A stretch of 51,359 nt of DNA from positions 1 to 51,359 of the forward strand of contig DXJF01000040.1 in NCBI GenBank assembly GCA_019057375.1, read 5' to 3'. The notes under the pieces are model-generated. The model ran no database searches. It was not told the DNA's origin and saw only the letters and a list, made by a program, of their open reading frames with translations. Made by a program: the position numbers and the translations under genes. Positions 1 to 51,359 of this stretch are shown here, one piece after another (position 1 is the first letter of the stretch; each line of letters begins with the position of its first letter). This DNA is from Candidatus Heimdallarchaeota archaeon (GTDB lineage Archaea > Asgardarchaeota > Heimdallarchaeia > Heimdallarchaeales > Heimdallarchaeaceae).

Positions 1-568
1 AAGACCTTCGCAAAAATATATAGCAGATGGTATAACTAATGGTGATACAATTCTAGTAGTACTTTTTGCATCTTCAGCTGCAGATTATATAGTAAAACTC
101 AAACCAGTAATCACTGGGTTAAAAACTCATATAGACACAGGCAAAATTCACTTTATTGATTCAATATCATACCGTTCTGTTCCTGAAAAAAAACCCAAAA
201 ATACTTTCTTCTTAGATCATGCAAGTGATCTTCTAACACTATCAGTTACAATTAATGATCTTGCTCAAAAAACAAAGAAGCTACGTATTGTTTTTGATCA
301 ATTAGCTATTCTTATGCTTTATAATTCTCCTATGCAAGTTTTGAATTTCTTACAAACATTAGCTGCTCGTATCAGGTTAAGAGATCAATCAGCATTGTTA
401 TTACTTGATTCTGGAGTTATTGATGAGCAAACAGAAAACACTCTTCATACAATTGTTGATATGGTTGTTGAAACTAAAAGAGAAGAAGAACCAGAGGGAT
501 TACAGCAATTAGTAAGAATCAAGTTTGCACAAGGTAATTTTGAACCTAGATGGGTTCAAGTTATATAG
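1..568 (+). CDS. RAD55/KaiC-like (RecA-fold) ATPase-domain protein, 5'-truncated by window edge
   Basis: Frame of ORF 314..568 is open back to base 2 (..GDTILVVLF..GKIHFIDSISY..KLRIVFDQLAILMLYN..TIVDMVVETK), typical of archaeal KaiC/RAD55-like proteins; Walker A lies outside the window or is absent. Confidence 0.6.
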   Translation, partial: RPSQKYIADGITNGDTILVVLFASSAADYIVKLKPVITGLKTHIDTGKIHFIDSISYRSVPEKKPKNTFFLDHASDLLTLSVTINDLAQKTKKLRIVFDQLAILMLYNSPMQVLNFLQTLAARIRLRDQSALLLLDSGVIDEQTENTLHTIVDMVVETKREEEPEGLQQLVRIKFAQGNFEPRWVQVI

Positions 569-577
569 ATTCAATTC

Positions 578-1378
578 TCATTTCTTTTTTGATAATTTTC
601 TTTTAGCTAATGATTTTATTATTTTTCCGAAGATTTTGCTGTTACTCAAAGTTACAATCAATCTATTTCTAAAACCTGGAACATAAACTGTTTTCTTTTT
701 TGATAATGCTTCTAGAGATTTTTGCGCAACTTCATAAGAACTCATCCAGAATTTCTTAGGGACAGATGATCTATCAAATTTCTCGAGTTCTATTGTATTA
801 TGAAAACTAGATTCAGTCATCCCTGGACAAAGGGCTTGAATTTTGATATTTGTATGTCTCAGCTCCTCTTGTAGTGCTTCAGACAAAGTTATCAAGAAAG
901 CTTTTGTTGTTGTATAAGTGACATTACCATATTTTACAATCAATCCACTTATAGAAGATACATTAATGATTGTCCCAATATTTTTCTCAACCATTTGAGG
1001 GAGAACAGCTTTACATAACTGAAAACTAGCAATATTATGAACAGTGATCATATCTATTTGTTTTGTCAAATCATTTTCTATAAAGCTACCTGGAATCCCA
1101 TATCCTGCATTGTTAACTAGAAAAGTTATATTTTTAGTTTCTCTCAATCTTTCATACACAGCATCAATCTCGCCAATTTTTGAAAGGTCTGCTTTTATCG
1201 TTAAAACAGTTATTTCATTCTTCTTTTGTAATTCTGCAGCTAATTCTTGAAGTTTATTTTCTCTTCTAGCTATAATAATCAAATTAAATCCCATGACTGC
1301 GAATCCTCTAGCAAAAGCTTCTCCAATTCCACTTGATGCTCCGGTTATAACAGCAAAAGGTTTTTCTTCTTCATTCAT
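578..1378 (-). CDS. Short-chain dehydrogenase/reductase (SDR)
   Basis: TGASSGIG Rossmann motif, NNAG, YxxxK (YTTTK). Confidence 0.92.
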   Translation of the reverse strand: MNEEEKPFAVITGASSGIGEAFARGFAVMGFNLIIIARRENKLQELAAELQKKNEITVLTIKADLSKIGEIDAVYERLRETKNITFLVNNAGYGIPGSFIENDLTKQIDMITVHNIASFQLCKAVLPQMVEKNIGTIINVSSISGLIVKYGNVTYTTTKAFLITLSEALQEELRHTNIKIQALCPGMTESSFHNTIELEKFDRSSVPKKFWMSSYEVAQKSLEALSKKKTVYVPGFRNRLIVTLSNSKIFGKIIKSLAKRKLSKKK

Positions 1379-1384
1379 CAGACT

Positions 1385-2401
1385 TCACTTCTTGAAACGG
1401 TAATAACCCAACACAATTACAGTTACACCGAAAAAACTTATACCAATTATGAAAGCTGTTAATACCCATCCTTTTTCTTCCACAGCTTCAGGATTCAGCA
1501 GAGAAAGAATATCATACTCAATCATATTAATGTAAGTATAAATATTGTTTATACCTAGAAGAGGAGTTAATTTGGCTAATTCAGCGTTTGTATCTCGTGC
1601 AATCTGAATTATCAGCTTCTCTTCAATCTGAGGTTGGGTGATAATAATAGAAACATTTTCAGTAATCATCGTTTCAACAATTTCCTCTAAGTGTTGAGCT
1701 GATGGTTCAGATCCTTCATGTTCTTCAATAACACCCATTCTTTCAACACCTAATATATTCAGAAGGTAGAGAAAAGATGGATGATGTACAACTACTTTCA
1801 AGCCAATAGTTCGATTGAAAGGAGTTTCTTGTATACTTACTAATAAATCATCAAGTTCTGCTAGATAGTCATCTCTATTTGATTCATACTCTGTTTGATG
1901 AGCTATATCAAGTAAAATAACTTCATCAGTAATGTTTTGAGTGAAAATTTTCGCTAAATTTGGATCCATCCACAGATGAGGATTTTTATTTCCAGTAATG
2001 GGATCTACTTCCATCATATCGTCAGTAGCTAAATATAAGACATTCAAACTAGAATATTCACTAGCTTCTAAATTAATCCATGATTCAATCCCAGGCAGTC
2101 CAAAAATAATGAAAAGATCAGATTCTAAGATCATTTTTATAGCGCTAGGTAACAATTCAAAAGTATGAGGATCTTCGCCCCCAGTAACTACAGCAGTTGG
2201 AACAAACAAATCCTTACCTATTTCAGCTGCCCAGTCTGCAATAACTGACAAACTTGCAACTACTTTGATTTCACCTGTAGGTTCTTCAGAAAAGGAGTAG
2301 TTTTCTCCTTGTTCAAAGTTTGCTGCAGATATAACAGAAGTTGAAACTAGGAACATAAGTAGCGAAGTGAAAGAGAGCACTCTTCTAAATTTTAAATTCA
2401 T
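1385..2401 (-). CDS. Zn/Mn ABC transporter substrate-binding protein (ZnuA/TroA family) with C-terminal TM anchor
   Basis: Signal peptide, EDPHTFE, NPHLWMDP, VHHPSF, EHEGSEPS motifs; C-terminal hydrophobic helix followed by RFKK. Confidence 0.9.
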   Translation of the reverse strand: MNLKFRRVLSFTSLLMFLVSTSVISAANFEQGENYSFSEEPTGEIKVVASLSVIADWAAEIGKDLFVPTAVVTGGEDPHTFELLPSAIKMILESDLFIIFGLPGIESWINLEASEYSSLNVLYLATDDMMEVDPITGNKNPHLWMDPNLAKIFTQNITDEVILLDIAHQTEYESNRDDYLAELDDLLVSIQETPFNRTIGLKVVVHHPSFLYLLNILGVERMGVIEEHEGSEPSAQHLEEIVETMITENVSIIITQPQIEEKLIIQIARDTNAELAKLTPLLGINNIYTYINMIEYDILSLLNPEAVEEKGWVLTAFIIGISFFGVTVIVLGYYRFKK

Positions 2402-2482
2402 TCAAGCTACATTGCCAAGAACTTATTTATTATTTGTCGTTAAACCACAATGAACAAATAGTTAGAAAGAATAAGTTATGTC

Positions 2483-3583
2483 ATGTCAGTTGTGAGTACA
2501 TTTATTGACTCCTTCAAAGAATCACTTCTTCTCAAAACAATTGCTACGATTGTAGTTCTAGGAGGGCTGATAACTGTAGTTATAGTATTTATTGACAATT
2601 TTCTTATTAGAGCATTAGGAACGGCGTTAATCATAGGAGTCCTAGGGGGAGTAATAGGCGTATTTGTGCTTCTAAAAGGAATGGTTTTCCTTGGGGAAGC
2701 AATAGCTCATTCAGCTTTTGCAGGAGCTGCATTAGGAATTCTTCTAGGAATTGATCCACTTATCACAATCTTTGCATTTGGTTTGATTGCTTCGATGGGT
2801 GTAGGTTATGTAAATGAAAAGAAGATAATGAAAAGTGAAGTGATAATTGGAATAGTATTTACAAGTTTTATGGCATTAGCAATTCTGTTTATTGGCCTCA
2901 TGCCCTTTTATTCAACAGACGTAAGGTCTATATTATTTGGAAATATTTTCCTTGTTTCCATAGAAAATCTGATTATCTTATTCTTTGTCGCAGTTTCAGT
3001 TCTGCTAATAATTTTGGGTATAAAGAAAGAACTATACTTCATGACGTTTAATCAAGAAATGGCAGCTATCATTGGTATTCCAGTAAGATTTCTTAATTAT
3101 CTATTTCTCGCTTTAATGGCTATCACAATTGATATTTCTCTAAAAGCTGTTGGAGCAATTTTAGTTTTTGCTATGATAATCACACCTGCTGCAGCTGCAT
3201 ATCAATGGACTTTCAAGCTAAAGAAAATGCTTGTTTTAGGAAGCTTTTTTGGTGTGCTATCTGGATTTCTAGGAGTAGCTATTTCCTATTTATGGGATTT
3301 GCCATCAGGTTCAACTATTGTTGGAGTGGCAACATTAATTTTCATAGTCTCTTTTGCTTTCTCACCAAAAAGAAGAAAATCAGGAACAGGACATGTTGTA
3401 GCTGACTGTGATTATTGCTCTAAAACAATTTTAGGAAAACAATACTGTTTAGAGGATAATTGTTTAGCCAAAGATATACCTCACAAACATGATGAAAAGG
3501 GATTGCTTATCTATAAAACCGATTTAGATAGGAAAAAGTCTCTAACAAGGCATGAACATGATATTGGAGGGGAAGAGAAATGA
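2483..3583 (+). CDS. Zn/Mn ABC transporter permease (ZnuB family) with Cys/His-rich C-terminal tail
   Basis: GEAIAHSAFAG, KELYFMTFNQEMAAIIG, AVGAILVFAMIITPAAAA motifs; divergent from the SBP gene; stop overlaps the ATPase start (ATGA). Confidence 0.9.
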   Translation: MSVVSTFIDSFKESLLLKTIATIVVLGGLITVVIVFIDNFLIRALGTALIIGVLGGVIGVFVLLKGMVFLGEAIAHSAFAGAALGILLGIDPLITIFAFGLIASMGVGYVNEKKIMKSEVIIGIVFTSFMALAILFIGLMPFYSTDVRSILFGNIFLVSIENLIILFFVAVSVLLIILGIKKELYFMTFNQEMAAIIGIPVRFLNYLFLALMAITIDISLKAVGAILVFAMIITPAAAAYQWTFKLKKMLVLGSFFGVLSGFLGVAISYLWDLPSGSTIVGVATLIFIVSFAFSPKRRKSGTGHVVADCDYCSKTILGKQYCLEDNCLAKDIPHKHDEKGLLIYKTDLDRKKSLTRHEHDIGGEEK

Positions 3584-4320
3584 GCTCTAAAGCTACACAA
3601 GATGTTGTTATTTGTTTAAAGGATGTCAATGTAGTATACGGTAATTTAGCTGCTTTATATGAAGTAAATGTTGACATTTACAAAGGTGATTTTCTAGGTA
3701 TTTGTGGACCTAATGGATCAGGAAAAACTACTCTGTTAAAAACAATTATGGGATTATTGAAACCTCTTACTGGTCAAGTAGCCTTGTTTGGTAACAAAGT
3801 TGAGGATAAAATCCCTAAAGAAACTAAATTTAAGTTTGGATATGTCCCTCAAATATCAGACATTGATCGTAATTTCCCAGCTTTAGTTAAAGATGTTGTT
3901 GAGATGGGGAGATATGCAAAAGCAGGTATTAGTAAGTCTTTAACAAAAGAAGACAAACAAAAAGCTCTTGATGCATTGAAACTTGTCGAGATGGATCACA
4001 TGCTAGAACGTCCTATTGGTCATTTAAGTGGAGGGCAACAACAACGAGTTTTAATTGCTCAAGCTCTAGCAGCTGAAGCTGAAGTATTGCTTTTAGATGA
4101 ATTTACAAGTGCTCTTGATTTCAAAATGACTGAGGAAGTTATGGAACTGTTAGATTACCTGAATCACACCCATGGAATAACGGTTGTCACTGTTGGTCAT
4201 AATCTTGGGTTGCTTAGAGCCTATTGTAGTAGGATTATATGCATAGACAAAATTATTGCTTATGATGGAACTCCAAAAGATCCTGAATTAGATGTTGTAA
4301 TCAATCAAATCTTTCACTAA
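3580..4320 (+). CDS. Zn/Mn ABC transporter ATP-binding protein (ZnuC family)
   Basis: Walker A GPNGSGKT, GYVPQ, LSGGQQQR, LLLDE. Confidence 0.93.
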   Translation: MSSKATQDVVICLKDVNVVYGNLAALYEVNVDIYKGDFLGICGPNGSGKTTLLKTIMGLLKPLTGQVALFGNKVEDKIPKETKFKFGYVPQISDIDRNFPALVKDVVEMGRYAKAGISKSLTKEDKQKALDALKLVEMDHMLERPIGHLSGGQQQRVLIAQALAAEAEVLLLDEFTSALDFKMTEEVMELLDYLNHTHGITVVTVGHNLGLLRAYCSRIICIDKIIAYDGTPKDPELDVVINQIFH

Positions 4321-4386
4321 TGTAAAATATAAAAAGCAGAGAAAATAGATGATAACCTTCAACTGTATTTTGGATAGTTGTTTCCA

Positions 4387-4674
4387 TTATACTTTGCGTT
4401 TCATTAATATATCTATGGTAGAAACTGTTTTTGGTTGTCCATCACTATCTAATACTTCTGAACCGATAGTTACATCTGCAATTTCGACTATTTCTGGTAA
4501 AAATCTATGTTTTGTGATTTCTGCCACATCGACTGCCTTGGAAATTGATCTACCTCTAGCACGTATTGTGCATTCCTCTTCACCTTTATTGAAGATTGTA
4601 ACAACTACTAGACAGTAATTCATAGTACCTTTCTTACCTATGTAGATTGCGTTCTTTATTTCGTCTTTTGACAT
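4387..4674 (-). CDS. albA: DNA/RNA-binding chromatin protein Alba
   Basis: IYIGKKGTMNY, IRARGRSISKAVDVAE, VSTIDI Alba signature; 95 aa. Confidence 0.93.
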   Translation of the reverse strand: MSKDEIKNAIYIGKKGTMNYCLVVVTIFNKGEEECTIRARGRSISKAVDVAEITKHRFLPEIVEIADVTIGSEVLDSDGQPKTVSTIDILMKRKV

Positions 4675-4764
4675 GAATTATCACCGCTTGCAAATAGTGG
4701 CTAGTAAATAATAAGTATGTACTTTTTTAAATCTTTTTTCAACAAGGATAGATTTTAAGGAGAA

Positions 4765-5784
4765 TCACTTCTTGAAATCTGGTAATCGTTCATATTTGCG
4801 CTTTACGAAGGAATCTTCGAATTTTTCATGGAAGTATGATTCATCATATTCAATTTTATATTCGCGTTCCTTTGGAACTATAAGATTAATAGCGTCATCA
4901 ACCCTCTCGAGTTCAACTTTCAAACTCTCTTCATTATAGATTTCCCCTTCAGCTTCACAACAAAGAGGTTCCTCATGAGATTCAATTGTAATCTTTCTTC
5001 CTCTAGAAAACCATACACCTTCTAAACCTAAATGGTTTCCAGGAATTGCTTTTACAAGCATGGTTATTCTACTGAATCCCTTCTTTCCATGGACAATTCC
5101 TATTCCCAAATCCTTGTTTTTATCACAAAAAACGTGGTTACCTGGCATTACATGAAAGCCAGTAATATCATCTCCTAAAGCTACAAAGAAGTTTGATAGT
5201 TCATCAATCTTAATCGGCTCTTGATCATCTATCGAAACTGAGCAAGGAGTGTTTTTAGTTTTAATTACGTACTTCAGAGCAAGATAATTATATTTAATCG
5301 CCCCGATTTTCATCCATTTCATTTCATGATGAGCAGCAGCTGCAGCTTCTCCTGAAAATCCTCCATCAGTCATATCAAATGAGTATGTTTCTTTATCTCC
5401 TTTACATTTAATTGCAGCGAATTTCTCACTGTGCCCTTCGGCTATGATGGCTAAACTTTCCTCCAAGCTGTAGGGGATGGAATGAGTTTTGTGCCAATCG
5501 CACATAGATCCAGCAGATATTAAACCTAATGTCACATCTGGGTGATTGACAATTACATCACCCATATTGGTAGCAGTTCCATCACCACCAAAAGCGATTA
5601 AAGTCTTATATCCATCAATTATTGCTTTTTGTGCTAATTCCATCTCATGCCTTGGCCCCTCTGTGACAGCGTGGTCAAAATTACCAATATGCTCTTTAGT
5701 CATTTTAAGTGCTTTTTCTAATTTTTTACCTAATTTACCAGTATTCGCGTTTGGATTAATTACAACAAAGGGGTCTTTAGTCAT
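4765..5784 (-). CDS. Diacylglycerol/lipid kinase family protein (YegS/DagK-like)
   Basis: VVINPNA, GGDGT, LGLISAGSMCD and EAEGE (xDGE-like) motifs. Confidence 0.88.
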   Translation of the reverse strand: MTKDPFVVINPNANTGKLGKKLEKALKMTKEHIGNFDHAVTEGPRHEMELAQKAIIDGYKTLIAFGGDGTATNMGDVIVNHPDVTLGLISAGSMCDWHKTHSIPYSLEESLAIIAEGHSEKFAAIKCKGDKETYSFDMTDGGFSGEAAAAAHHEMKWMKIGAIKYNYLALKYVIKTKNTPCSVSIDDQEPIKIDELSNFFVALGDDITGFHVMPGNHVFCDKNKDLGIGIVHGKKGFSRITMLVKAIPGNHLGLEGVWFSRGRKITIESHEEPLCCEAEGEIYNEESLKVELERVDDAINLIVPKEREYKIEYDESYFHEKFEDSFVKRKYERLPDFKK

Positions 5785-5919
5785 ATATTTCAGAGGACGT
5801 TGACTTCTATATAAAATTAATGCAATAAATTATCTCTTAAGGTCTTGAAATATGGAAGATTCAGCCCTTTTAATGGATACATTTTAAAGGGGGATTTCAC
5901 TAAATGTTAGTTGATAACT

Positions 5920-6249
5920 ATGATTTGTCCTCAATGTGGAACTGAAAACGCAGATCACGCTAGTTTCTGCGGAAAATGTGGTAGAGAATTAGAAGGTGCT
6001 CCTGCACAACCTGAACAGCAAGCTGTTCCTGCACAACCTATTCAACGTACACGTCCTGATAAACTTGTTAGATGTTCAGATGATAAGCAAGTTGGTGGTG
6101 TAAGTTCTGGTTTAGCGAAATATTTCGGCTTAGATGTTGGCTTAGTTAGATTACTAATGATATTAGGTCTTATATTTGGAACTGCTACTTTCTGGATATA
6201 TATTATCCTATGGGCTGTTTTACCAGAACAACAATGTGGATCTCAGTAA
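5920..6249 (+). CDS. Zinc-ribbon + PspC-domain membrane protein
   Basis: CPQCG..FCGKCG ribbon, P/Q linker, then VGGVSSGLAKYFGLDVGLVRLL..YIILWAVLPE PspC signature; ATG 5920 preferred over TTG 5911. Confidence 0.85.
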   Translation: MICPQCGTENADHASFCGKCGRELEGAPAQPEQQAVPAQPIQRTRPDKLVRCSDDKQVGGVSSGLAKYFGLDVGLVRLLMILGLIFGTATFWIYIILWAVLPEQQCGSQ

Positions 6250-6252
6250 TCC

Positions 6253-7044
6253 CTATTTTTCATTCTTTTTTTCTTGAAAAAAATCTTCTAGTTGAGCACT
6301 TTTTGATCTTTTAATAGTTGGAAACACCTGATCCCAAGGGATTTGTTTAGATTCTAAGTTATTTTCTTTTAGATATTTCAAGACCTTATCTGGAAAATTA
6401 GGTGCCACAAGTATTCCTCTTACAGCCTTTTTCTCCTTTTCAACAAAATACTCTATGTATCTTTTAAGTTGATGAGCATCTGCTGGAGAAGCATTTCTTT
6501 TCTTTACTTCTACAATTATCTCACCATCTTTTCCCATACCTCTAATATCGACAGGACCAACATCTGTGTTGTATTCAGTTCTGATAACTTGAAATCCTGG
6601 TTCAATTAGGTCTGGATTAGTGACCAAATATTTCACTAAATCACTTTCATCTCCATAAATTGTCATTTCTATTTCATCTTGAGCATGCCATAAGGCAACG
6701 AAAGCAATATGGGAAAAATCTATCACAAGAACTTCTTTTGTTTTTACTCGTTCAGTTAACATTTCTAAATATGTTTCTTTTTGAGAAAATCTAATAGGAC
6801 CTGCTTGTGGTTTTTGCCAATTCAGAGGTTTCACTCCAGTTGGTCCATGCATGATTATAGACAAATCTCTCTTGATCACCAATAATCTGTCCCCATCACC
6901 TAAATATGATTTAATTCTTCCATCAAATGTTGCAGAACATCTTCCAGAAAGAATAATCATCTTTTCTCCTATGGCAGAATTTAACCTCTTAACAAGATCA
7001 GGTAATGAATCTACAGATATTTGTTCAAAATTTGAGTGAAACAT
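6253..7044 (-). CDS. nucS: Mismatch endonuclease NucS/EndoMS
   Basis: CSATFDGRIKSYLGDGDRLLVIKRDLSIIMH, KPLNWQ, GPVDIRG..VEVKK..AHQLKRY PD-(D/E)xK motifs. Confidence 0.92.
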   Translation of the reverse strand: MFHSNFEQISVDSLPDLVKRLNSAIGEKMIILSGRCSATFDGRIKSYLGDGDRLLVIKRDLSIIMHGPTGVKPLNWQKPQAGPIRFSQKETYLEMLTERVKTKEVLVIDFSHIAFVALWHAQDEIEMTIYGDESDLVKYLVTNPDLIEPGFQVIRTEYNTDVGPVDIRGMGKDGEIIVEVKKRNASPADAHQLKRYIEYFVEKEKKAVRGILVAPNFPDKVLKYLKENNLESKQIPWDQVFPTIKRSKSAQLEDFFQEKKNEK

Positions 7045-7168
7045 GTAGAGCCCTCAGAATCTGATTTTATGATTTACTATTTAAGAAGGGATTGTTTTGG
7101 GCTATTTCAATTTTTCCAAAAAGCAACGTAAGGTTTTTTATAATATTGTTTATTGAAAAGATTGAGAT

Positions 7169-7987
7169 ATGATGGCAGACCCGATTATTATTTATCAGAC
7201 TATGCTATACATTCAGATGTCTATTGTTATTGTATGTTTACTCTTTGGATCAATTATGGATTTAATTAAACGTGAAGTCTCGGATATTCCTTGGTTGGTT
7301 ATGACTGTTACAGGAGTTATAACATCTATAGTTCTCATTATTTTTGCAGAGGATAAAGGCAAAGTTGGAACTATGTTTGGTATTAATGTTGGTGTAGGAA
7401 TTGTTATGGGATTATTGCTCTACTATACCGGAGTAATGGGAGGTGCAGATGCTAAAGCTGTAATAGCTCTATCATTCAATACTCCAGTCTATTTCTTTAA
7501 TTTCGCAATCTTACAAATCCCAATATACAATTGGGTTCCATCAATTTTCAATACTTTCTTCAATTGGTTACTTGCAATGGTAGTTTTTTATCCACTACCA
7601 CTTCTATTCTACAACATTTATCGTAAGGTGAGAGGTAATAATCTATTTGAAAAAACTGAAGGTAATTTTGCATCAAAGATTCTAATGCTAATTTCAGGTT
7701 ATCTCACTCCTGTTGGAAAAGCTAAGAATAGACAAAATATTGTTTACTCAGAAGTGTTCGATGAAAGCAAGGACAAATGGGAGATTAAACACTTCATACA
7801 AGTTGTAGAAATTGAAGAAGAAGAGAAATTCAAGAAGGAAGTAGAAGATGACATAGAAAAAACAGGAAGAGAGAAAATTTGGGTAAAAGTTCTCCCTCCA
7901 GGGATTGTATTTTTACTAATTGGGTATATTATCAATATTCTTATAGGAAATATCTTCTTTCTTATATTCCATTACACTTTAGGATGA
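7169..7987 (+). CDS. A24-family prepilin/prearchaellin peptidase (PibD/FlaK-like)
   Basis: Multi-TM; first Asp in DLIKREVSD and catalytic GGAD motif; C-terminal KIWVKVLPPGIVFLLIGY. Confidence 0.85.
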   Translation: MMADPIIIYQTMLYIQMSIVIVCLLFGSIMDLIKREVSDIPWLVMTVTGVITSIVLIIFAEDKGKVGTMFGINVGVGIVMGLLLYYTGVMGGADAKAVIALSFNTPVYFFNFAILQIPIYNWVPSIFNTFFNWLLAMVVFYPLPLLFYNIYRKVRGNNLFEKTEGNFASKILMLISGYLTPVGKAKNRQNIVYSEVFDESKDKWEIKHFIQVVEIEEEEKFKKEVEDDIEKTGREKIWVKVLPPGIVFLLIGYIINILIGNIFFLIFHYTLG

Positions 7988-8043
7988 AATCTAGCTCTTC
8001 AAAAGAATATAAATAGACTTCTTTCCTTTTTATCTTGATACAA

Positions 8044-8724
8044 ATGGAACAATTAGAAATAGCAGAGAAGGTTCTCAATTTGATTAAGAGTGGAAATCAA
8101 GCAGATGTTTTACTCTTTTTTACAGAAATTTACGATAATGAAAGAGATGTACTTACAGCACTTCTTAATGTCCAAAACCAATTCAGAAAACTAGGAGGAG
8201 ACTGGCCTCCAGTAGGGAAGCAAATCGAAACAATGGATGAAATTATTCAGTTTTCACAAATTGCTATTGGTTATGCTTTAGAAAACGGAGATAAACTAAC
8301 TGCTGGAAAGCTAAATCACAATGTTGCTTCTTGCTGTTTCCCAAATATGGATGATGGTGTAGATTCGAAATTCATTGAACCAGGTTATCAGGCTGCATTA
8401 GCTGATTATAAACTTAGACAAGACATTGGTGAAAAAGTTCCTTTACTCTGGGCTAAGTGGCTTTTAGGAGTGAGTGAATACATTAAGGGAGATATTGATA
8501 CCTCAATAACTACATTAGAAGATACTTCTAAAATAGCTTTAGAAGAACCAAAAGATAAGGGATTAGCGGCTTGGGCAGATATGATGAAAATTAAGTTTCA
8601 GCTTAAATCTGGTAACATTTCGAAAGAAAAAATTACTAGAAAAATCAAAAAAATTGAATCAGTTTTAACTAAACTTAATGACAAATACGGTTTGGTTACT
8701 CTTAAAAAAATAAAAGAAATATAA
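8044..8724 (+). CDS. Hypothetical alpha-helical (TPR-like) protein
   Basis: Long ORF with amphipathic helical repeats; no catalytic motif recognised. Confidence 0.6.
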   Translation: MEQLEIAEKVLNLIKSGNQADVLLFFTEIYDNERDVLTALLNVQNQFRKLGGDWPPVGKQIETMDEIIQFSQIAIGYALENGDKLTAGKLNHNVASCCFPNMDDGVDSKFIEPGYQAALADYKLRQDIGEKVPLLWAKWLLGVSEYIKGDIDTSITTLEDTSKIALEEPKDKGLAAWADMMKIKFQLKSGNISKEKITRKIKKIESVLTKLNDKYGLVTLKKIKEI

Positions 8725-8735
8725 GAAAGAAGAGA

Positions 8736-9527
8736 CTAAGAACTAGTTTCTACTTGTAGTTCGAGTTCTTTAACTATTTTTTCTTTGACATCTCCAATAA
8801 CATAATCTAAAACTTCGTTATAGTCTACTTCAATTCTAAACAATCTTTTGAAAAAAGGTAGTAGTGATTTAAGGTCTTTCTTTAGAATCCTATATGCTCT
8901 TGTTAATGGAATAAGAGGAGAACCGTATCCAACTGAATCTTTTAAGGCAAAGTTCTTTGATTGGAGAAAATCAATCACAAAAACCTGATCATTATACCAT
9001 AGAAGATTGTGTTCACTGAAATCTCCATGAACATATCTTGCTTGAAACATATTGTAAAGTATGTCTACACATTGTTCTAGTATTTCAGATGGATCCTCAA
9101 AGAAGTTTTTACTTAAATCTCTTAAAAGGGGAGCAGGACCATGTTCATCTCCTATGAGCTTCATTGAATAGCTAAAACCTGCATATTTAAATGGTTGAGG
9201 AACAGGAAGTTTAGCTTTGAAAAGATCTAAATTTTTATAATATTCGAGTTTAGCAAATTGTGCAATCACTTCATATGGGGAAGTACGATGAGTACTATGT
9301 ATGACCCCTCTATGTGTGGTTCTATAGAGTTTGTAACTCTTTACAGCAATGTTACGCTCATATTTGTCTATACCCCAACAAACGAATGCTTCTTTTCCTT
9401 GACCGATAACCTGTTTCGCTTCTACCAAAAGTCCATTTTCGATAGCCTCAGCTAAGGCTTCTGTTGTAGATAACTCTGTTATTTCATTTGAAGTATCTCT
9501 TTTTTCTAAATATTCTCTGTTTATCAC
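8736..9527 (-). CDS. RIO-family atypical Ser/Thr kinase
   Basis: IGQGKEAFV, IAVKSY, LPVPQP, VHGDFSEHNLL, VIDFLQ motifs; GTG 9527 preferred over TTG 9575. Confidence 0.88.
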   Translation of the reverse strand: MINREYLEKRDTSNEITELSTTEALAEAIENGLLVEAKQVIGQGKEAFVCWGIDKYERNIAVKSYKLYRTTHRGVIHSTHRTSPYEVIAQFAKLEYYKNLDLFKAKLPVPQPFKYAGFSYSMKLIGDEHGPAPLLRDLSKNFFEDPSEILEQCVDILYNMFQARYVHGDFSEHNLLWYNDQVFVIDFLQSKNFALKDSVGYGSPLIPLTRAYRILKKDLKSLLPFFKRLFRIEVDYNEVLDYVIGDVKEKIVKELELQVETSS

Positions 9528-9618
9528 TTTTGATACACTTCCATAAAGAAAAGGGTCAAGACAAAACAATAACAAGTGAATGCAATAAAGTAAAAATAGT
9601 AAAAGCGATGAGAGAATT

Positions 9619-9699
9619 CTACAATAACAGCTTAGGTGTCATAGGGACTGTTTCTTTGCAAACAAATGTGATTTTTTGTAAAGTTAAACTTGCGATCAT
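9619..9699 (-). CDS. Putative 26-aa leader peptide upstream of RIO kinase (MIASLTLQKITFVCKETVPMTPKLLL)
   Basis: Strong GGAGGTG SD at 9711-9717, 11 nt before the ATG; not in the ORF track. Confidence 0.45.
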   Translation of the reverse strand: MIASLTLQKITFVCKETVPMTPKLLL

Positions 9700-9785
9700 T
9701 TTGTTTATGACACCTCCATTCTTACTATATTAAGTTGAAAAAATAGAATTAATAAATATATCGCACTTCGTGATATCTTCAAAAA

Positions 9786-9992
9786 CTAGTCATCATCTAT
9801 GATAATTCTCTGCATATATATCTCACAGTCTTTACAAACCAGAAAATCATAAGTTTCTTTCTCCTTATAATAAATTGTGAAAAACATCGGTTTATTACAT
9901 TTACCGCATTTTATTTCAGATTCTTCTTCCGAAACGAAAATCAGCTCTTTCACATCTACTTTGGGAGTTATATAGCGACTCATCTTACTCAA
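9786..9992 (-). CDS. Small zinc-finger protein
   Basis: CGKC ... CKDC pair in 68 aa. Confidence 0.65.
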   Translation of the reverse strand: MSKMSRYITPKVDVKELIFVSEEESEIKCGKCNKPMFFTIYYKEKETYDFLVCKDCEIYMQRIIIDDD

Positions 9993-10111
9993 CTATGAAA
10001 CATTTTCTTTAGATATTGTATATTATATCAACTAACTATTTATTTATTGTCTAATTTTCTTCGCTTTCAAACAAATAATATAAATATGGGTTCAGATTCA
10101 GAAGAAACGAA

Positions 10112-10483
10112 ATGATAGGAGACAGATATAACATCAAATTTACTCTTCCTGGTAAGGGTGAAGCAGAGGGAGAATTGATTCGCATAAAAGGTCCTCACTT
10201 AACCGAAATCATTAATCGAAATTTACCTATTACTTCTCGTGGTTTAGTAAGAGATGGAATGTTTGTAATCCCAACAAATGTTCTTTATACTATTGAAAAA
10301 CCTGCAATTTCCGGGAGAAAGGGGGATATTATTTACGATTCAAAAGCCAAGGCAATAATAGTACTTTTTGAAGAGAAACGATTTGATTCTAAGATGGCAA
10401 ACATTGGGACCATAACAAAAGGCATGAAAATCTTCACATCATTGACAATGTCCTCGGGAGTAAGAATAGAGAGTATTGAATAG
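10112..10483 (+). CDS. Cyclophilin-like fold protein (DUF369/TM1367-like)
   Basis: GELIRIKGPHLTEII..LPI..GDIIY..AIIVLF pattern. Confidence 0.6.
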   Translation: MIGDRYNIKFTLPGKGEAEGELIRIKGPHLTEIINRNLPITSRGLVRDGMFVIPTNVLYTIEKPAISGRKGDIIYDSKAKAIIVLFEEKRFDSKMANIGTITKGMKIFTSLTMSSGVRIESIE

Positions 10484-10571
10484 AAAATGTATATCTAATT
10501 TCCGAAGAGAAAAGAAGATTTATAAATAGATTATTAGTCTTTAAGTCGAGAGCATAAAATAGGGGAAAACA

Positions 10572-10913
10572 ATGAGCATTCGACAAAACATTGTTAAAAC
10601 ACTTAAAACTGTTAAAGAGGAATATGGAAAAGTAGATTTTGGAGATAAACTTTTAGATTTAATCTCTATTGTCGGAGTAGTTCTTTTCTTAGCTTCATTT
10701 ATTTCTGTCTTTCTAAGTAGGGTATTCAACGCCGTTAATATTATTTTTATGCTCTATCCTTTAGGTTTAGCAGGAATTGCTGCTTCTTTTAGAATGAAGA
10801 AAAGAGATAAACCAGAGGAAGCTGAAAAATTATTTAAAGAATGGGTTTGGATTATGGGAACCATCACTGCTATCAGTATAATAATTATTATACTTGGTTT
10901 TGTGTTCGCATAA
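10572..10913 (+). CDS. Small membrane protein (3 TM), unknown function
   Basis: Three hydrophobic segments. Confidence 0.6.
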   Translation: MSIRQNIVKTLKTVKEEYGKVDFGDKLLDLISIVGVVLFLASFISVFLSRVFNAVNIIFMLYPLGLAGIAASFRMKKRDKPEEAEKLFKEWVWIMGTITAISIIIIILGFVFA

Positions 10914-10979
10914 AATATTCATATTTTACTTTTCCCCTATCAGCAATTTTTTTATATTAAGTTATGTAAGTTTAATCTG

Positions 10980-12398
10980 ATGACTCAAGAAACTTACCGT
11001 ATTTATTCGAGGGTACTTAAGTTTGGACAACAGATTGGACTTAGAAGATTAATCGAGACAATAGTTTTTGGTATAACCATTTTTGCTATCACTTTAGTCT
11101 ATTTGTACGTTATAACCTTCGCTCCAATTGGTTCTACAGGAAAATATATTTTCTTTCCACTAGGGGTCTTCTTTGAATTAGTACTGATTCTTAGTTATAT
11201 AGAAAATCACTACTTCATAGACATTTTTGGTGAAAATACAAATAAATTGATGTCAGTTTTATCAGTTATATCATTAGTTGTAATAATTCTTTATGCCAGT
11301 ATTCCTGGTTTCTATACTTTGGATCCTGCAAAGGTTCATCCACAGAGTATATCTTTGATAGTCTTGTTCTTTCTACTGAATGTAATTGAAACGGCGTATT
11401 TCTTGTTTTCAGTTCCACGAACTGATAGATCAAATACTTTTGGACTAGAATACCAATTTTCTATCCTTGAAAAAAGTTTAGAGACCAAAAAATTGGGTGA
11501 TCTACATATAGATAAAGCTATTACTAAGGGCTTGAATGCTTTGAAACGAAGAGTAAATGAAGAGGGATTTTGGGGAGATTTTAGTCCAACATTTGAAACT
11601 GCTTGTGTTTTAGAACTATTTAATAAATTGGGGTATAATGAGGATACAGAATGGATAATAAATACAGAAGAGGGTAAGAAAGCAGTAACTCTCGGGAAGT
11701 CCATCGAAAGTCTGAAAGCTGTCGTTGAAACAACTGAAACAATTGATAATTCATACGAGCAATTCTTCGTTCTATATGCTCTAAGTCTTTTTGATCCAAC
11801 AATTTTCGATACAAGAAATGAATTAGTTGATGAGTTCTTTGATTCTATTTTTGAAGAAACAGAATGGGATTTCATCAATAAATTGAATAGATTCACGCCG
11901 AATCTTCGTTCTAGAACAACTCCATTACACATTGTGATGAGCTATGTAGGAGATGTAACAGGAAATATAAAATTACTAGATAAGATGGCTAATTTATTCT
12001 CTGCTTCAATTGACATAGTGGTTAAGAGAGGTTATGCACGATTCTCTACATCACAAACAGGAAAAACTCCGATAGAAATGTTTTCTAGAATGATGCTATC
12101 ACTCCAAGATATTAGAAGAGCACCTTCAAGAAGACAACAATTTGTACAAGCTGTTGTAGGTACCCAGTTCATCGAAGGATCTTGGGCAGCTAATATTGGT
12201 ACTACTGGATATGTGATTCAATCCCTCCTCCCAAGTGAAACAGCTGATTCTTTACCACTAAAGAAAGCAGCCATTTACTTATCAGCAATTCAAGATAAAG
12301 AGGGACTATGGAATGCAAGTATCGAAGAAACAACAATTGCTTTGATGGCATTGATAGGTTTACAACAAATAGCTGAACAAGAAGCAGTTGCAGTTTAA
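10980..12398 (+). CDS. Membrane-anchored protein with prenyltransferase/squalene-cyclase-like alpha-alpha repeats
   Basis: 4 N-terminal TM helices; QW-like repeats NEEGFWG, FIEGSWA, QDKEGLWN each followed by a T..A/L helix. Confidence 0.55.
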   Translation: MTQETYRIYSRVLKFGQQIGLRRLIETIVFGITIFAITLVYLYVITFAPIGSTGKYIFFPLGVFFELVLILSYIENHYFIDIFGENTNKLMSVLSVISLVVIILYASIPGFYTLDPAKVHPQSISLIVLFFLLNVIETAYFLFSVPRTDRSNTFGLEYQFSILEKSLETKKLGDLHIDKAITKGLNALKRRVNEEGFWGDFSPTFETACVLELFNKLGYNEDTEWIINTEEGKKAVTLGKSIESLKAVVETTETIDNSYEQFFVLYALSLFDPTIFDTRNELVDEFFDSIFEETEWDFINKLNRFTPNLRSRTTPLHIVMSYVGDVTGNIKLLDKMANLFSASIDIVVKRGYARFSTSQTGKTPIEMFSRMMLSLQDIRRAPSRRQQFVQAVVGTQFIEGSWAANIGTTGYVIQSLLPSETADSLPLKKAAIYLSAIQDKEGLWNASIEETTIALMALIGLQQIAEQEAVAV

Positions 12399-12442
12399 AC
12401 TTAAAACTTACCTTTATATTTACCTTTTTTTAATTTCATTCA

Positions 12443-12919
12443 ATGACTAAACTTGAAAAAAATGTCTACATAGCTTGTTCCATGATTAAAGCAAATCAGT
12501 TAGACTTTTCTTTGTTAGATTTTTTAATAGATTTTGTTGAAGAACAAGGATATCATTCTTTTGTACCTGGGAAGATGGAGGATGCTTCATCGAAGGTTGT
12601 TTTTGAGAGAGATATGAATTGGTTAAGAGATTCAGCAAAAATAATAGCTGATGTCAATGAACCATCTCATGGAGTAGGGATGGAGATAATGTACGCATAC
12701 AAGTATGACATACCTGTTATATGTTTATTGAATGAAAAAAATAAACCACTTTCTAGAATGGTTGAAGGAAGTCCAAATACTGCAATTATTATCTATAATT
12801 CCAAAAAAGATTTAGAAGAAGAACTTAAGGATTTTGAATTAGATGAAACTAGTGTATTCTTTTGTTCTAAATGTGATGAAAAAACAATTCATTTAAGGAA
12901 AAACTGCTTAAAATGTTGA
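12443..12919 (+). CDS. Nucleoside 2-deoxyribosyltransferase / DNPH1-like hydrolase with C-terminal CxxC pair
   Basis: VYIACS, FERDMNWL, IIADVNEPSHGVGMEI, IPVICL. Confidence 0.85.
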   Translation: MTKLEKNVYIACSMIKANQLDFSLLDFLIDFVEEQGYHSFVPGKMEDASSKVVFERDMNWLRDSAKIIADVNEPSHGVGMEIMYAYKYDIPVICLLNEKNKPLSRMVEGSPNTAIIIYNSKKDLEEELKDFELDETSVFFCSKCDEKTIHLRKNCLKC

Positions 12920-12921
12920 AA

Positions 12922-12995
12922 TGGCAGACCCAAGGCGATTTGAACGCCTGCCACAGGAACCAGAATCCCGTATCCTTCCACTAGACGATGGGTCT
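12922..12995 (-). tRNA. tRNA-Gln(CUG), CCA encoded, A1-U72, G73
   Basis: AGACCCA TC GTCTAGTGGAAGGAT A CGGGA TTCTGGT TCCTG TGGC AGGCG TTCAAAT CGCCT TGGGTCT G CCA folds as a full cloverleaf. Confidence 0.92.
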
Positions 12996-13082
12996 TTATT
13001 CTTATTTGAGTTGAGAAAGATATTGGGAAATTAAAAGTTTTGGTAGACGCTTCAAACAATCAAGGAAAGTAAATATAAAGGT

Positions 13083-13811
13083 ATGTCGGTAAAATATTGC
13101 ATGAAGAAAATATTCATTACTGGCGCAAGCAGAGGGTTGGGATTAGAATTTACTAAGCAATATCTGAAAAAGGGTGAAATTGTCATAGCAAGCTGTAGAA
13201 AACCAGAAAAAGCTGATGCTCTAAAGGAGTTAGAAGCTAAATTTCCTAGTAAGTTAAATATTGTTCAACTTGATGTGGTAAATGAACAATCTAGAAATGC
13301 TGTTTTTGAGAAAATTGAGAAAGATTTTGGTAACATTGATATTCTCATTAACAATGCTGGAATAATTTCAGGAAATGAAAAAGAATCTTCAATTCTTGGA
13401 GAAATTTACAAAGAGGATTTCAGTAAAGTTTTCTTAGTTAATTCAATTGCTCCTTTACTAATGAGTGAGAAATTCTTACCCTTATTAGAAAAAAGTGAAG
13501 GAGCTAAAATCATTAACATTTCTTCTCAAAATGGAAGTATAGCAAGTAGAAACGTTGGTGGAAAGTATTCCTATGCAGCAAGTAAGGCAGCTCTCAACAT
13601 GATAACCAAAATATTGTCAAATGATTTGAGAGATCAAGGTATAACAACAATAGCAATTCATCCAGGTTGGATAAAAACTGATATGGGAGGTTCAAACGCA
13701 CCTCTAGAAATAGAAGAACCGATTTCAAAAATAATAGATTTGACAGATAGAAGTGGAATATCCGAATCAGGTAAATTTCTAGATAGAGAAGGAAACGATG
13801 TTCCTTGGTAG
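13083..13811 (+). CDS. SDR oxidoreductase (C-factor/CsgA-like)
   Basis: TGASRGLG, NNAG, YAASK, HPGWIKTDMGG, W end. Confidence 0.92.
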   Translation: MSVKYCMKKIFITGASRGLGLEFTKQYLKKGEIVIASCRKPEKADALKELEAKFPSKLNIVQLDVVNEQSRNAVFEKIEKDFGNIDILINNAGIISGNEKESSILGEIYKEDFSKVFLVNSIAPLLMSEKFLPLLEKSEGAKIINISSQNGSIASRNVGGKYSYAASKAALNMITKILSNDLRDQGITTIAIHPGWIKTDMGGSNAPLEIEEPISKIIDLTDRSGISESGKFLDREGNDVPW

Positions 13812-13829
13812 AAAAAAAAATAATTAGAG

Positions 13830-14558
13830 ATGAAAAACATGAGAAGAATTTTGATCACTGGAAGTAGTAGAGGATTGGGTTTCGAATTTGTAAGACAGTT
13901 ATTAGAAAATGGGGATAAGATTATTGCCTGCAATAGAGATCCTTTCAGATATTCAGATTTTTTGGAATTAAGGGATAAATTTGGGGAGAAACTAGTTCTT
14001 GTTGATTTGGATGTTTCTAGTAAAGATTCTATTGATAATGCTTACTTTCTAATCTCTAAAGAAATAGATGGGTTGGATATACTGATTAATAATGCTGGTA
14101 TCCGCTTTGGAGGAGATGAGAAGTTTAATGATGAATTGGGTAGATTGTAAAAAGAGGATTTTGGTAAGATTTTCACAGTAAACTCTGTTGCACCATTATT
14201 GATTGTTGAGAAGTTTTTGCCCCTAATAAAAACTGGAAAGAACCCCATTATTGTTAATATTTCATCAACAAGTGGGAGTATAGGTAGAAGAAGTCGTAAA
14301 GGAGGAGGATACAGTTATAGTGCAAGTAAGGCAGCATTGAATATGATCACTAAAGCACTTTCTATAGATCTGAAAGAAGATGGAATTACAGTTGTTTCTA
14401 TTCATCCTGGTTGGGTTAAAACTACAATGGAATACACAGAAAACGCACCATTAACAACTTATGAATCAATAAAGGGAATGAAAAAGGTAATTGAAAATCT
14501 GTCTATAGAAGAAACTGGAAAGTTTTTTGATTGGGAAGGAAACGAATTACCTTGGTAA
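13830..14558 (+). pseudogene. Tandem SDR paralog interrupted by one in-frame TAA (14148-14150)
   Basis: ORFs 13830..14150 and 14199..14558 share a frame; reading through gives DELGRL*KEDFGKIFTVNSVAPLL, colinear with the paralog's ILGEIYKEDFSKVFLVNSIAPLL. Confidence 0.85.
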
Positions 14559-14591
14559 ACATTATACTTGCTCAAAGAATGGAAAATGAGT

Positions 14592-14666
14592 TGGTAGCCC
14601 TGAGAAGATTCGAACTTCTGTCTGTAAGCCTAAACCTACAATGCTTGGCCACTACACTACAGGGCT
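14592..14666 (-). tRNA. Gln-like tRNA gene with non-canonical anticodon arm (6-nt loop UUUAGG; UUA or UAG depending on register)
   Basis: AGCCCTG TA GTGTAGTGGCCAAGCAT T GTAGG TTTAGG CTTAC AGAC AGAAG TTCGAAT CTTCT CAGGGCT A CCA; acceptor, D and T arms intact; identity undetermined. Confidence 0.75.
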
Positions 14667-14700
14667 ATAATTTTAACTAATTCTCTTCTTTTCAAGTACA

Positions 14701-14710
14701 GATTTTAAAT
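14701..14710 (-). promoter_or_regulatory. Putative TATA box (ATTTAAAATC) with purine-rich BRE-like run for the atypical tRNA
   Basis: Same 10-mer occurs upstream of tRNA-Gln(UUG) at 14893-14902; preceded by GAAAGGAAGG. Confidence 0.4.
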
Positions 14711-14761
14711 CCTTCCTTTCGAACCTATATAACATAAATATTTGCTTTTAGAAAAGAGGTT

Positions 14762-14769
14762 AAAAAAAA
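14762..14769 (-). terminator. Oligo-T terminator after tRNA-Gln(UUG)
   Basis: T8 two bases after the encoded CCA. Confidence 0.5.
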
Positions 14770-14771
14770 TT

Positions 14772-14847
14772 TGGTAGTCCCTGGGAGATTTGAACTCCCG
14801 GCGCCAGATTCAAAGTCTGGAATGTTTCCAGGCTACACCAAGGGACT
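14772..14847 (-). tRNA. tRNA-Gln(UUG), CCA encoded, A1-U72, A73
   Basis: AGTCCCT TG GTGTAGCCTGGAAACAT T CCAGA CTTTGAA TCTGG CGCC GGGAG TTCAAAT CTCCC AGGGACT A CCA. Confidence 0.93.
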
Positions 14848-14918
14848 TTGAAAGATGTCAAACTTCTTTGACAACCGTTCATTTCTTGTTTCGATTTTAA
14901 ATTTTTCTAATGCTCTGC

Positions 14919-16844
14919 TTATTTTTTAGCCCATGAATCTCTCAAAGTAATTATTCTGTTTAAGACCAATTTTTCTTTTGTTGAATCGACTAAGTCTATA
15001 ACAAAATACCCATTTCTTTCAAATTGGAACCTTGATCCTGGTTCTTTATCCTTTAGGAATGGTTCCACATATGATTTCATTATATTTATAGAATCGGGAT
15101 TGATATAATCTTTGAACTCTTTTCCTTCTTCAGTATCCATTGGATTCTCCTTAGTGTACATTCTATCATATAATCTTACTTCAACTTCTAGTGCAAAATC
15201 TGCAGATAGCCAATGAATTGTTCCTTGAACTTTTCTTCCATCTGGAGATTCTCCTCCTTTTGTTTTTTGATCATAGGTACAATGAATTTCAACAATATCT
15301 CCTGTTTCTTCATCTTTAATTGCTTTCTCACATTTTATGAAGTAAGCATACTTTAATCTGACTTCTTTTCCTGGTGAAAGTCGATAATAATCTTCTGGAG
15401 GATTTTCCATGAAGTCATCTTGTTCAATGTAGAGATTTCTAGTAAATTTAACCTTTCGAGAACCCATTTCTTTGTCAGAAGGATGATTTGGTACTGTAAA
15501 ATCTTCTTCTATATCATCAGGATAATTTGTTATAACAAGTTTGATTGGATTTATTACACCCATTACTCTTGGGCATCTTTTGTCCAAATCTTCTCGTATA
15601 TAATGTTCAAAGATAGACATATCGATAAGTTTTTCACGTTTGGTGAAATTAATAGCTAAAGAGAAGTTGCGTACTGCTTCTGGTGTATATCCTCTTCTTC
15701 TCATTCCTGCTATTGTGAGCATTCGAGGGTCATCCCATCCGTTGACATAACCTTCCTCTACAAGCATCCTCAGTCTTCTTTTACTAAGGACCATGTAGGA
15801 GAGATTCATTTTAGCAAATTCTATTTGTTGAGAATGATGAATTGGATTACCATCTTCATCGTCTAATTGATCTATATACCAATCATAAAGTGGTCTATGT
15901 ACTTCGAATTCCAGAGTACAGATTGAATGAGTTATTCTTTCGATTGAATCCTCTAAACCATGAGCCCAATCATACATTGGATAGATGCACCACTTATCAC
16001 CAGTATTATGATGACTTGCATGAAGGATTCTGTATACTATCGGATCTCTCATTAACATATTAGGATGAGCCATATCGATTTTTGCTCGAAGAACTCTTTC
16101 CCCGTCCTTAAATTCTCCAGTTTTCATTCTCTCAAATAGATCTAGATTTTCTTCAATTGATCTGTTTCTGTATGGACTTTCCTTACCATGTTCTGTAATG
16201 GTTCCTCTCATTTCACGTATTTCTTCAATACTAGAATCATCTACATATGCTAATCCTTTCCTTACTAATTGAACCGCGTACTCGTAGAGTTGGTCAAAGT
16301 AATCAGAAGCAAAGAGAAGTCTATCTTCATAATCTACCCCTAACCATAGAACATCATTAATTATTGAATCAACAAATTCTTCTTCTTCTGTTAGAGGATT
16401 TGTATCATCAAATCTTAGGTTGAATTTACCTCCATATTCTACTGCAAAGTTATAGTTTCGATTAATGGAATATGCATGACCAACATGAAGCCATCCATTG
16501 GGTTCTGGAGGGAATCGAGTATGAACCTTTCCTCCAAATCTTCCGGTTCGGTTATGTTCTTCAATGATTTCTCGTATGAAATCAGCTTCTTCCTGAACTA
16601 TTTCTTCCTTCTTTTGCAGAAGTTCTGGATACTTTTCTTGTGCGAGTTGTTGTATTTCTTCAGGTTTTAATGAATTAATATATTCAATTTTCTTTTCTAA
16701 TATTTCTCTGATGCTGTCTGCATCCTTTCTCAATTCAGGTTCAGCTTTAAAGACTCTACCCATTACAGGACCTAAAGCTGCTTTCCCGTGTTCTAAAGCA
16801 TTTTCAACAGAATGTTTTTCGCACAATCTTTCTACTGATGTCAT
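14919..16844 (-). CDS. glnS: Glutamine--tRNA ligase (GlnRS) with archaeal GluRS-like N-terminal domain
   Basis: TRFPPEPNGWLHVGH (HIGH), LRFDDTNP, WCIYPMYDWAH, ITHSICTLEFE, VLSKR (KMSKS), GWDDPRM, GMRRRG, GRKVQGTIHW, FQFERNGYF, all GlnRS-type; ATG 16844 is the likely start (the track's 33-aa extension is AT-rich noise). Confidence 0.88.
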   Translation of the reverse strand: MTSVERLCEKHSVENALEHGKAALGPVMGRVFKAEPELRKDADSIREILEKKIEYINSLKPEEIQQLAQEKYPELLQKKEEIVQEEADFIREIIEEHNRTGRFGGKVHTRFPPEPNGWLHVGHAYSINRNYNFAVEYGGKFNLRFDDTNPLTEEEEFVDSIINDVLWLGVDYEDRLLFASDYFDQLYEYAVQLVRKGLAYVDDSSIEEIREMRGTITEHGKESPYRNRSIEENLDLFERMKTGEFKDGERVLRAKIDMAHPNMLMRDPIVYRILHASHHNTGDKWCIYPMYDWAHGLEDSIERITHSICTLEFEVHRPLYDWYIDQLDDEDGNPIHHSQQIEFAKMNLSYMVLSKRRLRMLVEEGYVNGWDDPRMLTIAGMRRRGYTPEAVRNFSLAINFTKREKLIDMSIFEHYIREDLDKRCPRVMGVINPIKLVITNYPDDIEEDFTVPNHPSDKEMGSRKVKFTRNLYIEQDDFMENPPEDYYRLSPGKEVRLKYAYFIKCEKAIKDEETGDIVEIHCTYDQKTKGGESPDGRKVQGTIHWLSADFALEVEVRLYDRMYTKENPMDTEEGKEFKDYINPDSINIMKSYVEPFLKDKEPGSRFQFERNGYFVIDLVDSTKEKLVLNRIITLRDSWAKK

Positions 16845-16969
16845 AGTGTGTTTTTTGACGCATAGAGAGTAATAAATTTTTAGTATATTGTTTTTTTTTA
16901 AAAAAAATGAGAAAAAAGAATTTTCACAAAAGTTTATTTGCACCCAATCTATATTTTGTATTGATTCAA

Positions 16970-17146
16970 ATGAGCAAACTCCCTAATGATGTTTACTGCT
17001 TCCACTGTGGATTCAAGTTTGATAAAAGTGACCCTGAAGGTTATGAAGCATGTCCTGATTGTGGTAAGGGTTTCTCTGACTTAAACGAAGAGGCTCAACA
17101 TGCAGTAAAGATGGTAATGAAATCTATGATTGAACATTTCAGGTAA
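16970..17146 (+). CDS. Small zinc-ribbon protein (58 aa)
   Basis: CFHCG ... CPDCG; ATG 16970. Confidence 0.7.
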   Translation: MSKLPNDVYCFHCGFKFDKSDPEGYEACPDCGKGFSDLNEEAQHAVKMVMKSMIEHFR

Positions 17147-17154
17147 GCTAATTC

Positions 17155-18195
17155 TTACCCGAAGAGAAGTACTTCTAAAAATCCATGAATATTGTTCAAT
17201 ACGATTAGAATAACAATACCAGCCAGTATAAGAGATGTCATAGCTATTTGTATAATGTATAATTTGCTAATTTTTCTATATTGTCTTGCTGAAACAGTTC
17301 CTCCTCTGACAAATGATTGTGATGTCCAGAATATTAACGCACAGGATGCATATATTGCGATAATGTTCAAAACAAGTAATAACAATGATCCTGAAGCCAT
17401 CCTAATTGTTGCATCACTTGCAAGTAAAACGCCTACATTTGCTGCTGGAGGGCATAAAGAAGCTGCGACAGCAACACCCACAATAGCAGTATTTTCTCCC
17501 CTGACAATGAAAACTCCTGCAGCTAAACCACTAGCTATTGCAACTACAATATCTCCGGTATTTGGTAGAATCCTAATAGCTATTTGTGAATCAGGATTTG
17601 TAGGAGGAACTTGGTTTAAAATTATTGAAGGATCAGAACTATTATAGATTAGACCCACAATTACACCAAAACCTATTATGAATGCTATACCTAGTATTTC
17701 GGTAACTATTGCTCTCTTTGAATAGATATTCTTGGGTGTCATAGTTCCAATAACTGCTAAAGCAATAGGTCCTAACAGAGGAGCTATAATCATACTTGCA
17801 ATCACTATTATGACACTATTGTAGATAAGTCCAAATGAAGCGAGTGCTCCTGCGAGTAATATCAATCCTAAATAGGTTGGATTCATTAAAGCTAAACCTT
17901 TGATATTCGCAATCATTTCATCAATACTTATCGCTCTTCCTCGAGCTTTTGATTCCTTTTTATCAGAAGAGATTTCAAAGGCGATAGGAGATACTGTAAT
18001 ACGACCAAAAACAGTCCCAACTCCCAATCCTTTTAGTTCCTCTAAAAGAGTAGAAGTATGTTGATTTTCTAAAGTAGTGTTTATTGTTACTACATTCTCG
18101 AATATTAAAATATTGAATACTAATCCAAGCTTCTCCTCTAATTCTTTAACTAGCTCTAGTTTTTCGGAGGGGATGATAACTTTTACTTCTTTCAT
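17155..18195 (-). CDS. TIGR00341/DUF389 family membrane protein
   Basis: LASFGLIYNSVIIVIASMIIAPLLGP, VAIASGLAAG, VGVAVAASLCPPA signature. Confidence 0.85.
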   Translation of the reverse strand: MKEVKVIIPSEKLELVKELEEKLGLVFNILIFENVVTINTTLENQHTSTLLEELKGLGVGTVFGRITVSPIAFEISSDKKESKARGRAISIDEMIANIKGLALMNPTYLGLILLAGALASFGLIYNSVIIVIASMIIAPLLGPIALAVIGTMTPKNIYSKRAIVTEILGIAFIIGFGVIVGLIYNSSDPSIILNQVPPTNPDSQIAIRILPNTGDIVVAIASGLAAGVFIVRGENTAIVGVAVAASLCPPAANVGVLLASDATIRMASGSLLLLVLNIIAIYASCALIFWTSQSFVRGGTVSARQYRKISKLYIIQIAMTSLILAGIVILIVLNNIHGFLEVLLFG

Positions 18196-18344
18196 AGAAA
18201 AACCTATACAGTACTATAATTATGACAAATATTCTTTGTTATAAAAATTGTTCCTCAAAAAATCTAAATATAGATAAAAATCAACGAACTGACGTAACCC
18301 CCAAAGTTCAGTTCTCTAAATAAACGGAAAGCAATAATTTCAAT

Positions 18345-18533
18345 CTATTTTCCATGATTGAATTTTCCTTGATTAAATTTGAACATAGCGTATTTCAGCT
18401 TTTTTTCCTCGTCATCAATGAACTTTGGATATTGAATCAAGATTTTGTCCAATTCTCTATTTAAATTCTTCAAGTCGTTATCCATTTTAGAGAGAATACC
18501 ATTCATTTCTTCTACAAGATTCTCTGGTTGCAT
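18345..18533 (-). CDS. Small coiled-coil hypothetical protein
   Basis: 62-aa ORF from ATG 18533 with heptad-like pattern. Confidence 0.45.
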   Translation of the reverse strand: MQPENLVEEMNGILSKMDNDLKNLNRELDKILIQYPKFIDDEEKKLKYAMFKFNQGKFNHGK

Positions 18534-18648
18534 GATAATAAAATAGAGAGACACTTTTATTTGTTATATAATACTCGTATATCATTGAGGAATATATTGT
18601 AATTATTTATTATGATTCTTAATTTAGCTATAATGTTTATTAGTAGAT

Positions 18649-18723
18649 AAGGAAATTACCATGTTTTCAAAGCTGTTATCTTGCAAACAGCTTATAATGG
18701 GATTACATGGAAACCCATTCCTT
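18649..18723 (-). ncRNA. Putative omega-RNA scaffold / element right-end structure of the TnpB-like gene
   Basis: Immediately after the stop: nested stems AAGGAA/TTCCTT, CCATGT/ACATGG, perfect AAGCTGTT/AACAGCTT hairpin, plus crossing AATGGG/CCCATT pairing. Confidence 0.55.
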
Positions 18724-18728
18724 AAAAC

Positions 18729-20936
18729 CTATAGTCTTAAGGGAATGATATTTCGTGATATATTTCCTAAGTTTCTAGCTGCATTCAAGTCACTATCTAA
18801 ACTTAAATTGCACATATTATTTCGACACTGGAAAAGTTTTCCTATTCTAATTCCCTCTTCTCCACACCAAGAGCAAATCTTTGAGCTTTTAAAAGGATTA
18901 GTTAAATAAATCCTTATTTTCTCTCTCCTAGCTAATTTAGAAGTAAACTGGATAATTTGGCTAAAGAACCAATGAACCTGCCAAGTTGATAGGAAAAACC
19001 CACCTTTCATCTTTGAGATATGTTTTGCCCACCTTAAGTCTTCAAAACGTATTGAATCTACATTATTGTACTTCGCAAATTCCACTATTCGTGTACTAAT
19101 TTGGTGAATTATCTCAGTATGAATATTTTGTATGCTCAACCAGCAAGATTTGTATTCTCTTCTTAAATACCAATATTCTTTAGTGTGGTTGTATTTTGGA
19201 TACTGTTTATTCTTTTTCCTTTTTAGCTTGTTCTTATTCTTCAATTTGGTTAGTCTTGCCTGAATAGAATACACTTTACATTGTAAATTCAATAACTTGG
19301 ATTTTAAGTTTGCATAATTAAAATATAGTTCCTTTTCTTTTGGTGATTTTTCATTTACATTAACGAACCATCTATCTTTTTTTCCGTTTATTTCTTTTTG
19401 ATCAAGGAATTTTCTTTGCAGTTCAATATTGCCTTGAGTAATACTCAAAGTAGCAAAAGTTTTCAAACCTAAATCACAATTGAGTATTTTTTGTTCTTCA
19501 AGTGGTTTTTCTTTTAGTAGCTTAGGTAAACGCTTCAAAAACGGAATAGCAAGTTTTAGCTTACTACCTCTAGCCATTAGTACACCACGAGAAGGAGTAG
19601 CTCCTCTTTTGATTAACTCATAAAAACGCTCTGGTTTTACTAGCTTATATTCACTTCTTATATTTGGATAGAAGGATAGAGAGATGTTTACTTCATTCTG
19701 ATTATAAATAAGTTTGTAAATCTGACCATCATCTATTCCGAGAGGAATTGAAGATTTTGTAAATTTTGGAGTTTTAAGATATTTCATTGGCTTTTCGATA
19801 AATTTCTGCAAAAAGATTCTCACTTTTGGAAGGTAAATGTGTTTTAACTGATTTATAGCTAGTCTAATTATATGGTAATTAATTAACCTGATATAAAATG
19901 AAATAAAGTCTTTCTTAAGATCTCCAGATAAATAAATACGAAGATTAAACTTATTGGGAAAAATAAGATGTTTCAGAAAAATATTAGAAGGTATTTTCCT
20001 ATTCTTATTTAATTGGTTTTCAATTTCTTTGAGTAACTTGTCCTTAGTCATATCATTATTAATTTTGTTTTTGAATCCAATCATCCAAAGCTCTTTCTTT
20101 AGCAACCATTCATCTGTTTCAACTGAGAGTAAGTCTTTTGTTTTGCATATTTGATAAACTACTTTAGTTAGATGTTGTTTATTTATTTTTGACAGATTAC
20201 CTTTTGACACAAGAATTTTTTTTATCCTTTTAAAACGACGAGTCAACATCGAAGAAGCTCTAGCACTGAATTTATTCAATAGTGTAGATTTGTAAACCTC
20301 CGAATATTGTTTCACAAGTATTTGTTTTATGTCTTCTTTTTGTATAGAAAATTCTATGAACAATTGCTGTAATTCTTTAAGAAGATGTTTTTTTAAGTGC
20401 AAAAAACAATTATTAATAACAAATGAAGACCAGTTTACTTTTTTCCTTGAATCTATTTTTTCCCTGATTTGTCTCATATATTCAATAGGTAGCAAAATCT
20501 TATACTTTAGAGAAGTATTCTTATTAAAATCACAATATTTCCAGTGTTCAAAATGCAAATCTAACCAAGTAGATTTTTCACTTAATGTTTGAGCTATTAA
20601 TGTATAAACACATTTAGTGCTCTTTGAATTTCTAATCGAGAAGTATGCATATTGTGCAGCACAGCGTACTAGTCTTTCTCTTATTTTTAATTGACGTAAA
20701 GCTTCCTTTAGTTTTGGTTGTTTAGTTACTCTTGTATAGAATTGTTTTACTGCTACCAAACTTTCGTTTTCGAATATTAAATCAGATAAATTTATTCCTT
20801 CTTTGATTAGTAAATTAACAGCAGAAGAGTGTTTATCAAAAACATCAGTATCAAGCTCCAACTCATTTTCTATAGATTCTATGTCAAATATTCTAGTAAT
20901 TATTTCTGTAGAGATTGAAGCCACCTTTGAAATCAT
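18729..20936 (-). CDS. tnpB: Large (735 aa) TnpB/Cas12-superfamily RNA-guided endonuclease
   Basis: RuvC-I LNCDLGLKTFAT, RuvC-II IRFEDL, SKICSWCG..FQC..C zinc finger, RuvC-III DSDLNAARNL; very basic; no tnpA or CRISPR adjacent. Confidence 0.88.
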   Translation of the reverse strand: MISKVASISTEIITRIFDIESIENELELDTDVFDKHSSAVNLLIKEGINLSDLIFENESLVAVKQFYTRVTKQPKLKEALRQLKIRERLVRCAAQYAYFSIRNSKSTKCVYTLIAQTLSEKSTWLDLHFEHWKYCDFNKNTSLKYKILLPIEYMRQIREKIDSRKKVNWSSFVINNCFLHLKKHLLKELQQLFIEFSIQKEDIKQILVKQYSEVYKSTLLNKFSARASSMLTRRFKRIKKILVSKGNLSKINKQHLTKVVYQICKTKDLLSVETDEWLLKKELWMIGFKNKINNDMTKDKLLKEIENQLNKNRKIPSNIFLKHLIFPNKFNLRIYLSGDLKKDFISFYIRLINYHIIRLAINQLKHIYLPKVRIFLQKFIEKPMKYLKTPKFTKSSIPLGIDDGQIYKLIYNQNEVNISLSFYPNIRSEYKLVKPERFYELIKRGATPSRGVLMARGSKLKLAIPFLKRLPKLLKEKPLEEQKILNCDLGLKTFATLSITQGNIELQRKFLDQKEINGKKDRWFVNVNEKSPKEKELYFNYANLKSKLLNLQCKVYSIQARLTKLKNKNKLKRKKNKQYPKYNHTKEYWYLRREYKSCWLSIQNIHTEIIHQISTRIVEFAKYNNVDSIRFEDLRWAKHISKMKGGFFLSTWQVHWFFSQIIQFTSKLARREKIRIYLTNPFKSSKICSWCGEEGIRIGKLFQCRNNMCNLSLDSDLNAARNLGNISRNIIPLRL

Positions 20937-21024
20937 ATGAACAAAATGATATTTAAAGTAGGCAAAAATTGATAATTGAACATATTGTTAGATTAAATTA
21001 CCCCCGTAATACACATTTTAGAGA

Positions 21025-21201
21025 CTATTGTTCTCTGTGTCCAGTAATTGTAGTTCGTATATCGGGTGAAAGGCATTCAGGACATACAGTTTTTGTGGTG
21101 AAAATTCCATCAATTTGCTCCTTTAAGGTCTTTTTCTCTTCATTGTTGAAACGATTCCCACAGTTATTACAGATAAATGCATCTGGTCTCTTCACTGACA
21201 T
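21025..21201 (-). CDS. Zinc-ribbon microprotein (58 aa, MSVKRPDAFICNNCG...VCPECLSPDI...)
   Basis: Manual translation; CNNC and CPEC pairs; below the ORF-track cutoff. Confidence 0.7.
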   Translation of the reverse strand: MSVKRPDAFICNNCGNRFNNEEKKTLKEQIDGIFTTKTVCPECLSPDIRTTITGHREQ

Positions 21202-21303
21202 GTAATCACTAGAACTAATATAAGACTATCAAAATATAACTTTTACTCTAAATAGAGAAAAAAAGTAGTAAAGGCTCATAATTCAACATTTGCTAGTATT
21301 GTT

Positions 21304-22161
21304 TCAATCGCTATCCTTTTTCTCCTTTCTTCTTGCATGGCTCTCTTTGATAGCCCTTTCTTTCTCATCTGTAAGGGTTTTTTCCAAATCCCCTAATCTT
21401 TTCTCAAGTTTTTCAATTGTTGAATCAAGTTCGGTATCTCTTTCTCTTCTAGATAATTCTGCTTGAACATTGTAAAGCATCATCATTTCTTGAAAAACCT
21501 CGATTAGCTGATCTGTTCTGTAAGGAGCTTTTATTACTCTCCAAGGTCTAAATTGTTCATCTGGTCGTTTCTCCATTGTTGATCTAAGTGTTAGCATCTC
21601 TTCTATCGATAATGTTATTCCTTCAGCTTTGAGTTTCTCTATATACTCATCCACTCTTTGATTAGTTTTTGGAGTAGTTTCATCATGTACTTTAGCCAAT
21701 TTTTTAGCTAGTTTCTCTTGTGGAGACACTAAACCAAGTTCAGATTTTCGAGAATCAAATTCTTTATCGACTGATGGCATGATTGCGGTTTCCAAGGCTG
21801 CGAGAATAGGATTGTAGTAACTGCCATAATATCTAGTTGTTAGTGTTTCTTGGATCCTAAGCAAGTCTTCGAGTGGCATCTTAGATAATTCTACAGGAGT
21901 GTATTTAGCTGAACGTACCTTAATCTGTTCATGTAACTCTCTATGCAAGGAGGATCCCGGATAGTCCTCATCATAGACTGTTTTCACAATAGTTTTTTCC
22001 ATTTTATCAACTCTTTCTTGTAATTCAACAATTCGTTTAACTCGTGATTTTTCCCAGGTTTGTCTTTCTTCCTTTTTGCGTTCACGATAGGCCTTTTTTC
22101 GTTCCGCGTCAGTAGCATATTTTTTGGGTCTTCCTGGTCTTCTTTTTTCTTCGTCATTCAT
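21304..22161 (-). CDS. AT-hook-like/basic-helix DNA-binding protein with coiled coils
   Basis: N-terminal RRPGRPKKYATDAERKKAYRERKK, long E/K/R heptads at both ends; ATG 22161 behind a GTGATT SD. Confidence 0.7.
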   Translation of the reverse strand: MNDEEKRRPGRPKKYATDAERKKAYRERKKEERQTWEKSRVKRIVELQERVDKMEKTIVKTVYDEDYPGSSLHRELHEQIKVRSAKYTPVELSKMPLEDLLRIQETLTTRYYGSYYNPILAALETAIMPSVDKEFDSRKSELGLVSPQEKLAKKLAKVHDETTPKTNQRVDEYIEKLKAEGITLSIEEMLTLRSTMEKRPDEQFRPWRVIKAPYRTDQLIEVFQEMMMLYNVQAELSRRERDTELDSTIEKLEKRLGDLEKTLTDEKERAIKESHARRKEKKDSD

Positions 22162-22179
22162 TTCAATCACTTTTAATTA

Positions 22180-22237
22180 CGTCTCGGGACAATATAACGT
22201 TTACCTAATCATATAAAAGTCTTTTTGTCCCGAGACG
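22180..22237. repeat. Perfect 13-bp inverted repeat CGTCTCGGGACAA-N32-TTGTCCCGAGACG flanking a TATA-like element
   Basis: Arms at 22180-22192 and 22225-22237; TTTTATAT (minus strand) at 22211-22218. Confidence 0.85.
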
Positions 22238-22294
22238 AAATTCTCAGACATCAATAGAGACAAGTTAGAAAGAGTAACGAAAGAGTGGGACATT

Positions 22295-22450
22295 TTAGTC
22301 AGAATGAAGCTTAAATCCACAATTCTTGCAGAACTTCCATGATGGATCAATTGGATGATGACATATCGGACAACGTTTTTCTTCCACATTCACTGTAGGT
22401 TTTTTAACTGCTTTAGTCACCCTAAATTTTTTTCCAGGAAGTTTATGCAT
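22295..22450 (-). CDS. Zinc-ribbon microprotein (51 aa, ...RCPICHHPIDPSWKFCKNCGFKL...)
   Basis: Manual translation; CPxC-x10-CxxCG; replaces the spurious track ORF 22201..22389. Confidence 0.72.
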   Translation of the reverse strand: MHKLPGKKFRVTKAVKKPTVNVEEKRCPICHHPIDPSWKFCKNCGFKLHSD

Positions 22451-22552
22451 ACTTATATTATTTTATTTCCGAATTATAAGTTTTGAGCCCAATTTAGTAA
22501 ATTCATTGAGATAAAAATATAAGTGGGGAATTTCAATAACTTCTGAAATTAC

Positions 22553-23434
22553 ATGCAAGTCAAATTAACAAATATAGTTGACAATACAACTCAAGATAAT
22601 AGTGATTTCATTCCATCAAGTGGTTTATCTTACTTATTTGAGTTAGAGGATAAGAAAATTCTGTTTGACGCAGGAGACCAGGGCATGGTACTTCGTCATA
22701 ATATGCAATTATTAGATATTGATCCTAAATCCATTGATACACTAGTTTTAAGTCATGGTCATTGGGACCATACTTTTGGTATTGAAGCATTAATGAATGC
22801 GAGAGGAGATGCACCTGTCCTTGAGATAATTGCTCACCCTTATGCTTTCAAAGAGAGAAGAGTAACTAAATTTGTTTTGAGAATTCTCGCTCTTTTAAAA
22901 TACAAGATATATAATTTCGGTTTTCCTAAACTATCCAGAGAAATCAGAGAAAAAATATCTTTAACCCCAGTAACTGAACCATTTGAGTTATCACCTTTCT
23001 TAACTACAATAGGTGAAATTTCTGAATGGAAAGAAAAACCTAGTAAAATTGATAAGCTGACAATAAAAATAGATAAGAAATTTGTTAAAGATGAGCTTCT
23101 AGATGATCTTTCTCTGATTTTAAAAACAAAAGAAGGTATTGTGTTGATTCTTGGCTGTGGTCATGCGGGAGTTCTAAATATCTGCTTACGAGCCAAAGAA
23201 ATTTATCCTGATGAAGACATCAAAATGATAATAGGTGGAACACATTTAGTTGCTCTATCAGAGGAAGAAGAGTTAGAATATGTTGCTAAAAAACTTGAAA
23301 AAGAATATAAAAAACCTATGCTCTATTTTAGTCACTGCACTGGTAAAAAAGCAATAAAATTCATGACTAATTATTTTGGAGAAAAAATTGTTAAGTCATT
23401 CAGAGTTGGAGATATTTTGACTTTCGAGTGCTAG
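22553..23434 (+). CDS. MBL-fold metallo-hydrolase (MJ0448-like family)
   Basis: GLSYL, LFDAG, SHGHWDH, GCGHAG, GGTHL, SHCTG. Confidence 0.88.
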   Translation: MQVKLTNIVDNTTQDNSDFIPSSGLSYLFELEDKKILFDAGDQGMVLRHNMQLLDIDPKSIDTLVLSHGHWDHTFGIEALMNARGDAPVLEIIAHPYAFKERRVTKFVLRILALLKYKIYNFGFPKLSREIREKISLTPVTEPFELSPFLTTIGEISEWKEKPSKIDKLTIKIDKKFVKDELLDDLSLILKTKEGIVLILGCGHAGVLNICLRAKEIYPDEDIKMIIGGTHLVALSEEEELEYVAKKLEKEYKKPMLYFSHCTGKKAIKFMTNYFGEKIVKSFRVGDILTFEC

Positions 23435-23628
23435 TAAAAGCTGCAAAGATGATTGCTGAAAAAGTAACAGAAACAAAGAATGGTAGAAGCATTTTTTGCT
23501 ATGCATAGAAGAAAGAAGATTTAGCTCAAGCAGTTTATGAGCTAATATCAACCTAACATATTTATTTTCTTCTTCTCCTTTGTTTCAGTTAAGCAAAGGG
23601 TTATAACGATTTTTTCTTACATTGAAAT

Positions 23629-24594
23629 ATGTCTTCACTAAAAACACAAATAGACTTAGCAGAAGTTGAAGAATTCTTAAGAAAAAACGTTAGTGTTGAC
23701 ATAGAAAATGTCGAAATGCTGAAAGGAGGAGAGATTTCTCAAGCATTTTCCTTTGATGACAACTCTAAGAGCTATGTAATAAAGATTCGAAGAGTTAGGA
23801 AACGATTTAGAAAAAAAGATCCCTTTGGTAAAGAAATCTCAGTAGCAGAAATTTTGAAGAAACAGGATATTCAAGTACCCATTCCAAATATCATCAAGTA
23901 TGGAATTTTTAAAGAAGTCGAAAGTGAAAAATTCGTATATTGTATTGTTGAAAAAGCTCCAGGAAAGTTTGTGCATCTTTCTCCAAAAGAAAAATTCAGT
24001 CTCATTGACAGATCTTTAATTGATGTTCTTTATCAAATTCACTCTGTTGATATTTCCTCAACCAAAGGTTATGGAAACTGGAATAAGTTGAATGAAGCTC
24101 CTTTGGGATCAATGAAGGAACACATTCTAGAGTTTATAGAAAGACAAAAAATTTACACAAATGACAAATTTTCAGAAGGAATTTTCGAAATAGATTTGTA
24201 CTTACAAGGTTCAACAAGAATAAAAGAACTAGTCAAATTCTGTTCAACTAAACGTTATTTGGTACATGCTGATTACGGATATGATAATGTTCTCGCTGAC
24301 GAAGATGGTAATATTACAGCTGTGTATGATTGGGAGCATTCTCTATTCGGTGATTTTGTTTATGATATAGCTTGGTTGGATTTCTGGCGTTTTCGGGTTG
24401 AAAATACTTACTCCCAATTGTATTATGAGAAGTACAAGGATTCAAGCAAAGTAGATTTTAAAAACTATAAAGAACGATTGCTATGCTACAAACTGTACAT
24501 AGGTATGACAGCTGCAGATTTCTTTAGTGAATCTAATCAAAAGGATAAATATCTTGAAGCGAAACAGTTGATACTTGAACTGCTTCAAAACTAA
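23629..24594 (+). CDS. Aminoglycoside phosphotransferase family protein, hygromycin kinase APH(4)-like
   Basis: GGEISQAFSF, VPIPNII, LVHADYGYDNVL, AVYDWEHSLFGDFVYDIA, RLLCYKLYIG. Confidence 0.82.
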   Translation: MSSLKTQIDLAEVEEFLRKNVSVDIENVEMLKGGEISQAFSFDDNSKSYVIKIRRVRKRFRKKDPFGKEISVAEILKKQDIQVPIPNIIKYGIFKEVESEKFVYCIVEKAPGKFVHLSPKEKFSLIDRSLIDVLYQIHSVDISSTKGYGNWNKLNEAPLGSMKEHILEFIERQKIYTNDKFSEGIFEIDLYLQGSTRIKELVKFCSTKRYLVHADYGYDNVLADEDGNITAVYDWEHSLFGDFVYDIAWLDFWRFRVENTYSQLYYEKYKDSSKVDFKNYKERLLCYKLYIGMTAADFFSESNQKDKYLEAKQLILELLQN

Positions 24595-24637
24595 TGAAAT
24601 CCAGAACAATTATTAACGCTTCATACTTTGTTAAATT

Positions 24638-25084
24638 ATGTCTGTAGAAAGGAATAAAGAAATAGGCAGATTATGGTTTGAGGAGATGTGGAGTAAACCT
24701 GATTTTGATATAGCTCGAGAAATCATTCATCCCGACTATGATCCAGAGTGGGTACATATTCCAAAAAAAGGACCAGAACAAGTTATATATGAAATGAAAT
24801 ACTTTAGATCGGCGTTTCATGAACTAAAATACAAGATTCAAAACATTATAGCTGATGAAAGTAAAGTCTGGGTCCATTATAAGGCATCGGCTATACATGG
24901 AGGAAACGCTTGGGGATTTGAACCAACAAATAAAAAAGTTGAGCTCGAAGCAATGGCAATTCTTGAAATCAACAAATATGGAAAAGTTACAAACAGTTGG
25001 GGAGCATTTTCGTTATTTGATATGCTTGTAGAACTTGAATTAGTTCCACCTTTATGGGAATTAAGTAAATACTTTCCAAAATAG
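24638..25084 (+). CDS. SnoaL-like ester cyclase family protein
   Basis: NKEIGRLWFEE, KGPEQ..FRSAF, IIADESKVW, G..PTNKKV pattern. Confidence 0.85.
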   Translation: MSVERNKEIGRLWFEEMWSKPDFDIAREIIHPDYDPEWVHIPKKGPEQVIYEMKYFRSAFHELKYKIQNIIADESKVWVHYKASAIHGGNAWGFEPTNKKVELEAMAILEINKYGKVTNSWGAFSLFDMLVELELVPPLWELSKYFPK

Positions 25085-25100
25085 AGATGAAGAAGGAAAA

Positions 25101-25256
25101 CTAGCTCTCTAATTTAGACACTGCTTCATCAATTTTTATTATTTTATTTTGTAAATCTTCTTTGCAATCTTTCAAGTGCTTAAGCTTTTTTTCCTTATCT
25201 TCGTTTCCAGTAAATTCTCCACAATTATGCTGTTTTCCTTTACAATCATCGTTCAT
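25101..25256 (-). CDS. Small 51-aa protein with Cys/His N-terminus and C-terminal coiled coil
   Basis: MNDDCKGKQHNCGEF..KLKHLKDCKEDLQNKIIKIDEAVSKLES; GAGGT SD 7 nt upstream; not in the ORF track. Confidence 0.65.
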   Translation of the reverse strand: MNDDCKGKQHNCGEFTGNEDKEKKLKHLKDCKEDLQNKIIKIDEAVSKLES

Positions 25257-25364
25257 TCTCTTAACCTCACTTTATTTTTTGAAGTGTTATTACTTTAGAT
25301 ACAAAAGTATTATATAAAAGGGTACACTAATGCTTCTTAAAGTAACTCTGATAATGTGAAGTAA

Positions 25365-25748
25365 ATGAATAAAATCAATGAGTATCCGTCTATAGTAAAA
25401 TGCACTCATGAACAAAATGGGTATCCTTGCTTCATACCAGCACAAAGAATTTTGAATCTAATTGGCAAGAAATGGAGCATTCAAATAATCAACGTCTTAA
25501 GTAATGGTAAGAAAGTTCGCTACAATGTCCTTAGGGAACTACTCCATAGAGGATGGAAAAAGAACAAAATCAGTGATGCAACGCTTTCAGCTCGTTTGAC
25601 TGAACTAACTGAGGAAGGTATTCTAATTCGCGAGATTCACCCTGAGATTCCACCAAAAGTGGAATATTCTCTCTCTGAAAAGGGTGAAGGGTTATCAGAA
25701 TCTCTTCAGCCTTTGATAGATTGGACAATAAAAGCATGTCACGAATAA
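25365..25748 (+). CDS. HxlR-family winged-helix transcriptional regulator
   Basis: CFIPAQRILNLIGKKWS, ISDATLSARLTEL, HPEIPPKVEYSLSEKG. Confidence 0.9.
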   Translation: MNKINEYPSIVKCTHEQNGYPCFIPAQRILNLIGKKWSIQIINVLSNGKKVRYNVLRELLHRGWKKNKISDATLSARLTELTEEGILIREIHPEIPPKVEYSLSEKGEGLSESLQPLIDWTIKACHE

Positions 25749-25820
25749 AACTCTCATATTTTATCATCAATAAGAGCAAACTTTTTTATCCTTCCAAATT
25801 AGAGATATTTTGACAAACAG

Positions 25821-26456
25821 ATGAATTTTGCAGATAATTGTAAAGAAGCAATCCTTAATGGAAATATAGAAGCAGCAGAAAAACTTGCTAACAAAGCAAT
25901 TGAAGATAAGATTGATGTTAACATTGCAATTGATGCCTTTTCACTGGCCATAAGAAAGGCGGGTGATTTGTTTGAAGAAGGAGAGTTCTTCTTGCCGGAA
26001 CTAATGCGTAGTGCTGAAGCTATGAAAGCAGCTATGACGATATTTAAACCGGTTTTAATGAAAGGAAAAGAGGATAGAAGCCTTGGTAAGGTTGTAATTG
26101 GTACCATTGAAGGAGATATTCATGATATTGGAAAGACTCTAGTAGCTTCTATGTTATCAGCAGAAGGGTTCGAAGTTTATGATCTTGGAGCAGATGTACC
26201 AATTAGCACGTTCATTGACAAAGCTGTAGAAGTTGAAGCACAGATTATCTGTATGTCAGCATTATTGACAACTACAATGATTGGTCAAAAGAAATTGATT
26301 GATCAGCTGAAGGAGAAGAAACTCCGAGATAAATTCAAGATTCTTATAGGGGGGGCGCCCATATCCAAAAAATGGGTTGAAGAGATTGGAGCAGATGGAT
26401 CGGCTGAAAATGCTGTCAGTGCAGTTAAATTGGCAAGAAAAGTATTAGGTAGATAG
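25821..26456 (+). CDS. Corrinoid (cobalamin-binding) methyl-carrier protein (MttC/MtbC/MetH cap+Cob type)
   Basis: FFLPELMRSA cap domain, GTIEGDIHDIGK (DxHxxG), MSALLTTTM, IGGAP. Confidence 0.92.
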   Translation: MNFADNCKEAILNGNIEAAEKLANKAIEDKIDVNIAIDAFSLAIRKAGDLFEEGEFFLPELMRSAEAMKAAMTIFKPVLMKGKEDRSLGKVVIGTIEGDIHDIGKTLVASMLSAEGFEVYDLGADVPISTFIDKAVEVEAQIICMSALLTTTMIGQKKLIDQLKEKKLRDKFKILIGGAPISKKWVEEIGADGSAENAVSAVKLARKVLGR

Positions 26457-26467
26457 GAGGTTTCCTT

Positions 26468-27355
26468 CTGAATAATAATAAATCCATTCTTGAACTAGTT
26501 AAAGAACGAGTAGTCATTTTAGATGGTGCAATGGGGTCCATACTTATTGATCAAGGTTTGGAACCTGGTACTCCACCTGAAAAATGGAATGTTTCTCATC
26601 CAGAAAAAATCCAGAAAATCCATTTGGATTATTTTAATGCTGGATCAGATGCTGTTCTTACAAATACTTTTGGTGGTTCTAGAATGAAATTAACTGCACA
26701 CAAACATGGTCAAAGTATTGAAAAATATAATCAAAAAGCAGTAGACCTTGCAAGAGAAATCTGTCCAGAAAACTGTTTCATCGCAGGAGACATTGGACCT
26801 TCTGGAGCATTTCTCCCTCCAGTAGGTACTGCAAGTGTTAGTGATTTTGAAGAGAATTTCTTAGAACAAGCTGGGTACTTAGCAGACGCCGATATAGATT
26901 TTTTCTTTATTGAAACCATGGTTGATTTAAAAGAGGCTGAAGCAGCTGTTAAAGCTGCAAGAAGCATCTCTAAAATACCCATTTTTGCATCTATTACATT
27001 TCAAAAAACCAAAAGAGGATATTTTACAATTATGGGAGATACGGTGTCGAATTGTGTAAAAAATCTAGAGAAAGCTGGAGCCAATGTCATTGGTGCAAAT
27101 TGTACAATAAGCAGTGATGAAATGATAGATCTTATCCCTTTGATTTCTCAAGAAACAATCCTTCCTATTTTAGCAAAACCAAATGCTGGAAAACCCCAAT
27201 TAGAGAATGGTAAAACAGTTTATCTAACGGAACCTAAACCTTTTGCACAAGATATTGAGCAGATTATAAAGAATGGAGCAAGAGTAGTTGGTGGGTGTTG
27301 TGGTTCAAACCCAGAGTTCATCAAAGAAATTGCTAAGCAAGTTAAAGGTGAATAA
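26468..27355 (+). CDS. Homocysteine S-methyltransferase (MetH Hcy-binding domain as a stand-alone protein)
   Basis: LDGAMG, TNTFG, GDIGPSG, IETM, GANC, PNAG, GGCCG zinc ligands; conserved N-terminus extends to CTG 26468 behind an AGGAGG SD. Confidence 0.9.
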   Translation: MNNNKSILELVKERVVILDGAMGSILIDQGLEPGTPPEKWNVSHPEKIQKIHLDYFNAGSDAVLTNTFGGSRMKLTAHKHGQSIEKYNQKAVDLAREICPENCFIAGDIGPSGAFLPPVGTASVSDFEENFLEQAGYLADADIDFFFIETMVDLKEAEAAVKAARSISKIPIFASITFQKTKRGYFTIMGDTVSNCVKNLEKAGANVIGANCTISSDEMIDLIPLISQETILPILAKPNAGKPQLENGKTVYLTEPKPFAQDIEQIIKNGARVVGGCCGSNPEFIKEIAKQVKGE

Positions 27356-28010
27356 GTTGGGAGTTCTGGAGAATTTTCAAATTAAATTGGATGACAATGA
27401 AATTCTTCGTTTATTACAGAATAAACAATCTGATAAGGATATGACGAAACCTTCAGAAAAAATGATAAAAGAGATTGAGGAAATGAAGGAACTTGCTCAA
27501 CCTTTAATCAAACCGAGAGGGATTTTTGAGATTTTTGGGAGTAAAAACCTTAAGCCAAAATTTCTGTTCAAGAAATCTGATATCACTGTATTCGCTATTT
27601 GTACAATTAGTAAAGATTTGGAAAACTTAAGTAAAGATTATCTCAAGAGGGGAAAATTAGCTAAAGGAGTCATACTGGATGCAATAGCTTCTCATGCTGC
27701 TGAACAGACAGCTGAAGAAGTAAATCAGATCATTCTAAACGAGTTAAGTGACACAATTCAAGAAAAGGAAGTCAGTTGTCGATTTAGCCCTGGATACTGT
27801 CAGTGGGAATTAGATAAGGGTCAAAAACAAATTTTCAGTCTTCTGGATAGCGAAAAAATAGGTGTTTCTCTATCTACTTCAATGATGATGAATCCAGTAA
27901 AATCTGTTTCATTCGCAATCAATATAGGATTAGAGGTTGATAAAGAACTAGGAATAAGGGGTTGTGAGAATTGCGATATGATTAATTGCGCCTATCGCAG
28001 AACAAAATAA
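27348..28010 (+). CDS. Methionine synthase B12 reactivation (AdoMet-binding) domain protein
   Basis: VFAICTI, ILDAIAS, RFSPGY, MNPVKSVS, C-terminal CxxCxxxxC; GTG 27348 overlaps the upstream gene's end. Confidence 0.85.
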   Translation: MNKLGVLENFQIKLDDNEILRLLQNKQSDKDMTKPSEKMIKEIEEMKELAQPLIKPRGIFEIFGSKNLKPKFLFKKSDITVFAICTISKDLENLSKDYLKRGKLAKGVILDAIASHAAEQTAEEVNQIILNELSDTIQEKEVSCRFSPGYCQWELDKGQKQIFSLLDSEKIGVSLSTSMMMNPVKSVSFAINIGLEVDKELGIRGCENCDMINCAYRRTK

Positions 28011-28011
28011 A

Positions 28012-29535
28012 TTAATGAGAGAAAATTTCTCTTTCTTTTTTGCTTCTATAAGAATCAAGTTGAGGAGCATGTAATAATTCCCTTTTTACGCTCTCATAAA
28101 GAACATCAGAATCCAGTATTGATCCAATAGATTTTATTGCATTAACTATAAATTCTGCTTTTTCAATTAGGTCTTGTTTTCTTTCTAGAACATAAGGATC
28201 CCATATCATCGCAGGTTGACCTTCTAGACATTTAGTAATTACTTGCTTTGCTATTTTACAGCTTTCAATAACATTTTCAGGGGTTGCAGCATGGTTTGCT
28301 TCACTATAACTTACAACATGAATAATATGTGGATTAAGTTGCATCTGCAACATTGTTGATTGTGCGAGTTGCCCTTTTGCCATATCTAAATCAATTGGGT
28401 AACTAAATAATCCTGTTCTTGTTTGAGTATAAACAGTAAAATTATCATCTTGAAGCGATTCAATCATTTCTTTTTGAGCAAGCATCTTAGCCAAATCATC
28501 TCTTTGATTTGTTTGAGGTGGAGTATTAAACATATATTGTGAGATAAAATTTCTTACTCCCAACTTTTTACAAATATAAGCACCCAAAAATCCTGCTGCT
28601 ATCGCTACTTCATCCTTTGCATCTCTCAAAGACCAATGATGTGATTCAAGGATCTCAACAGGGATTTCTTTTTCAGCATGCCATTTTATTGCATCAAGAT
28701 GAGCTTGTATTGAGGATTTTAACTCCATTGGACCTCTTCCATCCATTTGGTTAAACCAAAAGATAGGTATTGCAGCCCAAGCATTATTTATTGTGTCAAC
28801 ATAAAGCTGAGCTAATTCGATCAAATCATCTGTTCCTGCATAAGCCCTTATCAAGGGGTAATTTCCTACTCTCGAAGCTTGAAAAAGCTGTTCATAGTCT
28901 TCTTTTGTCCTGACAGGAACACCTCCAGCACCTTTACCAGAACTCATTCTTTCAGGATGGAAAAAGTGTGCTTGTGCATTTTGGTCAGTTCCTAAAGAGA
29001 TAATATCAAGACATCTACTTTTTGCTATCTTTCTAATTCCTTTTGTTGTTTCTTCTAAAGAAGGCAAACCAAAATGATGTCTTAAAACAGGAAAAGGATT
29101 TTTTGAATCTATTCTTTCAATAATATGTTGAGGAGGTACTAGAAATTTATCCTCTACAAAACTTCCTTTAAGATAAGCAATCGCTTGATCTGCATCATCT
29201 CCTTTAAAATAAACACTAAAAAAACCATCTTGTTTTTCGCTTTGAATTAATTCAGGTAAGCCTCCTAGGATAAATTCTCTTTCACTTAAACCTTCTTCAG
29301 TAATTCTTCTTTTCAATTGTCTTAAGATTTTTATTCCTGCTTTAGGAGTTAATCTATAACTCAAACCTACTATGTCAGGGTTATGCTCTCTAATTGCATT
29401 AATGAGTTGTTCAGTTTCTACAGCAGGTCCCAAGAAAATTGTTTCATAGCCTTGTTTTTCTGCTAATTTCAAAAATCTATGAATTCCTGCAATATGGACA
29501 CAATCACCAATACAGGCACCCAAGATTTTTTTCAT
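28012..29535 (-). CDS. Cobalamin-binding domain fused to an uncharacterised catalytic (probable TIM-barrel) domain
   Basis: N-terminal GDCVHIAG variant of DxHxxG, IVGLSYRL, FILGG Rossmann-type B12 domain; ~370-aa C-terminal domain. Confidence 0.75.
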   Translation of the reverse strand: MKKILGACIGDCVHIAGIHRFLKLAEKQGYETIFLGPAVETEQLINAIREHNPDIVGLSYRLTPKAGIKILRQLKRRITEEGLSEREFILGGLPELIQSEKQDGFFSVYFKGDDADQAIAYLKGSFVEDKFLVPPQHIIERIDSKNPFPVLRHHFGLPSLEETTKGIRKIAKSRCLDIISLGTDQNAQAHFFHPERMSSGKGAGGVPVRTKEDYEQLFQASRVGNYPLIRAYAGTDDLIELAQLYVDTINNAWAAIPIFWFNQMDGRGPMELKSSIQAHLDAIKWHAEKEIPVEILESHHWSLRDAKDEVAIAAGFLGAYICKKLGVRNFISQYMFNTPPQTNQRDDLAKMLAQKEMIESLQDDNFTVYTQTRTGLFSYPIDLDMAKGQLAQSTMLQMQLNPHIIHVVSYSEANHAATPENVIESCKIAKQVITKCLEGQPAMIWDPYVLERKQDLIEKAEFIVNAIKSIGSILDSDVLYESVKRELLHAPQLDSYRSKKEREIFSH

Positions 29536-30660
29536 TTACTCTCCTCCAACAATAGCTCCAACTGCAGCTTTATATTCTGTTATTGTTTCAAGTTCAGACA
29601 CTATTCTTAAATCTTCAAAAATTGTTTTAGCATCAAGCCCTAATCTATTTAAATTTCTTCCTTGACTTCTAAAATCAACCTTCAGCTCCTCTGATGCTTT
29701 TTCTATCAACTCATCGATATATCTTGTATCAACCCCAATGGATTTACCAAGTTCAGAAAAGGGAACTAGACCTGTAGGAATGTCCTCTGTTAAATATCTC
29801 ATATCGAAAGTTGTAGGAGCTGTTAATCCTGCATAAAAAGGATTGTTATGTAAAGCATCAAAAAGACTCGAGTTTGGGAGACTATATCTTTCACACAACC
29901 ATTCTTTTAATGATTGAACTTCTACTCCAAAGCTTCTTGCAATGGTTCGTCTTTCATTGTCAACTTGTTCCATATAGTCAACTACTTCTCTTGTAGCCCC
30001 GTCTCTGTAAAAATCAAATGGTTCTTTATTTCTTATTCTCTCTTCATTTAACAAAGTTATTGTAGGATGGAACACAGCTCCAATATTTCCTAAACTTGTT
30101 GTTAAGAAGTTTTCCACACCATAAAACTGAGGATAATCTTCATTTAGCATTGAAATTACCTGAGAAGTGCGATGATTTGGTATAACTGATAAAGAAACTG
30201 AATTCTTAATCCCCTTAACATCGCTTAAACCGGGTTTTATGATCCTTGTAGCGTAAATCAAAGTATTAGCTTCTGCTATAGTAACATCAGCAGTCAAACC
30301 TCCTTCTAAAAGAGCATTCATAAATTCTAAACTACCAAAAGTTCTTCCAGGATTTAGAACAATTGTTTGCTCCTCTTGAAGATGGGGAGCTAAAGCAGTA
30401 GCAATATCATAATGTCCAGTAGCTGTTGTAACGACCATAATTAATTCTGTCCCCCTCACAGCCTCTGAAATATCATTAGTAACTAGATTTAATTTTCCCT
30501 TTGAATGTATTTCTCCTTGTAATTCAATTTCCTTCTTTCTCATAAGAAGACGAATTCTATCTGTGGATCTGTTGTAGAGATTAACCTTATTTCCTTTGCT
30601 TGCTAGATAACCTGCAATTGCTTGTCCTCCACATCCAGCTCCTATTATGGCAATATTCAC
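29536..30660 (-). CDS. NAD/NADP octopine/nopaline (opine) dehydrogenase family protein
   Basis: IAIIGAGCGG, LNPGRTFG, NIGAVFHP, VDNERRTIA, RYLTEDIPTGL; GTG 30660 (or 30672). Confidence 0.88.
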   Translation of the reverse strand: MNIAIIGAGCGGQAIAGYLASKGNKVNLYNRSTDRIRLLMRKKEIELQGEIHSKGKLNLVTNDISEAVRGTELIMVVTTATGHYDIATALAPHLQEEQTIVLNPGRTFGSLEFMNALLEGGLTADVTIAEANTLIYATRIIKPGLSDVKGIKNSVSLSVIPNHRTSQVISMLNEDYPQFYGVENFLTTSLGNIGAVFHPTITLLNEERIRNKEPFDFYRDGATREVVDYMEQVDNERRTIARSFGVEVQSLKEWLCERYSLPNSSLFDALHNNPFYAGLTAPTTFDMRYLTEDIPTGLVPFSELGKSIGVDTRYIDELIEKASEELKVDFRSQGRNLNRLGLDAKTIFEDLRIVSELETITEYKAAVGAIVGGE

Positions 30661-30791
30661 CAAATCACCCACTTAGCATTATGTAAGAGGGGTGATTTTA
30701 TTCTACACACTATTTTTCTCGTAATAAAGTAGTTTTGATAAACTAATTCCAAGTTAGAGTTGTTTTCCACGTATTTTGTTTCTTTATACAT
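30657..30791 (-). CDS. Putative 44-aa uORF/leader peptide coupled to the opine dehydrogenase
   Basis: AGGTG-A6-ATG start; its TGA overlaps GTG 30660 (GTGA coupling); not in the ORF track. Confidence 0.4.
   Translation of the reverse strand: MYKETKYVENNSNLELVYQNYFITRKIVCRIKSPLLHNAKWVIW
30662..30698 (-). promoter_or_regulatory. Hairpin sequestering the SD/start region of the opine dehydrogenase
   Basis: Perfect 9-bp IR AAATCACCC/GGGTGATTT with inner CTTA/TAAG and CAT/ATG pairs. Confidence 0.55.
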
Positions 30792-31230
30792 TTTTTTCAC
30801 CTAATTGTTTTCTAGTATTGTAGCTTTGACTTAGTAGGAATCTTTCTTGAAGTTTCACCGTTTTAAACGTTCTAAGTAAATAGAGTAGTTTTCAATATTA
30901 AATATCATAAACGAAGTCAATTTTCGTTAGGGATACCATTTTTCTTCATAATCGAGCATTACAGTTAGTCAATCATATAACTATTCATATCTTTAAATAG
31001 TTATTCTTTTATTATCCTATATATTAATAAGTTCTTATAATAATTATTAAGTAATATTGTGATGAATCTATGATTAATTAAAGTAAAGTATAATTAATAT
31101 GTTGTTTTCAATAGTAATTACTATAAAAGAAAGCTTAAAAGATGATATTTTTCTTTGTTTAATTGGAAATAATCTTTTAAAATACCAATCTATTTTATAC
31201 ATAACTGATTAATTATTTGAGTTGATTGAG

Positions 31231-32679
31231 ATGAGACCTACTATCAATATTCTTGAAAAAGAACTAAAGGAAAAAGTTGTAATAGAAGCAATGGAAATAC
31301 TAGAAGAACTCGGTTTTTTTGTCGAAAATGATGAAGCAATACAAATCCTACAAAATGAAGGATTAAATGTTGACACAATTAACAGACGAGTAAAAATCCC
31401 TCCAGATCTTATTAAGAAATCATTAAAAACTGCCCCCTCATCAGTTCCGCTCTATGATAGAGACGGCAATTTAGTTACTAAATTAGAGGGAGACAATATC
31501 TGTTTTGACCCTGGTTCAGCAGCACTTAATGTTTTAGATCCAGAAACTAATGAAATTCGATCCGCGGTTACAAAGGATTTTGTTAATTTCACTAAGGTTG
31601 TTGATCAACTTGAACATATACATGCTCAAAGTACAGCTATAATTTGTTCAGATGTACCAGAAGAAATTGGTGATAGATATAGAATGTTAATTTCATTGAT
31701 TTACTCAAAAAAACCAATTGTAACTGGAACATTTGCAAAAGAATCATTTGAAGTAATGAAAGATATGTTGGTAGCTGTAAGAGGAAGTGAAGAAGAACTA
31801 AGAAAAAAACCTCTTGCCATATTTGATGCTTGCCCCTCACCACCTTTAAAATGGAGTGACTTGACATGTCAAAGTATAATTGATTGTGCTAGATATGGCA
31901 TCCCTTCTGAATTTGTCTCTATGCCAATGACAGGTGCTAATGCACCAGTTACTATTCTCGGAGCAATCGTTCAACATGCAGCAGAAACATTAGCTGGATT
32001 AGTTATAACTCAACTTGTATCTCCAAGAGCTCCTGTAATTTGGGGAGGTTCTCCCGCAGTTTTCGATCTACGAAAGGCTACCACACCCATGGGTTCTATT
32101 GATACTATGATTCTTGATCTCGGTTATGTTGAAATTGGCAAATATCTCAATCTACCTACTCATACTTATCTAGGTATGTCAGATACCAAGATACTTGATA
32201 TGCAATCTGGATTTGAATCTGGTATGGGAGCTCTTTTAGCTGGAATCAAGGGGGTAAACATGATTTCTGGAGCTGGTATGATTGATTTCGAAACAACTCA
32301 AAGTATTCAGAAAGTTGTCATTGATAATCAGATGTGTGGAATGATTCACAAATTCAACAAGGGTATTGTTCAAAGAGATGAACCTATTGCAAAAAATCTG
32401 TTAATCGATTTGGAAGAGAAAACTCATTTACTTTCACATGATCACACATTGAAATGGTTCAGGGAGGAACATTACATTCCTAATCAAATTATCGATCGAT
32501 CAACCAATGAAGAATGGATAAACAAAGGAAGAAAATCTGTTACTCAAAGAGCAACTGAAGAAGTAGATAAGCTCTTGAAGAAATATTCAGGTAGTTCTTT
32601 AGATAAAGAGAATATTTCTAGTCTGATAAACATAATGAGTTACAAGGATATAGATTTTAGAAAGTTACTAGGGATTTAA
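31231..32679 (+). CDS. Non-pyrrolysine trimethylamine methyltransferase (MttB/MtgB superfamily)
   Basis: SPPLKWS, SMPMTGANAPVTILGA, GAPVIWGGS-like APVIWGGS, SDTKILDMQSGFES, GVNMISGAGM; Ser (TCT 32218-32220) at the Pyl-equivalent position. Confidence 0.9.
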   Translation: MRPTINILEKELKEKVVIEAMEILEELGFFVENDEAIQILQNEGLNVDTINRRVKIPPDLIKKSLKTAPSSVPLYDRDGNLVTKLEGDNICFDPGSAALNVLDPETNEIRSAVTKDFVNFTKVVDQLEHIHAQSTAIICSDVPEEIGDRYRMLISLIYSKKPIVTGTFAKESFEVMKDMLVAVRGSEEELRKKPLAIFDACPSPPLKWSDLTCQSIIDCARYGIPSEFVSMPMTGANAPVTILGAIVQHAAETLAGLVITQLVSPRAPVIWGGSPAVFDLRKATTPMGSIDTMILDLGYVEIGKYLNLPTHTYLGMSDTKILDMQSGFESGMGALLAGIKGVNMISGAGMIDFETTQSIQKVVIDNQMCGMIHKFNKGIVQRDEPIAKNLLIDLEEKTHLLSHDHTLKWFREEHYIPNQIIDRSTNEEWINKGRKSVTQRATEEVDKLLKKYSGSSLDKENISSLINIMSYKDIDFRKLLGI

Positions 32680-32753
32680 TGCCGACATTGAAATTGTAAT
32701 GTTTCCAGTAAATGTTTTATATGACAGTCTACCTAATACCTTCTTGTGATTAG

Positions 32754-34631
32754 ATGAATAAAAGAATAAAAAGAAACAATATGCTAGGAATTTTTTCTCT
32801 TATTATATTACTAACAACTACTTTCTCAATGGTAAGTGTTAGTTCGACTCAACAGGTTCCACAGGAGAATTTCAGGCGTTTAAACTATACAACAAGTGTT
32901 CCGTTGTATATCGATAACGATTCTGACCTAGTAGGAAACAGTACAAGTGGTTCTGGTACTGCAACTGACCCTTATATAATTGAAAATTTAGAAATCATTA
33001 CAACTGATAATTACGGAATTTACATTAGAGACACTACTGTAAACTTTACTGTACGTAACTGCTTCATAGACGCAAATATTTATGGTATTTACATATATCT
33101 CGCAGCAGAACGCTCTGTTGAAATCGACAACAATATTCTTGATGATAGTCCTAATGGTATTCGAATCATTGGTAGTGATTACGCTAATATTACAAACAAC
33201 TATTGTGATGGTAGCACTTCATATGGGATCAATGTGGATACCGCTACCCATGCTCTAGTTAAGAATAATACTTGTATCAATGGTGGTACAGGTATCTATG
33301 GTACTCTCGCTGATTATAGTAATTATATAGATAATAAATTACACCAAAATACCGAGTATGGATTAAGGATAGTCGATAGTGATTACTGTAATGCAACAGA
33401 AAATATCTGTTATAATAACAACTATGCGGGGATTTATGTTGGAAGCTCAACTTTCACTTCTATTTGGGATAACGAATGCTACGATAATTCCTATCATGGG
33501 ATTGCAACATATTCAGATACAAATACTGATATTACATTTAATGTTCTACATGATAATACTTTCAATGGGATTTTCATTCAATTTTCAGTTGATGGTAATG
33601 TTTCTAATAATACTGTTTATTCAAATGACGGAACAGGTATTCTTATAGCTCAATCTACAGGAACTTTAATCGCAGATAATACACTTACTAATGATGGTTT
33701 TCGTTTTAACTTGTCCTCATTAGTAGATTATGCAACTCTAAGTGTTTCAAGCAATATGGTTAATGGAAAACAACTAGGATTCTATTATGATACAGATGAC
33801 ACAATTTTTTCGAGTAATATCTTTGGTCAATTAGTTTTAGCTGCTTGTGACAACTCTGTTGTTAAAGATCTGACAATTAGTCAAACAGATTACGCTGTAG
33901 CTCTTATTGGATGTGATTCTACTGTTGTTGATAATTGTGATTTCAATAACAATGTTGGTGGAAGCGTGTTACTTGAAGTAACGATGAATTGCACAGTTAG
34001 CAATACATTATGTAGTCATAATTCTATCAAACCTGGAATCTTTGTAGGTGGAGGAATTGATACAGTCATACAGAATTGTACCTCTAGCAATAATATGTAT
34101 GGATTGCAGATGGTTTCCAGTACTAATTCTACAATCCTTAGTAGTACTTTCAATCAAAATACAATCACAAATGCATACATAGCTGAAGGTGCAGCAGGAA
34201 ATATTAAATACAATGCTTTCACAAATGCAGGTTCGGTAGGATTAATGTTTGTAAATTTTGATTATGTAAACATTTCTCACAATCTCTTTGAAAGTAATAC
34301 TGGCTATGCTTTACATTTAGATGCTTCATCTACAGGTAGTTGGATACACCACAATGCATTCATATCTAACAATCTAGGGGGAACTTCACAAGCTTTTGAT
34401 GATACAAATAGTTTGAATATGTGGGATGATCCTTGGAATATGGAAGGCAATTATTGGAATGACCATGTGAGTGGAAATTATACTTTAGATGGTGCATGGG
34501 GAGTTAATGATACCTATCCATTAAGTAGTATTCCTCCTGGAGTTCCAGAACTCGGTAATTTGACTTATATTATTCTTCTAGTTCCAGTAATATTCGTAAA
34601 TGCCTTGATTATTCGAAGAAGAAAGAAATAA
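32754..34631 (+). CDS. Secreted right-handed beta-helix (NosD/CASH-like) surface protein with C-terminal anchor
   Basis: Signal peptide, GSGTATDPYII, many N/I-rich beta-helix repeats, GNYW, DTYPL, VPEL-TM-RRRKK tail. Confidence 0.85.
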   Translation: MNKRIKRNNMLGIFSLIILLTTTFSMVSVSSTQQVPQENFRRLNYTTSVPLYIDNDSDLVGNSTSGSGTATDPYIIENLEIITTDNYGIYIRDTTVNFTVRNCFIDANIYGIYIYLAAERSVEIDNNILDDSPNGIRIIGSDYANITNNYCDGSTSYGINVDTATHALVKNNTCINGGTGIYGTLADYSNYIDNKLHQNTEYGLRIVDSDYCNATENICYNNNYAGIYVGSSTFTSIWDNECYDNSYHGIATYSDTNTDITFNVLHDNTFNGIFIQFSVDGNVSNNTVYSNDGTGILIAQSTGTLIADNTLTNDGFRFNLSSLVDYATLSVSSNMVNGKQLGFYYDTDDTIFSSNIFGQLVLAACDNSVVKDLTISQTDYAVALIGCDSTVVDNCDFNNNVGGSVLLEVTMNCTVSNTLCSHNSIKPGIFVGGGIDTVIQNCTSSNNMYGLQMVSSTNSTILSSTFNQNTITNAYIAEGAAGNIKYNAFTNAGSVGLMFVNFDYVNISHNLFESNTGYALHLDASSTGSWIHHNAFISNNLGGTSQAFDDTNSLNMWDDPWNMEGNYWNDHVSGNYTLDGAWGVNDTYPLSSIPPGVPELGNLTYIILLVPVIFVNALIIRRRKK

Positions 34632-34717
34632 TTTTTCTTCCTTCTCTCTTTTTTTAATTATTGTATAATCACAATTTAGATAAGTAGGCTTGTTTTTTTA
34701 CTTTTGGAGAGCTTCTT

Positions 34718-35713
34718 ATGGACACTGAATACGTTGAGAACAATATGGATCCTTACTTTAAAACTATGCAAAGAAAATATACTGGTCCAGTATTTGATGC
34801 TCATACACATCTAGGCAAGGTTGAAGACGTAAGAACTATGGTCAAATACGAAGAAGAATTCAACGTCAAGAAGATCTTTGGAATTGTTAGGGACTCAAAA
34901 AGTAGGTATGAAATAGAAAGAGAATTTCCAGACATCTTTGTTTATTCAATCTTCCTTTCCATAAGAGAAGCTTTACAAGATAACCTCAAGGGCTCTCTTG
35001 ACCATCTTGACAAAGCTTATGAAGATGGTTTCAATATTGGAAAACTCTGGTTTTCTCCAAGATGGGTTAATTATTTCAAATCAGAAGATTTGAAAATAGA
35101 TTTTCGTACTCAAGATGTTCACTTGAATGACCCCAAATTAGAACCTCTTTTCACCAAGTTAGAAGATCTTCGATTTACCTTACTTCTTCATGTTAGTGAT
35201 CCAGATTTACTCTATGAGAAAAACTATCAGCCTGCAAGCAAATATGGTGTTAAGAAAGACCACGTTAATGCATTAAAAAATATACTAGAGAAGTATCCTA
35301 AGCTAAGAATTGTCGGAGCACATTTAGCTTCGCAACCTGAAAATCTACCACTACTAGACTCATGGCTAGATAAATTTCCAAATCTCTTTGTAGATACTGG
35401 ATCAGCAAAATGGATGGTTAGAGAATTTGCACATAAACGAGATGAAGTTATAAAATTTTTCAAAAAACATAAAGATAGAATCATGTTTGGAACTGATTTT
35501 GTTGCAGGAAGAACAGATAGAGAACCTATTCCAGGATATTATATTAACCGTTTCCTTAGTTTCCAAGCTTTGTTTGAAACCGATGTAGAAGGACTACCCT
35601 TTCCGATTCCTGATCCTGAGAATAACAATGAAACAAAGATTTTTGGTTTGGATTTTTCACAAGAAATACTCAAAAAAATCTACTGGGAAAATGCTAACAA
35701 AATATATCTCTAA
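34718..35713 (+). CDS. Amidohydrolase family protein (Amidohydro_2)
   Basis: DAHTH, LLHVSDP, GAHL, VDTGS, MFGTDF. Confidence 0.85.
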   Translation: MDTEYVENNMDPYFKTMQRKYTGPVFDAHTHLGKVEDVRTMVKYEEEFNVKKIFGIVRDSKSRYEIEREFPDIFVYSIFLSIREALQDNLKGSLDHLDKAYEDGFNIGKLWFSPRWVNYFKSEDLKIDFRTQDVHLNDPKLEPLFTKLEDLRFTLLLHVSDPDLLYEKNYQPASKYGVKKDHVNALKNILEKYPKLRIVGAHLASQPENLPLLDSWLDKFPNLFVDTGSAKWMVREFAHKRDEVIKFFKKHKDRIMFGTDFVAGRTDREPIPGYYINRFLSFQALFETDVEGLPFPIPDPENNNETKIFGLDFSQEILKKIYWENANKIYL

Positions 35714-35719
35714 GCAGAA

Positions 35720-37555
35720 TTAAACAAGTTCAGCTGCTTGTTCAACATATTCAAGAGATTGATGTCTGAAATACATATCATAAAGTTGCCAATATTTACC
35801 CTTCTTATCCATTAACTGCTGATGGCTACCTTCTTCAACGATTTGAGCGCCATCAATGACTATAATTCTATCAGCATTCTCTACAGTGGTTAAACGATGA
35901 GCAATAATAATTGCAGTTCTATCTTTGAGTAAAACTTTCAGGGCTTCTTGAATAAGAGATTCAGTATAAGCATCTATTGCAGCTGTAGCTTCATCTAAAA
36001 TAAGAATTCTGGGGTCTGATAACAATGCTCGAGCAAAAGCAACAAGTTGTTTTTGTCCAGCGGATAATTTTGTCCCTTTTTCTCCTACTTCTGTATCTAA
36101 TCCTTGAGGTAAACTCTGAATAAATTCCCAAGCATGAACACTCTTTGCTGCTTTTTCTATCTCTTCTCTGGTTGCATCTAGCTTTCCATAACGGATATTT
36201 TCTTCTATCGAACCGCTGAAAAGGATATTGTCTTGCAAAACTATTCCTATTTGGTTTCTGTAGTCTTGCATGACGTATTTTCGAATGTCTGTACCATCTA
36301 CTATAATCGACCCATCTACAACATCATAAAAACGAGCAATTAAAGAAACTAAAGTACTTTTTCCGGCACCTGTTCTTCCAGCAATAGCAACAGTCTCTGC
36401 TGATGGAATTGATAGAGTAAAATCCTTGTATAACGGTTCTGTTTTATTATAGTAGAAGGTTATATTTTTGAAATCAATTCTACCAGTAAGTTTTGGAACA
36501 GGTAAAGGATTAGAATCTTCGACAACTTTTGGCTTACTATCCATCAAGCTAAAAATCCTTTCTACAGCAGCCAAACCTGCTTCAAATTGATTGAAGAATC
36601 GAGTAATTTCCAGCAAAGGCATAAAGAATCGGTTCAACATTAGAATAAAGAAATAGAGTGTAGCAACTGTTAGATCACCTATTTGGAAAGTTATTTTTCC
36701 TCCAAAGTAGAGTACCAAGAAAGTTCCAACACCAAATAATGTTTCAATTATTGGGAAGAAAATACTCATACCCCATGCTCTTACATATGCAGCACGATAA
36801 TTCCTCATATTAATTCCTTTGAATCTTTCAAAGGCTTCTTTTTCTTGGTTGAAGCTTTTTGTTACTTCAATACCAGATATTGATTCTGCAACATTTGCAT
36901 TAAGAATAGCAATGGTTTTTCGCCAATTCTTTGATGTTCTTCTTGAAAAAAGTCTGATTCCAATTCCTAAACCAAAAAGTATTGGTACAACTGCTAATGT
37001 TATTCCTGCAAGTCTAACATCGGTAACAAACAATATGATAATAACAACTAACATTACAAGGATGTTAATTAGGAATGAGGTGGTTATTTGAACCATTTGG
37101 GAAATTGTATCTGAATCACTTGTAACCCGACTTACAAGCTTTCCACTTTTGTTTTCATCATAGAAGTTCATATCATTTTTAAGAAGTGTTTCAAAACTAT
37201 CTTTTCTTATTTTTCTTAACATTTCTCCAGTTAATATTGAACTATTGTAAAGAGCTCTATATTGAGCAAACCAAAACAAACCATATAGAATTATTACTGC
37301 AGCTGTTTCAACATAAAAAACAACATTGAAATTGCCATCTTGTACTCCTTCAATTATAAATCTTATGAAAAATGGAATTCCAAGAGTTGCACCAGTTTGA
37401 AGAATCATCCATACTAGAACTGTAATGAAAGTTTTCTTATCATGTTTAGCAATATAACCAAATAATCGCTTAAACAGATAGATGTCACCATATTTTCTAT
37501 CGTATTTATCATCTGGTAATTCTTGTATAAATCCCATCGCTTCATTCACCCTCAT
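35720..37555 (-). CDS. Heterodimeric ABC exporter subunit (TM288-like)
   Basis: 6-TM + NBD: GRTGAGKS, LSAGQKQ, LDEAT (catalytic Glu), IAHRL. Confidence 0.92.
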   Translation of the reverse strand: MRVNEAMGFIQELPDDKYDRKYGDIYLFKRLFGYIAKHDKKTFITVLVWMILQTGATLGIPFFIRFIIEGVQDGNFNVVFYVETAAVIILYGLFWFAQYRALYNSSILTGEMLRKIRKDSFETLLKNDMNFYDENKSGKLVSRVTSDSDTISQMVQITTSFLINILVMLVVIIILFVTDVRLAGITLAVVPILFGLGIGIRLFSRRTSKNWRKTIAILNANVAESISGIEVTKSFNQEKEAFERFKGINMRNYRAAYVRAWGMSIFFPIIETLFGVGTFLVLYFGGKITFQIGDLTVATLYFFILMLNRFFMPLLEITRFFNQFEAGLAAVERIFSLMDSKPKVVEDSNPLPVPKLTGRIDFKNITFYYNKTEPLYKDFTLSIPSAETVAIAGRTGAGKSTLVSLIARFYDVVDGSIIVDGTDIRKYVMQDYRNQIGIVLQDNILFSGSIEENIRYGKLDATREEIEKAAKSVHAWEFIQSLPQGLDTEVGEKGTKLSAGQKQLVAFARALLSDPRILILDEATAAIDAYTESLIQEALKVLLKDRTAIIIAHRLTTVENADRIIVIDGAQIVEEGSHQQLMDKKGKYWQLYDMYFRHQSLEYVEQAAELV

Positions 37556-39464
37556 ATAGTTCAGTTTTCATTTGTTCGGGCATCATTTTTCGTATTTCTG
37601 AGAATCTAGCAAAAACTCTCCAGTAATCTACAGATTCCTTCAACAATTGATCATGAGAACCTATTGCTTTTACTTCACCTTGCTTTAAAACAACAATAAT
37701 ATCTGAATGTCTTATTGTTGATAATCTATGAGTAATAATAAAACTAGTTCGATCTTTTAATACTCTATTAATAGCAGTATTAATTTTATCTTCAGTTTCG
37801 GAATCTACTGCAGAACTAGCATCGTCAAAAACAAGTATCCTTGGATTAGCAAGCAACATTCGAGCAATTGCTATTCGTTGCTTTTGTCCTCCACTAAGTG
37901 TCGTACCTCTTTCACCTACAATTGTGTCGTAACCTTGATCGAATTTCTCAATAAACTCTTCAGCTTGAGCCATTCTTGCAGCTTGAAAGATTTCATCATC
38001 AGTCGCATCAGGTTTTCCATATGAGATATTTTCTTTAATTGTGGCTGAAAATAACACAATATCTTGTTCAATTACACCAATGTTTTGTCTTATAGTATCA
38101 AAAGACAACTGTTTTACATCTATACCATCAATTTTCACGCTGCCAGATTCTACATCATATAATCTTGTTAGAAGTTTCATTAACGTAGTTTTACCGCAAC
38201 CAGCAGGTCCAACTATAGCAACTCTACTGCCTGAAGGAATAGAAAAAGATACATTCTTCAAAACTTTTGTTTCACCTTCATAAGCAAAAGTTATATCCTT
38301 AAATTCTAAATTTCCATGTAGTGTTTCTCGCTCAATAGGTTGCTCTGGTGCTGGGATAATTGTCTCTTTAGTTAGTATGTCGACAATTCTATCTGCTCCA
38401 GCAAATCCCATCTGAACAAGAACTAACATCCATGACATCACCCAAATTGGAAAGAAGAGATTTCCTGCTAAAAGAGAATAAGTTATCAATTCTCCGATAC
38501 CAAATCCTGATACAGATCCCCCTCCAGCTAATAAAATTTCTTGATTCCATAAAACTGAAGTAACAGGATTTCCTATACCCCAATTTATTAGTAAACTCCC
38601 CCAAAGAATAGAGAGACCAACGCCCATACCAACAAATAATACAGGATAATATTTTGATCTTAATTTTCCTCTTGTAATAATTTCTTCTGATAGCTTATCA
38701 TTTTTTTCTCTGAATGAAACTCTTTCGAATGGTTCTCGAGCAAATGTTTTGATAACACTAATTCCTAGTAATTTCTCCTGCAAATAAGCAGAAAGACTAG
38801 AGTAGGATGCTTGTATCTGTATTGATATTGGACCTACTGATTTGTAAAATCTTCTAGCGAAAAAGAAAATTGGGAAGGCAATGATTATCGGTATAATAAT
38901 GAGAACTGGAAGACCATTCCAATAGGGAGTTATGAAGAACATTGTTCCTATCGTAAATATAACCCCAAAAATCGCAGCATATGCTAAATGAATTACTGGA
39001 TTGACAAAGAAATTTACCATTCTAGTATCAAAAGTAGCCCTGGCCATAACATCACCGGCTTTAACTTCATCATGGAAGGTCATTGATTTAGATAACATAG
39101 AGGCATAATATTCATCCCTAATATCTCTTTCAACCCTTTGCGATGTCACCTCAATAATTAAACCAGAGGCAAAGCTAGCAATACCACTTATTATTGTTAA
39201 AATTAGAAGTATAAACGCAAAAAATGTGATTTGTTCCCATATTCCAAAAGGATCCAAAATTTCTGAAATTAATTTTCCAAGTATAACTGGAGAAATAGCG
39301 GCTATTGCTGCGCTTATTGTTGCAAATAGAAAAAATAAAGCTATCATACCTTTATGTGCTAGAACATGACTGATTACCCACTTGAAATGGCTTTTTTTAC
39401 TATACTTTACCATAACTGGATCAAAAAACTCTCCAGTAAGAAGGTCTGAGTTATTTTCAATCAT
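37542..39464 (-). CDS. Heterodimeric ABC exporter subunit (TM287-like, degenerate Walker B)
   Basis: GPAGCGKT, LSGGQKQR, FDDASSAVD (Glu to Asp). Confidence 0.92.
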   Translation of the reverse strand: MIENNSDLLTGEFFDPVMVKYSKKSHFKWVISHVLAHKGMIALFFLFATISAAIAAISPVILGKLISEILDPFGIWEQITFFAFILLILTIISGIASFASGLIIEVTSQRVERDIRDEYYASMLSKSMTFHDEVKAGDVMARATFDTRMVNFFVNPVIHLAYAAIFGVIFTIGTMFFITPYWNGLPVLIIIPIIIAFPIFFFARRFYKSVGPISIQIQASYSSLSAYLQEKLLGISVIKTFAREPFERVSFREKNDKLSEEIITRGKLRSKYYPVLFVGMGVGLSILWGSLLINWGIGNPVTSVLWNQEILLAGGGSVSGFGIGELITYSLLAGNLFFPIWVMSWMLVLVQMGFAGADRIVDILTKETIIPAPEQPIERETLHGNLEFKDITFAYEGETKVLKNVSFSIPSGSRVAIVGPAGCGKTTLMKLLTRLYDVESGSVKIDGIDVKQLSFDTIRQNIGVIEQDIVLFSATIKENISYGKPDATDDEIFQAARMAQAEEFIEKFDQGYDTIVGERGTTLSGGQKQRIAIARMLLANPRILVFDDASSAVDSETEDKINTAINRVLKDRTSFIITHRLSTIRHSDIIVVLKQGEVKAIGSHDQLLKESVDYWRVFARFSEIRKMMPEQMKTELYEGE

Positions 39465-39557
39465 ACTTTCCCAGCTCTGTTTCAGATATTATTTTTGGCT
39501 ATATAAAGTGCCATATTTAACAATAAGGATTAGAGACTTTATACCTAGCAAATTCAA

Positions 39558-40556
39558 TTAGAAATCTAATCTGATTTCAATGATTCCTCCAATCATTTCT
39601 AGAGAAACTACACTAGGTCCAACCAATTTTAACGGGGCATCATTTCCTCCTAGAAAGACCGCATTTTTCTCAGCAGCTAATATAATACTATCATTTTTTG
39701 CAATGTCTGCTGCATCCAGATTAACAGTGTCACCTAAAGAATTCTTGAGAATAATATTATAACCAGATGCTGCAAGCGTGTCATTAAAGGAATCAGTAGC
39801 ACCTCCATCAATTATTGCAATTATTCTCCATAAAGCTAAGCCTTCATATGTGTTAAATCTATCTCCTTCTTGTACTTGGTAAATCAATCTATTTTCTCCT
39901 TCATTGAAATACATAAACGCTTCAAAAGTAGGCTTATCTACACTATCGTTAGTTATCCCATACAAATAAACAATCCATGAACTTAGAGCTATAACATTAA
40001 CTGCCACTACATCTTTCACCCACGGTGAACCATCAGATAAATACATTTCTCCATCCTCAGCTACAGCAGCAATTCTTAGCTTTCCATCTCCTGGAGCTAA
40101 GTTTCCCCCGTCCATTTCATATGCTAAGATAACACTAAAATTGCCTATTCCTAAGTAATCTCCAGTAGTACTATCGTATGCAGGAAAATGTCCTTGAAGC
40201 ATATCATACGTAAAAATAACTTTGTAATTATCACTAGATACTATCTCAAGCTCCTCTCCACTAACTAACCCTCCTATATCATTTAGAAGAGTTGATATTT
40301 CTACACCTTTGTAGAGATTTGGTCCTACTAGTGTGCCAGTAGATTTTCTATAACCAGCATATCCTGTAATATTAGCAAAATTCCTGATTTCAGTCATTGT
40401 ATAATTCTTTGTAGAACTTGATCCTTGAAGAGTCAAGACAACATTTGTATCAGAAATCTTCTCATAAAACACCCCGAAATATATGCCTAAACCAGCTCCA
40501 GTAAGAACCAAAACTGAAATTATACCAATATAAATTGTACTAACTTTGCTACTCAT
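39558..40556 (-). CDS. Membrane-anchored extracellular protein with two molybdopterin-oxidoreductase-like (Oxidored_molyb fold) repeats
   Basis: N-terminal TM; repeated motifs YKGVEISTLL/YEGLALWRII, ILAYE/ILAAE, GKLRI/APLKLV. Confidence 0.55.
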   Translation of the reverse strand: MSSKVSTIYIGIISVLVLTGAGLGIYFGVFYEKISDTNVVLTLQGSSSTKNYTMTEIRNFANITGYAGYRKSTGTLVGPNLYKGVEISTLLNDIGGLVSGEELEIVSSDNYKVIFTYDMLQGHFPAYDSTTGDYLGIGNFSVILAYEMDGGNLAPGDGKLRIAAVAEDGEMYLSDGSPWVKDVVAVNVIALSSWIVYLYGITNDSVDKPTFEAFMYFNEGENRLIYQVQEGDRFNTYEGLALWRIIAIIDGGATDSFNDTLAASGYNIILKNSLGDTVNLDAADIAKNDSIILAAEKNAVFLGGNDAPLKLVGPSVVSLEMIGGIIEIRLDF

Positions 40557-40708
40557 GAGTAAATTAATTTGTATTTATGATATAAATTTTATTAACTGAC
40601 AACACTTTAAATAAATAAATTTAACAGACAAGATAATTGAATAGAAACATCATTTTCTTACAATTAAACGCAAAACAATAAAAAGAGAATTTAGAAGGAA
40701 TATATAAG

Positions 40709-41950
40709 ATGGTCTCCAAGTATGTAAAAATTGTAGCAGTTTCTATTGCAGTACTTGGAGTTGTAATCCCTGCGTTTTATTTTAGCTTCTATCAAGGACC
40801 ACAAAAGGACATTGAGATAGATATATGGTACACATACGAAGGTATTCAAGTTATAGCAGATGCTATAGAACAATATGAGCTAGAGCATCCAGACATCAAT
40901 ATTAATCTTATTGAGCAACCTTCTTCCGGGTGGTTAGACAAGTTCATCAGTGTAGCACAGACAGGTGATGCTCCTGACATCTTCCTTGGTAAGGGAGCTT
41001 GGTTTGGAGAACTTGTAGAGCTAGAGTATATCCGTTCTCTAACTAATTTTCTTTCTCCTACAGATGAAGCAAAATATCTCCCTTCAGCGATTAATAGTTT
41101 AAGTTACATGAACGAACTTTGGGGATTGCCTTTATGGTATGATTCAATTTTATTATTTTATAACAAGGATGTCTTCGATCAAAATAGTCAACCTTACCCT
41201 CAAGAAAACTGGACGGACATAGAATTAGTCGAAGCAGCGGTTAATATGACTGATCGATCTGTGAATCAGGAGTATGGCCTTGTATGGGGAACATTGTCTC
41301 CTTATATGTGGCCAGCTTTTCAATCAGGTTTTGGTCATGGACCATTATATCAGAACAACTCAATCATAGTAAATGACACTGCTTCTAGAAATGCAATGGA
41401 ATTCATTTATAACTTAAAATATGTTGAGAGATGTGTAAGTTATGATGACACCAGCCATTCAGCTACTCAAGCATTCATCACAAACAAAGGAGCAATGCTG
41501 ATTTATGGGGGGTGGTATATCCCATCTTTAAATGAAATAGGAACAAATTATGGAGTTCAGATTCTTCCAATTATATCTTCTACTGATAAAAGAATTTCTC
41601 CAATGGTTGAAATTAAAGGATGGGGAATGTCAAAGGATACGCTCCATCCGGATATTTGTTATGATATTCTTCTATTCTTAACATCAAATGAAGTTCAAAA
41701 AGAGCTGGTTTCAAATGAATACAAGGTTCCTACTTTAATTGAAACAATATATTCTCCAATTGTTCAAAATGAGCCATTAATTTTAACTCAAATTAAACAA
41801 ATTGAAAATAGCCAATATTATCCTATGGATCCCATTTACAATTTTTATTCTGATTATATGAGAGCAGCATTACAATTCATATTGTTAAATCACGAAAACA
41901 TTCAAAGTTCTCTTGATGATGCTCAAGCAGGTATAGACGCTAATAGGTGA
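40709..41950 (+). CDS. Sugar ABC transporter substrate-binding protein (MalE-like)
   Basis: N-terminal anchor, DAPDIF, LWGLPLWYDSILLFYNKD, GAMLIYGGW. Confidence 0.9.
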   Translation: MVSKYVKIVAVSIAVLGVVIPAFYFSFYQGPQKDIEIDIWYTYEGIQVIADAIEQYELEHPDININLIEQPSSGWLDKFISVAQTGDAPDIFLGKGAWFGELVELEYIRSLTNFLSPTDEAKYLPSAINSLSYMNELWGLPLWYDSILLFYNKDVFDQNSQPYPQENWTDIELVEAAVNMTDRSVNQEYGLVWGTLSPYMWPAFQSGFGHGPLYQNNSIIVNDTASRNAMEFIYNLKYVERCVSYDDTSHSATQAFITNKGAMLIYGGWYIPSLNEIGTNYGVQILPIISSTDKRISPMVEIKGWGMSKDTLHPDICYDILLFLTSNEVQKELVSNEYKVPTLIETIYSPIVQNEPLILTQIKQIENSQYYPMDPIYNFYSDYMRAALQFILLNHENIQSSLDDAQAGIDANR

Positions 41951-44900
41951 GCTTAATGAGGAAAATTAAACTAACAAAGAATTTCAAAATCAGCTTACTT
42001 ACAGTTATAATCTTAATTGGAATTCTTCTTTTCGCTCAATCTCCTTCATCAAACAAAATTAGAGCTCAAAGTGATAATGTGTCAATTTCGGATATCCAAG
42101 ATAGGTATGTTCTACTCAATTGGTCAGTTCCAGATAATTCCCTTTTTAATGGATTTAGAATTGATTATAGAAATGAAACAGGATTTAATCATACATGGTC
42201 TTTTATTTTTCTGAATCAAAGTGTAGAAAGAGAAGAGAACTATTTCTCTCCAGTGAATTATACTATATCTGACTCAAATCTTCTTGCACAAAAGAAGATT
42301 ACATTAAATTTTACAGTCTACATTGTTAGTAATGAATCAGATACGATTCATGCAAGAATTACAGGACTTTTACCATCGCAATTATACCAATTCTCAATAT
42401 ATCTCGTTAATGCAACTTTCGTAGACTATACGGATATGCAAATCATCCAACAGGTGAGTGAAGAACTTCATTGGGAATCAGTACAAATTGAGACTCTCCA
42501 AAGTCAAGAGGATCTATTACATTATTCAAAGTTGGCTACTTCTCTATCACTACTAGTTATTGTCATTTTATTTGTTGCAATCTTCATCTTTTTTGCAAGG
42601 AGGGACGTTCCGTTCAATAGAACCGCATATATATTCATCTTCCCAGCTTTATTGGCTCTGGTTTTATTGGAAGTTTATCCAATTTTATATGGTATATTTC
42701 TATCTTTTACCTCTTACAACCTTATAAGAGGAGAACAACCTGTTTTTACCGGATTCAATAATTATGCTCATATTACTGAAAATCCTCAACTTCCAATAGC
42801 TTTCACAACTACTTTAGTTTGGAGTACCTTAATCATTGTGGTAAAAATAGTTCTAGGTTTCATCTTAGCATATATTATTCAAAACAAGGTAAAAAGGAAA
42901 AAATTATGGTACCTGTTCTTATATCTACCTTGGGCAATCCCATCTTACATCAAAATCTTATCTTGGAGAACATTCTTCCACGGTACTGGTGGTATATCCT
43001 TTTTTAATGCACTTTTTGGAACGAATGTAAATCTTTTGACACAACCTTATGTAGCATTATTCATCGCATGCTTTGTAGAAGTTTGGGATTCAATTCCCCT
43101 GATAACAACATTGTTTCTGGCAGGTTTGAGTAGTATTCCCAGAGAATTAAATGATATGGCGGATATTGATCAGATTCGGGAAAGAACTAAGATAAGAAAA
43201 ATCGTAATTCCTTTAATCAAACCTATTATTCTCCCAGCAATAATATTGGAAATTATCAAAACTTTTGGTAGTTTTAACGTAGCATTTTTACTAACGAACG
43301 GATATCCACTTTTGTCATACGGGTCAAACGAAGCCGGAATCATAGGTGCTACGGATCTCTTTAGCACGTTTACATTTTACATGTTCTATCAACAAAGAGA
43401 GATTGGAATAGCAGCTGCATACTCTACAATCATGAGTCTTCTGACATTGTTTTTTGTTTTAATATGGGTGAAGATGTCAAAAGGTACAAAAAGTTCTTAC
43501 ATACCTTCTAGTCAGAAAAAAACTTCTACCAATAAATATGTTTTACCCATTCTTTTTCTATTCCAATCAGTAGGTTATTTAGCTTCAAGTTTAACGGGAT
43601 TCAGATATTTTGGTATTTATTGGAATGATGCACTAAGTTATGTCCTTGCAGGCTTCTATCTAATATCAGCTATTCTGATATTTTCAAAAAAGAACATTTC
43701 AATCAAATGGTTCAAAGTGATTCTTATTGTAGATATAATCCTTTCACTATCACAATTCTTTTTCTATCAGATGTGGTATGCTTTGAATTGGAATATCTTT
43801 ATTATTGTTCTAGAGTTTTTTATGATTTCAAATATAAGAAAAAATAGTTCTGAAGAAGTAGAATTCAAACCAAGAGAAAAAATAATAATCTGGTTCAAAC
43901 AAACAAGAAGAAATGTTAGGATTTTTCTTCAAAAGCTTGATTCTAGAATAGTTAATTTGAATTCAATTCACGGCATACTGTTAATTCAATTTACTACTGT
44001 CTTAACGGCCAATATCCTGCTGAAATTGACAAATTGGCTTCCTTGGACTATTCTAGCACTATTAGGTATTTATTTACTTGCTAGTTTTGTCTCAGAATTC
44101 TTTGTGAAAATATCTATACTATTGCAGCCAATACTTTGGACGGGGATAATTATAAGTTGGAATCTAGTAGGTTGGGTTACAACTATCAGTTTACTATCAT
44201 TCATGTTTATTCTAAATTATCTTAGGATCCACACCCAGTTTAATTTCAAACAGAACAAGTTCTTATCAAAAATGTATGAAATTGCATCCAAACCTAAAAA
44301 TAGTATTTTCTTCTTATTCTTAGTTACAGCTGTGGCACTTATTCCATTTTGGAACATTATATGGATAGCTTTCTCGGGAGGTAATAGTTCTGTACCAACC
44401 TCGTTTTTCCCAGAAAATCCTACTTTAGATAATTTTAGAAGGTTATTTACTCAAGAAAGTATTCACTTGAACTTCGCTAATTCGCTACTTATTGCTCTGG
44501 GATCAGCAAGCATTTGTGTCATCTTAACAGCCTTAGCAGCTTATGGATTTTCAAGATATACATTTAAAGCTAAGAAGGAGATGATGGTTGGAGTTTTTAC
44601 TTTAAAAATGTTTACAGGCATTCTTACACTAATACCATTTTATCTTATCATGTTTAATTTAGGATTAATAGACACATACATTGGTGCAATTTTAGCCTTT
44701 AGCACACACACCATACCACTAGCACTATGGATAATAAAAGGGTATATTGATTCAATTCCAAAGGAATTAGATGAATCTGCTATGATTATGGGGAATTCGC
44801 GATTTAGAGTTCTTCGAAAAATTGTTTTACCATTATCAGGACCAGCGATAGCTATTACATTCTTGTTAAATTTCTTGAGTACATGGAATGGTTTTCTGAT

Positions 44901-45111
44901 GGCATTTGTATTATTACAGTCACCAGGAAAATACACTCTCCCCATCAAACTATACACTTTTTTGGGGTCTATAGAATCTAGTTCTCCCGAATGGGGATTA
45001 TTTGCAGCTGCATCAATATTAGTAACAATTCCTTTGCTTTTGGTTTTCGTATTTCTAAGAAATTATCTGCTTAAAGGAATTGATAATTCAGTAAACATAA
45101 GAGATGTATGA
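41947..45111 (+). CDS. Fused sugar ABC permease: FN3-like ectodomain + MalF-type + extra TMs + MalG-type
   Basis: YIFIFPALL..YPILYGIFLSFT and SIPRELNDMADID (EAA-like 1); PTLDNF..FANSLLIALGS and SIPKELDESAMIMG (EAA-like 2); NWSVP..ITGLLPSQLYQFSI FN3 pattern. Confidence 0.88.
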   Translation: MSLMRKIKLTKNFKISLLTVIILIGILLFAQSPSSNKIRAQSDNVSISDIQDRYVLLNWSVPDNSLFNGFRIDYRNETGFNHTWSFIFLNQSVEREENYFSPVNYTISDSNLLAQKKITLNFTVYIVSNESDTIHARITGLLPSQLYQFSIYLVNATFVDYTDMQIIQQVSEELHWESVQIETLQSQEDLLHYSKLATSLSLLVIVILFVAIFIFFARRDVPFNRTAYIFIFPALLALVLLEVYPILYGIFLSFTSYNLIRGEQPVFTGFNNYAHITENPQLPIAFTTTLVWSTLIIVVKIVLGFILAYIIQNKVKRKKLWYLFLYLPWAIPSYIKILSWRTFFHGTGGISFFNALFGTNVNLLTQPYVALFIACFVEVWDSIPLITTLFLAGLSSIPRELNDMADIDQIRERTKIRKIVIPLIKPIILPAIILEIIKTFGSFNVAFLLTNGYPLLSYGSNEAGIIGATDLFSTFTFYMFYQQREIGIAAAYSTIMSLLTLFFVLIWVKMSKGTKSSYIPSSQKKTSTNKYVLPILFLFQSVGYLASSLTGFRYFGIYWNDALSYVLAGFYLISAILIFSKKNISIKWFKVILIVDIILSLSQFFFYQMWYALNWNIFIIVLEFFMISNIRKNSSEEVEFKPREKIIIWFKQTRRNVRIFLQKLDSRIVNLNSIHGILLIQFTTVLTANILLKLTNWLPWTILALLGIYLLASFVSEFFVKISILLQPILWTGIIISWNLVGWVTTISLLSFMFILNYLRIHTQFNFKQNKFLSKMYEIASKPKNSIFFLFLVTAVALIPFWNIIWIAFSGGNSSVPTSFFPENPTLDNFRRLFTQESIHLNFANSLLIALGSASICVILTALAAYGFSRYTFKAKKEMMVGVFTLKMFTGILTLIPFYLIMFNLGLIDTYIGAILAFSTHTIPLALWIIKGYIDSIPKELDESAMIMGNSRFRVLRKIVLPLSGPAIAITFLLNFLSTWNGFLMAFVLLQSPGKYTLPIKLYTFLGSIESSSPEWGLFAAASILVTIPLLLVFVFLRNYLLKGIDNSVNIRDV

Positions 45112-46228
45112 AATGAAAGTTGAAATAAAAAACCTAACAAAAAAATATGGCAAAAAAACAGCCCTCAATGACATTAATGTCACAATTCCTGAAGAAAGTT
45201 TCACTGTTATCCTCGGACCTTCAGGAAGTGGAAAAACCACTTTATTGAGGATTCTAGCGGGATTATTATATCCTTCAGAAGGTCAAATATTTTTTAATGA
45301 AAAAAACATAACAGACATACCTGCAAATAAAAGAAACATAGCAATGGTTTTTCAAAACTATCCTCTTTTTCCACATATGACTGTAGAAGAAAATTTGCGT
45401 TTTCCATTAGAGAGTCAAAAAGAAGGAAATTTGTTTAAAAGAAGAACTTTCACATCATCAAACGTACAAAATAAAGTGGATGAAACACTAAAATTGTTTA
45501 AATTAGAGGAACATCGAAACAAGTATCCTTCTCAACTAAGTGGTGGAGAACAACAAAGGGTAGCTATAGGGAGAGAAGTTATTAGACAACCAGTGATTTT
45601 TCTCTTTGATGAACCACTAAGTAATATTGATGCTAGATTAAGATATGAGATGAGAACATGGATACGAAAACTTCACGGAATTCTGAAGACAACAATGGTC
45701 TATGTGACTCATGATCAAGCTGAAGCTCTCAGTCTCGGAGACAATATCGTTTTATTGCAAGATGGAAAAATTGCTCAAATGGGCCCTCCTGAAGAACTTT
45801 ATGACGAACCTAATCAGAAGTTTGTAGCACAATTTATTGGCAACTTTCCTATGAATTTTCTCAAATTCAAGTCATCAAAAAATTCAGTCTCATTAGTTAT
45901 TGATAACCAGATTTTGCTTCCCAAAAATCTTCAAAAAAGAATACTAAAAGAAAATATCACAGAAGGTGAAATAGGATTTAGAGCAGAATCTATCAGAGAG
46001 CTAGATCCAAACAAAACTATTGATGAAAATCAAATAGTACTGGAATGTTCCATAGCTGATTCAGAAAAAATACTTGATCAACTGGTTTTAACTCTTAACT
46101 TTAAAGGAGAAAACTTATTCTTTGTAACTAAAACTAGGAAGAAATTCACAATTGGTCAGAAACTTTCGGTTCTTCTACACTCTGAATCCCTCTACACTTT
46201 TACTGGAGACAACAAGAGAGTGTTTTAG
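45104..46228 (+). CDS. Sugar ABC transporter ATP-binding protein (MalK-like)
   Basis: GPSGSGKT, VFQNYPLFPHM, LSGGEQQR, FDEPLSNIDA, VTHDQ. Confidence 0.93.
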   Translation: MYEMKVEIKNLTKKYGKKTALNDINVTIPEESFTVILGPSGSGKTTLLRILAGLLYPSEGQIFFNEKNITDIPANKRNIAMVFQNYPLFPHMTVEENLRFPLESQKEGNLFKRRTFTSSNVQNKVDETLKLFKLEEHRNKYPSQLSGGEQQRVAIGREVIRQPVIFLFDEPLSNIDARLRYEMRTWIRKLHGILKTTMVYVTHDQAEALSLGDNIVLLQDGKIAQMGPPEELYDEPNQKFVAQFIGNFPMNFLKFKSSKNSVSLVIDNQILLPKNLQKRILKENITEGEIGFRAESIRELDPNKTIDENQIVLECSIADSEKILDQLVLTLNFKGENLFFVTKTRKKFTIGQKLSVLLHSESLYTFTGDNKRVF

Positions 46229-46365
46229 TAAAATTTTCTCGTTAAAATTTTGACTAGAACCATCACAATCTTATTAAAATTATTTTAATAAATATATTAA
46301 AGAGAATAACCATAATATTGGTTTGGTTCTCAATCTGGGGTAAAAAATCTATTCGAGTGAATCAA

Positions 46366-49300
46366 ATGGCAGAAGAAGACTTAGGGGAGATATTCGATAA
46401 AATCGATGTAGGAGCAACTATAATTAAAAATGACAAGATTGAATTTGCAAATGATTATTTGTTACAAATCATAGGATATTCATTGAAAGAGATACAAGGA
46501 AAAAATTGTGTCTTTTTTGCAGCCAAAGAAGAAAAAAACAGATTGCAGAAAATTAAATCTGAAAATGATAAATTGAATACTTACGCAAAAGAAATCGATT
46601 TTTGGATTGTAACAAAGGATGGAACTAGAAAATACATACAAAATCGTTATTATCCAATTACAGAGGGAGAAAAATCAAACAAGTTTTTTATAATCACTAA
46701 TGACATAACAAGAGATAAACAAAGAGAAACTAAAGTTATGGCTTCTGAGTTCAAAAAATCAAAATTCTTAGATTATCTGACTGAACATATAATATTTTAC
46801 GATACAGATATGAAAATAATCTGGTCTAATAAAATAGCAAGTGATTTATTAGGGCAATCTCCAGAGGCTATTGTTGGAGAAGTATGTTATGAATTATGGT
46901 ATCAAAAAGATCAACCATGTGATAATTGCCCCGTTATTAAGGCTAGAGATTCAGGAGAGGAACATATCGCAGAAGTAATAACTCCTGATGATAAAACTTG
47001 GTTCGTTAGAGGATATCCTGTTTATGGAGATGATGGGAGTTTAATTGGCGTAGCAGAATTAGCTAGTGACATTACAGAGAGTATACAAACATCCAGAGAA
47101 CTTCAAGAAAGTGAAGAAAGATTTAAACAGATTTTTCATAATACAAACGATGGTATTTTTGTTAGTAGAAGAGGAGATGATGGGGTATTTGAAGAGATCA
47201 TCGAAACCAACATTATAGCTGCTGAAATGTATGGTTACACTCGAGACGAATTCATGAAGATGAGACCATCTGACTTCAATATTACAGGAGAAAAGGAAAG
47301 TTTTGAGTTTGTACAAGAGTTAACGGAGAAAAAAGAACTTACTTTTGAGAGAATGCATAAAACTAAAGATGGAAGGGTGATAATTGTGGAAATTAGTTCT
47401 CATTTATTCACTCTTGGCGATGACTTAGTTAGTTTAGCTGTAGTAAGAGATATCACCGAAAGGAAAGAAAAACAAGATGATTTGATAGAAAGTGAAGAAA
47501 AGTTTAGACAAATAGTCCAGAATGTAGATGAAGCTATATTCATGTCACCTCTAACATCTGACAATAGAATGGGGAATTTTATAGAAGTTAATCACATAGC
47601 ATGTGAATGGACTGGATTTTCAAGAGAAGAACTTCGTCAAATGACACCAGTTGATTTACATACCCCAGAAGAAACTGCTGGACAATCAGAAATCGGTAGA
47701 AATCTATTAGAAAAAAATAGAGTTACCTTCGAAGGGAACATAATTCACAAAGACGGGAGTAAGATCCCAGTTGAATATAACTCAAATGTCTTCTTAATGA
47801 ACAATGAAAGAGTTGTATTAACAACAGCTAGAGATTTAAGAGAAAGAAGAAAAGCAGAGGTGGAGCTAACAAGTAGTGAAGAAAGGTTTAGACAGATATT
47901 CCATAACACAAGTGATGCAATCTTCTTAACTTATCTAAGAGAAGATGGTTCTTCAAGTAAATATATTGAAGCAAATGATGTAGCATTAAGATGGTTAGGT
48001 TATTCTAAAGAAGAATTACTTGATAAGTTCTCTATTGATATTACAGCTCCTGAAGAGAAAGAGTACAATTCTGAATATACAAAGAAGATTGTAGACACAG
48101 GTCATTTGACTTTTGAAACCATTCTATTTTCTAAAGATAGTAAACGGATTCCAGTTGAAATTAACTCACACATCTTTGAATTGCAATCTCAAAAAGTAAT
48201 ACTATCAATAGCAAGGGATATTACTGAGAGGAAAAAAGCCCAAAGAGATTTAATGGAAAGTGAGGAAAAGTACAGAAAATTAGTTGAAACAATTCCCGCT
48301 GCAATTATACGTTCAGATTCATCTGGTAAAGTGACTTTTGCCAATAAAAGAGCAGCTACTCTTCATGGTTATGAGAATGAAGATCAATTACTTGGAAAGA
48401 ATACTAATGAACTAATTGCCTATGAGGATACTTTTACAGCTCAAGATGTTCAAAGAAGAACCATAGAAGATGGATTCATTCATGACATTGAAGTTTCAAT
48501 TTTAAGAAAAGACGAAACAATCATCCCAGGAGTGTTTCATGCAGCAGCTATAAAAGATAAAGAAGGAAGCGTTTTAGGTTTTATAGGTGTTGAAATTGAT
48601 ATTACTGGAAGGAAAAAGGCAGAAGAAGCACTTAAAGAAAGTGAACAAAAATTTAGACAAATATTCCAAAACGCAAAAGATGCAATTTTCATTCACAAAA
48701 TAAATGAATATGACGAAATTGGGGATATGTTGGAAGTAAATGAAACAGCATGTCAGTGGTTAGGGGACACTCGAGAAGAGCTTCTAGAATATGCAGTTGA
48801 AGCAAATAGTAATTTTGGCAATCTTAAATTTTCAATGGAAATTACTGAAGATCTATTCGCCGCAGGAACAAAAACTTTCGAAACGCAGATAGAAAATAAC
48901 AAAGGAGAATTACGACCAGTAGAGTTCAGTTCCCATCTTTTTACTTTGAGAAATCAACAAGTATTGCTTTCTGTAGCTAGAGATATAACTGAAAGAAAGA
49001 AAGCTGAACTTTCTATTAGGAAAAGTGAGGAGAGATATAGAACTCTTATAGAAACTTCCCCAGATGCTATTATTCTGATTGATCTAGATGGACGAGTTTC
49101 TTTTGCCAATCAACAGACTGCAAATATGTATGAATATGATGACATAGAGGATATGATTGGTTTGACAACTGTTGATTTTATTGCTAGAGAGAATCTAGAA
49201 TTTGCAAATAACCAACTAAAACTAGTCTTAACTGAAGGAAGATTGCAAAATACTCAACTTATGTCATTAAAGAGAGATGGAAGCAAATTTCCAATAGAAC

Positions 49301-50826
49301 TAAGTGCTTCTCTAACTACAGATGAGGAAGGAAAACCTTCAGAGATAATGGCTGTTATTGGCGATATTGAAGAAAGAATGATCGCTGAATCAGCTCTTAA
49401 AGAAAGTGAAGAAAAATTCAGACAAACTTTTGATCAATCAAATGATGGTATATTCCTACATGATTTAAGGGGAAACATTCTAGATGTCAACCTACGGGTT
49501 AAAGAAATCTTCGGTTATTCGAAATCAGAATTCCTTCAGTTAACTATAATGCAGTTGCTCCCTATTACAGAACAAGAAACATCTAAAAATGCATTTGACA
49601 CAGTAGAGGAAAAAGGGTCTGTTAATTTTGAAACCAAATTCAGAAGAAAAGACGGTTCTGTCTTCCCTGCAGATGTATCTTCAAGTAAGTTTGAAATTGG
49701 AGGTATACAGGTTGTTCAGGGAATTGTTAGAGATATAACTGATCGTAAGAAAGCTGAAAAAGAACTTATAGAAAGAGAAGAACAATATAGACAAATTTTC
49801 AATAATACAAATGATGCCATTTTCTTGACAAATGTCGATGAAGAAATTAATAGTACCAGTCCGTTCATAGAGGTTAATGACGTAGCTTGCACACTATTGG
49901 GATATGAAAGGGATGAACTTCTAAAAATGAAATCTTCTGAGATTACAGCTCCTGAAGATAGAGATGTACTTTCTGAAAACATTCATCAGATTATAAAGGA
50001 AAGAGTGACAACTTTCGAAAATACGCTAATATCAAAGGATGGAAAAAGAATTCCTACTGAAATCAGTTCTCATGTTTTTGAACTACGAGGTGAAATGTGT
50101 GTTCTATCTGTATCTAGAGATATTACTGAGCGAAAAGATGCAGAGAGAGAATTAATGGAAAGTGAGGAAAGATATCGTAAGCTCTTCCATGAGGCAAATG
50201 ATATTATTGCAATTCTGAGTATACCTCGAAATGGTTCTATCGGCAATATTCTTGAAGCAAATGATCCGGCATTAGTAATGACTAAATATACAAGGGAGGA
50301 TTTAGTTGGCTTGAGTCTTGTAGACCTTGTTAAAGATTTAACTGAGGAAGAGATAACTGATTATTTCACTGAAATGATGGAAAAATATATTATTAGATTT
50401 GAACGAGAATTTATTCGAAAAGATGGAACAACCTTCCCTGTTGAAATCACTGCAACACCCTTTACTCTTAAAGAGGAATTAACAATATTGGTAACAGCAA
50501 GAGATATTACTGATAGAAAACGTGATAGGGAGCTACGAAGGCAAGCTTATGACCAAATTGCTCAAAATATTGAAGATTTCGCTGAACTAGTTGATAGAAT
50601 TAGAAATCCTCTAATGGGTGTAATAGGTTATACTGAACTTTCTGGAACCATGCATTCAACAATTATAATTGAGGAAGCAAGGAAAATAGAAGAGATTACT
50701 CAGAAAATTTCAGATAGTTATCTAGAAACTGAAAAAGTAAGAAAGATTCTTAGATTTGAGATTGATTCAAAAGAAAAGAATGAAGTTGTTTCAGAGTCAG
50801 TTGAAGAAGGGGAAACAAAAGAGTAA
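46366..50826 (+). CDS. Multi-PAS (11 PAS/PAC) sensory protein with degenerate HisKA-like tail and no HATPase
   Basis: Eleven repeats ending in DIT/DLR/DIE with ESEE linkers; tail VDRIRNPL; ATG 46366 preferred over TTG 46318. Confidence 0.9.
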   Translation: MAEEDLGEIFDKIDVGATIIKNDKIEFANDYLLQIIGYSLKEIQGKNCVFFAAKEEKNRLQKIKSENDKLNTYAKEIDFWIVTKDGTRKYIQNRYYPITEGEKSNKFFIITNDITRDKQRETKVMASEFKKSKFLDYLTEHIIFYDTDMKIIWSNKIASDLLGQSPEAIVGEVCYELWYQKDQPCDNCPVIKARDSGEEHIAEVITPDDKTWFVRGYPVYGDDGSLIGVAELASDITESIQTSRELQESEERFKQIFHNTNDGIFVSRRGDDGVFEEIIETNIIAAEMYGYTRDEFMKMRPSDFNITGEKESFEFVQELTEKKELTFERMHKTKDGRVIIVEISSHLFTLGDDLVSLAVVRDITERKEKQDDLIESEEKFRQIVQNVDEAIFMSPLTSDNRMGNFIEVNHIACEWTGFSREELRQMTPVDLHTPEETAGQSEIGRNLLEKNRVTFEGNIIHKDGSKIPVEYNSNVFLMNNERVVLTTARDLRERRKAEVELTSSEERFRQIFHNTSDAIFLTYLREDGSSSKYIEANDVALRWLGYSKEELLDKFSIDITAPEEKEYNSEYTKKIVDTGHLTFETILFSKDSKRIPVEINSHIFELQSQKVILSIARDITERKKAQRDLMESEEKYRKLVETIPAAIIRSDSSGKVTFANKRAATLHGYENEDQLLGKNTNELIAYEDTFTAQDVQRRTIEDGFIHDIEVSILRKDETIIPGVFHAAAIKDKEGSVLGFIGVEIDITGRKKAEEALKESEQKFRQIFQNAKDAIFIHKINEYDEIGDMLEVNETACQWLGDTREELLEYAVEANSNFGNLKFSMEITEDLFAAGTKTFETQIENNKGELRPVEFSSHLFTLRNQQVLLSVARDITERKKAELSIRKSEERYRTLIETSPDAIILIDLDGRVSFANQQTANMYEYDDIEDMIGLTTVDFIARENLEFANNQLKLVLTEGRLQNTQLMSLKRDGSKFPIELSASLTTDEEGKPSEIMAVIGDIEERMIAESALKESEEKFRQTFDQSNDGIFLHDLRGNILDVNLRVKEIFGYSKSEFLQLTIMQLLPITEQETSKNAFDTVEEKGSVNFETKFRRKDGSVFPADVSSSKFEIGGIQVVQGIVRDITDRKKAEKELIEREEQYRQIFNNTNDAIFLTNVDEEINSTSPFIEVNDVACTLLGYERDELLKMKSSEITAPEDRDVLSENIHQIIKERVTTFENTLISKDGKRIPTEISSHVFELRGEMCVLSVSRDITERKDAERELMESEERYRKLFHEANDIIAILSIPRNGSIGNILEANDPALVMTKYTREDLVGLSLVDLVKDLTEEEITDYFTEMMEKYIIRFEREFIRKDGTTFPVEITATPFTLKEELTILVTARDITDRKRDRELRRQAYDQIAQNIEDFAELVDRIRNPLMGVIGYTELSGTMHSTIIIEEARKIEEITQKISDSYLETEKVRKILRFEIDSKEKNEVVSESVEEGETKE

Positions 50827-50893
50827 TGCCAATATCATTCTATCCTAACTAACCTCCCAACAATTTATATATTACTCGAGAATATTTCTGAGT

Positions 50894-51359
50894 ATGAGTT
50901 TTCTCAAGAAATTCAAGCATGTATTTCACATAACAATTTGGGAAGCACTTATTGCAGTCGCTGTAATTATTACTTACTTTATATTAGCAAAAGCTGTATT
51001 TCATGGACATCCACCTTTATGGATTACAATTCTAGGTTTTGTTGTGGGAACATGGTTGGCATTTAGACCTTCAGAATGGGCAGTTTCGGGATTAAACAGT
51101 GGAGCAAAATATGTAGGTTTGTCAGAATATGTGGCAGGTGTACTATCAAGCATTGCTTCAAACTTACCAGAAGCTGTAATTGCAATTTTATTGATTACTT
51201 CAAAAGAAGGAGTCAAGGCTACAAACCAACTTATGGCAGTGGTGACAGTATTATCGGCAGCAGGTTTCAATACAATTATTCTTGGAATTGCCATCTTAAT
51301 TGCTACTTTAAAAAAGAGAGGTAGTATAGATGTTCCTGATGATCTTAAAAAAAGAGAAT
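50894..51359 (+). CDS. Ca2+/cation antiporter (CaCA/Na_Ca_ex family), 3'-truncated by window edge
   Basis: Manual translation MSFLKKFKH..GLSEYVAGVLSSIASNLPEAVIAI..SAAGFNTIILG (alpha-1 repeat); open to the window end. Confidence 0.82.
   Translation, partial: MSFLKKFKHVFHITIWEALIAVAVIITYFILAKAVFHGHPPLWITILGFVVGTWLAFRPSEWAVSGLNSGAKYVGLSEYVAGVLSSIASNLPEAVIAILLITSKEGVKATNQLMAVVTVLSAAGFNTIILGIAILIATLKKRGSIDVPDDLKKRE

Follow-up and report, generated by a model that had tools for sequence, protein, structure and literature searches.

We analyzed a tRNA-Gln-like gene with a 6-nt anticodon loop, located in a glnS-tRNA-Gln cluster of a Heimdallarchaeota genome, and conclude, from comparison of sequences across the family, that it is probably an expressed and selectively maintained tRNA-Gln mimic that acts outside codon reading. 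The body of this tRNA is conserved, the anticodon loop is short and variable, and the standard isoacceptors are present alongside, as expected of a non-decoding mimic. Throughout, X denotes the gene, G000 the genome that carries it, and the window the whole stretch of DNA analyzed, that is, one entire contig of 51 kb (51,359 nt) from a metagenome-assembled genome of 3.47 Mb with 33% GC and intron-bearing tRNA genes. The first-pass annotation of this DNA had put forward readthrough of ochre codons, considered a pseudogene or an assembly error equally possible, and mentioned a regulatory or decoy non-coding tRNA among the options; the comparative evidence favors the last of these, does not support the ochre reading, and refutes the pseudogene and the assembly error.

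Direct reading of X gives an acceptor stem AGCCCUG/CAGGGCU with A1-U72, A73 and an encoded CCA; a D stem GUGU/GCAU with the loop AGUGGCCAA; an anticodon stem GUAGG/CUUAC of 5 bp (14639-14635 / 14628-14624) enclosing the 6-nt loop UUUAGG (14634-14629); a 4-nt variable region, AGAC; and a T arm AGAAG-UUCGAAU-CUUCU. The Rfam tRNA model RF00005 matches X with 50.2 bits (gathering score 29, E 7e-8), placing it within the tRNA fold, and in the resulting alignment the anticodon loop is one position short. ARAGORN labels the gene 'tRNA-???' and reports a 2-nt 'anticodon (ta)', which corresponds to a 6-nt loop. The D and T stems are separated by 21 nt in X versus 22 nt in both tRNA-Gln(UUG) and tRNA-Gln(CUG). 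Thus, the intact acceptor stem (including A1-U72, A73 and CCA), D arm and T arm described initially are borne out by direct reading and by Rfam, and the count of 21 versus 22 nt, together with the GUAGG/CUUAC stem and the UUUAGG loop, was correct. When the isolated anticodon arm was folded with ViennaRNA, a 6-bp stem with a 4-nt loop was obtained, so that the arm may close further than the 5-bp form. The coordinates of X and of the features around it are collected in Table 1.

Table 1. Gene X and associated features of the window.
Feature	Coordinates	Strand	Details and evidence
tRNA-Gln-like gene X	14592..14666	-	72 nt + encoded CCA; 6-nt anticodon loop; ARAGORN, Rfam, orthologues
Anticodon arm of X	14624..14639	-	loop at 14629-14634; variable base 14631 (A here; U/C in relatives)
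T-run directly 3' of CCA	14583..14586	-	putative archaeal terminator
Upstream block, consensus TAGGTTYMAARGRAAGGATTTAAAATCT	14699..14727	-	putative BRE/TATA promoter of X
tRNA-Gln(UUG), standard, loop CUUUGAA	14772..14847	-	105 nt upstream of X; ARAGORN + Rfam
tRNA-Gln(CUG), standard	12922..12995	-	ARAGORN + Rfam
GlnRS, 674 aa	14919..16943	-	Pfam tRNA-synt_1c + both C-terminal domains; NCBIfam glnS
SDR gene, convergent with X	13830..14558	+	one in-frame TAA, 14148-14150

According to a 2022 review, A73 and A1:U72 are features of archaeal tRNA-Gln. X has both, and its nearest similarity is to tRNA-Gln genes, so that its body is that of a tRNA-Gln. The YUG anticodon of tRNA-Gln is missing: the loop reads UUUAGG here, and UUG remains only in the UUUUGG allele of one relative (G013). 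X also departs from an elongator tRNA, with its 7-nt loop, U33 and fixed anticodon, because the X loop has 6 nt in all seven genomes that carry the gene and on two metagenome contigs.

The neighboring 674-aa enzyme is a true GlnRS: the NCBIfam model TIGR00440 (glnS) matches it with 697 bits against a cut-off of 426, and the adjacent GlnRS noted in the first-pass annotation is confirmed. A second class Ic synthetase of the genome, encoded on contig C3, is presumably the GluRS. All X-bearing genomes hold both standard genes, tRNA-Gln(UUG) and tRNA-Gln(CUG). The tRNA-Gln(UUG) genes of G009, G011 and G006 are 100% identical to the copy in the window, while X differs among the genomes. In four other genomes tRNA-Gln(UUG) occupies ~108 nt (G010:C30:6394-6501, G013:C50:6207-6314, G024:C173:20342-20449 and G018:C352:803-910) and matches the window copy exactly only at positions 1-59, which suggests a non-canonical T-arm intron of ~32 nt in these copies that is absent from those of G000, G009, G011 and G006. 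Farther along the window, Rfam reported a match to PYLIS_3, the pyrrolysine insertion element of mttB (43.3 bits, 32176-32275); it falls inside an uninterrupted MttB-family ORF (31222-32679) without an in-frame TAG, and is probably a coding-sequence similarity rather than a recoding signal.

The region immediately upstream of X is conserved as well. The block that spans about -62 to -35 has accumulated few substitutions across all seven X genomes, whereas the flank beyond it is unalignable between the more distant ones. Within the block, the TATA-like TTTAAAA (14703-14709) lies at -43 to -37 from the mature 5' end, and a purine-rich plus TTTAAAA element is found ~35-55 nt upstream of many tRNA genes of G000. 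The 10-mer ATTTAAAATC is common to the upstream regions of X and tRNA-Gln(UUG), so that the identical TATA-like 10-mer reported at first is indeed present. Downstream, a T-rich tract follows CCA in all X orthologues and in nearly all G000 tRNA genes. As judged from these motifs, X is equipped with a putative local promoter and terminator of the tRNA type, which would indicate that X is transcribed and selected.

In a BLAST search against 60 relatives, X was matched over its full 75 nt in six further genomes of the genus, each a separate species, with identities of 88-99%, and ARAGORN found the same 6-nt loop in each of the six orthologues. A pattern that fixed only the D arm and the spacing recovered the same seven of the 31 genomes of the family (G000, G006, G009, G010 (AB_125), G011, G013 and G024), or seven of the 25 in the genus. 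Two further contigs came from a scan of metagenomes. Its presence in six other genomes and on two metagenome contigs shows that the 6-nt loop is not a one-off error; being seen in seven independent assemblies and on those two contigs, it is not the 1-nt assembly error that had been considered equally likely. Matches to the loop pattern in Woesearchaeota, Methanosarcinales, Haloferacaceae and one other archaeon turned out to be chance hits to intron-containing tRNA-Gln genes. No X was found in the syntenic glnS/tRNA-Gln clusters of G001, G004, G005, G012, G017, G020 and G023; in genus members without X, the slot beside the SDR gene is taken by the standard tRNA-Gln(UUG), or else X is just missing from the cluster. 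Given that only seven of the 25 genomes have the gene and that these seven clusters are without it, any function of X is dispensable.

To assess selection on the structure, we used the six distinct X sequences and the 21 pairs of the cloverleaf. All 21 pairs are intact in all six sequences. Two pairs (7-66 and 29-41) changed on both sides, pairs 28-42, 30-40, 31-39 and 49-65 vary via G-U intermediates, and eight extra pair types are observed; four of the five anticodon-stem pairs vary among the sequences and are always paired. In total, pairing is kept at all nine variable stem positions. The observed covariation values were matched by 18-25 of 500 shuffles, the signal being carried by only six distinct sequences. 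No variation occurs in the D, T and variable loops; among the unpaired positions, only position 9 and the fourth base of the anticodon loop vary. As a neutral yardstick we took the fourfold degenerate sites of the neighboring SDR gene; at these sites most genome pairs have identities of 0.41-0.53, values close to saturation given this composition, versus 88-100% for X.

These data bear directly on the possibility that X is a decaying relic, i.e., a redundant tRNA-Gln copy that suffered a 1-nt deletion and was kept by chance, hitch-hiking or gene conversion. The patchy distribution (seven of 25 genomes in the genus) fits such a history, as do the faster evolution of X compared to the standard tRNA-Gln(UUG), whose sequence does not differ (100% identity) between these genomes, and the apparent exchange of X alleles between species. 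However, a relic would not be expected to remain 88-100% identical where neutral sites are saturated, to preserve pairing at every one of the nine variable stem positions with loops invariant except for the one anticodon-loop base, or to keep its promoter block within diverged flanks. Broken stems, a lost promoter and divergence resembling that of silent sites, the marks of a pseudogene, are not seen, and the gene, with its stems paired, is retained in six other genomes. The relic reading was already disfavored and we regard it as improbable; the equal standing that the first-pass annotation gave to a pseudogene is refuted by the conservation of X, its stem pairing and its promoter block.

A divergent sequence at the end of a contig of G018 (L011:1-200) shares with X the promoter and the initial 26 nt and continues with different anticodon and T arms; the anticodon arm is CGAGG-CCCUGGA-CCUCG, with a 7-nt loop containing C33, and is unique in the genus. 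This variant may be a recombinant allele or a chimeric assembly, the latter being suggested by its position at a contig end and its uniqueness.

The anticodon loop of X has the general form UUUNGG, where N is A, U or C and differs between close species. The loop is UUUAGG in G000, G024, G009, G011 and one metagenome contig, UUUUGG in G013, and UUUCGG in G006 and G010. For example, G000 and G013 are sister genomes with flank nucleotide identities of 96% (SDR region) and 93% (GlnRS region); despite this, their X genes carry the A and U alleles, respectively, and have six differences. At the same time, X of G000 shares 99% identity with its counterparts in G024 and G011, which are far more distant genomes, and X of G000 together with the spacer to tRNA-Gln(UUG) (window 14560-14770) is of the G024/G011 type. 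Judging by these identities, a patch of ~200 bp with X appears to have been swapped between species. Evidently, X alleles that differ at the middle loop base have been exchanged across species without harm, which is hard to reconcile with a codon-reading tRNA in either register (UAG/UUG/UCG or UUA/UUU/UUC). The conservation of UUU and GG on both sides of the variable base suggests that some factor reads the loop.

An unusual decoder could be envisaged, in which X would read a sense codon through its 6-nt loop (UAG/UUG/UCG or UUA/UUU/UUC), or would read two bases only and thereby promote a -1 frameshift at particular sites. The body, the promoter and CCA of X are intact, as a decoder would need, and the G013 allele UUUUGG retains UUG; short loops are able to decode doublets, according to old in-vitro work. 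However, the change of N between the sisters G000 (A) and G013 (U) means that such a decoder would be retargeted, the standard isoacceptors are already there, and no target site was identified. In our judgment, this possibility is quite improbable.

We also considered X as a structural signal, namely a tRNA-like processing element of a neighboring transcript or an att site for integrating elements. Variable DNA is inserted between tRNA-Gln(UUG) and X in several genomes (2.4-3.8 kb in G009, G010 and G013; ~1.5 kb in G006), and in G009 (C72:4124-6538) a copy of the 3' end of tRNA-Gln(UUG) is located directly upstream of X, resembling the duplicated att site that integration of an element leaves behind. 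However, the duplicated att-like segment is derived from tRNA-Gln(UUG), not from X, and compensatory changes along the entire cloverleaf are left unexplained. As to a neighboring transcript, the promoter of X is its own and the T-run comes straight after CCA, so that nothing is fused to X. We therefore assign little probability to a structural signal.

The likely source of X is indicated by comparison with other families. Families f5 and f6 have tRNA-Gln(UUG) genes with a G37-type loop, YUUUGGA (e.g., loci L009 and L008), to which X is 80-82% identical; its identity to the tRNA-Gln(UUG) of its own genus, with the loop CUUUGAA, is only 66%. These identities make X look like a retained or acquired tRNA-Gln of the second type that lost one loop base; indeed, the X loop of G013 is the UUUUGGA loop of G048 (f6) minus its last base. 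Canonical archaeal tRNA-Gln(UUG) of the G37-loop type shares with X A1-U72, A73, the D loop AGUGGCCAA, GAC in the variable region and the T loop UUCGAAU; it differs in that its loop is a 7-nt YUUUGGA, whereas X has a 6-nt UUUNGG in which the equivalent of U35 or G36 varies, and in that X is an extra gene, present in addition to the two normal isoacceptors. Derivation of X from a second-type tRNA-Gln(UUG) by loss of one loop base, followed by retention for an off-ribosome role, is reasonable but unproven.

A related arrangement occurs in another genus. In G026, the cluster next to glnS contains a third tRNA-Gln-like gene (L048:2229-2302), which follows an intron-bearing tRNA-Gln(UUG) at a distance of 13 nt and precedes tRNA-Gln(CUG). 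The ARAGORN label of this gene is tRNA-Stop(tta), yet its anticodon arm folds as a 6-bp stem around the 5-nt loop UUUAU; positions 1 and 72 are mismatched (A1·A72). It is ~70-74% identical to X, and common descent of the two genes is possible on the strength of this similarity. The occurrence of a related gene with a 5-nt loop in the same glnS-tRNA-Gln cluster of another genus supports the interpretation of X as a non-decoding mimic.

The most specific proposal of the first-pass annotation was that X can display UUA, by means of a bulged fold with a 7-nt loop, and serves as an ochre-readthrough tRNA. In this scenario, the A allele would expose UUA by opening or shifting of the stem and would act as a weak or conditional suppressor of UAA/UAG, for which the nearby SDR gene would be a client. 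The X loop does permit UUA to be drawn, and the g3 relative, that of G026, is called tRNA-Stop(tta) if its A-U closing pair is opened. However, UUA is not conserved, because the fourth loop base can also be U or C, and UUA is then absent; the UAG seen in a third register is not conserved for the same reason. The bulged fold, for which a covariation check had been suggested, loses the pair 30-40 (A-U) in G006 and G010, i.e., in two of the six distinct sequences, and shows less covariation, whereas the plain 5-bp/6-nt fold is 100% paired. The g3 gene itself folds with the longer stem and the 5-nt loop described above. In ciliate tRNA-Gln(UUA) and E. coli supB-type suppressors, the anticodon loop has 7 nt and U33 and the anticodon is fixed. 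X resembles these ochre/amber suppressors in its Gln-type body and in the UUA trinucleotide of the window allele; it differs in the 6-nt loop, the unconserved UUA and a genome without TAA recoding.

The last point follows from the analysis of stop codons in G000. TAA terminates 53% of 1421 long ORFs and is thereby the most frequent stop. We then scanned stop-to-stop frames with a codon-usage score for in-frame stops that have coding-like sequence on both sides and no nearby start. This yielded 16 TGA, 10 TAA and 6 TAG candidates, so TAA is not enriched. A Pfam scan of the read-through translations, with an X residue placed at the stop, found no domain split by the stop in nine of the 10 TAA candidates. 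The usage of TAA as the prevailing stop, in-frame TAA being less frequent than TGA, and the single split domain led us to reject genome-wide TAA recoding; neither conserved TAA clients nor TAA avoidance, one of which would accompany an ochre suppressor, is found in G000. The 16 frames interrupted by a single TGA could represent selenoprotein genes, pseudogenes or adjacent genes.

The only demonstrably domain-splitting in-frame TAA found in G000 is that of the SDR gene, 440 nt from X, a proximity that would fit a suppressor. The two halves of the SDR protein match positions 3-98 and 99-190 of the Pfam domain adh_short. In six orthologues adjoining X, however, the corresponding codon is TAT/TAC (Tyr) in four, and CAC (His) or TTC (Phe) in the others, and never a Gln codon; the sister G013, with an SDR protein 97% identical, reads TAT. 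The gene is intact in three other genomes with the A allele, and the in-frame TAA is confined to G000. This TAA either arose by a recent change from Tyr to stop in a single genome or is an error of its consensus sequence, and its adjacency to X is a curious coincidence; beyond this adjacency, nothing speaks for even a weak suppression by X. An intact tandem SDR paralogue (13083-13811) could make good the loss. Taken as a whole, the ochre suppressor is a very unlikely explanation of X, and the UUA-displaying readthrough tRNA of the first-pass annotation is not supported.

An extension of the same idea would make X an adaptor that is retargeted by the loop base: UAA would be read by the A allele, giving conditional ochre readthrough for which the SDR gene is a client, AAA or GAA would be read by the U and C alleles, and the alleles would pass between species by recombination. 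If true, X would represent a naturally occurring, polymorphic tRNA for recoding, with a 6-nt loop, in archaea closely related to eukaryotes; we give this reading only a very slight chance.

We thus return to the mimic interpretation. The body of X seems complete for making and folding a tRNA, with a promoter of the tRNA type, an oligo-T stop, D and T loops competent for the L shape, A1-U72, A73 and CCA. The 6-nt loop with a freely varying middle base would not support efficient decoding, since a change of N would send a Gln-type tRNA to other codons; to our knowledge, 6-nt anticodon loops cannot decode. If X does not decode, it would act through the tRNA body, as a mimic, and may serve as a decoy, a regulator or a carrier of an amino acid kept off the ribosome. 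One point against this interpretation is the conservation of UUU and GG: the loop matters, although a pure 'upper half' mimic would have no need of these bases.

Non-decoding tRNAs and mimics are known, for example, the Staphylococcus non-proteinogenic tRNA-Gly, the Bacillus cereus 'tRNA-Other' and the Haloferax t-elements. Like them, X keeps a complete tRNA body under selection, is redundant with normal isoacceptors and lacks a fixed anticodon. Those mimics are bacterial or haloarchaeal and none is of the Gln type, whereas X is a Gln-type gene of a Heimdall archaeon; moreover, the Staphylococcus cell-wall tRNA-Gly keeps a normal 7-nt loop. Full-text literature searches (6-nt anticodon loops; GlnRS in Heimdall archaea) retrieved no description of such a gene.

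If X is a mimic, its partner could tentatively be sought in the Gln-tRNA machinery beside it, either GlnRS or GluRS with the GatDE-type amidotransferase, although we consider this assignment doubtful. Among the proteins examined (GlnRS and GatE-type), none co-occurs specifically with X, both being family-wide; a link between X and GatDE was rejected as non-discriminating, given that a GatE-type gene is present throughout the family, with or without X.

The distribution of the two routes to Gln-tRNA provides the context for such a role. GlnRS scores above the curated cut-off in families f1, f5 (part) and f6, and not in f2-f4. GatE-type genes form two score classes, 570-650 bits and ~390-440 bits: the window's family, f1, has the lower class only (~390-410 bits), both classes occur in f6, and the genes of f3 and f4 belong to the higher one. 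Since every GatE-type gene passes the NCBIfam cut-off, we do not claim that the indirect Gln-tRNA route was lost. One f6 genome, G048, holds both GlnRS and a high-scoring GatE, as well as two tRNA-Gln(UUG) genes, of which one (L049:2125-2234) has an intron and the loop CUUUGAA and is located next to glnS, and the other (L008:1501-1576) has the loop UUUUGGA and is located elsewhere; G048 may contain two parallel Gln-tRNA systems.

It should be noted that calls such as 'tRNA-???' and 'tRNA-Stop' in these genomes are not evidence of recoding, and annotators should treat them with caution. Heimdallarchaeia are the archaea nearest to eukaryotes. A 2022 review states that all archaea lack GlnRS; against this statement, the window's family is unusual in having GlnRS together with a GatE-type gene. 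As a regulator, a decoy or an off-ribosome carrier, X may be tied to the coexistence of the two Gln-tRNA routes or to the hand-over between them.

Follow-up and report, generated by a model that had tools for sequence, protein, structure and literature searches.

Glutaminyl-tRNA synthetase (GlnRS) has been described as absent from all archaea, and a 2022 review explained this by archaeal tRNA-Gln being incompatible with the enzyme (PMC9499178). The GlnRS of Deinococcus radiodurans carries a C-terminal YqeY domain that raises affinity for tRNA-Gln in cis, as shown by Deniziak et al. 2007 (PMC1865053). Archaeal glutamyl-tRNA synthetase (GluRS) has an N-terminal domain (N-domain) that is called a YqeY domain in the structure paper and is disordered in 3AII, the only crystal structure containing it (PMC2978374). 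Archaeal GlnRS genes are mentioned in passing in one preprint, and NCBI annotates them as 'GlnRS/YqeY domain fusion protein'. A neighbourhood with cox genes has been reported for other lineages (bioRxiv 10.1101/2024.07.04.601786). Our literature searches returned no description of the GlnRS chimera or of the odd tRNA reported below.

Here we analysed a stretch of 51,359 nucleotides (the window) from a contig of a Heimdall-group Asgard archaeon. It encodes a GlnRS of bacterial type with a domain of archaeal GluRS at its N-terminus, and is thus a natural counter-example to the view that archaea lack GlnRS, found among the archaea most closely related to eukaryotes. Judging from the sequence, we consider it likely that a Heimdallarchaeial lineage gained a working bacterial-type GlnRS by horizontal transfer, and that the YqeY-like helical domain of about 80 residues borne by archaeal GluRS was subsequently joined to the N-terminus of this enzyme. 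The enzyme would charge two tRNA-Gln, and a third, odd tRNA beside them would not decode.

The GlnRS gene and its specificity residues

An open frame runs from 14919 to 16943 on the reverse strand of the contig, and its ATG at 16844 gives a protein of 641 aa. Homologues from 29 related genomes align from the same residue as this start Met. The gene is laid out as follows.

14919 to 16844, reverse strand: chimeric GlnRS gene, 641 aa plus TAA stop, identified by TIGR00440 and Pfam
16605 to 16844, reverse strand: YqeY-like helical N-domain, residues 1–80, homologous to the archaeal GluRS N-domain
14922 to 16586, reverse strand: bacterial-type GlnRS body, residues 87–641, 53% identity to E. coli GlnS

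The GlnRS body begins at the DFIREII helix, which is residue 9 of E. coli GlnS, and aligns with that enzyme over 554 columns with 11 gaps. Pfam placed tRNA-synt_1c at residues 106–421, tRNA-synt_1c_C at 424–525, and C2 at 542–617. The four GlnRS motifs quoted in the original prediction (WCIYPMYDWAH, ITHSICTLEFE, GWDDPRM, and GRKVQGTIHW) and its quoted N-terminus, KHSVENALEHGKAALGPVMGRVFKAEPELRKDA...EKYPELL, are all found in the translation.

That prediction had claimed a genuine GlnRS in an archaeon, and our analysis bears this out. The protein scored 697.7 bits against TIGR00440 (curated equivalog cut-off 425.8), with the whole profile (1–524 of 524) aligned to residues 107–640. Against TIGR00463 (gltX_arch, cut-off 401.75) it scored 376.2 bits, below the cut-off and aligned from profile position 2, as against 419.4 bits for the true GluRS of the genome on contig C3. 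The class I signatures are HVGH at residues 120–123 and VLSK, which aligned with VMSK of E. coli. The glutamine-pocket residues R30, Y211, and C229 (E. coli numbering) occur in each of the 25 Heimdall GlnRS that we examined, and the C229 column holds Arg in 6 out of 6 archaeal GluRS of the alignment. R341, R402, Q517, and R520, which read U35 and G36 of the anticodon, were likewise present in 25 out of 25. The loop carrying R402 is a gap in the archaeal GluRS of the alignment, as has also been described (PMC2978374). The gene product is thus predicted to be a bacterial-type class I tRNA synthetase specific for glutamine, in which U35 and G36 would be read by the same residues as in E. coli GlnRS.

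Val here takes the place of D235, the residue by which E. coli GlnRS reads G2:C71 and G3:C70, and Asp was found at this column in none of the 25 Heimdall enzymes. This could be a sign of acceptor-stem retuning, but a weak one, since about 40% of the sampled bacterial GlnRS also lack Asp235. As for the NCBI name, it derives from the GlnRS body alone, because the match to NF011291 is limited to profile positions 9–558 of 769. The protein ends with the GlnRS body, and no C-terminal YqeY domain of about 215 aa follows the anticodon-binding domain.

tRNA-Gln genes and the indirect route

Three tRNA genes were found by ARAGORN downstream of the GlnRS gene: Gln-UUG, the odd tRNA, and Gln-CUG. The features of this region are given below.

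14894 to 14901, reverse strand: TTTAAAAT box upstream of tRNA-Gln(UUG), a TATA-like promoter candidate read from the sequence
14772 to 14847, reverse strand: tRNA-Gln(UUG), found by ARAGORN, RF00005 58.2 bits, with A1:U72, A73, and encoded CCA
14702 to 14709, reverse strand: TTTAAAAT box upstream of the odd tRNA, kept in three aligned loci with that tRNA
14592 to 14666, reverse strand: tRNA-Gln-derived gene (the odd tRNA) with a 6-nt anticodon loop, UUUAGG, with A1:U72, A73, and encoded CCA
12922 to 12995, reverse strand: tRNA-Gln(CUG), found by ARAGORN, RF00005 52.4 bits, with A1:U72, G73, and encoded CCA

The tRNA-Gln(UUG) gene lies 71 nt downstream of the GlnRS stop and has the same place in 11 genomes of the genus. 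An invariant block, AGAAAAATTTAAAAT, precedes it in 11 aligned loci, and the two TTTAAAAT boxes, upstream of this gene and of the odd tRNA, are putative promoter elements. The G73 of tRNA-Gln(CUG) is the bacterial-type discriminator. These two are the only tRNA-Gln genes that ARAGORN finds in the genome, which at 89% completeness may hold more. Most likely, to judge from its residues and these neighbours, GlnRS would charge both tRNA-Gln(UUG) and tRNA-Gln(CUG) directly with glutamine.

Profile search of the genome also identified gltX on contig C3 and gatE and gatD on contig C63. GluRS, GatE, and GatD all scored above their curated cut-offs, and GatD keeps the TGGT, HGTDT, and RKMH motifs. Since GluRS and GatDE are still encoded, the genome has two routes to Gln-tRNA. 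We also observed that the GatE of this family is markedly divergent.

The odd tRNA with a shortened anticodon loop

What is new here is the tRNA at 14592–14666, a derivative of tRNA-Gln with a 6-nt anticodon loop that recurs with compensatory stem changes. It scored 50.2 bits against RF00005 (threshold 29) with one loop position deleted, and ARAGORN calls it '?(Stop|Leu)(ta)'. Orthologues were found in 10 related genomes. In seven genomes the loop is 6 nt long and reads UUUNGG, with N being A, C, or U, and the variants among close relatives are UUUAGG, UUUCGG, UUUUGG, and AUGUUCU. A 7-nt loop with U33, a purine at position 37, and a fixed anticodon is therefore not what these genes share.

Six distinct sequences of the odd tRNA were compared for covariation. 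Of their stem cells 98.4% were paired, double changes were found in 10 out of 21 pairs, and none of 500 shuffles reached the observed values, so that all four helices are supported. The anticodon stem was 100% paired, with 4 out of 5 pairs covarying. When genomes with flanks about 12% apart are compared, the odd tRNA differs at 1 out of 75 positions.

These features suggest that the odd tRNA is non-decoding and retained for another role. It would be the older tRNA-Gln of the lineage minus one anticodon-loop nucleotide, with position 35 varying between genomes, and it would have left decoding but be retained as a folded RNA with a CCA end. If a duplicated tRNA-Gln were just decaying into a pseudogene, its anticodon loop could likewise be defective and variable, and the gene is indeed confined to some genomes of the genus (10 out of 31 in the family). 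But decay does not agree with the stem pairing and double changes, which no shuffle matched, or with the near identity of the gene between genomes with diverged flanks, and the gene retains its CCA end, its A73, and the TTTAAAAT box upstream of it. We therefore think decay an unlikely explanation, though one to be taken seriously.

As a bolder extension of the non-decoding reading, the locus may be an archaeal glutamine-charging system caught in mid-course of replacement, in which the old tRNA-Gln has gone out of decoding and is kept, CCA-ended, under selection. We put this forward only tentatively and consider it rather improbable. The imported GlnRS with its own tRNA-Gln pair would now do the decoding, and the odd tRNA could partner GluRS and GatDE, regulate or decoy synthetases, or donate its aminoacyl group outside translation. 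A conserved short-loop tRNA-Gln is a separate small puzzle in any case, and may show the fate of a displaced tRNA.

The N-terminal YqeY-like domain

The first 80 or so residues, analysed apart from the core, are homologous to the N-domain of archaeal GluRS. Their only significant PDB sequence match, which covers residues 2–80, was 3AII (M. thermautotrophicus GluRS), residues 2–81, with an E-value of 2e-10. An exhaustive search of a 1.8-billion-protein library with the N-domain gave E-values down to 9e-10, and all 10 full-length library matches checked against NCBIfam were archaeal-type GluRS (gltX_arch), aligned at their N-termini. A word-indexed protein search with residues 1–100 returned only the chimeras themselves, GluRS being reached by the exhaustive search. 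In the alignment of chimeras and GluRS, N15 is invariant, and A16, G20, A22, V27, P36, and N57 are conserved at 90% or more; the consensus common to both is ALxNAxxHxGKAxxGxVxGKI..PELR...VNSL....YPELL.

No match was found for the N-domain by Pfam search or by Foldseek against PDB. The AF2 model has five helices and a pLDDT of 89.9. VIA-align matched it to YqeY 1NG6 (Z 5.2, rmsd 1.9, 47 residues), to 8XJE (Z 5.0), and to human GlnRS residues 119–182 (Z 5.8), all within the noise range of small helical bundles. The original prediction had described an archaeal GluRS-like N-terminal extension. Its homology to that domain stands, but the domain is not private to archaeal GluRS, having been named a YqeY domain (PMC2978374).

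N-domains of archaeal GluRS are 35–44% identical to that of the chimera. The closest GluRS-sized relatives belong to the same archaeal class (44% identity, E 7.5e-18), which fits a graft from a GluRS of the host lineage. The present GluRS of this genome is ruled out as a recent donor, since the two N-domains are only 22–24% identical; overall, the chimeric GlnRS and this GluRS share 30% identity.

By analogy with the C-terminal YqeY of Deinococcus GlnRS, the N-domain is most likely a cis-acting affinity enhancer, which would raise affinity for archaeal-type tRNA-Gln bearing A1:U72. It might instead serve protein contacts, such as docking to GatDE, GluRS, or a multi-synthetase assembly, or be a neutral leftover of fusion. 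The disorder of the domain in the sole crystal structure with it (PMC2978374) could be read in this way, as could the free YqeY proteins of organisms without GlnRS, which suggest further roles (PMC1865053), and the same enzyme without N-domain in the sister Heimdall family f5. A neutral leftover is improbable, because the domain is kept across the chimeric clade, with the residues common with GluRS at 90% or more and a confident predicted fold. As to protein contacts, the sole measured YqeY–GlnRS fusion uses the domain to bind tRNA (PMC1865053), and the domain-less f5 enzymes are paired with tRNA-Gln genes carrying the bacterial G73. This pairing is the pattern expected if the domain and the retuned tRNAs solve the same recognition problem. 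We consider roles of these other kinds rather improbable, at something like one chance in several, and prefer the enhancer reading.

Phylogeny and origin of the core

Trees were built from a 98-row set, in which archaeal GluRS and eukaryote-like GlnRS from giant viruses served as outgroups, and from a smaller 66-row set without the closer outgroups. Eukaryotic GlnRS is represented by the giant-virus stand-ins, of which one, L219, was checked and scores higher with human than with E. coli GlnRS. Some 'viral' rows of the 98-row set are bacterial glnS beside prophages, so that a bacterial-monophyly constraint is invalid there.

In the 98-row tree, the chimeric clade falls inside the bacterial GlnRS crown and does not adjoin eukaryote-like GlnRS. 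Moving it outside the crown was rejected (delta lnL 55–150, p-AU ≤ 0.002) in placement tests that hold the rest of the tree fixed under LG+F+G4 and thereby overstate rejection. In the 66-row set, Heimdall monophyly (p 0.233) and bacterial monophyly (p-AU 0.284) both escaped rejection, and nestedness became testable only once giant-virus and divergent GlnRS were added. The PDB bit scores of the chimeric GlnRS were 656–665 to the E. coli and P. aeruginosa enzymes, 414 to human, and 402 to yeast. Its best non-Heimdall matches were bacterial GlnRS at 62–66% identity, and named bacteria gave 56–63%. The core is thus of bacterial type, as had been predicted.

From the sequences, the core looks like a bacterial import refitted with an archaeal domain, and not an ancestor of the eukaryotic enzyme. 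The suggestion that this lineage might inform on the origin of GlnRS is not upheld by the nested position and the lower human and yeast scores. In its strongest form it would make the chimera a survivor of an original, pre-eukaryote GlnRS that arose from archaeal-type GluRS, with bacteria later taking GlnRS and losing the domain. An N-terminal YqeY-like domain ahead of a GlnRS core does resemble the layout of archaeal GluRS and of the eukaryotic enzyme, the weak structural matches include the N-domain of human GlnRS, and a position of Heimdall outside all sampled bacteria was not rejected in the 66-row set. But all such placements failed in the 98-row set, and the core is 56–66% identical to GlnRS from many bacterial phyla. 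The identity of the N-domain to those of GluRS is about the distance of a separately evolving graft, the junction with the core falls exactly at the bacterial N-terminus, and the distribution is patchy, in 3 out of 7 families. We hold this ancestry to be very improbable. As the evidence points to bacterial ancestry, it warns against rooting the eukaryotic enzyme in Asgard GlnRS.

A quick PMSF tree set the chimeric clade and the f5 clade apart, which was first read as two independent imports. The tree with all Heimdall GlnRS joined was 26 lnL better than the PMSF tree (AU test, p 0.755), and the fixed-backbone LG+F+G4 tests rejected the joint grouping (p 0.016 and 6e-5). Because these tests disagree, we make no choice between one and two acquisitions.

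Possible stop-codon reading by the odd tRNA

The odd tRNA might also be an ochre (UAA) suppressor charged by GlnRS and inserting Gln. ARAGORN offers 'Stop' (UUA) as one reading, the relatives in G016 and G004 allow a drawing with UUA as anticodon in a 7-nt loop, AUUUAUU, and a short-chain dehydrogenase-type (SDR) gene 440 bp off has a single in-frame TAA at 14148–14150, which would be the target. But in G024 and G017, where the same tRNA is present, the SDR orthologues encode Tyr at this position, which makes the TAA a recent change from TAY. Of long frames 51.5% end in TAA, and where a single stop separates two frames of 100 codons or more, that stop is TAA in 52.2% of cases; with no enrichment among these, we saw no sign of UAA read-through. 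The loop variation among close relatives fits no single codon assignment, and 6 nt are too few for a loop to present a normal anticodon. Since GlnRS keeps its U35/G36 readers, a UUA, UAG, or UCG anticodon would also make a poor substrate. We reject the SDR stop as a target on the Tyr codons and the lack of enrichment, and find suppression in general hardly credible.

Host genome and distribution

The genome is a Heimdall-group Asgard MAG, 89% complete and with 4.95% estimated contamination. GlnRS genes were found in 44 out of 83 genomes of the class, including the single-contig genomes G006, G007, G055, and G057. Besides the present genome, 31 others from two families (32 in all) have orthologues with this N-domain and this downstream tRNA, and some of these are closed single-contig genomes. 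The GlnRS gene has a GC content of 34.4% and a GC3 of 22%, equal to its neighbours, which include RIO kinase and TnpB-like genes; no cox genes were found in the window. Although the MAG carries some estimated contamination and the core is bacterial in type, an origin of the gene in a bacterial contaminant or a mis-assembled contig is next to impossible, given its base composition, its neighbours and its spread through the class, the archaeal A1:U72 pair of the adjacent tRNAs, and an N-domain that is itself archaeal, so that the contig is archaeal and not chimeric.

Comparison with known systems

Nature thus offers two designs, GlnRS with a YqeY-like domain and A1:U72 tRNAs, and the f5 GlnRS without the domain and with G73 tRNAs. 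With them, four proteins and a few tRNA transcripts would suffice for a direct test of the incompatibility hypothesis.

Residues 87–641 align end to end with bacterial GlnRS (E. coli GlnS, PDB 1GTR, 1QTQ, and 1O0B; P. aeruginosa, 5BNZ), which have HIGH- and MSK-type motifs and the same glutamine-pocket and anticodon-reading residues. The present enzyme differs in its archaeal host, its 86 extra N-terminal residues, and its Val in place of Asp235. Its partner tRNAs carry the A1:U72 pair where E. coli tRNA-Gln has U1:A72, and one of them has A73 in place of G73.

D. radiodurans GlnRS (PDB 2HZ7, NF011291) likewise joins a bacterial-type GlnRS to a YqeY/GatB-tail-like domain from the older indirect pathway. 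Here, however, the domain derives from archaeal GluRS, stands at the N-terminus, and is shorter, with about 80 aa against 215. The archaeal non-discriminating GluRS of M. thermautotrophicus (3AII residues 1–85; Nureki et al. 2010, PMC2978374) has a homologous N-domain, and the difference is that the YqeY-like domain is here attached to GlnRS instead of GluRS.

Eukaryotic GlnRS (human 4YE6, yeast 4H3S) has the same order, with a helical N-terminal appendage on the tRNA side followed by the GlnRS core. The core studied here is far closer to bacterial enzymes and its appendage is shorter, and the likeness is best read as convergent re-acquisition.

The staphylococcal non-proteinogenic tRNA-Gly and the tRNA-Other of Bacillus cereus are conserved, tRNA-shaped, CCA-ended RNAs unfit for ordinary decoding. 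The odd tRNA differs from both in that a tRNA-Gln body bears the 6-nt anticodon loop, and in its linkage to an imported GlnRS.

Identity of the GlnRS gene

The minus-strand frame is open over 14919-16943 of the window, and translation from the ATG at 16844 yields a protein of 641 aa (P0001); the alignment of homologues in related genomes begins at exactly this Met. P0001 covered the entire TIGR00440 profile (NCBIfam GlnRS) with 697.7 bits against a cut-off of 425.8. The archaeal GluRS model gave 376.2 bits, below its cut-off of 401.75, and aligned from profile position 2, which shows the N-terminus to be GluRS-like. Pfam placed the three GlxRS domains within residues 106-617 and assigned no domain to the first 100 residues. 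All the motifs quoted in the original prediction were found. As judged from its sequence, P0001 is a genuine GlnRS of bacterial type, intact and carrying an archaeal YqeY-like N-terminal domain.

Residues 87-641 were 53% identical to residues 9-551 of E. coli GlnS, with 11 gaps. All 25 Heimdall GlnRS examined retained the residues of the glutamine pocket (E. coli R30, Y211, and C229) as well as those that read the anticodon (R341, R402, Q517, and R520), while the six archaeal GluRS in the alignment all had Arg at the C229 column and no R402 loop. The best non-Heimdall database matches were bacterial GlnRS with 62-66% identity, Chloroflexota among them; named species representatives of many phyla showed 56-63%. 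Against the PDB, the bacterial GlnRS of P. aeruginosa, E. coli, and D. radiodurans scored 665, 656, and 509 bits, and human GlnRS, yeast GlnRS, and the archaeal GluRS 3AII scored 414, 402, and 227 bits.

Phylogeny of the GlnRS core

The quick tree of 66 rows placed the chimeric clade (families f1, to which the source genome belongs, and f7; support 100) apart from the clade of f5, a Heimdall family whose GlnRS lacks the N-domain. In the AU test under a site-heterogeneous model, the better tree united all Heimdall GlnRS (p 0.755); with the LG+F+G4 model, the same set rejected neither the monophyly of Heimdall GlnRS nor that of bacterial GlnRS. We then considered 98 rows, namely these 66 plus 32 GlnRS from viral contigs, including giant-virus sequences. 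The latter, one of which (L219) scored higher to human than to E. coli GlnRS, form the eukaryote-like group as stand-ins for true eukaryotic GlnRS. This group branched first, followed by E. coli-type and other lineages, with both Heimdall clades within the bacterial crown. Every regraft of the chimeric clade to a position beyond the 59-, 61- or 64-row clades was rejected (p-AU <= 0.002), and joining both Heimdall clades cost 47-68 lnL (p 0.016 and 6e-5). Since the remaining tree was held fixed under a simple model in these placement tests, we accept for the chimeric GlnRS only a nested position on the bacterial side.

Within the chimeric clade (L004-L032) of the 66-row quick tree, the GlnRS tree departs from genome taxonomy: sequences of f1 and f7 are intermixed, and the two GlnRS types of genus g1 share only ~66% identity. 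This pattern points to a GlnRS-tRNA cassette passed between Heimdall lineages or to old paralogy.

Origin of the N-terminal domain

A PDB search with residues 1-100 of P0001 had a sole match, residues 2-81 of 3AII (M. thermautotrophicus GluRS; E 2e-10). The same residues had 63 matches in a library of 1.8 billion proteins; all 10 full-length matches checked by NCBIfam were archaeal-type GluRS, aligned at their N-termini with 35-44% identity. The proposed relationship to the archaeal GluRS extension was thus borne out. Source names, given for five of the clusters looked up, were Nitrososphaerota/Thaumarchaeota, Thermoprotei or Korarchaeota. A consensus was common to the 54 rows of the N-domain alignment, in which N15 was invariant.

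Foldseek with the N-domain found no match in the PDB because the YqeY domain is disordered in the 3AII structure (PMC2978374). The AF2 model of the domain was confident (pLDDT 89.9, five helices). All scores of an exhaustive structural scan were within the noise range, among them Z 5.8 for the N-domain of human GlnRS and, for two YqeY proteins, Z 5.2 (rmsd 1.9) and Z 5.0 (rmsd 1.8). Five repeats of P0139, a 4004-aa Leuconostocaceae DUF1542 giant surface protein, also matched residues 3-42 (E 3.7e-6), which is probably a helical-repeat resemblance.

The closest non-chimeric relatives within the class were the N-termini of 580-590-aa frames of f5 (<=44% identity, E 7.5e-18), whereas the source genome's own GluRS was only 24% identical within the domain. 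The predicted graft from the host GluRS therefore holds for a Heimdall-type GluRS, to which sequence similarity assigns the putative source, but not for the present resident gene.

Genome context and the indirect pathway

The source assembly is a MAG of 3.47 Mb in 159 contigs, 89% complete, with 33% GC. Proteins nearly identical to P0001 are listed by NCBI under Candidatus Heimdallarchaeaceae. The GlnRS gene (GC 34.4%, GC3 22%) has the same composition as its neighbours, and homologues occur in 44 of the 83 class genomes, single-contig genomes included; a bacterial or chimeric contig is therefore excluded for practical purposes. The search for gltX, gatD, and gatE was positive for all three: a separate archaeal GluRS on contig C3 (419 bits), GatE (390 bits), and GatD (483 bits), each above its curated cut-off and without internal stops. 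GatD retains the TGGT, HGTDT, and RKMH motifs and scored 401 bits against P. abyssi GatD.

G000:C63:71057-72967: GatE of the source genome (family f1), identified by the gatE_arch profile

With this model, GatE of f1 scored only 375-410 bits versus 560-650 bits in families f3, f4, and f7. Two GatE copies (~640 and ~430 bits) were found in f7, the second on the GlnRS contig in G072 and G075. One possible reason is that, in genomes with GlnRS, the indirect pathway is under relaxed or altered constraint. The source-genome GluRS (L001) had the longest terminal branch in the 66-row tree, 2.67 changes/site versus 0.8-1.8 for the remaining archaeal GluRS. The N-domain of this GluRS also shows unusual divergence, which is greatest in the sub-group of genomes with the 6-nt-loop tRNA, a pattern that is phylogenetically confounded.

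A TnpB-like ORF of 735 aa (18729-20936, minus strand), whose C-terminal part is a Cas12f1-like TNB domain, lies 1.9 kb upstream of the GlnRS gene; a small zinc-ribbon ORF and the gene of a DUF389 membrane protein occupy the interval. The region 28012-32679 resembles an Asgard cluster for corrinoid methyltransfer: an MttB-family methyltransferase of 485 aa, in an uninterrupted frame, is found close to a gene for a B12-binding-domain protein and to an octopine-dehydrogenase-like gene.

The tRNA-Gln genes and the short-looped tRNA

Genome-wide, ARAGORN found only two tRNA-Gln genes in this MAG, both in the GlnRS cluster. tRNA-Gln(UUG) lies 71 nt past the GlnRS stop, behind an invariant TTTAAAAT box, in 11 of the 11 aligned genus genomes. 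A T-loop intron of ~32 nt is present in four of these and an anticodon-loop intron in one. The intron-bearing loci are L006, L007, L008, L011, and L012, where ARAGORN missed the gene because of the introns; the window copy is intron-less.

14592-14666, minus strand: third tRNA, a cloverleaf whose one irregularity is an anticodon loop of 6 nt, UUUAGG

A covariance model of the third tRNA found orthologues on the GlnRS contigs of seven relatives (G024, G017, G025, G012, G015, G008, and G004). The next-best matches in class genomes were nearly all ordinary tRNA-Gln genes. Two of these matches, in G016 and G030, combine a tRNA-Gln(CUG)-like body with aberrant 7-nt loops (AUUUAUU and AUGUUCU). Across six distinct sequences, 98.4% of stem cells were paired and 10 of 21 pairs had changed on both sides, values reached by none of 500 shuffles. 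The anticodon stem was fully paired, with four of its five pairs covarying. The loop reads UUUNGG (N = A, C or U), that is, the canonical Heimdall loop UUUUGGN without position 38 and with position 35 varying freely. Outside the anticodon arm, the third tRNA was 79-86% identical to ordinary tRNA-Gln of other Heimdall families, and less similar to the working tRNA-Gln genes of its own genome. We read it as a putative displaced original tRNA-Gln, out of decoding and apparently still under structural selection.

A suppressor function was rejected: a TAA in a neighbouring SDR gene corresponds to Tyr in orthologues carrying the same tRNA, TAA, the most frequent stop overall (51.5%), shows no enrichment at stops splitting long frames (52.2%), and GlnRS retains the U35 and G36 readers. 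The SDR gene, the second of two in tandem (13830-14558, plus strand), is split by this single in-frame TAA at 14148-14150, where G024 and G017 have Tyr (LGKLYKEDF). The sequence comparison indicates that the TAA is either a nonsense mutation of recent date or an error of sequencing, rather than conserved recoding.

Comparison with known systems

GlnRS was described in 2022 as absent from all archaea (PMC9499178), its transfer to Archaea has been mentioned without detail (PMC8879553), and a preprint reported GlnRS next to cox genes in Hodarchaeales and Kariarchaeaceae (10.1101/2024.07.04.601786). The automatic NCBI name for these genes is 'GlnRS/YqeY domain fusion protein', but the YqeY part of the underlying model is unmatched by P0001. 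Our literature search found no paper describing the N-terminal graft or the short-looped tRNA. The new element in the window is the conserved anticodon-disabled tRNA-Gln, and the chimeric GlnRS makes testable the old explanation that archaeal tRNA-Gln is incompatible with GlnRS.

Next to the f5 GlnRS, whose matches begin at residue ~85, lie two tRNA-Gln genes (UUG and CUG) that have G73, the bacterial discriminator, and mostly lack encoded CCA. In the source genome, both tRNAs have A1:U72 and CCA, and position 73 is A in the UUG tRNA and G in the CUG tRNA. Such a pattern would be expected if a bacterial enzyme can be fitted to archaeal tRNA in either of two ways, by the appended domain or by retuned tRNAs, as we infer by analogy.

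E. coli GlnRS reads G2:C71 and G3:C70 through Asp235, whereas P0001 has Val at this column. Asp was found there in none of the Heimdall enzymes examined, and is likewise absent from 15 of 35 sampled bacterial GlnRS. In D. radiodurans GlnRS, a C-terminal YqeY domain increases tRNA-Gln affinity in cis (PMC1865053), a role predicted by analogy for the Heimdall N-domain; the chimeric Heimdall GlnRS, in contrast, carries its YqeY-like domain at the N-terminus.

Follow-up and report, generated by a model that had tools for sequence, protein, structure and literature searches.

A probable non-autonomous IS607-family OMEGA element with an enlarged TnpB in a Heimdall-group Asgard archaeon

The TnpB protein and its enlarged REC lobe

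The window analyzed here is a stretch of 51,359 nucleotides from a Candidatus Heimdallarchaeota archaeon. On its reverse strand, positions 18,729–20,936 hold an intact tnpB open reading frame of 735 aa, which has full-length homologs sharing 29–48% identity with it. A preliminary description of this DNA had reported the frame together with complete D-E-D RuvC motifs, a zinc finger and ~480 residues of N-terminal sequence, all of which were borne out. The catalytic residues, each an invariant alignment column, are D488 of RuvC-I in DLGLK (19,473–19,475, reverse strand), E632 of RuvC-II in FEDLRW (19,041–19,043, reverse strand) and D716 of RuvC-III in DSDLNAARN (18,789–18,791, reverse strand). 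The zinc finger, or TNB domain (18,810–18,875, reverse strand), is formed by C688, C691, C704 and C709 in a CxxC...CxxxxC pattern. Across 22 family members the three catalytic residues as well as C688 and C704 are invariant, with C691 and C709 nearly so, and every residue that is invariant in the family is present in the window copy. RuvC-I reads DLG(L/V)K in 21 of the 22 sequences, and E632 occupies the canonical position. Judged from sequence, the C-terminus holds the core of a TnpB/OMEGA effector, a D-E-D triad with a C4 zinc finger in its midst.

The sole Pfam match above its cut-off is Cas12f1-like_TNB (PF07282; residues 658–723, E-value 3.3e-12), at 46.8 bits versus 26.3. The NCBIfam models Cas12f2, guided_TnpB and IS607_TnpB align with residues 564–725 only and all score far under their cut-offs: guided_TnpB (NF040570) reaches 52.8 bits versus 100, with its match confined to residues 564–723, and IS607_TnpB 26.2 bits versus 350. 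We attribute the low guided_TnpB score to divergence and to the enlarged REC lobe rather than to a missing core. The long basic insertion previously noted after RuvC-I is real (11 Lys or Arg in 27 residues, 566–592), but it is specific to the window's clade and corresponds to an alignment gap in the other family members.

The ~484 residues that precede RuvC-I (aa 1–484; 19,485–20,936, reverse strand) are family-specific in sequence, their profile matching just 145 clusters among 1.84 billion representatives, yet their predicted fold is a WED-REC-WED module and not the unrelated fused fragment that had been considered earlier. In the AlphaFold2 models (pLDDT 85.6 and 84.6), a WED strand at residues 10–21 is followed by an all-helical REC lobe at residues ~30–385 and by further WED strands at residues 396–469. 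Fold searches with Foldseek gave E-values of ~1e-11 to Cas12f and 5e-7 to ISDra2 TnpB, and VIA-align placed the N-terminal model at Z 10–13 against the WED and REC domains of Cas12X2, AsCas12f, CasLambda, ISDra2 TnpB and Fanzor2, in matches that cover only 150–213 residues. According to the models, the extra length of the protein lies in its helical REC lobe, which is enlarged about threefold, and the WED/RuvC/zinc-finger core is canonical. Winged-helix-like sub-matches within REC (cullin WHB, ORC and Cdt1; Z 5–7) were set aside as too weak to trust for helical folds.

The insertion, its ends and the predicted omega-RNA

The gene is carried on an insertion spanning positions 18,653–21,002 (reverse strand), which we read as a non-autonomous IS607-type element. 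Four related genomes (G026, G032, G017 and G033) possess the same flanking genes but an empty site, in which the sequences corresponding to window positions 18,332–18,587 and 20,997–21,265 are contiguous; by tblastx and sequence comparison with these sites, the insertion adds 2,342 bp in the window. The empty sites were located through a neighboring 288-aa gene and fixed the element ends, which could not be defined by DNA comparison with same-genus loci, where only the coding 3' half is alignable (~65% identity). Outside the element, just beyond its right end, lies a host ORF of 69 aa (18,345–18,554, reverse strand) that is conserved beside the empty site in relatives, and just beyond its left end lies a host 58-aa zinc-ribbon ORF (21,025–21,201, reverse strand) that is 74–87% conserved in relatives (tblastx). 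For this genome the annotation is thereby settled: the gene is the passenger of a transposon that sits between two small host genes, and no nuclease of the host itself. The element went into a GGGT site in intergenic DNA of the Heimdall-group host. The GC content of the element (27–30%) is lower than that of its surroundings. The only match from a search for terminal inverted repeats in the window, a weak one of 13/15, pairs the ATG region with the right end (RE); we do not rely on it.

Identity between the intragenomic copies of the family in genome G141 ends exactly after ...GACGGT, and the right ends in the family all finish CGGT, CTGT or TGGT. On these grounds the right-end terminus of the window element is GGT (18,658–18,660, reverse strand), consisting of a putative GG crossover core and a fixed T. 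Published IS607 scaffolds end ...UCGG (10.1101/2023.11.20.567912). The left end (LE; 20,937–20,999, reverse strand), placed by the empty-site comparison, begins in sense with AATTTAATCTAAC... and extends over the 63 nt before the ATG; the LE starts of G141 (AATTTGCAG) and of the same-genus locus L006 (CTAACATTGTGTTC) resemble it. The adjoining left flank, GGGGGT (21,000–21,005, reverse strand), is read as a candidate TAM together with the GG core. It is host-derived, because the empty sites already carry GAGAGT or GGGGGT at this position, and for the same reason GGGTAATTT was ruled out as the element's own left terminus. Across the family, 11 loci have (G)GGT as their left flank, and the two loci whose RE ends CTGT have GTGT; boundaries are comparison-defined in the window and the G141 pair only and most other left ends were placed by motif, so this consensus is partly circular. 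The flank matches the published TAM of CboTnpB and ISXfa1, TGGG/GGG, and by analogy the TAM of the window element would be of the GGG type, as is probable across the family.

The insertion is bounded by a direct 8-mer, AAATTACC on the forward strand and GGTAATTT in sense, at positions 18,653–18,660 and 20,995–21,002. Taken alone, an 8-bp direct repeat around an insertion is readable as a target-site duplication. IS607 makes no such duplication. In the window element, as in the two G141 copies, GGT stands at either junction, and the shared stretch measures 8, 7 and 3 bp in these three cases, for which, at n=3 only, a core combined with target resemblance fits better than a duplication.

A structured omega-RNA (reRNA) is predicted to overlap the 3' end of the ORF and to terminate at the right end of the transposon. 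Its 93-nt scaffold (18,658–18,750, reverse strand) ends ...AAAACAUGGU, and this end, ...CAUGGU, coincides both with the boundary of the insertion in the window and with the right end as the copy pairs within single genomes define it. The predicted P1 (~18,716–18,748) spans the stop codon and has the loop UAUAG; it is joined by a GGG/CCC hairpin with the loop CCAUGU (18,705–18,713 region), a P3 hairpin (18,670–18,677/18,686–18,693), and a pseudoknot whose 3' strand, ACAUGG, lies at the 3' end of the scaffold (18,656–18,664 region) and pairs with the CCAUGU loop. The sequence 3' of the stop codon is conserved in six relatives. Covariation is strong: in the alignment, 84% of cells are paired, versus 34–47% when the sequences are slid and with 0 of 500 shuffles reaching this level, and 17 of the 26 pairs show compensatory changes; the same architecture recurs in 12 further loci with 95% paired. 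The GGG/CCC stem is weak in the window's clade (74% paired, no compensatory change). The MFE z-score is −4.0, and an RNA model (R1) scores 109.7 bits at the window locus, its sole match in the genome. All helices are intact in the window copy. Directly 3' of the scaffold end, the flank-derived sequence AAUUUCCUUAUCUACUAAUA (in sense; 18,638–18,657, reverse strand) is the putative guide by position. For its 18-mer, no second near-match in the genome was found beyond a reversed-pattern control (37 versus 31).

An Asgard-named family and its transposase

The family is small and sharply delimited, and confined to Asgard archaea as far as names go. All 16 word-indexed homologs bear Heimdall-, Loki-/Prometh- or Kari-archaeal names, and 42 of 400 genomes of the phylum were matched, with full-length copies, fragments and pseudogenes. 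The window's genus has the family in 5 of 24 genomes, with each copy at a different locus; two of these copies (L004 and L006), for example, lie between different genes. Remnants of 112 and 109 aa occur in same-genus genomes, and one family remnant has lost the 3' strand of the pseudoknot. Protein sizes range from 655 to 1,890 aa, some members having N-terminal extensions of 500–1,000 aa with no known domain. Family copies are under purifying selection, with dN/dS of 0.19–0.26 in three recent copy pairs, all of them copies other than that of the window, whose nearest relative is just 48% identical. A search of a viral collection with the full-length family alignment returned generic C-terminal TnpB matches only and no family member. 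The literature that we searched contained no publication on this Asgard TnpB family, although a large 2023 census of TnpB (PMC10691335) may already hold its sequences in a serine-recombinase branch.

An IS607-type TnpA (MerR HTH plus Resolvase) lies directly upstream of tnpB and co-oriented with it in relatives L009, L010 and L017, and a serine recombinase TnpA is found beside tnpB at at least nine independent family loci. Two pairs of family copies, each pair within one genome, are sharply bounded, the one over 2,648 bp (89% identical) and the other over 3,186 bp (87%), and speak for mobility of the family. The window, in turn, contains no transposase. Four resolvase ORFs were matched in the genome, all on other contigs; they are without the MerR HTH and none adjoins any tnpB. 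The genome, which is 89% complete and in which the window TnpB is single-copy, gave no Y1 TnpA and, with a relative's TnpA as query, none of the IS607 type either. The preliminary description of a stand-alone nuclease without transposase thus holds for the window copy and its contig but not for the relatives: the window copy is a solo, tnpA-less derivative. Given the single copy and the lack of an IS607-type TnpA in the genome, any present-day mobility would depend on TnpA supplied in trans. As stated previously, there is no CRISPR-like array in the window, and a TRF scan of ~44 family loci gave none either.

The locus represents a distinct Asgard-named branch of an already known element type, in keeping with the large archaeal OMEGA effector clade proposed at the outset. 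Whether the protein was simply an ordinary IS605/IS607 TnpB of known length had also been raised; it does group with IS607, as TnpA_S in the relatives indicates, but it falls in no described length class.

Interpretation and alternatives

The family shares several traits with ISXfa1 of Xylella fastidiosa and CboIStron of Clostridium botulinum: a serine recombinase with MerR HTH that precedes tnpB in relatives, GG(T) as putative core at both junctions with a G-rich, GGG-type left flank, a scaffold end ...CGG followed by a fixed nucleotide, and a predicted RNA that overlaps both the ORF end and the right end and in which a pseudoknot joins an internal loop to the 3' end. A GG core, a fixed right-flanking nucleotide and a required pseudoknot have been published for both elements. 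Unlike them, the window protein extends ~330 aa beyond a typical TnpB, all in REC, its sequence is too divergent for the NCBIfam IS607_TnpB model (26 bits versus 350), its predicted scaffold is ~93 nt compared to the roughly 150-nt ISXfa1 reRNA, the window copy is without tnpA and has no group I intron, and Asgard archaea are the sole named source of the family. ISDra2 and other IS200/IS605 TnpBs share the domain order, the D-E-D triad with zinc finger, and a pseudoknotted omega-RNA, but they are ~400-aa proteins of elements with a Y1 TnpA, which was not found in the window's genome, and with ssDNA hairpin ends.

We consider it likely that the locus is a non-autonomous, tnpA-less IS607-family OMEGA element of 2.34 kb with an intact large TnpB and an omega-RNA, one of two alternatives in the preliminary description and the one that the empty sites in four relatives and the right-end guide-RNA scaffold favor. 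Its cargo would be the 735-aa large-REC TnpB and a compact pseudoknotted omega-RNA that spans the stop codon at its start and runs to the right end. If the locus behaves like the IS607 TnpBs that have been studied, its RNA would be transcribed and processed to give the scaffold followed by ~16–20 nt of flank as guide. Excision by the serine recombinase would leave a scarless donor joint, consisting of the GGG-type TAM and the right flank, and cleavage of this joint by the TnpB-RNA ribonucleoprotein, whose nuclease activity we presume by the same analogy, would lead to copy-back by homologous recombination, whereby the element is retained. The nuclease of the element is probably still active.

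The most serious rival is a decaying relic, stranded without its transposase, in which TnpB and omega-RNA are non-functional though intact-looking. The single copy, the genome without an IS607-type TnpA, the many fragments and pseudogenes that the family leaves, including the two short remnants and the one lacking part of the pseudoknot, and the low GC content would all suit it. Against it stand the open 735-codon frame with all invariant family residues, the intact RNA helices with a high R1 score, and the purifying selection, the last as measured on other copies than this distant one; we regard a relic as unlikely. Domestication as a host RNA-guided nuclease or regulator, whether a TldR-like or a toxin-like exaptation, was the second alternative in the preliminary description. 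TnpB exaptations are common (PMC10691335), the gene stands alone without a transposase, and a large protein with an expanded REC could bring new partners. However, the orthologous site is empty in four relatives, the patchy copies in the genus are non-syntenic, all three catalytic residues are in place, the presumed guide is mere flank with no other genomic target, and no conserved neighbor gene was seen, all of which makes domestication very improbable.

A special tie to the Cas12 and Fanzor transitions, suggested previously on the grounds of size, fares no better. Among solved structures and sequences in the PDB, the WED/RuvC/TNB core comes closest to Cas12f proteins (AsCas12f, CnCas12f, OsCas12f and Un1Cas12f; Foldseek E ~1e-11, profile E ~1e-17) and the size is Cas12-like, so that one might suspect a type V CRISPR effector, Cas12f-like or a V-U variant, with its array elsewhere or missed. 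Cas12f acts as a dimer. In contrast to Cas12f, the window family has no CRISPR array at the ~44 loci scanned, its putative guide comes from a transposon end, and its REC is far larger; its predicted RNA is no repeat but a scaffold at the right end of the element, fused to the end of the ORF, and the recurrent neighbor is TnpA_S. We give this reading hardly any credence, and no more to an Asgard pro-Fanzor that would link archaeal TnpB directly to eukaryotic Fanzor. The latter draws on a host lineage that is the closest archaeal relative of eukaryotes, an IS607 ancestry as in Fanzor2, and a REC enlarged as in Fanzor1, some Fanzor1/2 proteins and pro-Fanzor IS607 TnpBs being similar in size. Fanzor1 reaches up to ~800 aa through REC, RuvC and ZF insertions. 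Published pro-Fanzors, which are mainly cyanobacterial, have DPG in RuvC-I and their catalytic glutamate at an alternative position (PMC10711439), whereas the window family, from a prokaryotic host, has DLG and the canonical glutamate. No Fanzor chain fell under E 0.01 with the family profile, and Fanzor2 came behind Cas12f and TnpB in both fold searches, at rank 46 with Foldseek and at rank 13 with VIA-align. The Asgard Cas1H-associated TnpB branches (Altae-Tran et al. 2023, PMC10691335) are likewise Asgard-linked lineages inside transposons, but they are tied to aCas1, whereas the partner of the window family is a serine recombinase.

If the IS607 reading of the locus is right, a tripled REC, usually taken to signal the transition from TnpB to Cas12 or to Fanzor, can both arise and persist within an ordinary IS607 life cycle. 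For the family, the ends, the guide-RNA scaffold and a TAM that is probably of the GGG type are now defined well enough for direct testing. More tentatively, and with considerable doubt, we suggest that an Asgard-restricted and still mobile IS607 lineage grew its TnpB to Cas12 size (655–1,890 aa) through a family-specific REC lobe and, in some members, N-terminal extensions of 500–1,000 aa, never acquiring a CRISPR array. If so, and if the enlarged REC alters guide length, specificity or partners, a large effector would here have come about independently, on a transposon, in the archaeal lineage closest to eukaryotes, and the family would offer a candidate editor with a compact RNA (~93 nt) and a GGG TAM. 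Size alone is not unique, since an Atlas look-up, which returned only other TnpB clusters, included a 739-aa bacterial and a 680-aa viral one.

The large TnpB-type gene as an insertion

The 735-residue open reading frame (ORF) is uninterrupted at window:18729-20936 on the minus strand, and the family alignments show D488, E632, D716, and all four cysteines of the zinc finger as invariant or nearly invariant. The C-terminal Cas12f1-like TNB (zinc-finger) domain is the sole Pfam domain above threshold, with an OrfB_IS605 stretch being sub-threshold. The NCBIfam models Cas12f2, guided_TnpB, and IS607_TnpB match residues 564-725 only, all far under their cut-offs, and in a sequence search of the PDB the matches to TnpB and Cas12f chains were confined to residues 600-728. 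Neither a CRISPR-like array nor a transposase gene was found in the window, and the preliminary description of a large stand-alone TnpB-like ORF is therefore correct for the window copy. The search for Y1 or serine TnpA that it proposed yielded no Y1 TnpA in the genome and four resolvase ORFs, all on contigs other than the window's, which begin at the catalytic domain without a MerR HTH and do not adjoin tnpB. Since the TnpA of a relative also found no match in this 89%-complete genome, the window element appears not to be autonomous.

Empty sites were located via genus orthologues of a neighbouring 288-aa gene and their surroundings. Four genomes share the gene order DUF389 gene, 69-aa ORF, 58-aa zinc-ribbon ORF, and 288-aa gene, and window positions 18587 and 20997 are adjacent in all four. 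The insertion measures 2,342 bp, is flanked by the direct 8-mer AAATTACC (18653-18660 and 20995-21002), and lies in an intergenic spacer without disrupting any gene. The conserved host ORFs on either side are the 69-aa ORF (18345-18554, minus strand) and the 58-aa CxxC...CxxC zinc-ribbon ORF (21025-21201, minus strand), and the element probably sits in the promoter region of the former. G032, a genome in which this site is empty, has its own full-length copy elsewhere, beside an aminotransferase gene, and the copy in genome G036 lies beside a small GTPase-like gene. These observations rule out a syntenic, domesticated gene; of the two possibilities raised previously, a domesticated nuclease or a non-autonomous element, it is the latter that is borne out.

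Fold, distribution, and mobility of the family

An AlphaFold2 model of the full protein, computed with a 22-sequence alignment (pLDDT 85.6), comprises a beta strand (residues 10-21), an all-helical block (about residues 30-385), further beta strands (residues 396-469), and a RuvC/zinc-finger half from residue 483. The top Foldseek matches, with E about 1e-11, are AsCas12f, CnCas12f, and OsCas12f; ISFba1 and ISDra2 TnpB come next, then many Cas12 subtypes, with mimivirus Fanzor2 at rank 46. Prediction of the N-terminal ~480 residues alone, as had been suggested, gave a WED/REC fold (pLDDT 84.6) that matches WED+REC of Cas12X2, Cas12f, CasLambda, TnpB, and Fanzor2 with Z of 10-13. These alignments cover only 150-213 of 484 residues, so the added length is, in the model, an enlarged REC lobe set within a canonical WED. 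The long basic insertion described after RuvC-I is present (11 K/R in 27 residues, in a loop joining two long helices), but it is missing from other clades and hence not family-wide.

The readings as Cas12 and as pro-Fanzor were both rejected, the former because about 44 family loci contain no CRISPR arrays. Pro-Fanzors carry the RuvC-I signature DPG (PMC10711439), whereas the family has DLG together with the canonical Glu. The literature on TnpB in connection with Asgard lineages, Fanzor, or IS607 yielded general census and mechanism papers and none on the family. The TnpB census includes Asgard TnpBs linked to aCas1, as well as several branches with serine recombinases (PMC10691335), one of which may already hold Asgard large-TnpB family sequences.

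A word-indexed search returned 16 relatives (655-1,074 aa, 29-48% identity, query coverage up to 100%), the named ones being from Heimdallarchaeota. From 1.84 billion cluster representatives, a profile built on residues 1-484 retrieved only 145 proteins. Nearly all of these are either fragments or long (about 600-1,890 aa), and the named matches are Heimdall-, Kari-, and Loki-/Prometh-archaeal. By this result, the N-terminus is neither common to ordinary TnpBs nor the unrelated fused fragment that the preliminary description had considered. Large TnpB-like clusters (680-739 aa) also occur in bacteria and viruses, so size alone is not unique to the Asgard family; no full-length member was seen in a viral contig collection. 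Six database proteins (P0019, P0066, P0124, P0070, P0083, and P0065) are family members of 1,310-1,890 aa, some with N-terminal extensions of 500-1,000 aa before the WED-REC module, in which Pfam detects no domain. The window's own genome also encodes two TnpB-like ORFs with a TNB domain, of 560 aa (G000:C81:6322-6837; locus L002, ORF 1348-3030) and 522 aa (G000:C72:10512-10967; locus L003, ORF 1348-2916), which are also longer than typical TnpB and share only ~30% identity with the C-terminus of the window TnpB.

Family matches are found in 42 of 400 genomes of the phylum, about 15 of them full length and many others C- or N-terminal fragments or stop-containing frames. This patchy, decaying distribution is the trace expected of a mobile element. 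Two same-genus genomes hold gene remnants only, a 112-aa C-terminal or 109-aa N-terminal piece (L025, G018:C51; L031, G023:C76). Beside a pseudogenised family fragment in L029 (2573-2764, G279:C1) lies a 54-nt tandem repeat of 3.4 copies (TRF score 319), which was rejected as a CRISPR because whole units repeat.

Immediately 5' of the large tnpB and co-oriented with it, loci L009, L010, and L017 encode a 195-202-aa protein, which in L009 and L010 consists of an N-terminal MerR/HTH_17 followed by a resolvase catalytic domain. TnpA of this type was detected by tblastn at at least nine independent family loci, and the family appears to be an IS607-type element. Two genomes contain diverged intragenomic copy pairs with sharp boundaries, one of tnpB only (2,648 bp, 89% identity) and one of tnpA plus tnpB (3,186 bp, 87% identity); dN/dS of the tnpB ORF is 0.19-0.26 in both and in a third pair. 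In the tnpA-bearing clade, AAATCTGGACA occurs in the left ends of L042, L043, L044, and L045 and is the reverse complement of subterminal ATGTCCAGATTT, found within the RNA scaffold in right ends (L008, L009, L018, L022, and L043). The two form a pair of candidate binding sites for TnpA_S, the serine recombinase.

Predicted guide RNA, element ends, and TAM

Six relatives share a conserved stretch 3' of the stop codon, with a sharp end at ...AAAA(N)CGGT. In the annotated seven-sequence RNA alignment, it comprises a stem across the stop codon, a short GGG/CCC hairpin (the weakest element, with a 3-bp stem), hairpin P3, and a pseudoknot between the short-hairpin loop and the last six scaffold bases. 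Paired cells amount to 84%, versus 34-47% with partners slid, and 17 of 26 pairs show compensatory changes; none of 500 shuffles reached the observed values. The same plan, a UAUA-loop hairpin and a hairpin whose loop pairs to the 3' end, recurs in 12 loci of other clades, where the scaffold terminates in ...GUAAC(U/G)GU and 95% of cells are paired (98.8% in the pseudoknot helix). The window's 93-nt stretch has a folding z of -4.0, and a covariance model scores its RNA at 109.7 bits and finds no other copy in the genome. In a copy pair in genome G141, inter-copy identity breaks off exactly after ...GACGGT, indicating that the conserved RNA ends at the transposon right end, which for this predicted RNA would be the layout that defines an omega-RNA (reRNA). 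The remnant locus L025 keeps the scaffold, but the 3' strand of its pseudoknot is mutated from ACGG to ACAA. In L010/L044 (G160:C51), the tnpB frame crosses most of the scaffold and stops 7 nt short of the right end, so that coding and RNA structure overlap by about 100 nt.

In the window, the left flank reads GGGGGT, its G-run being host sequence, as it is found in the empty sites; in both G141 copies the flank is AAGGGT. Among loci placed by motif, eight further ones have (G)GGT, and two have GTGT together with a right end of CTGT, not CGGT. A left flank and a right terminus that vary together are what a shared crossover core would predict. IS607 elements have GG core dinucleotides at both ends, TGGG is both the CboTnpA_S target and the CboTnpB TAM (the motif next to the target), and the scaffold ends in ...UCGG (10.1101/2023.11.20.567912). 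ISXfa1 has a GGG TAM, absorbs a fixed right-flanking nucleotide into the scaffold, and requires the pseudoknot (PMC10711439). Judged from sequence, the Asgard family fits every one of these points, and by analogy we predict a GGG-type TAM and a guide starting at 18657, after GGU. Chance matches aside, the genome contains no second target for the putative guide 18-mer at 18657, as would be expected of a flank-derived guide.

Other features of the window

A tRNA gene at window:14592-14666 on the minus strand (Rfam, 50 bits) has a tRNA-Gln gene on either side, with a gene for a GlnRS/GluRS-class synthetase alongside. It is tRNA-Gln-like with a 6-nt anticodon loop, UUUAGG, for which ARAGORN calls no anticodon, UUA being one possibility. 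Of 33 long ORFs in the window, 16 end in TAA, more than in any other stop codon, which makes stop-codon reassignment unlikely, and the gene may represent a defective or special-purpose tRNA. The synthetase gene (14919-16943, minus strand), flanked by tRNA-Gln(UUG) and tRNA-Gln(CUG), encodes a class I Glu/Gln-tRNA synthetase of 674 aa in which both anticodon-binding domains are present; a GlnRS-like enzyme in an archaeon would be notable. At 32176-32275 on the plus strand, Rfam PYLIS_3, the mttB pyrrolysine insertion element, scores 43.3 bits versus a gathering threshold of 38. As this match falls within a continuous 485-aa ORF (31222-32679) that contains no in-frame TAG, it probably reflects either chance or an MttB-family gene of the non-Pyl type.
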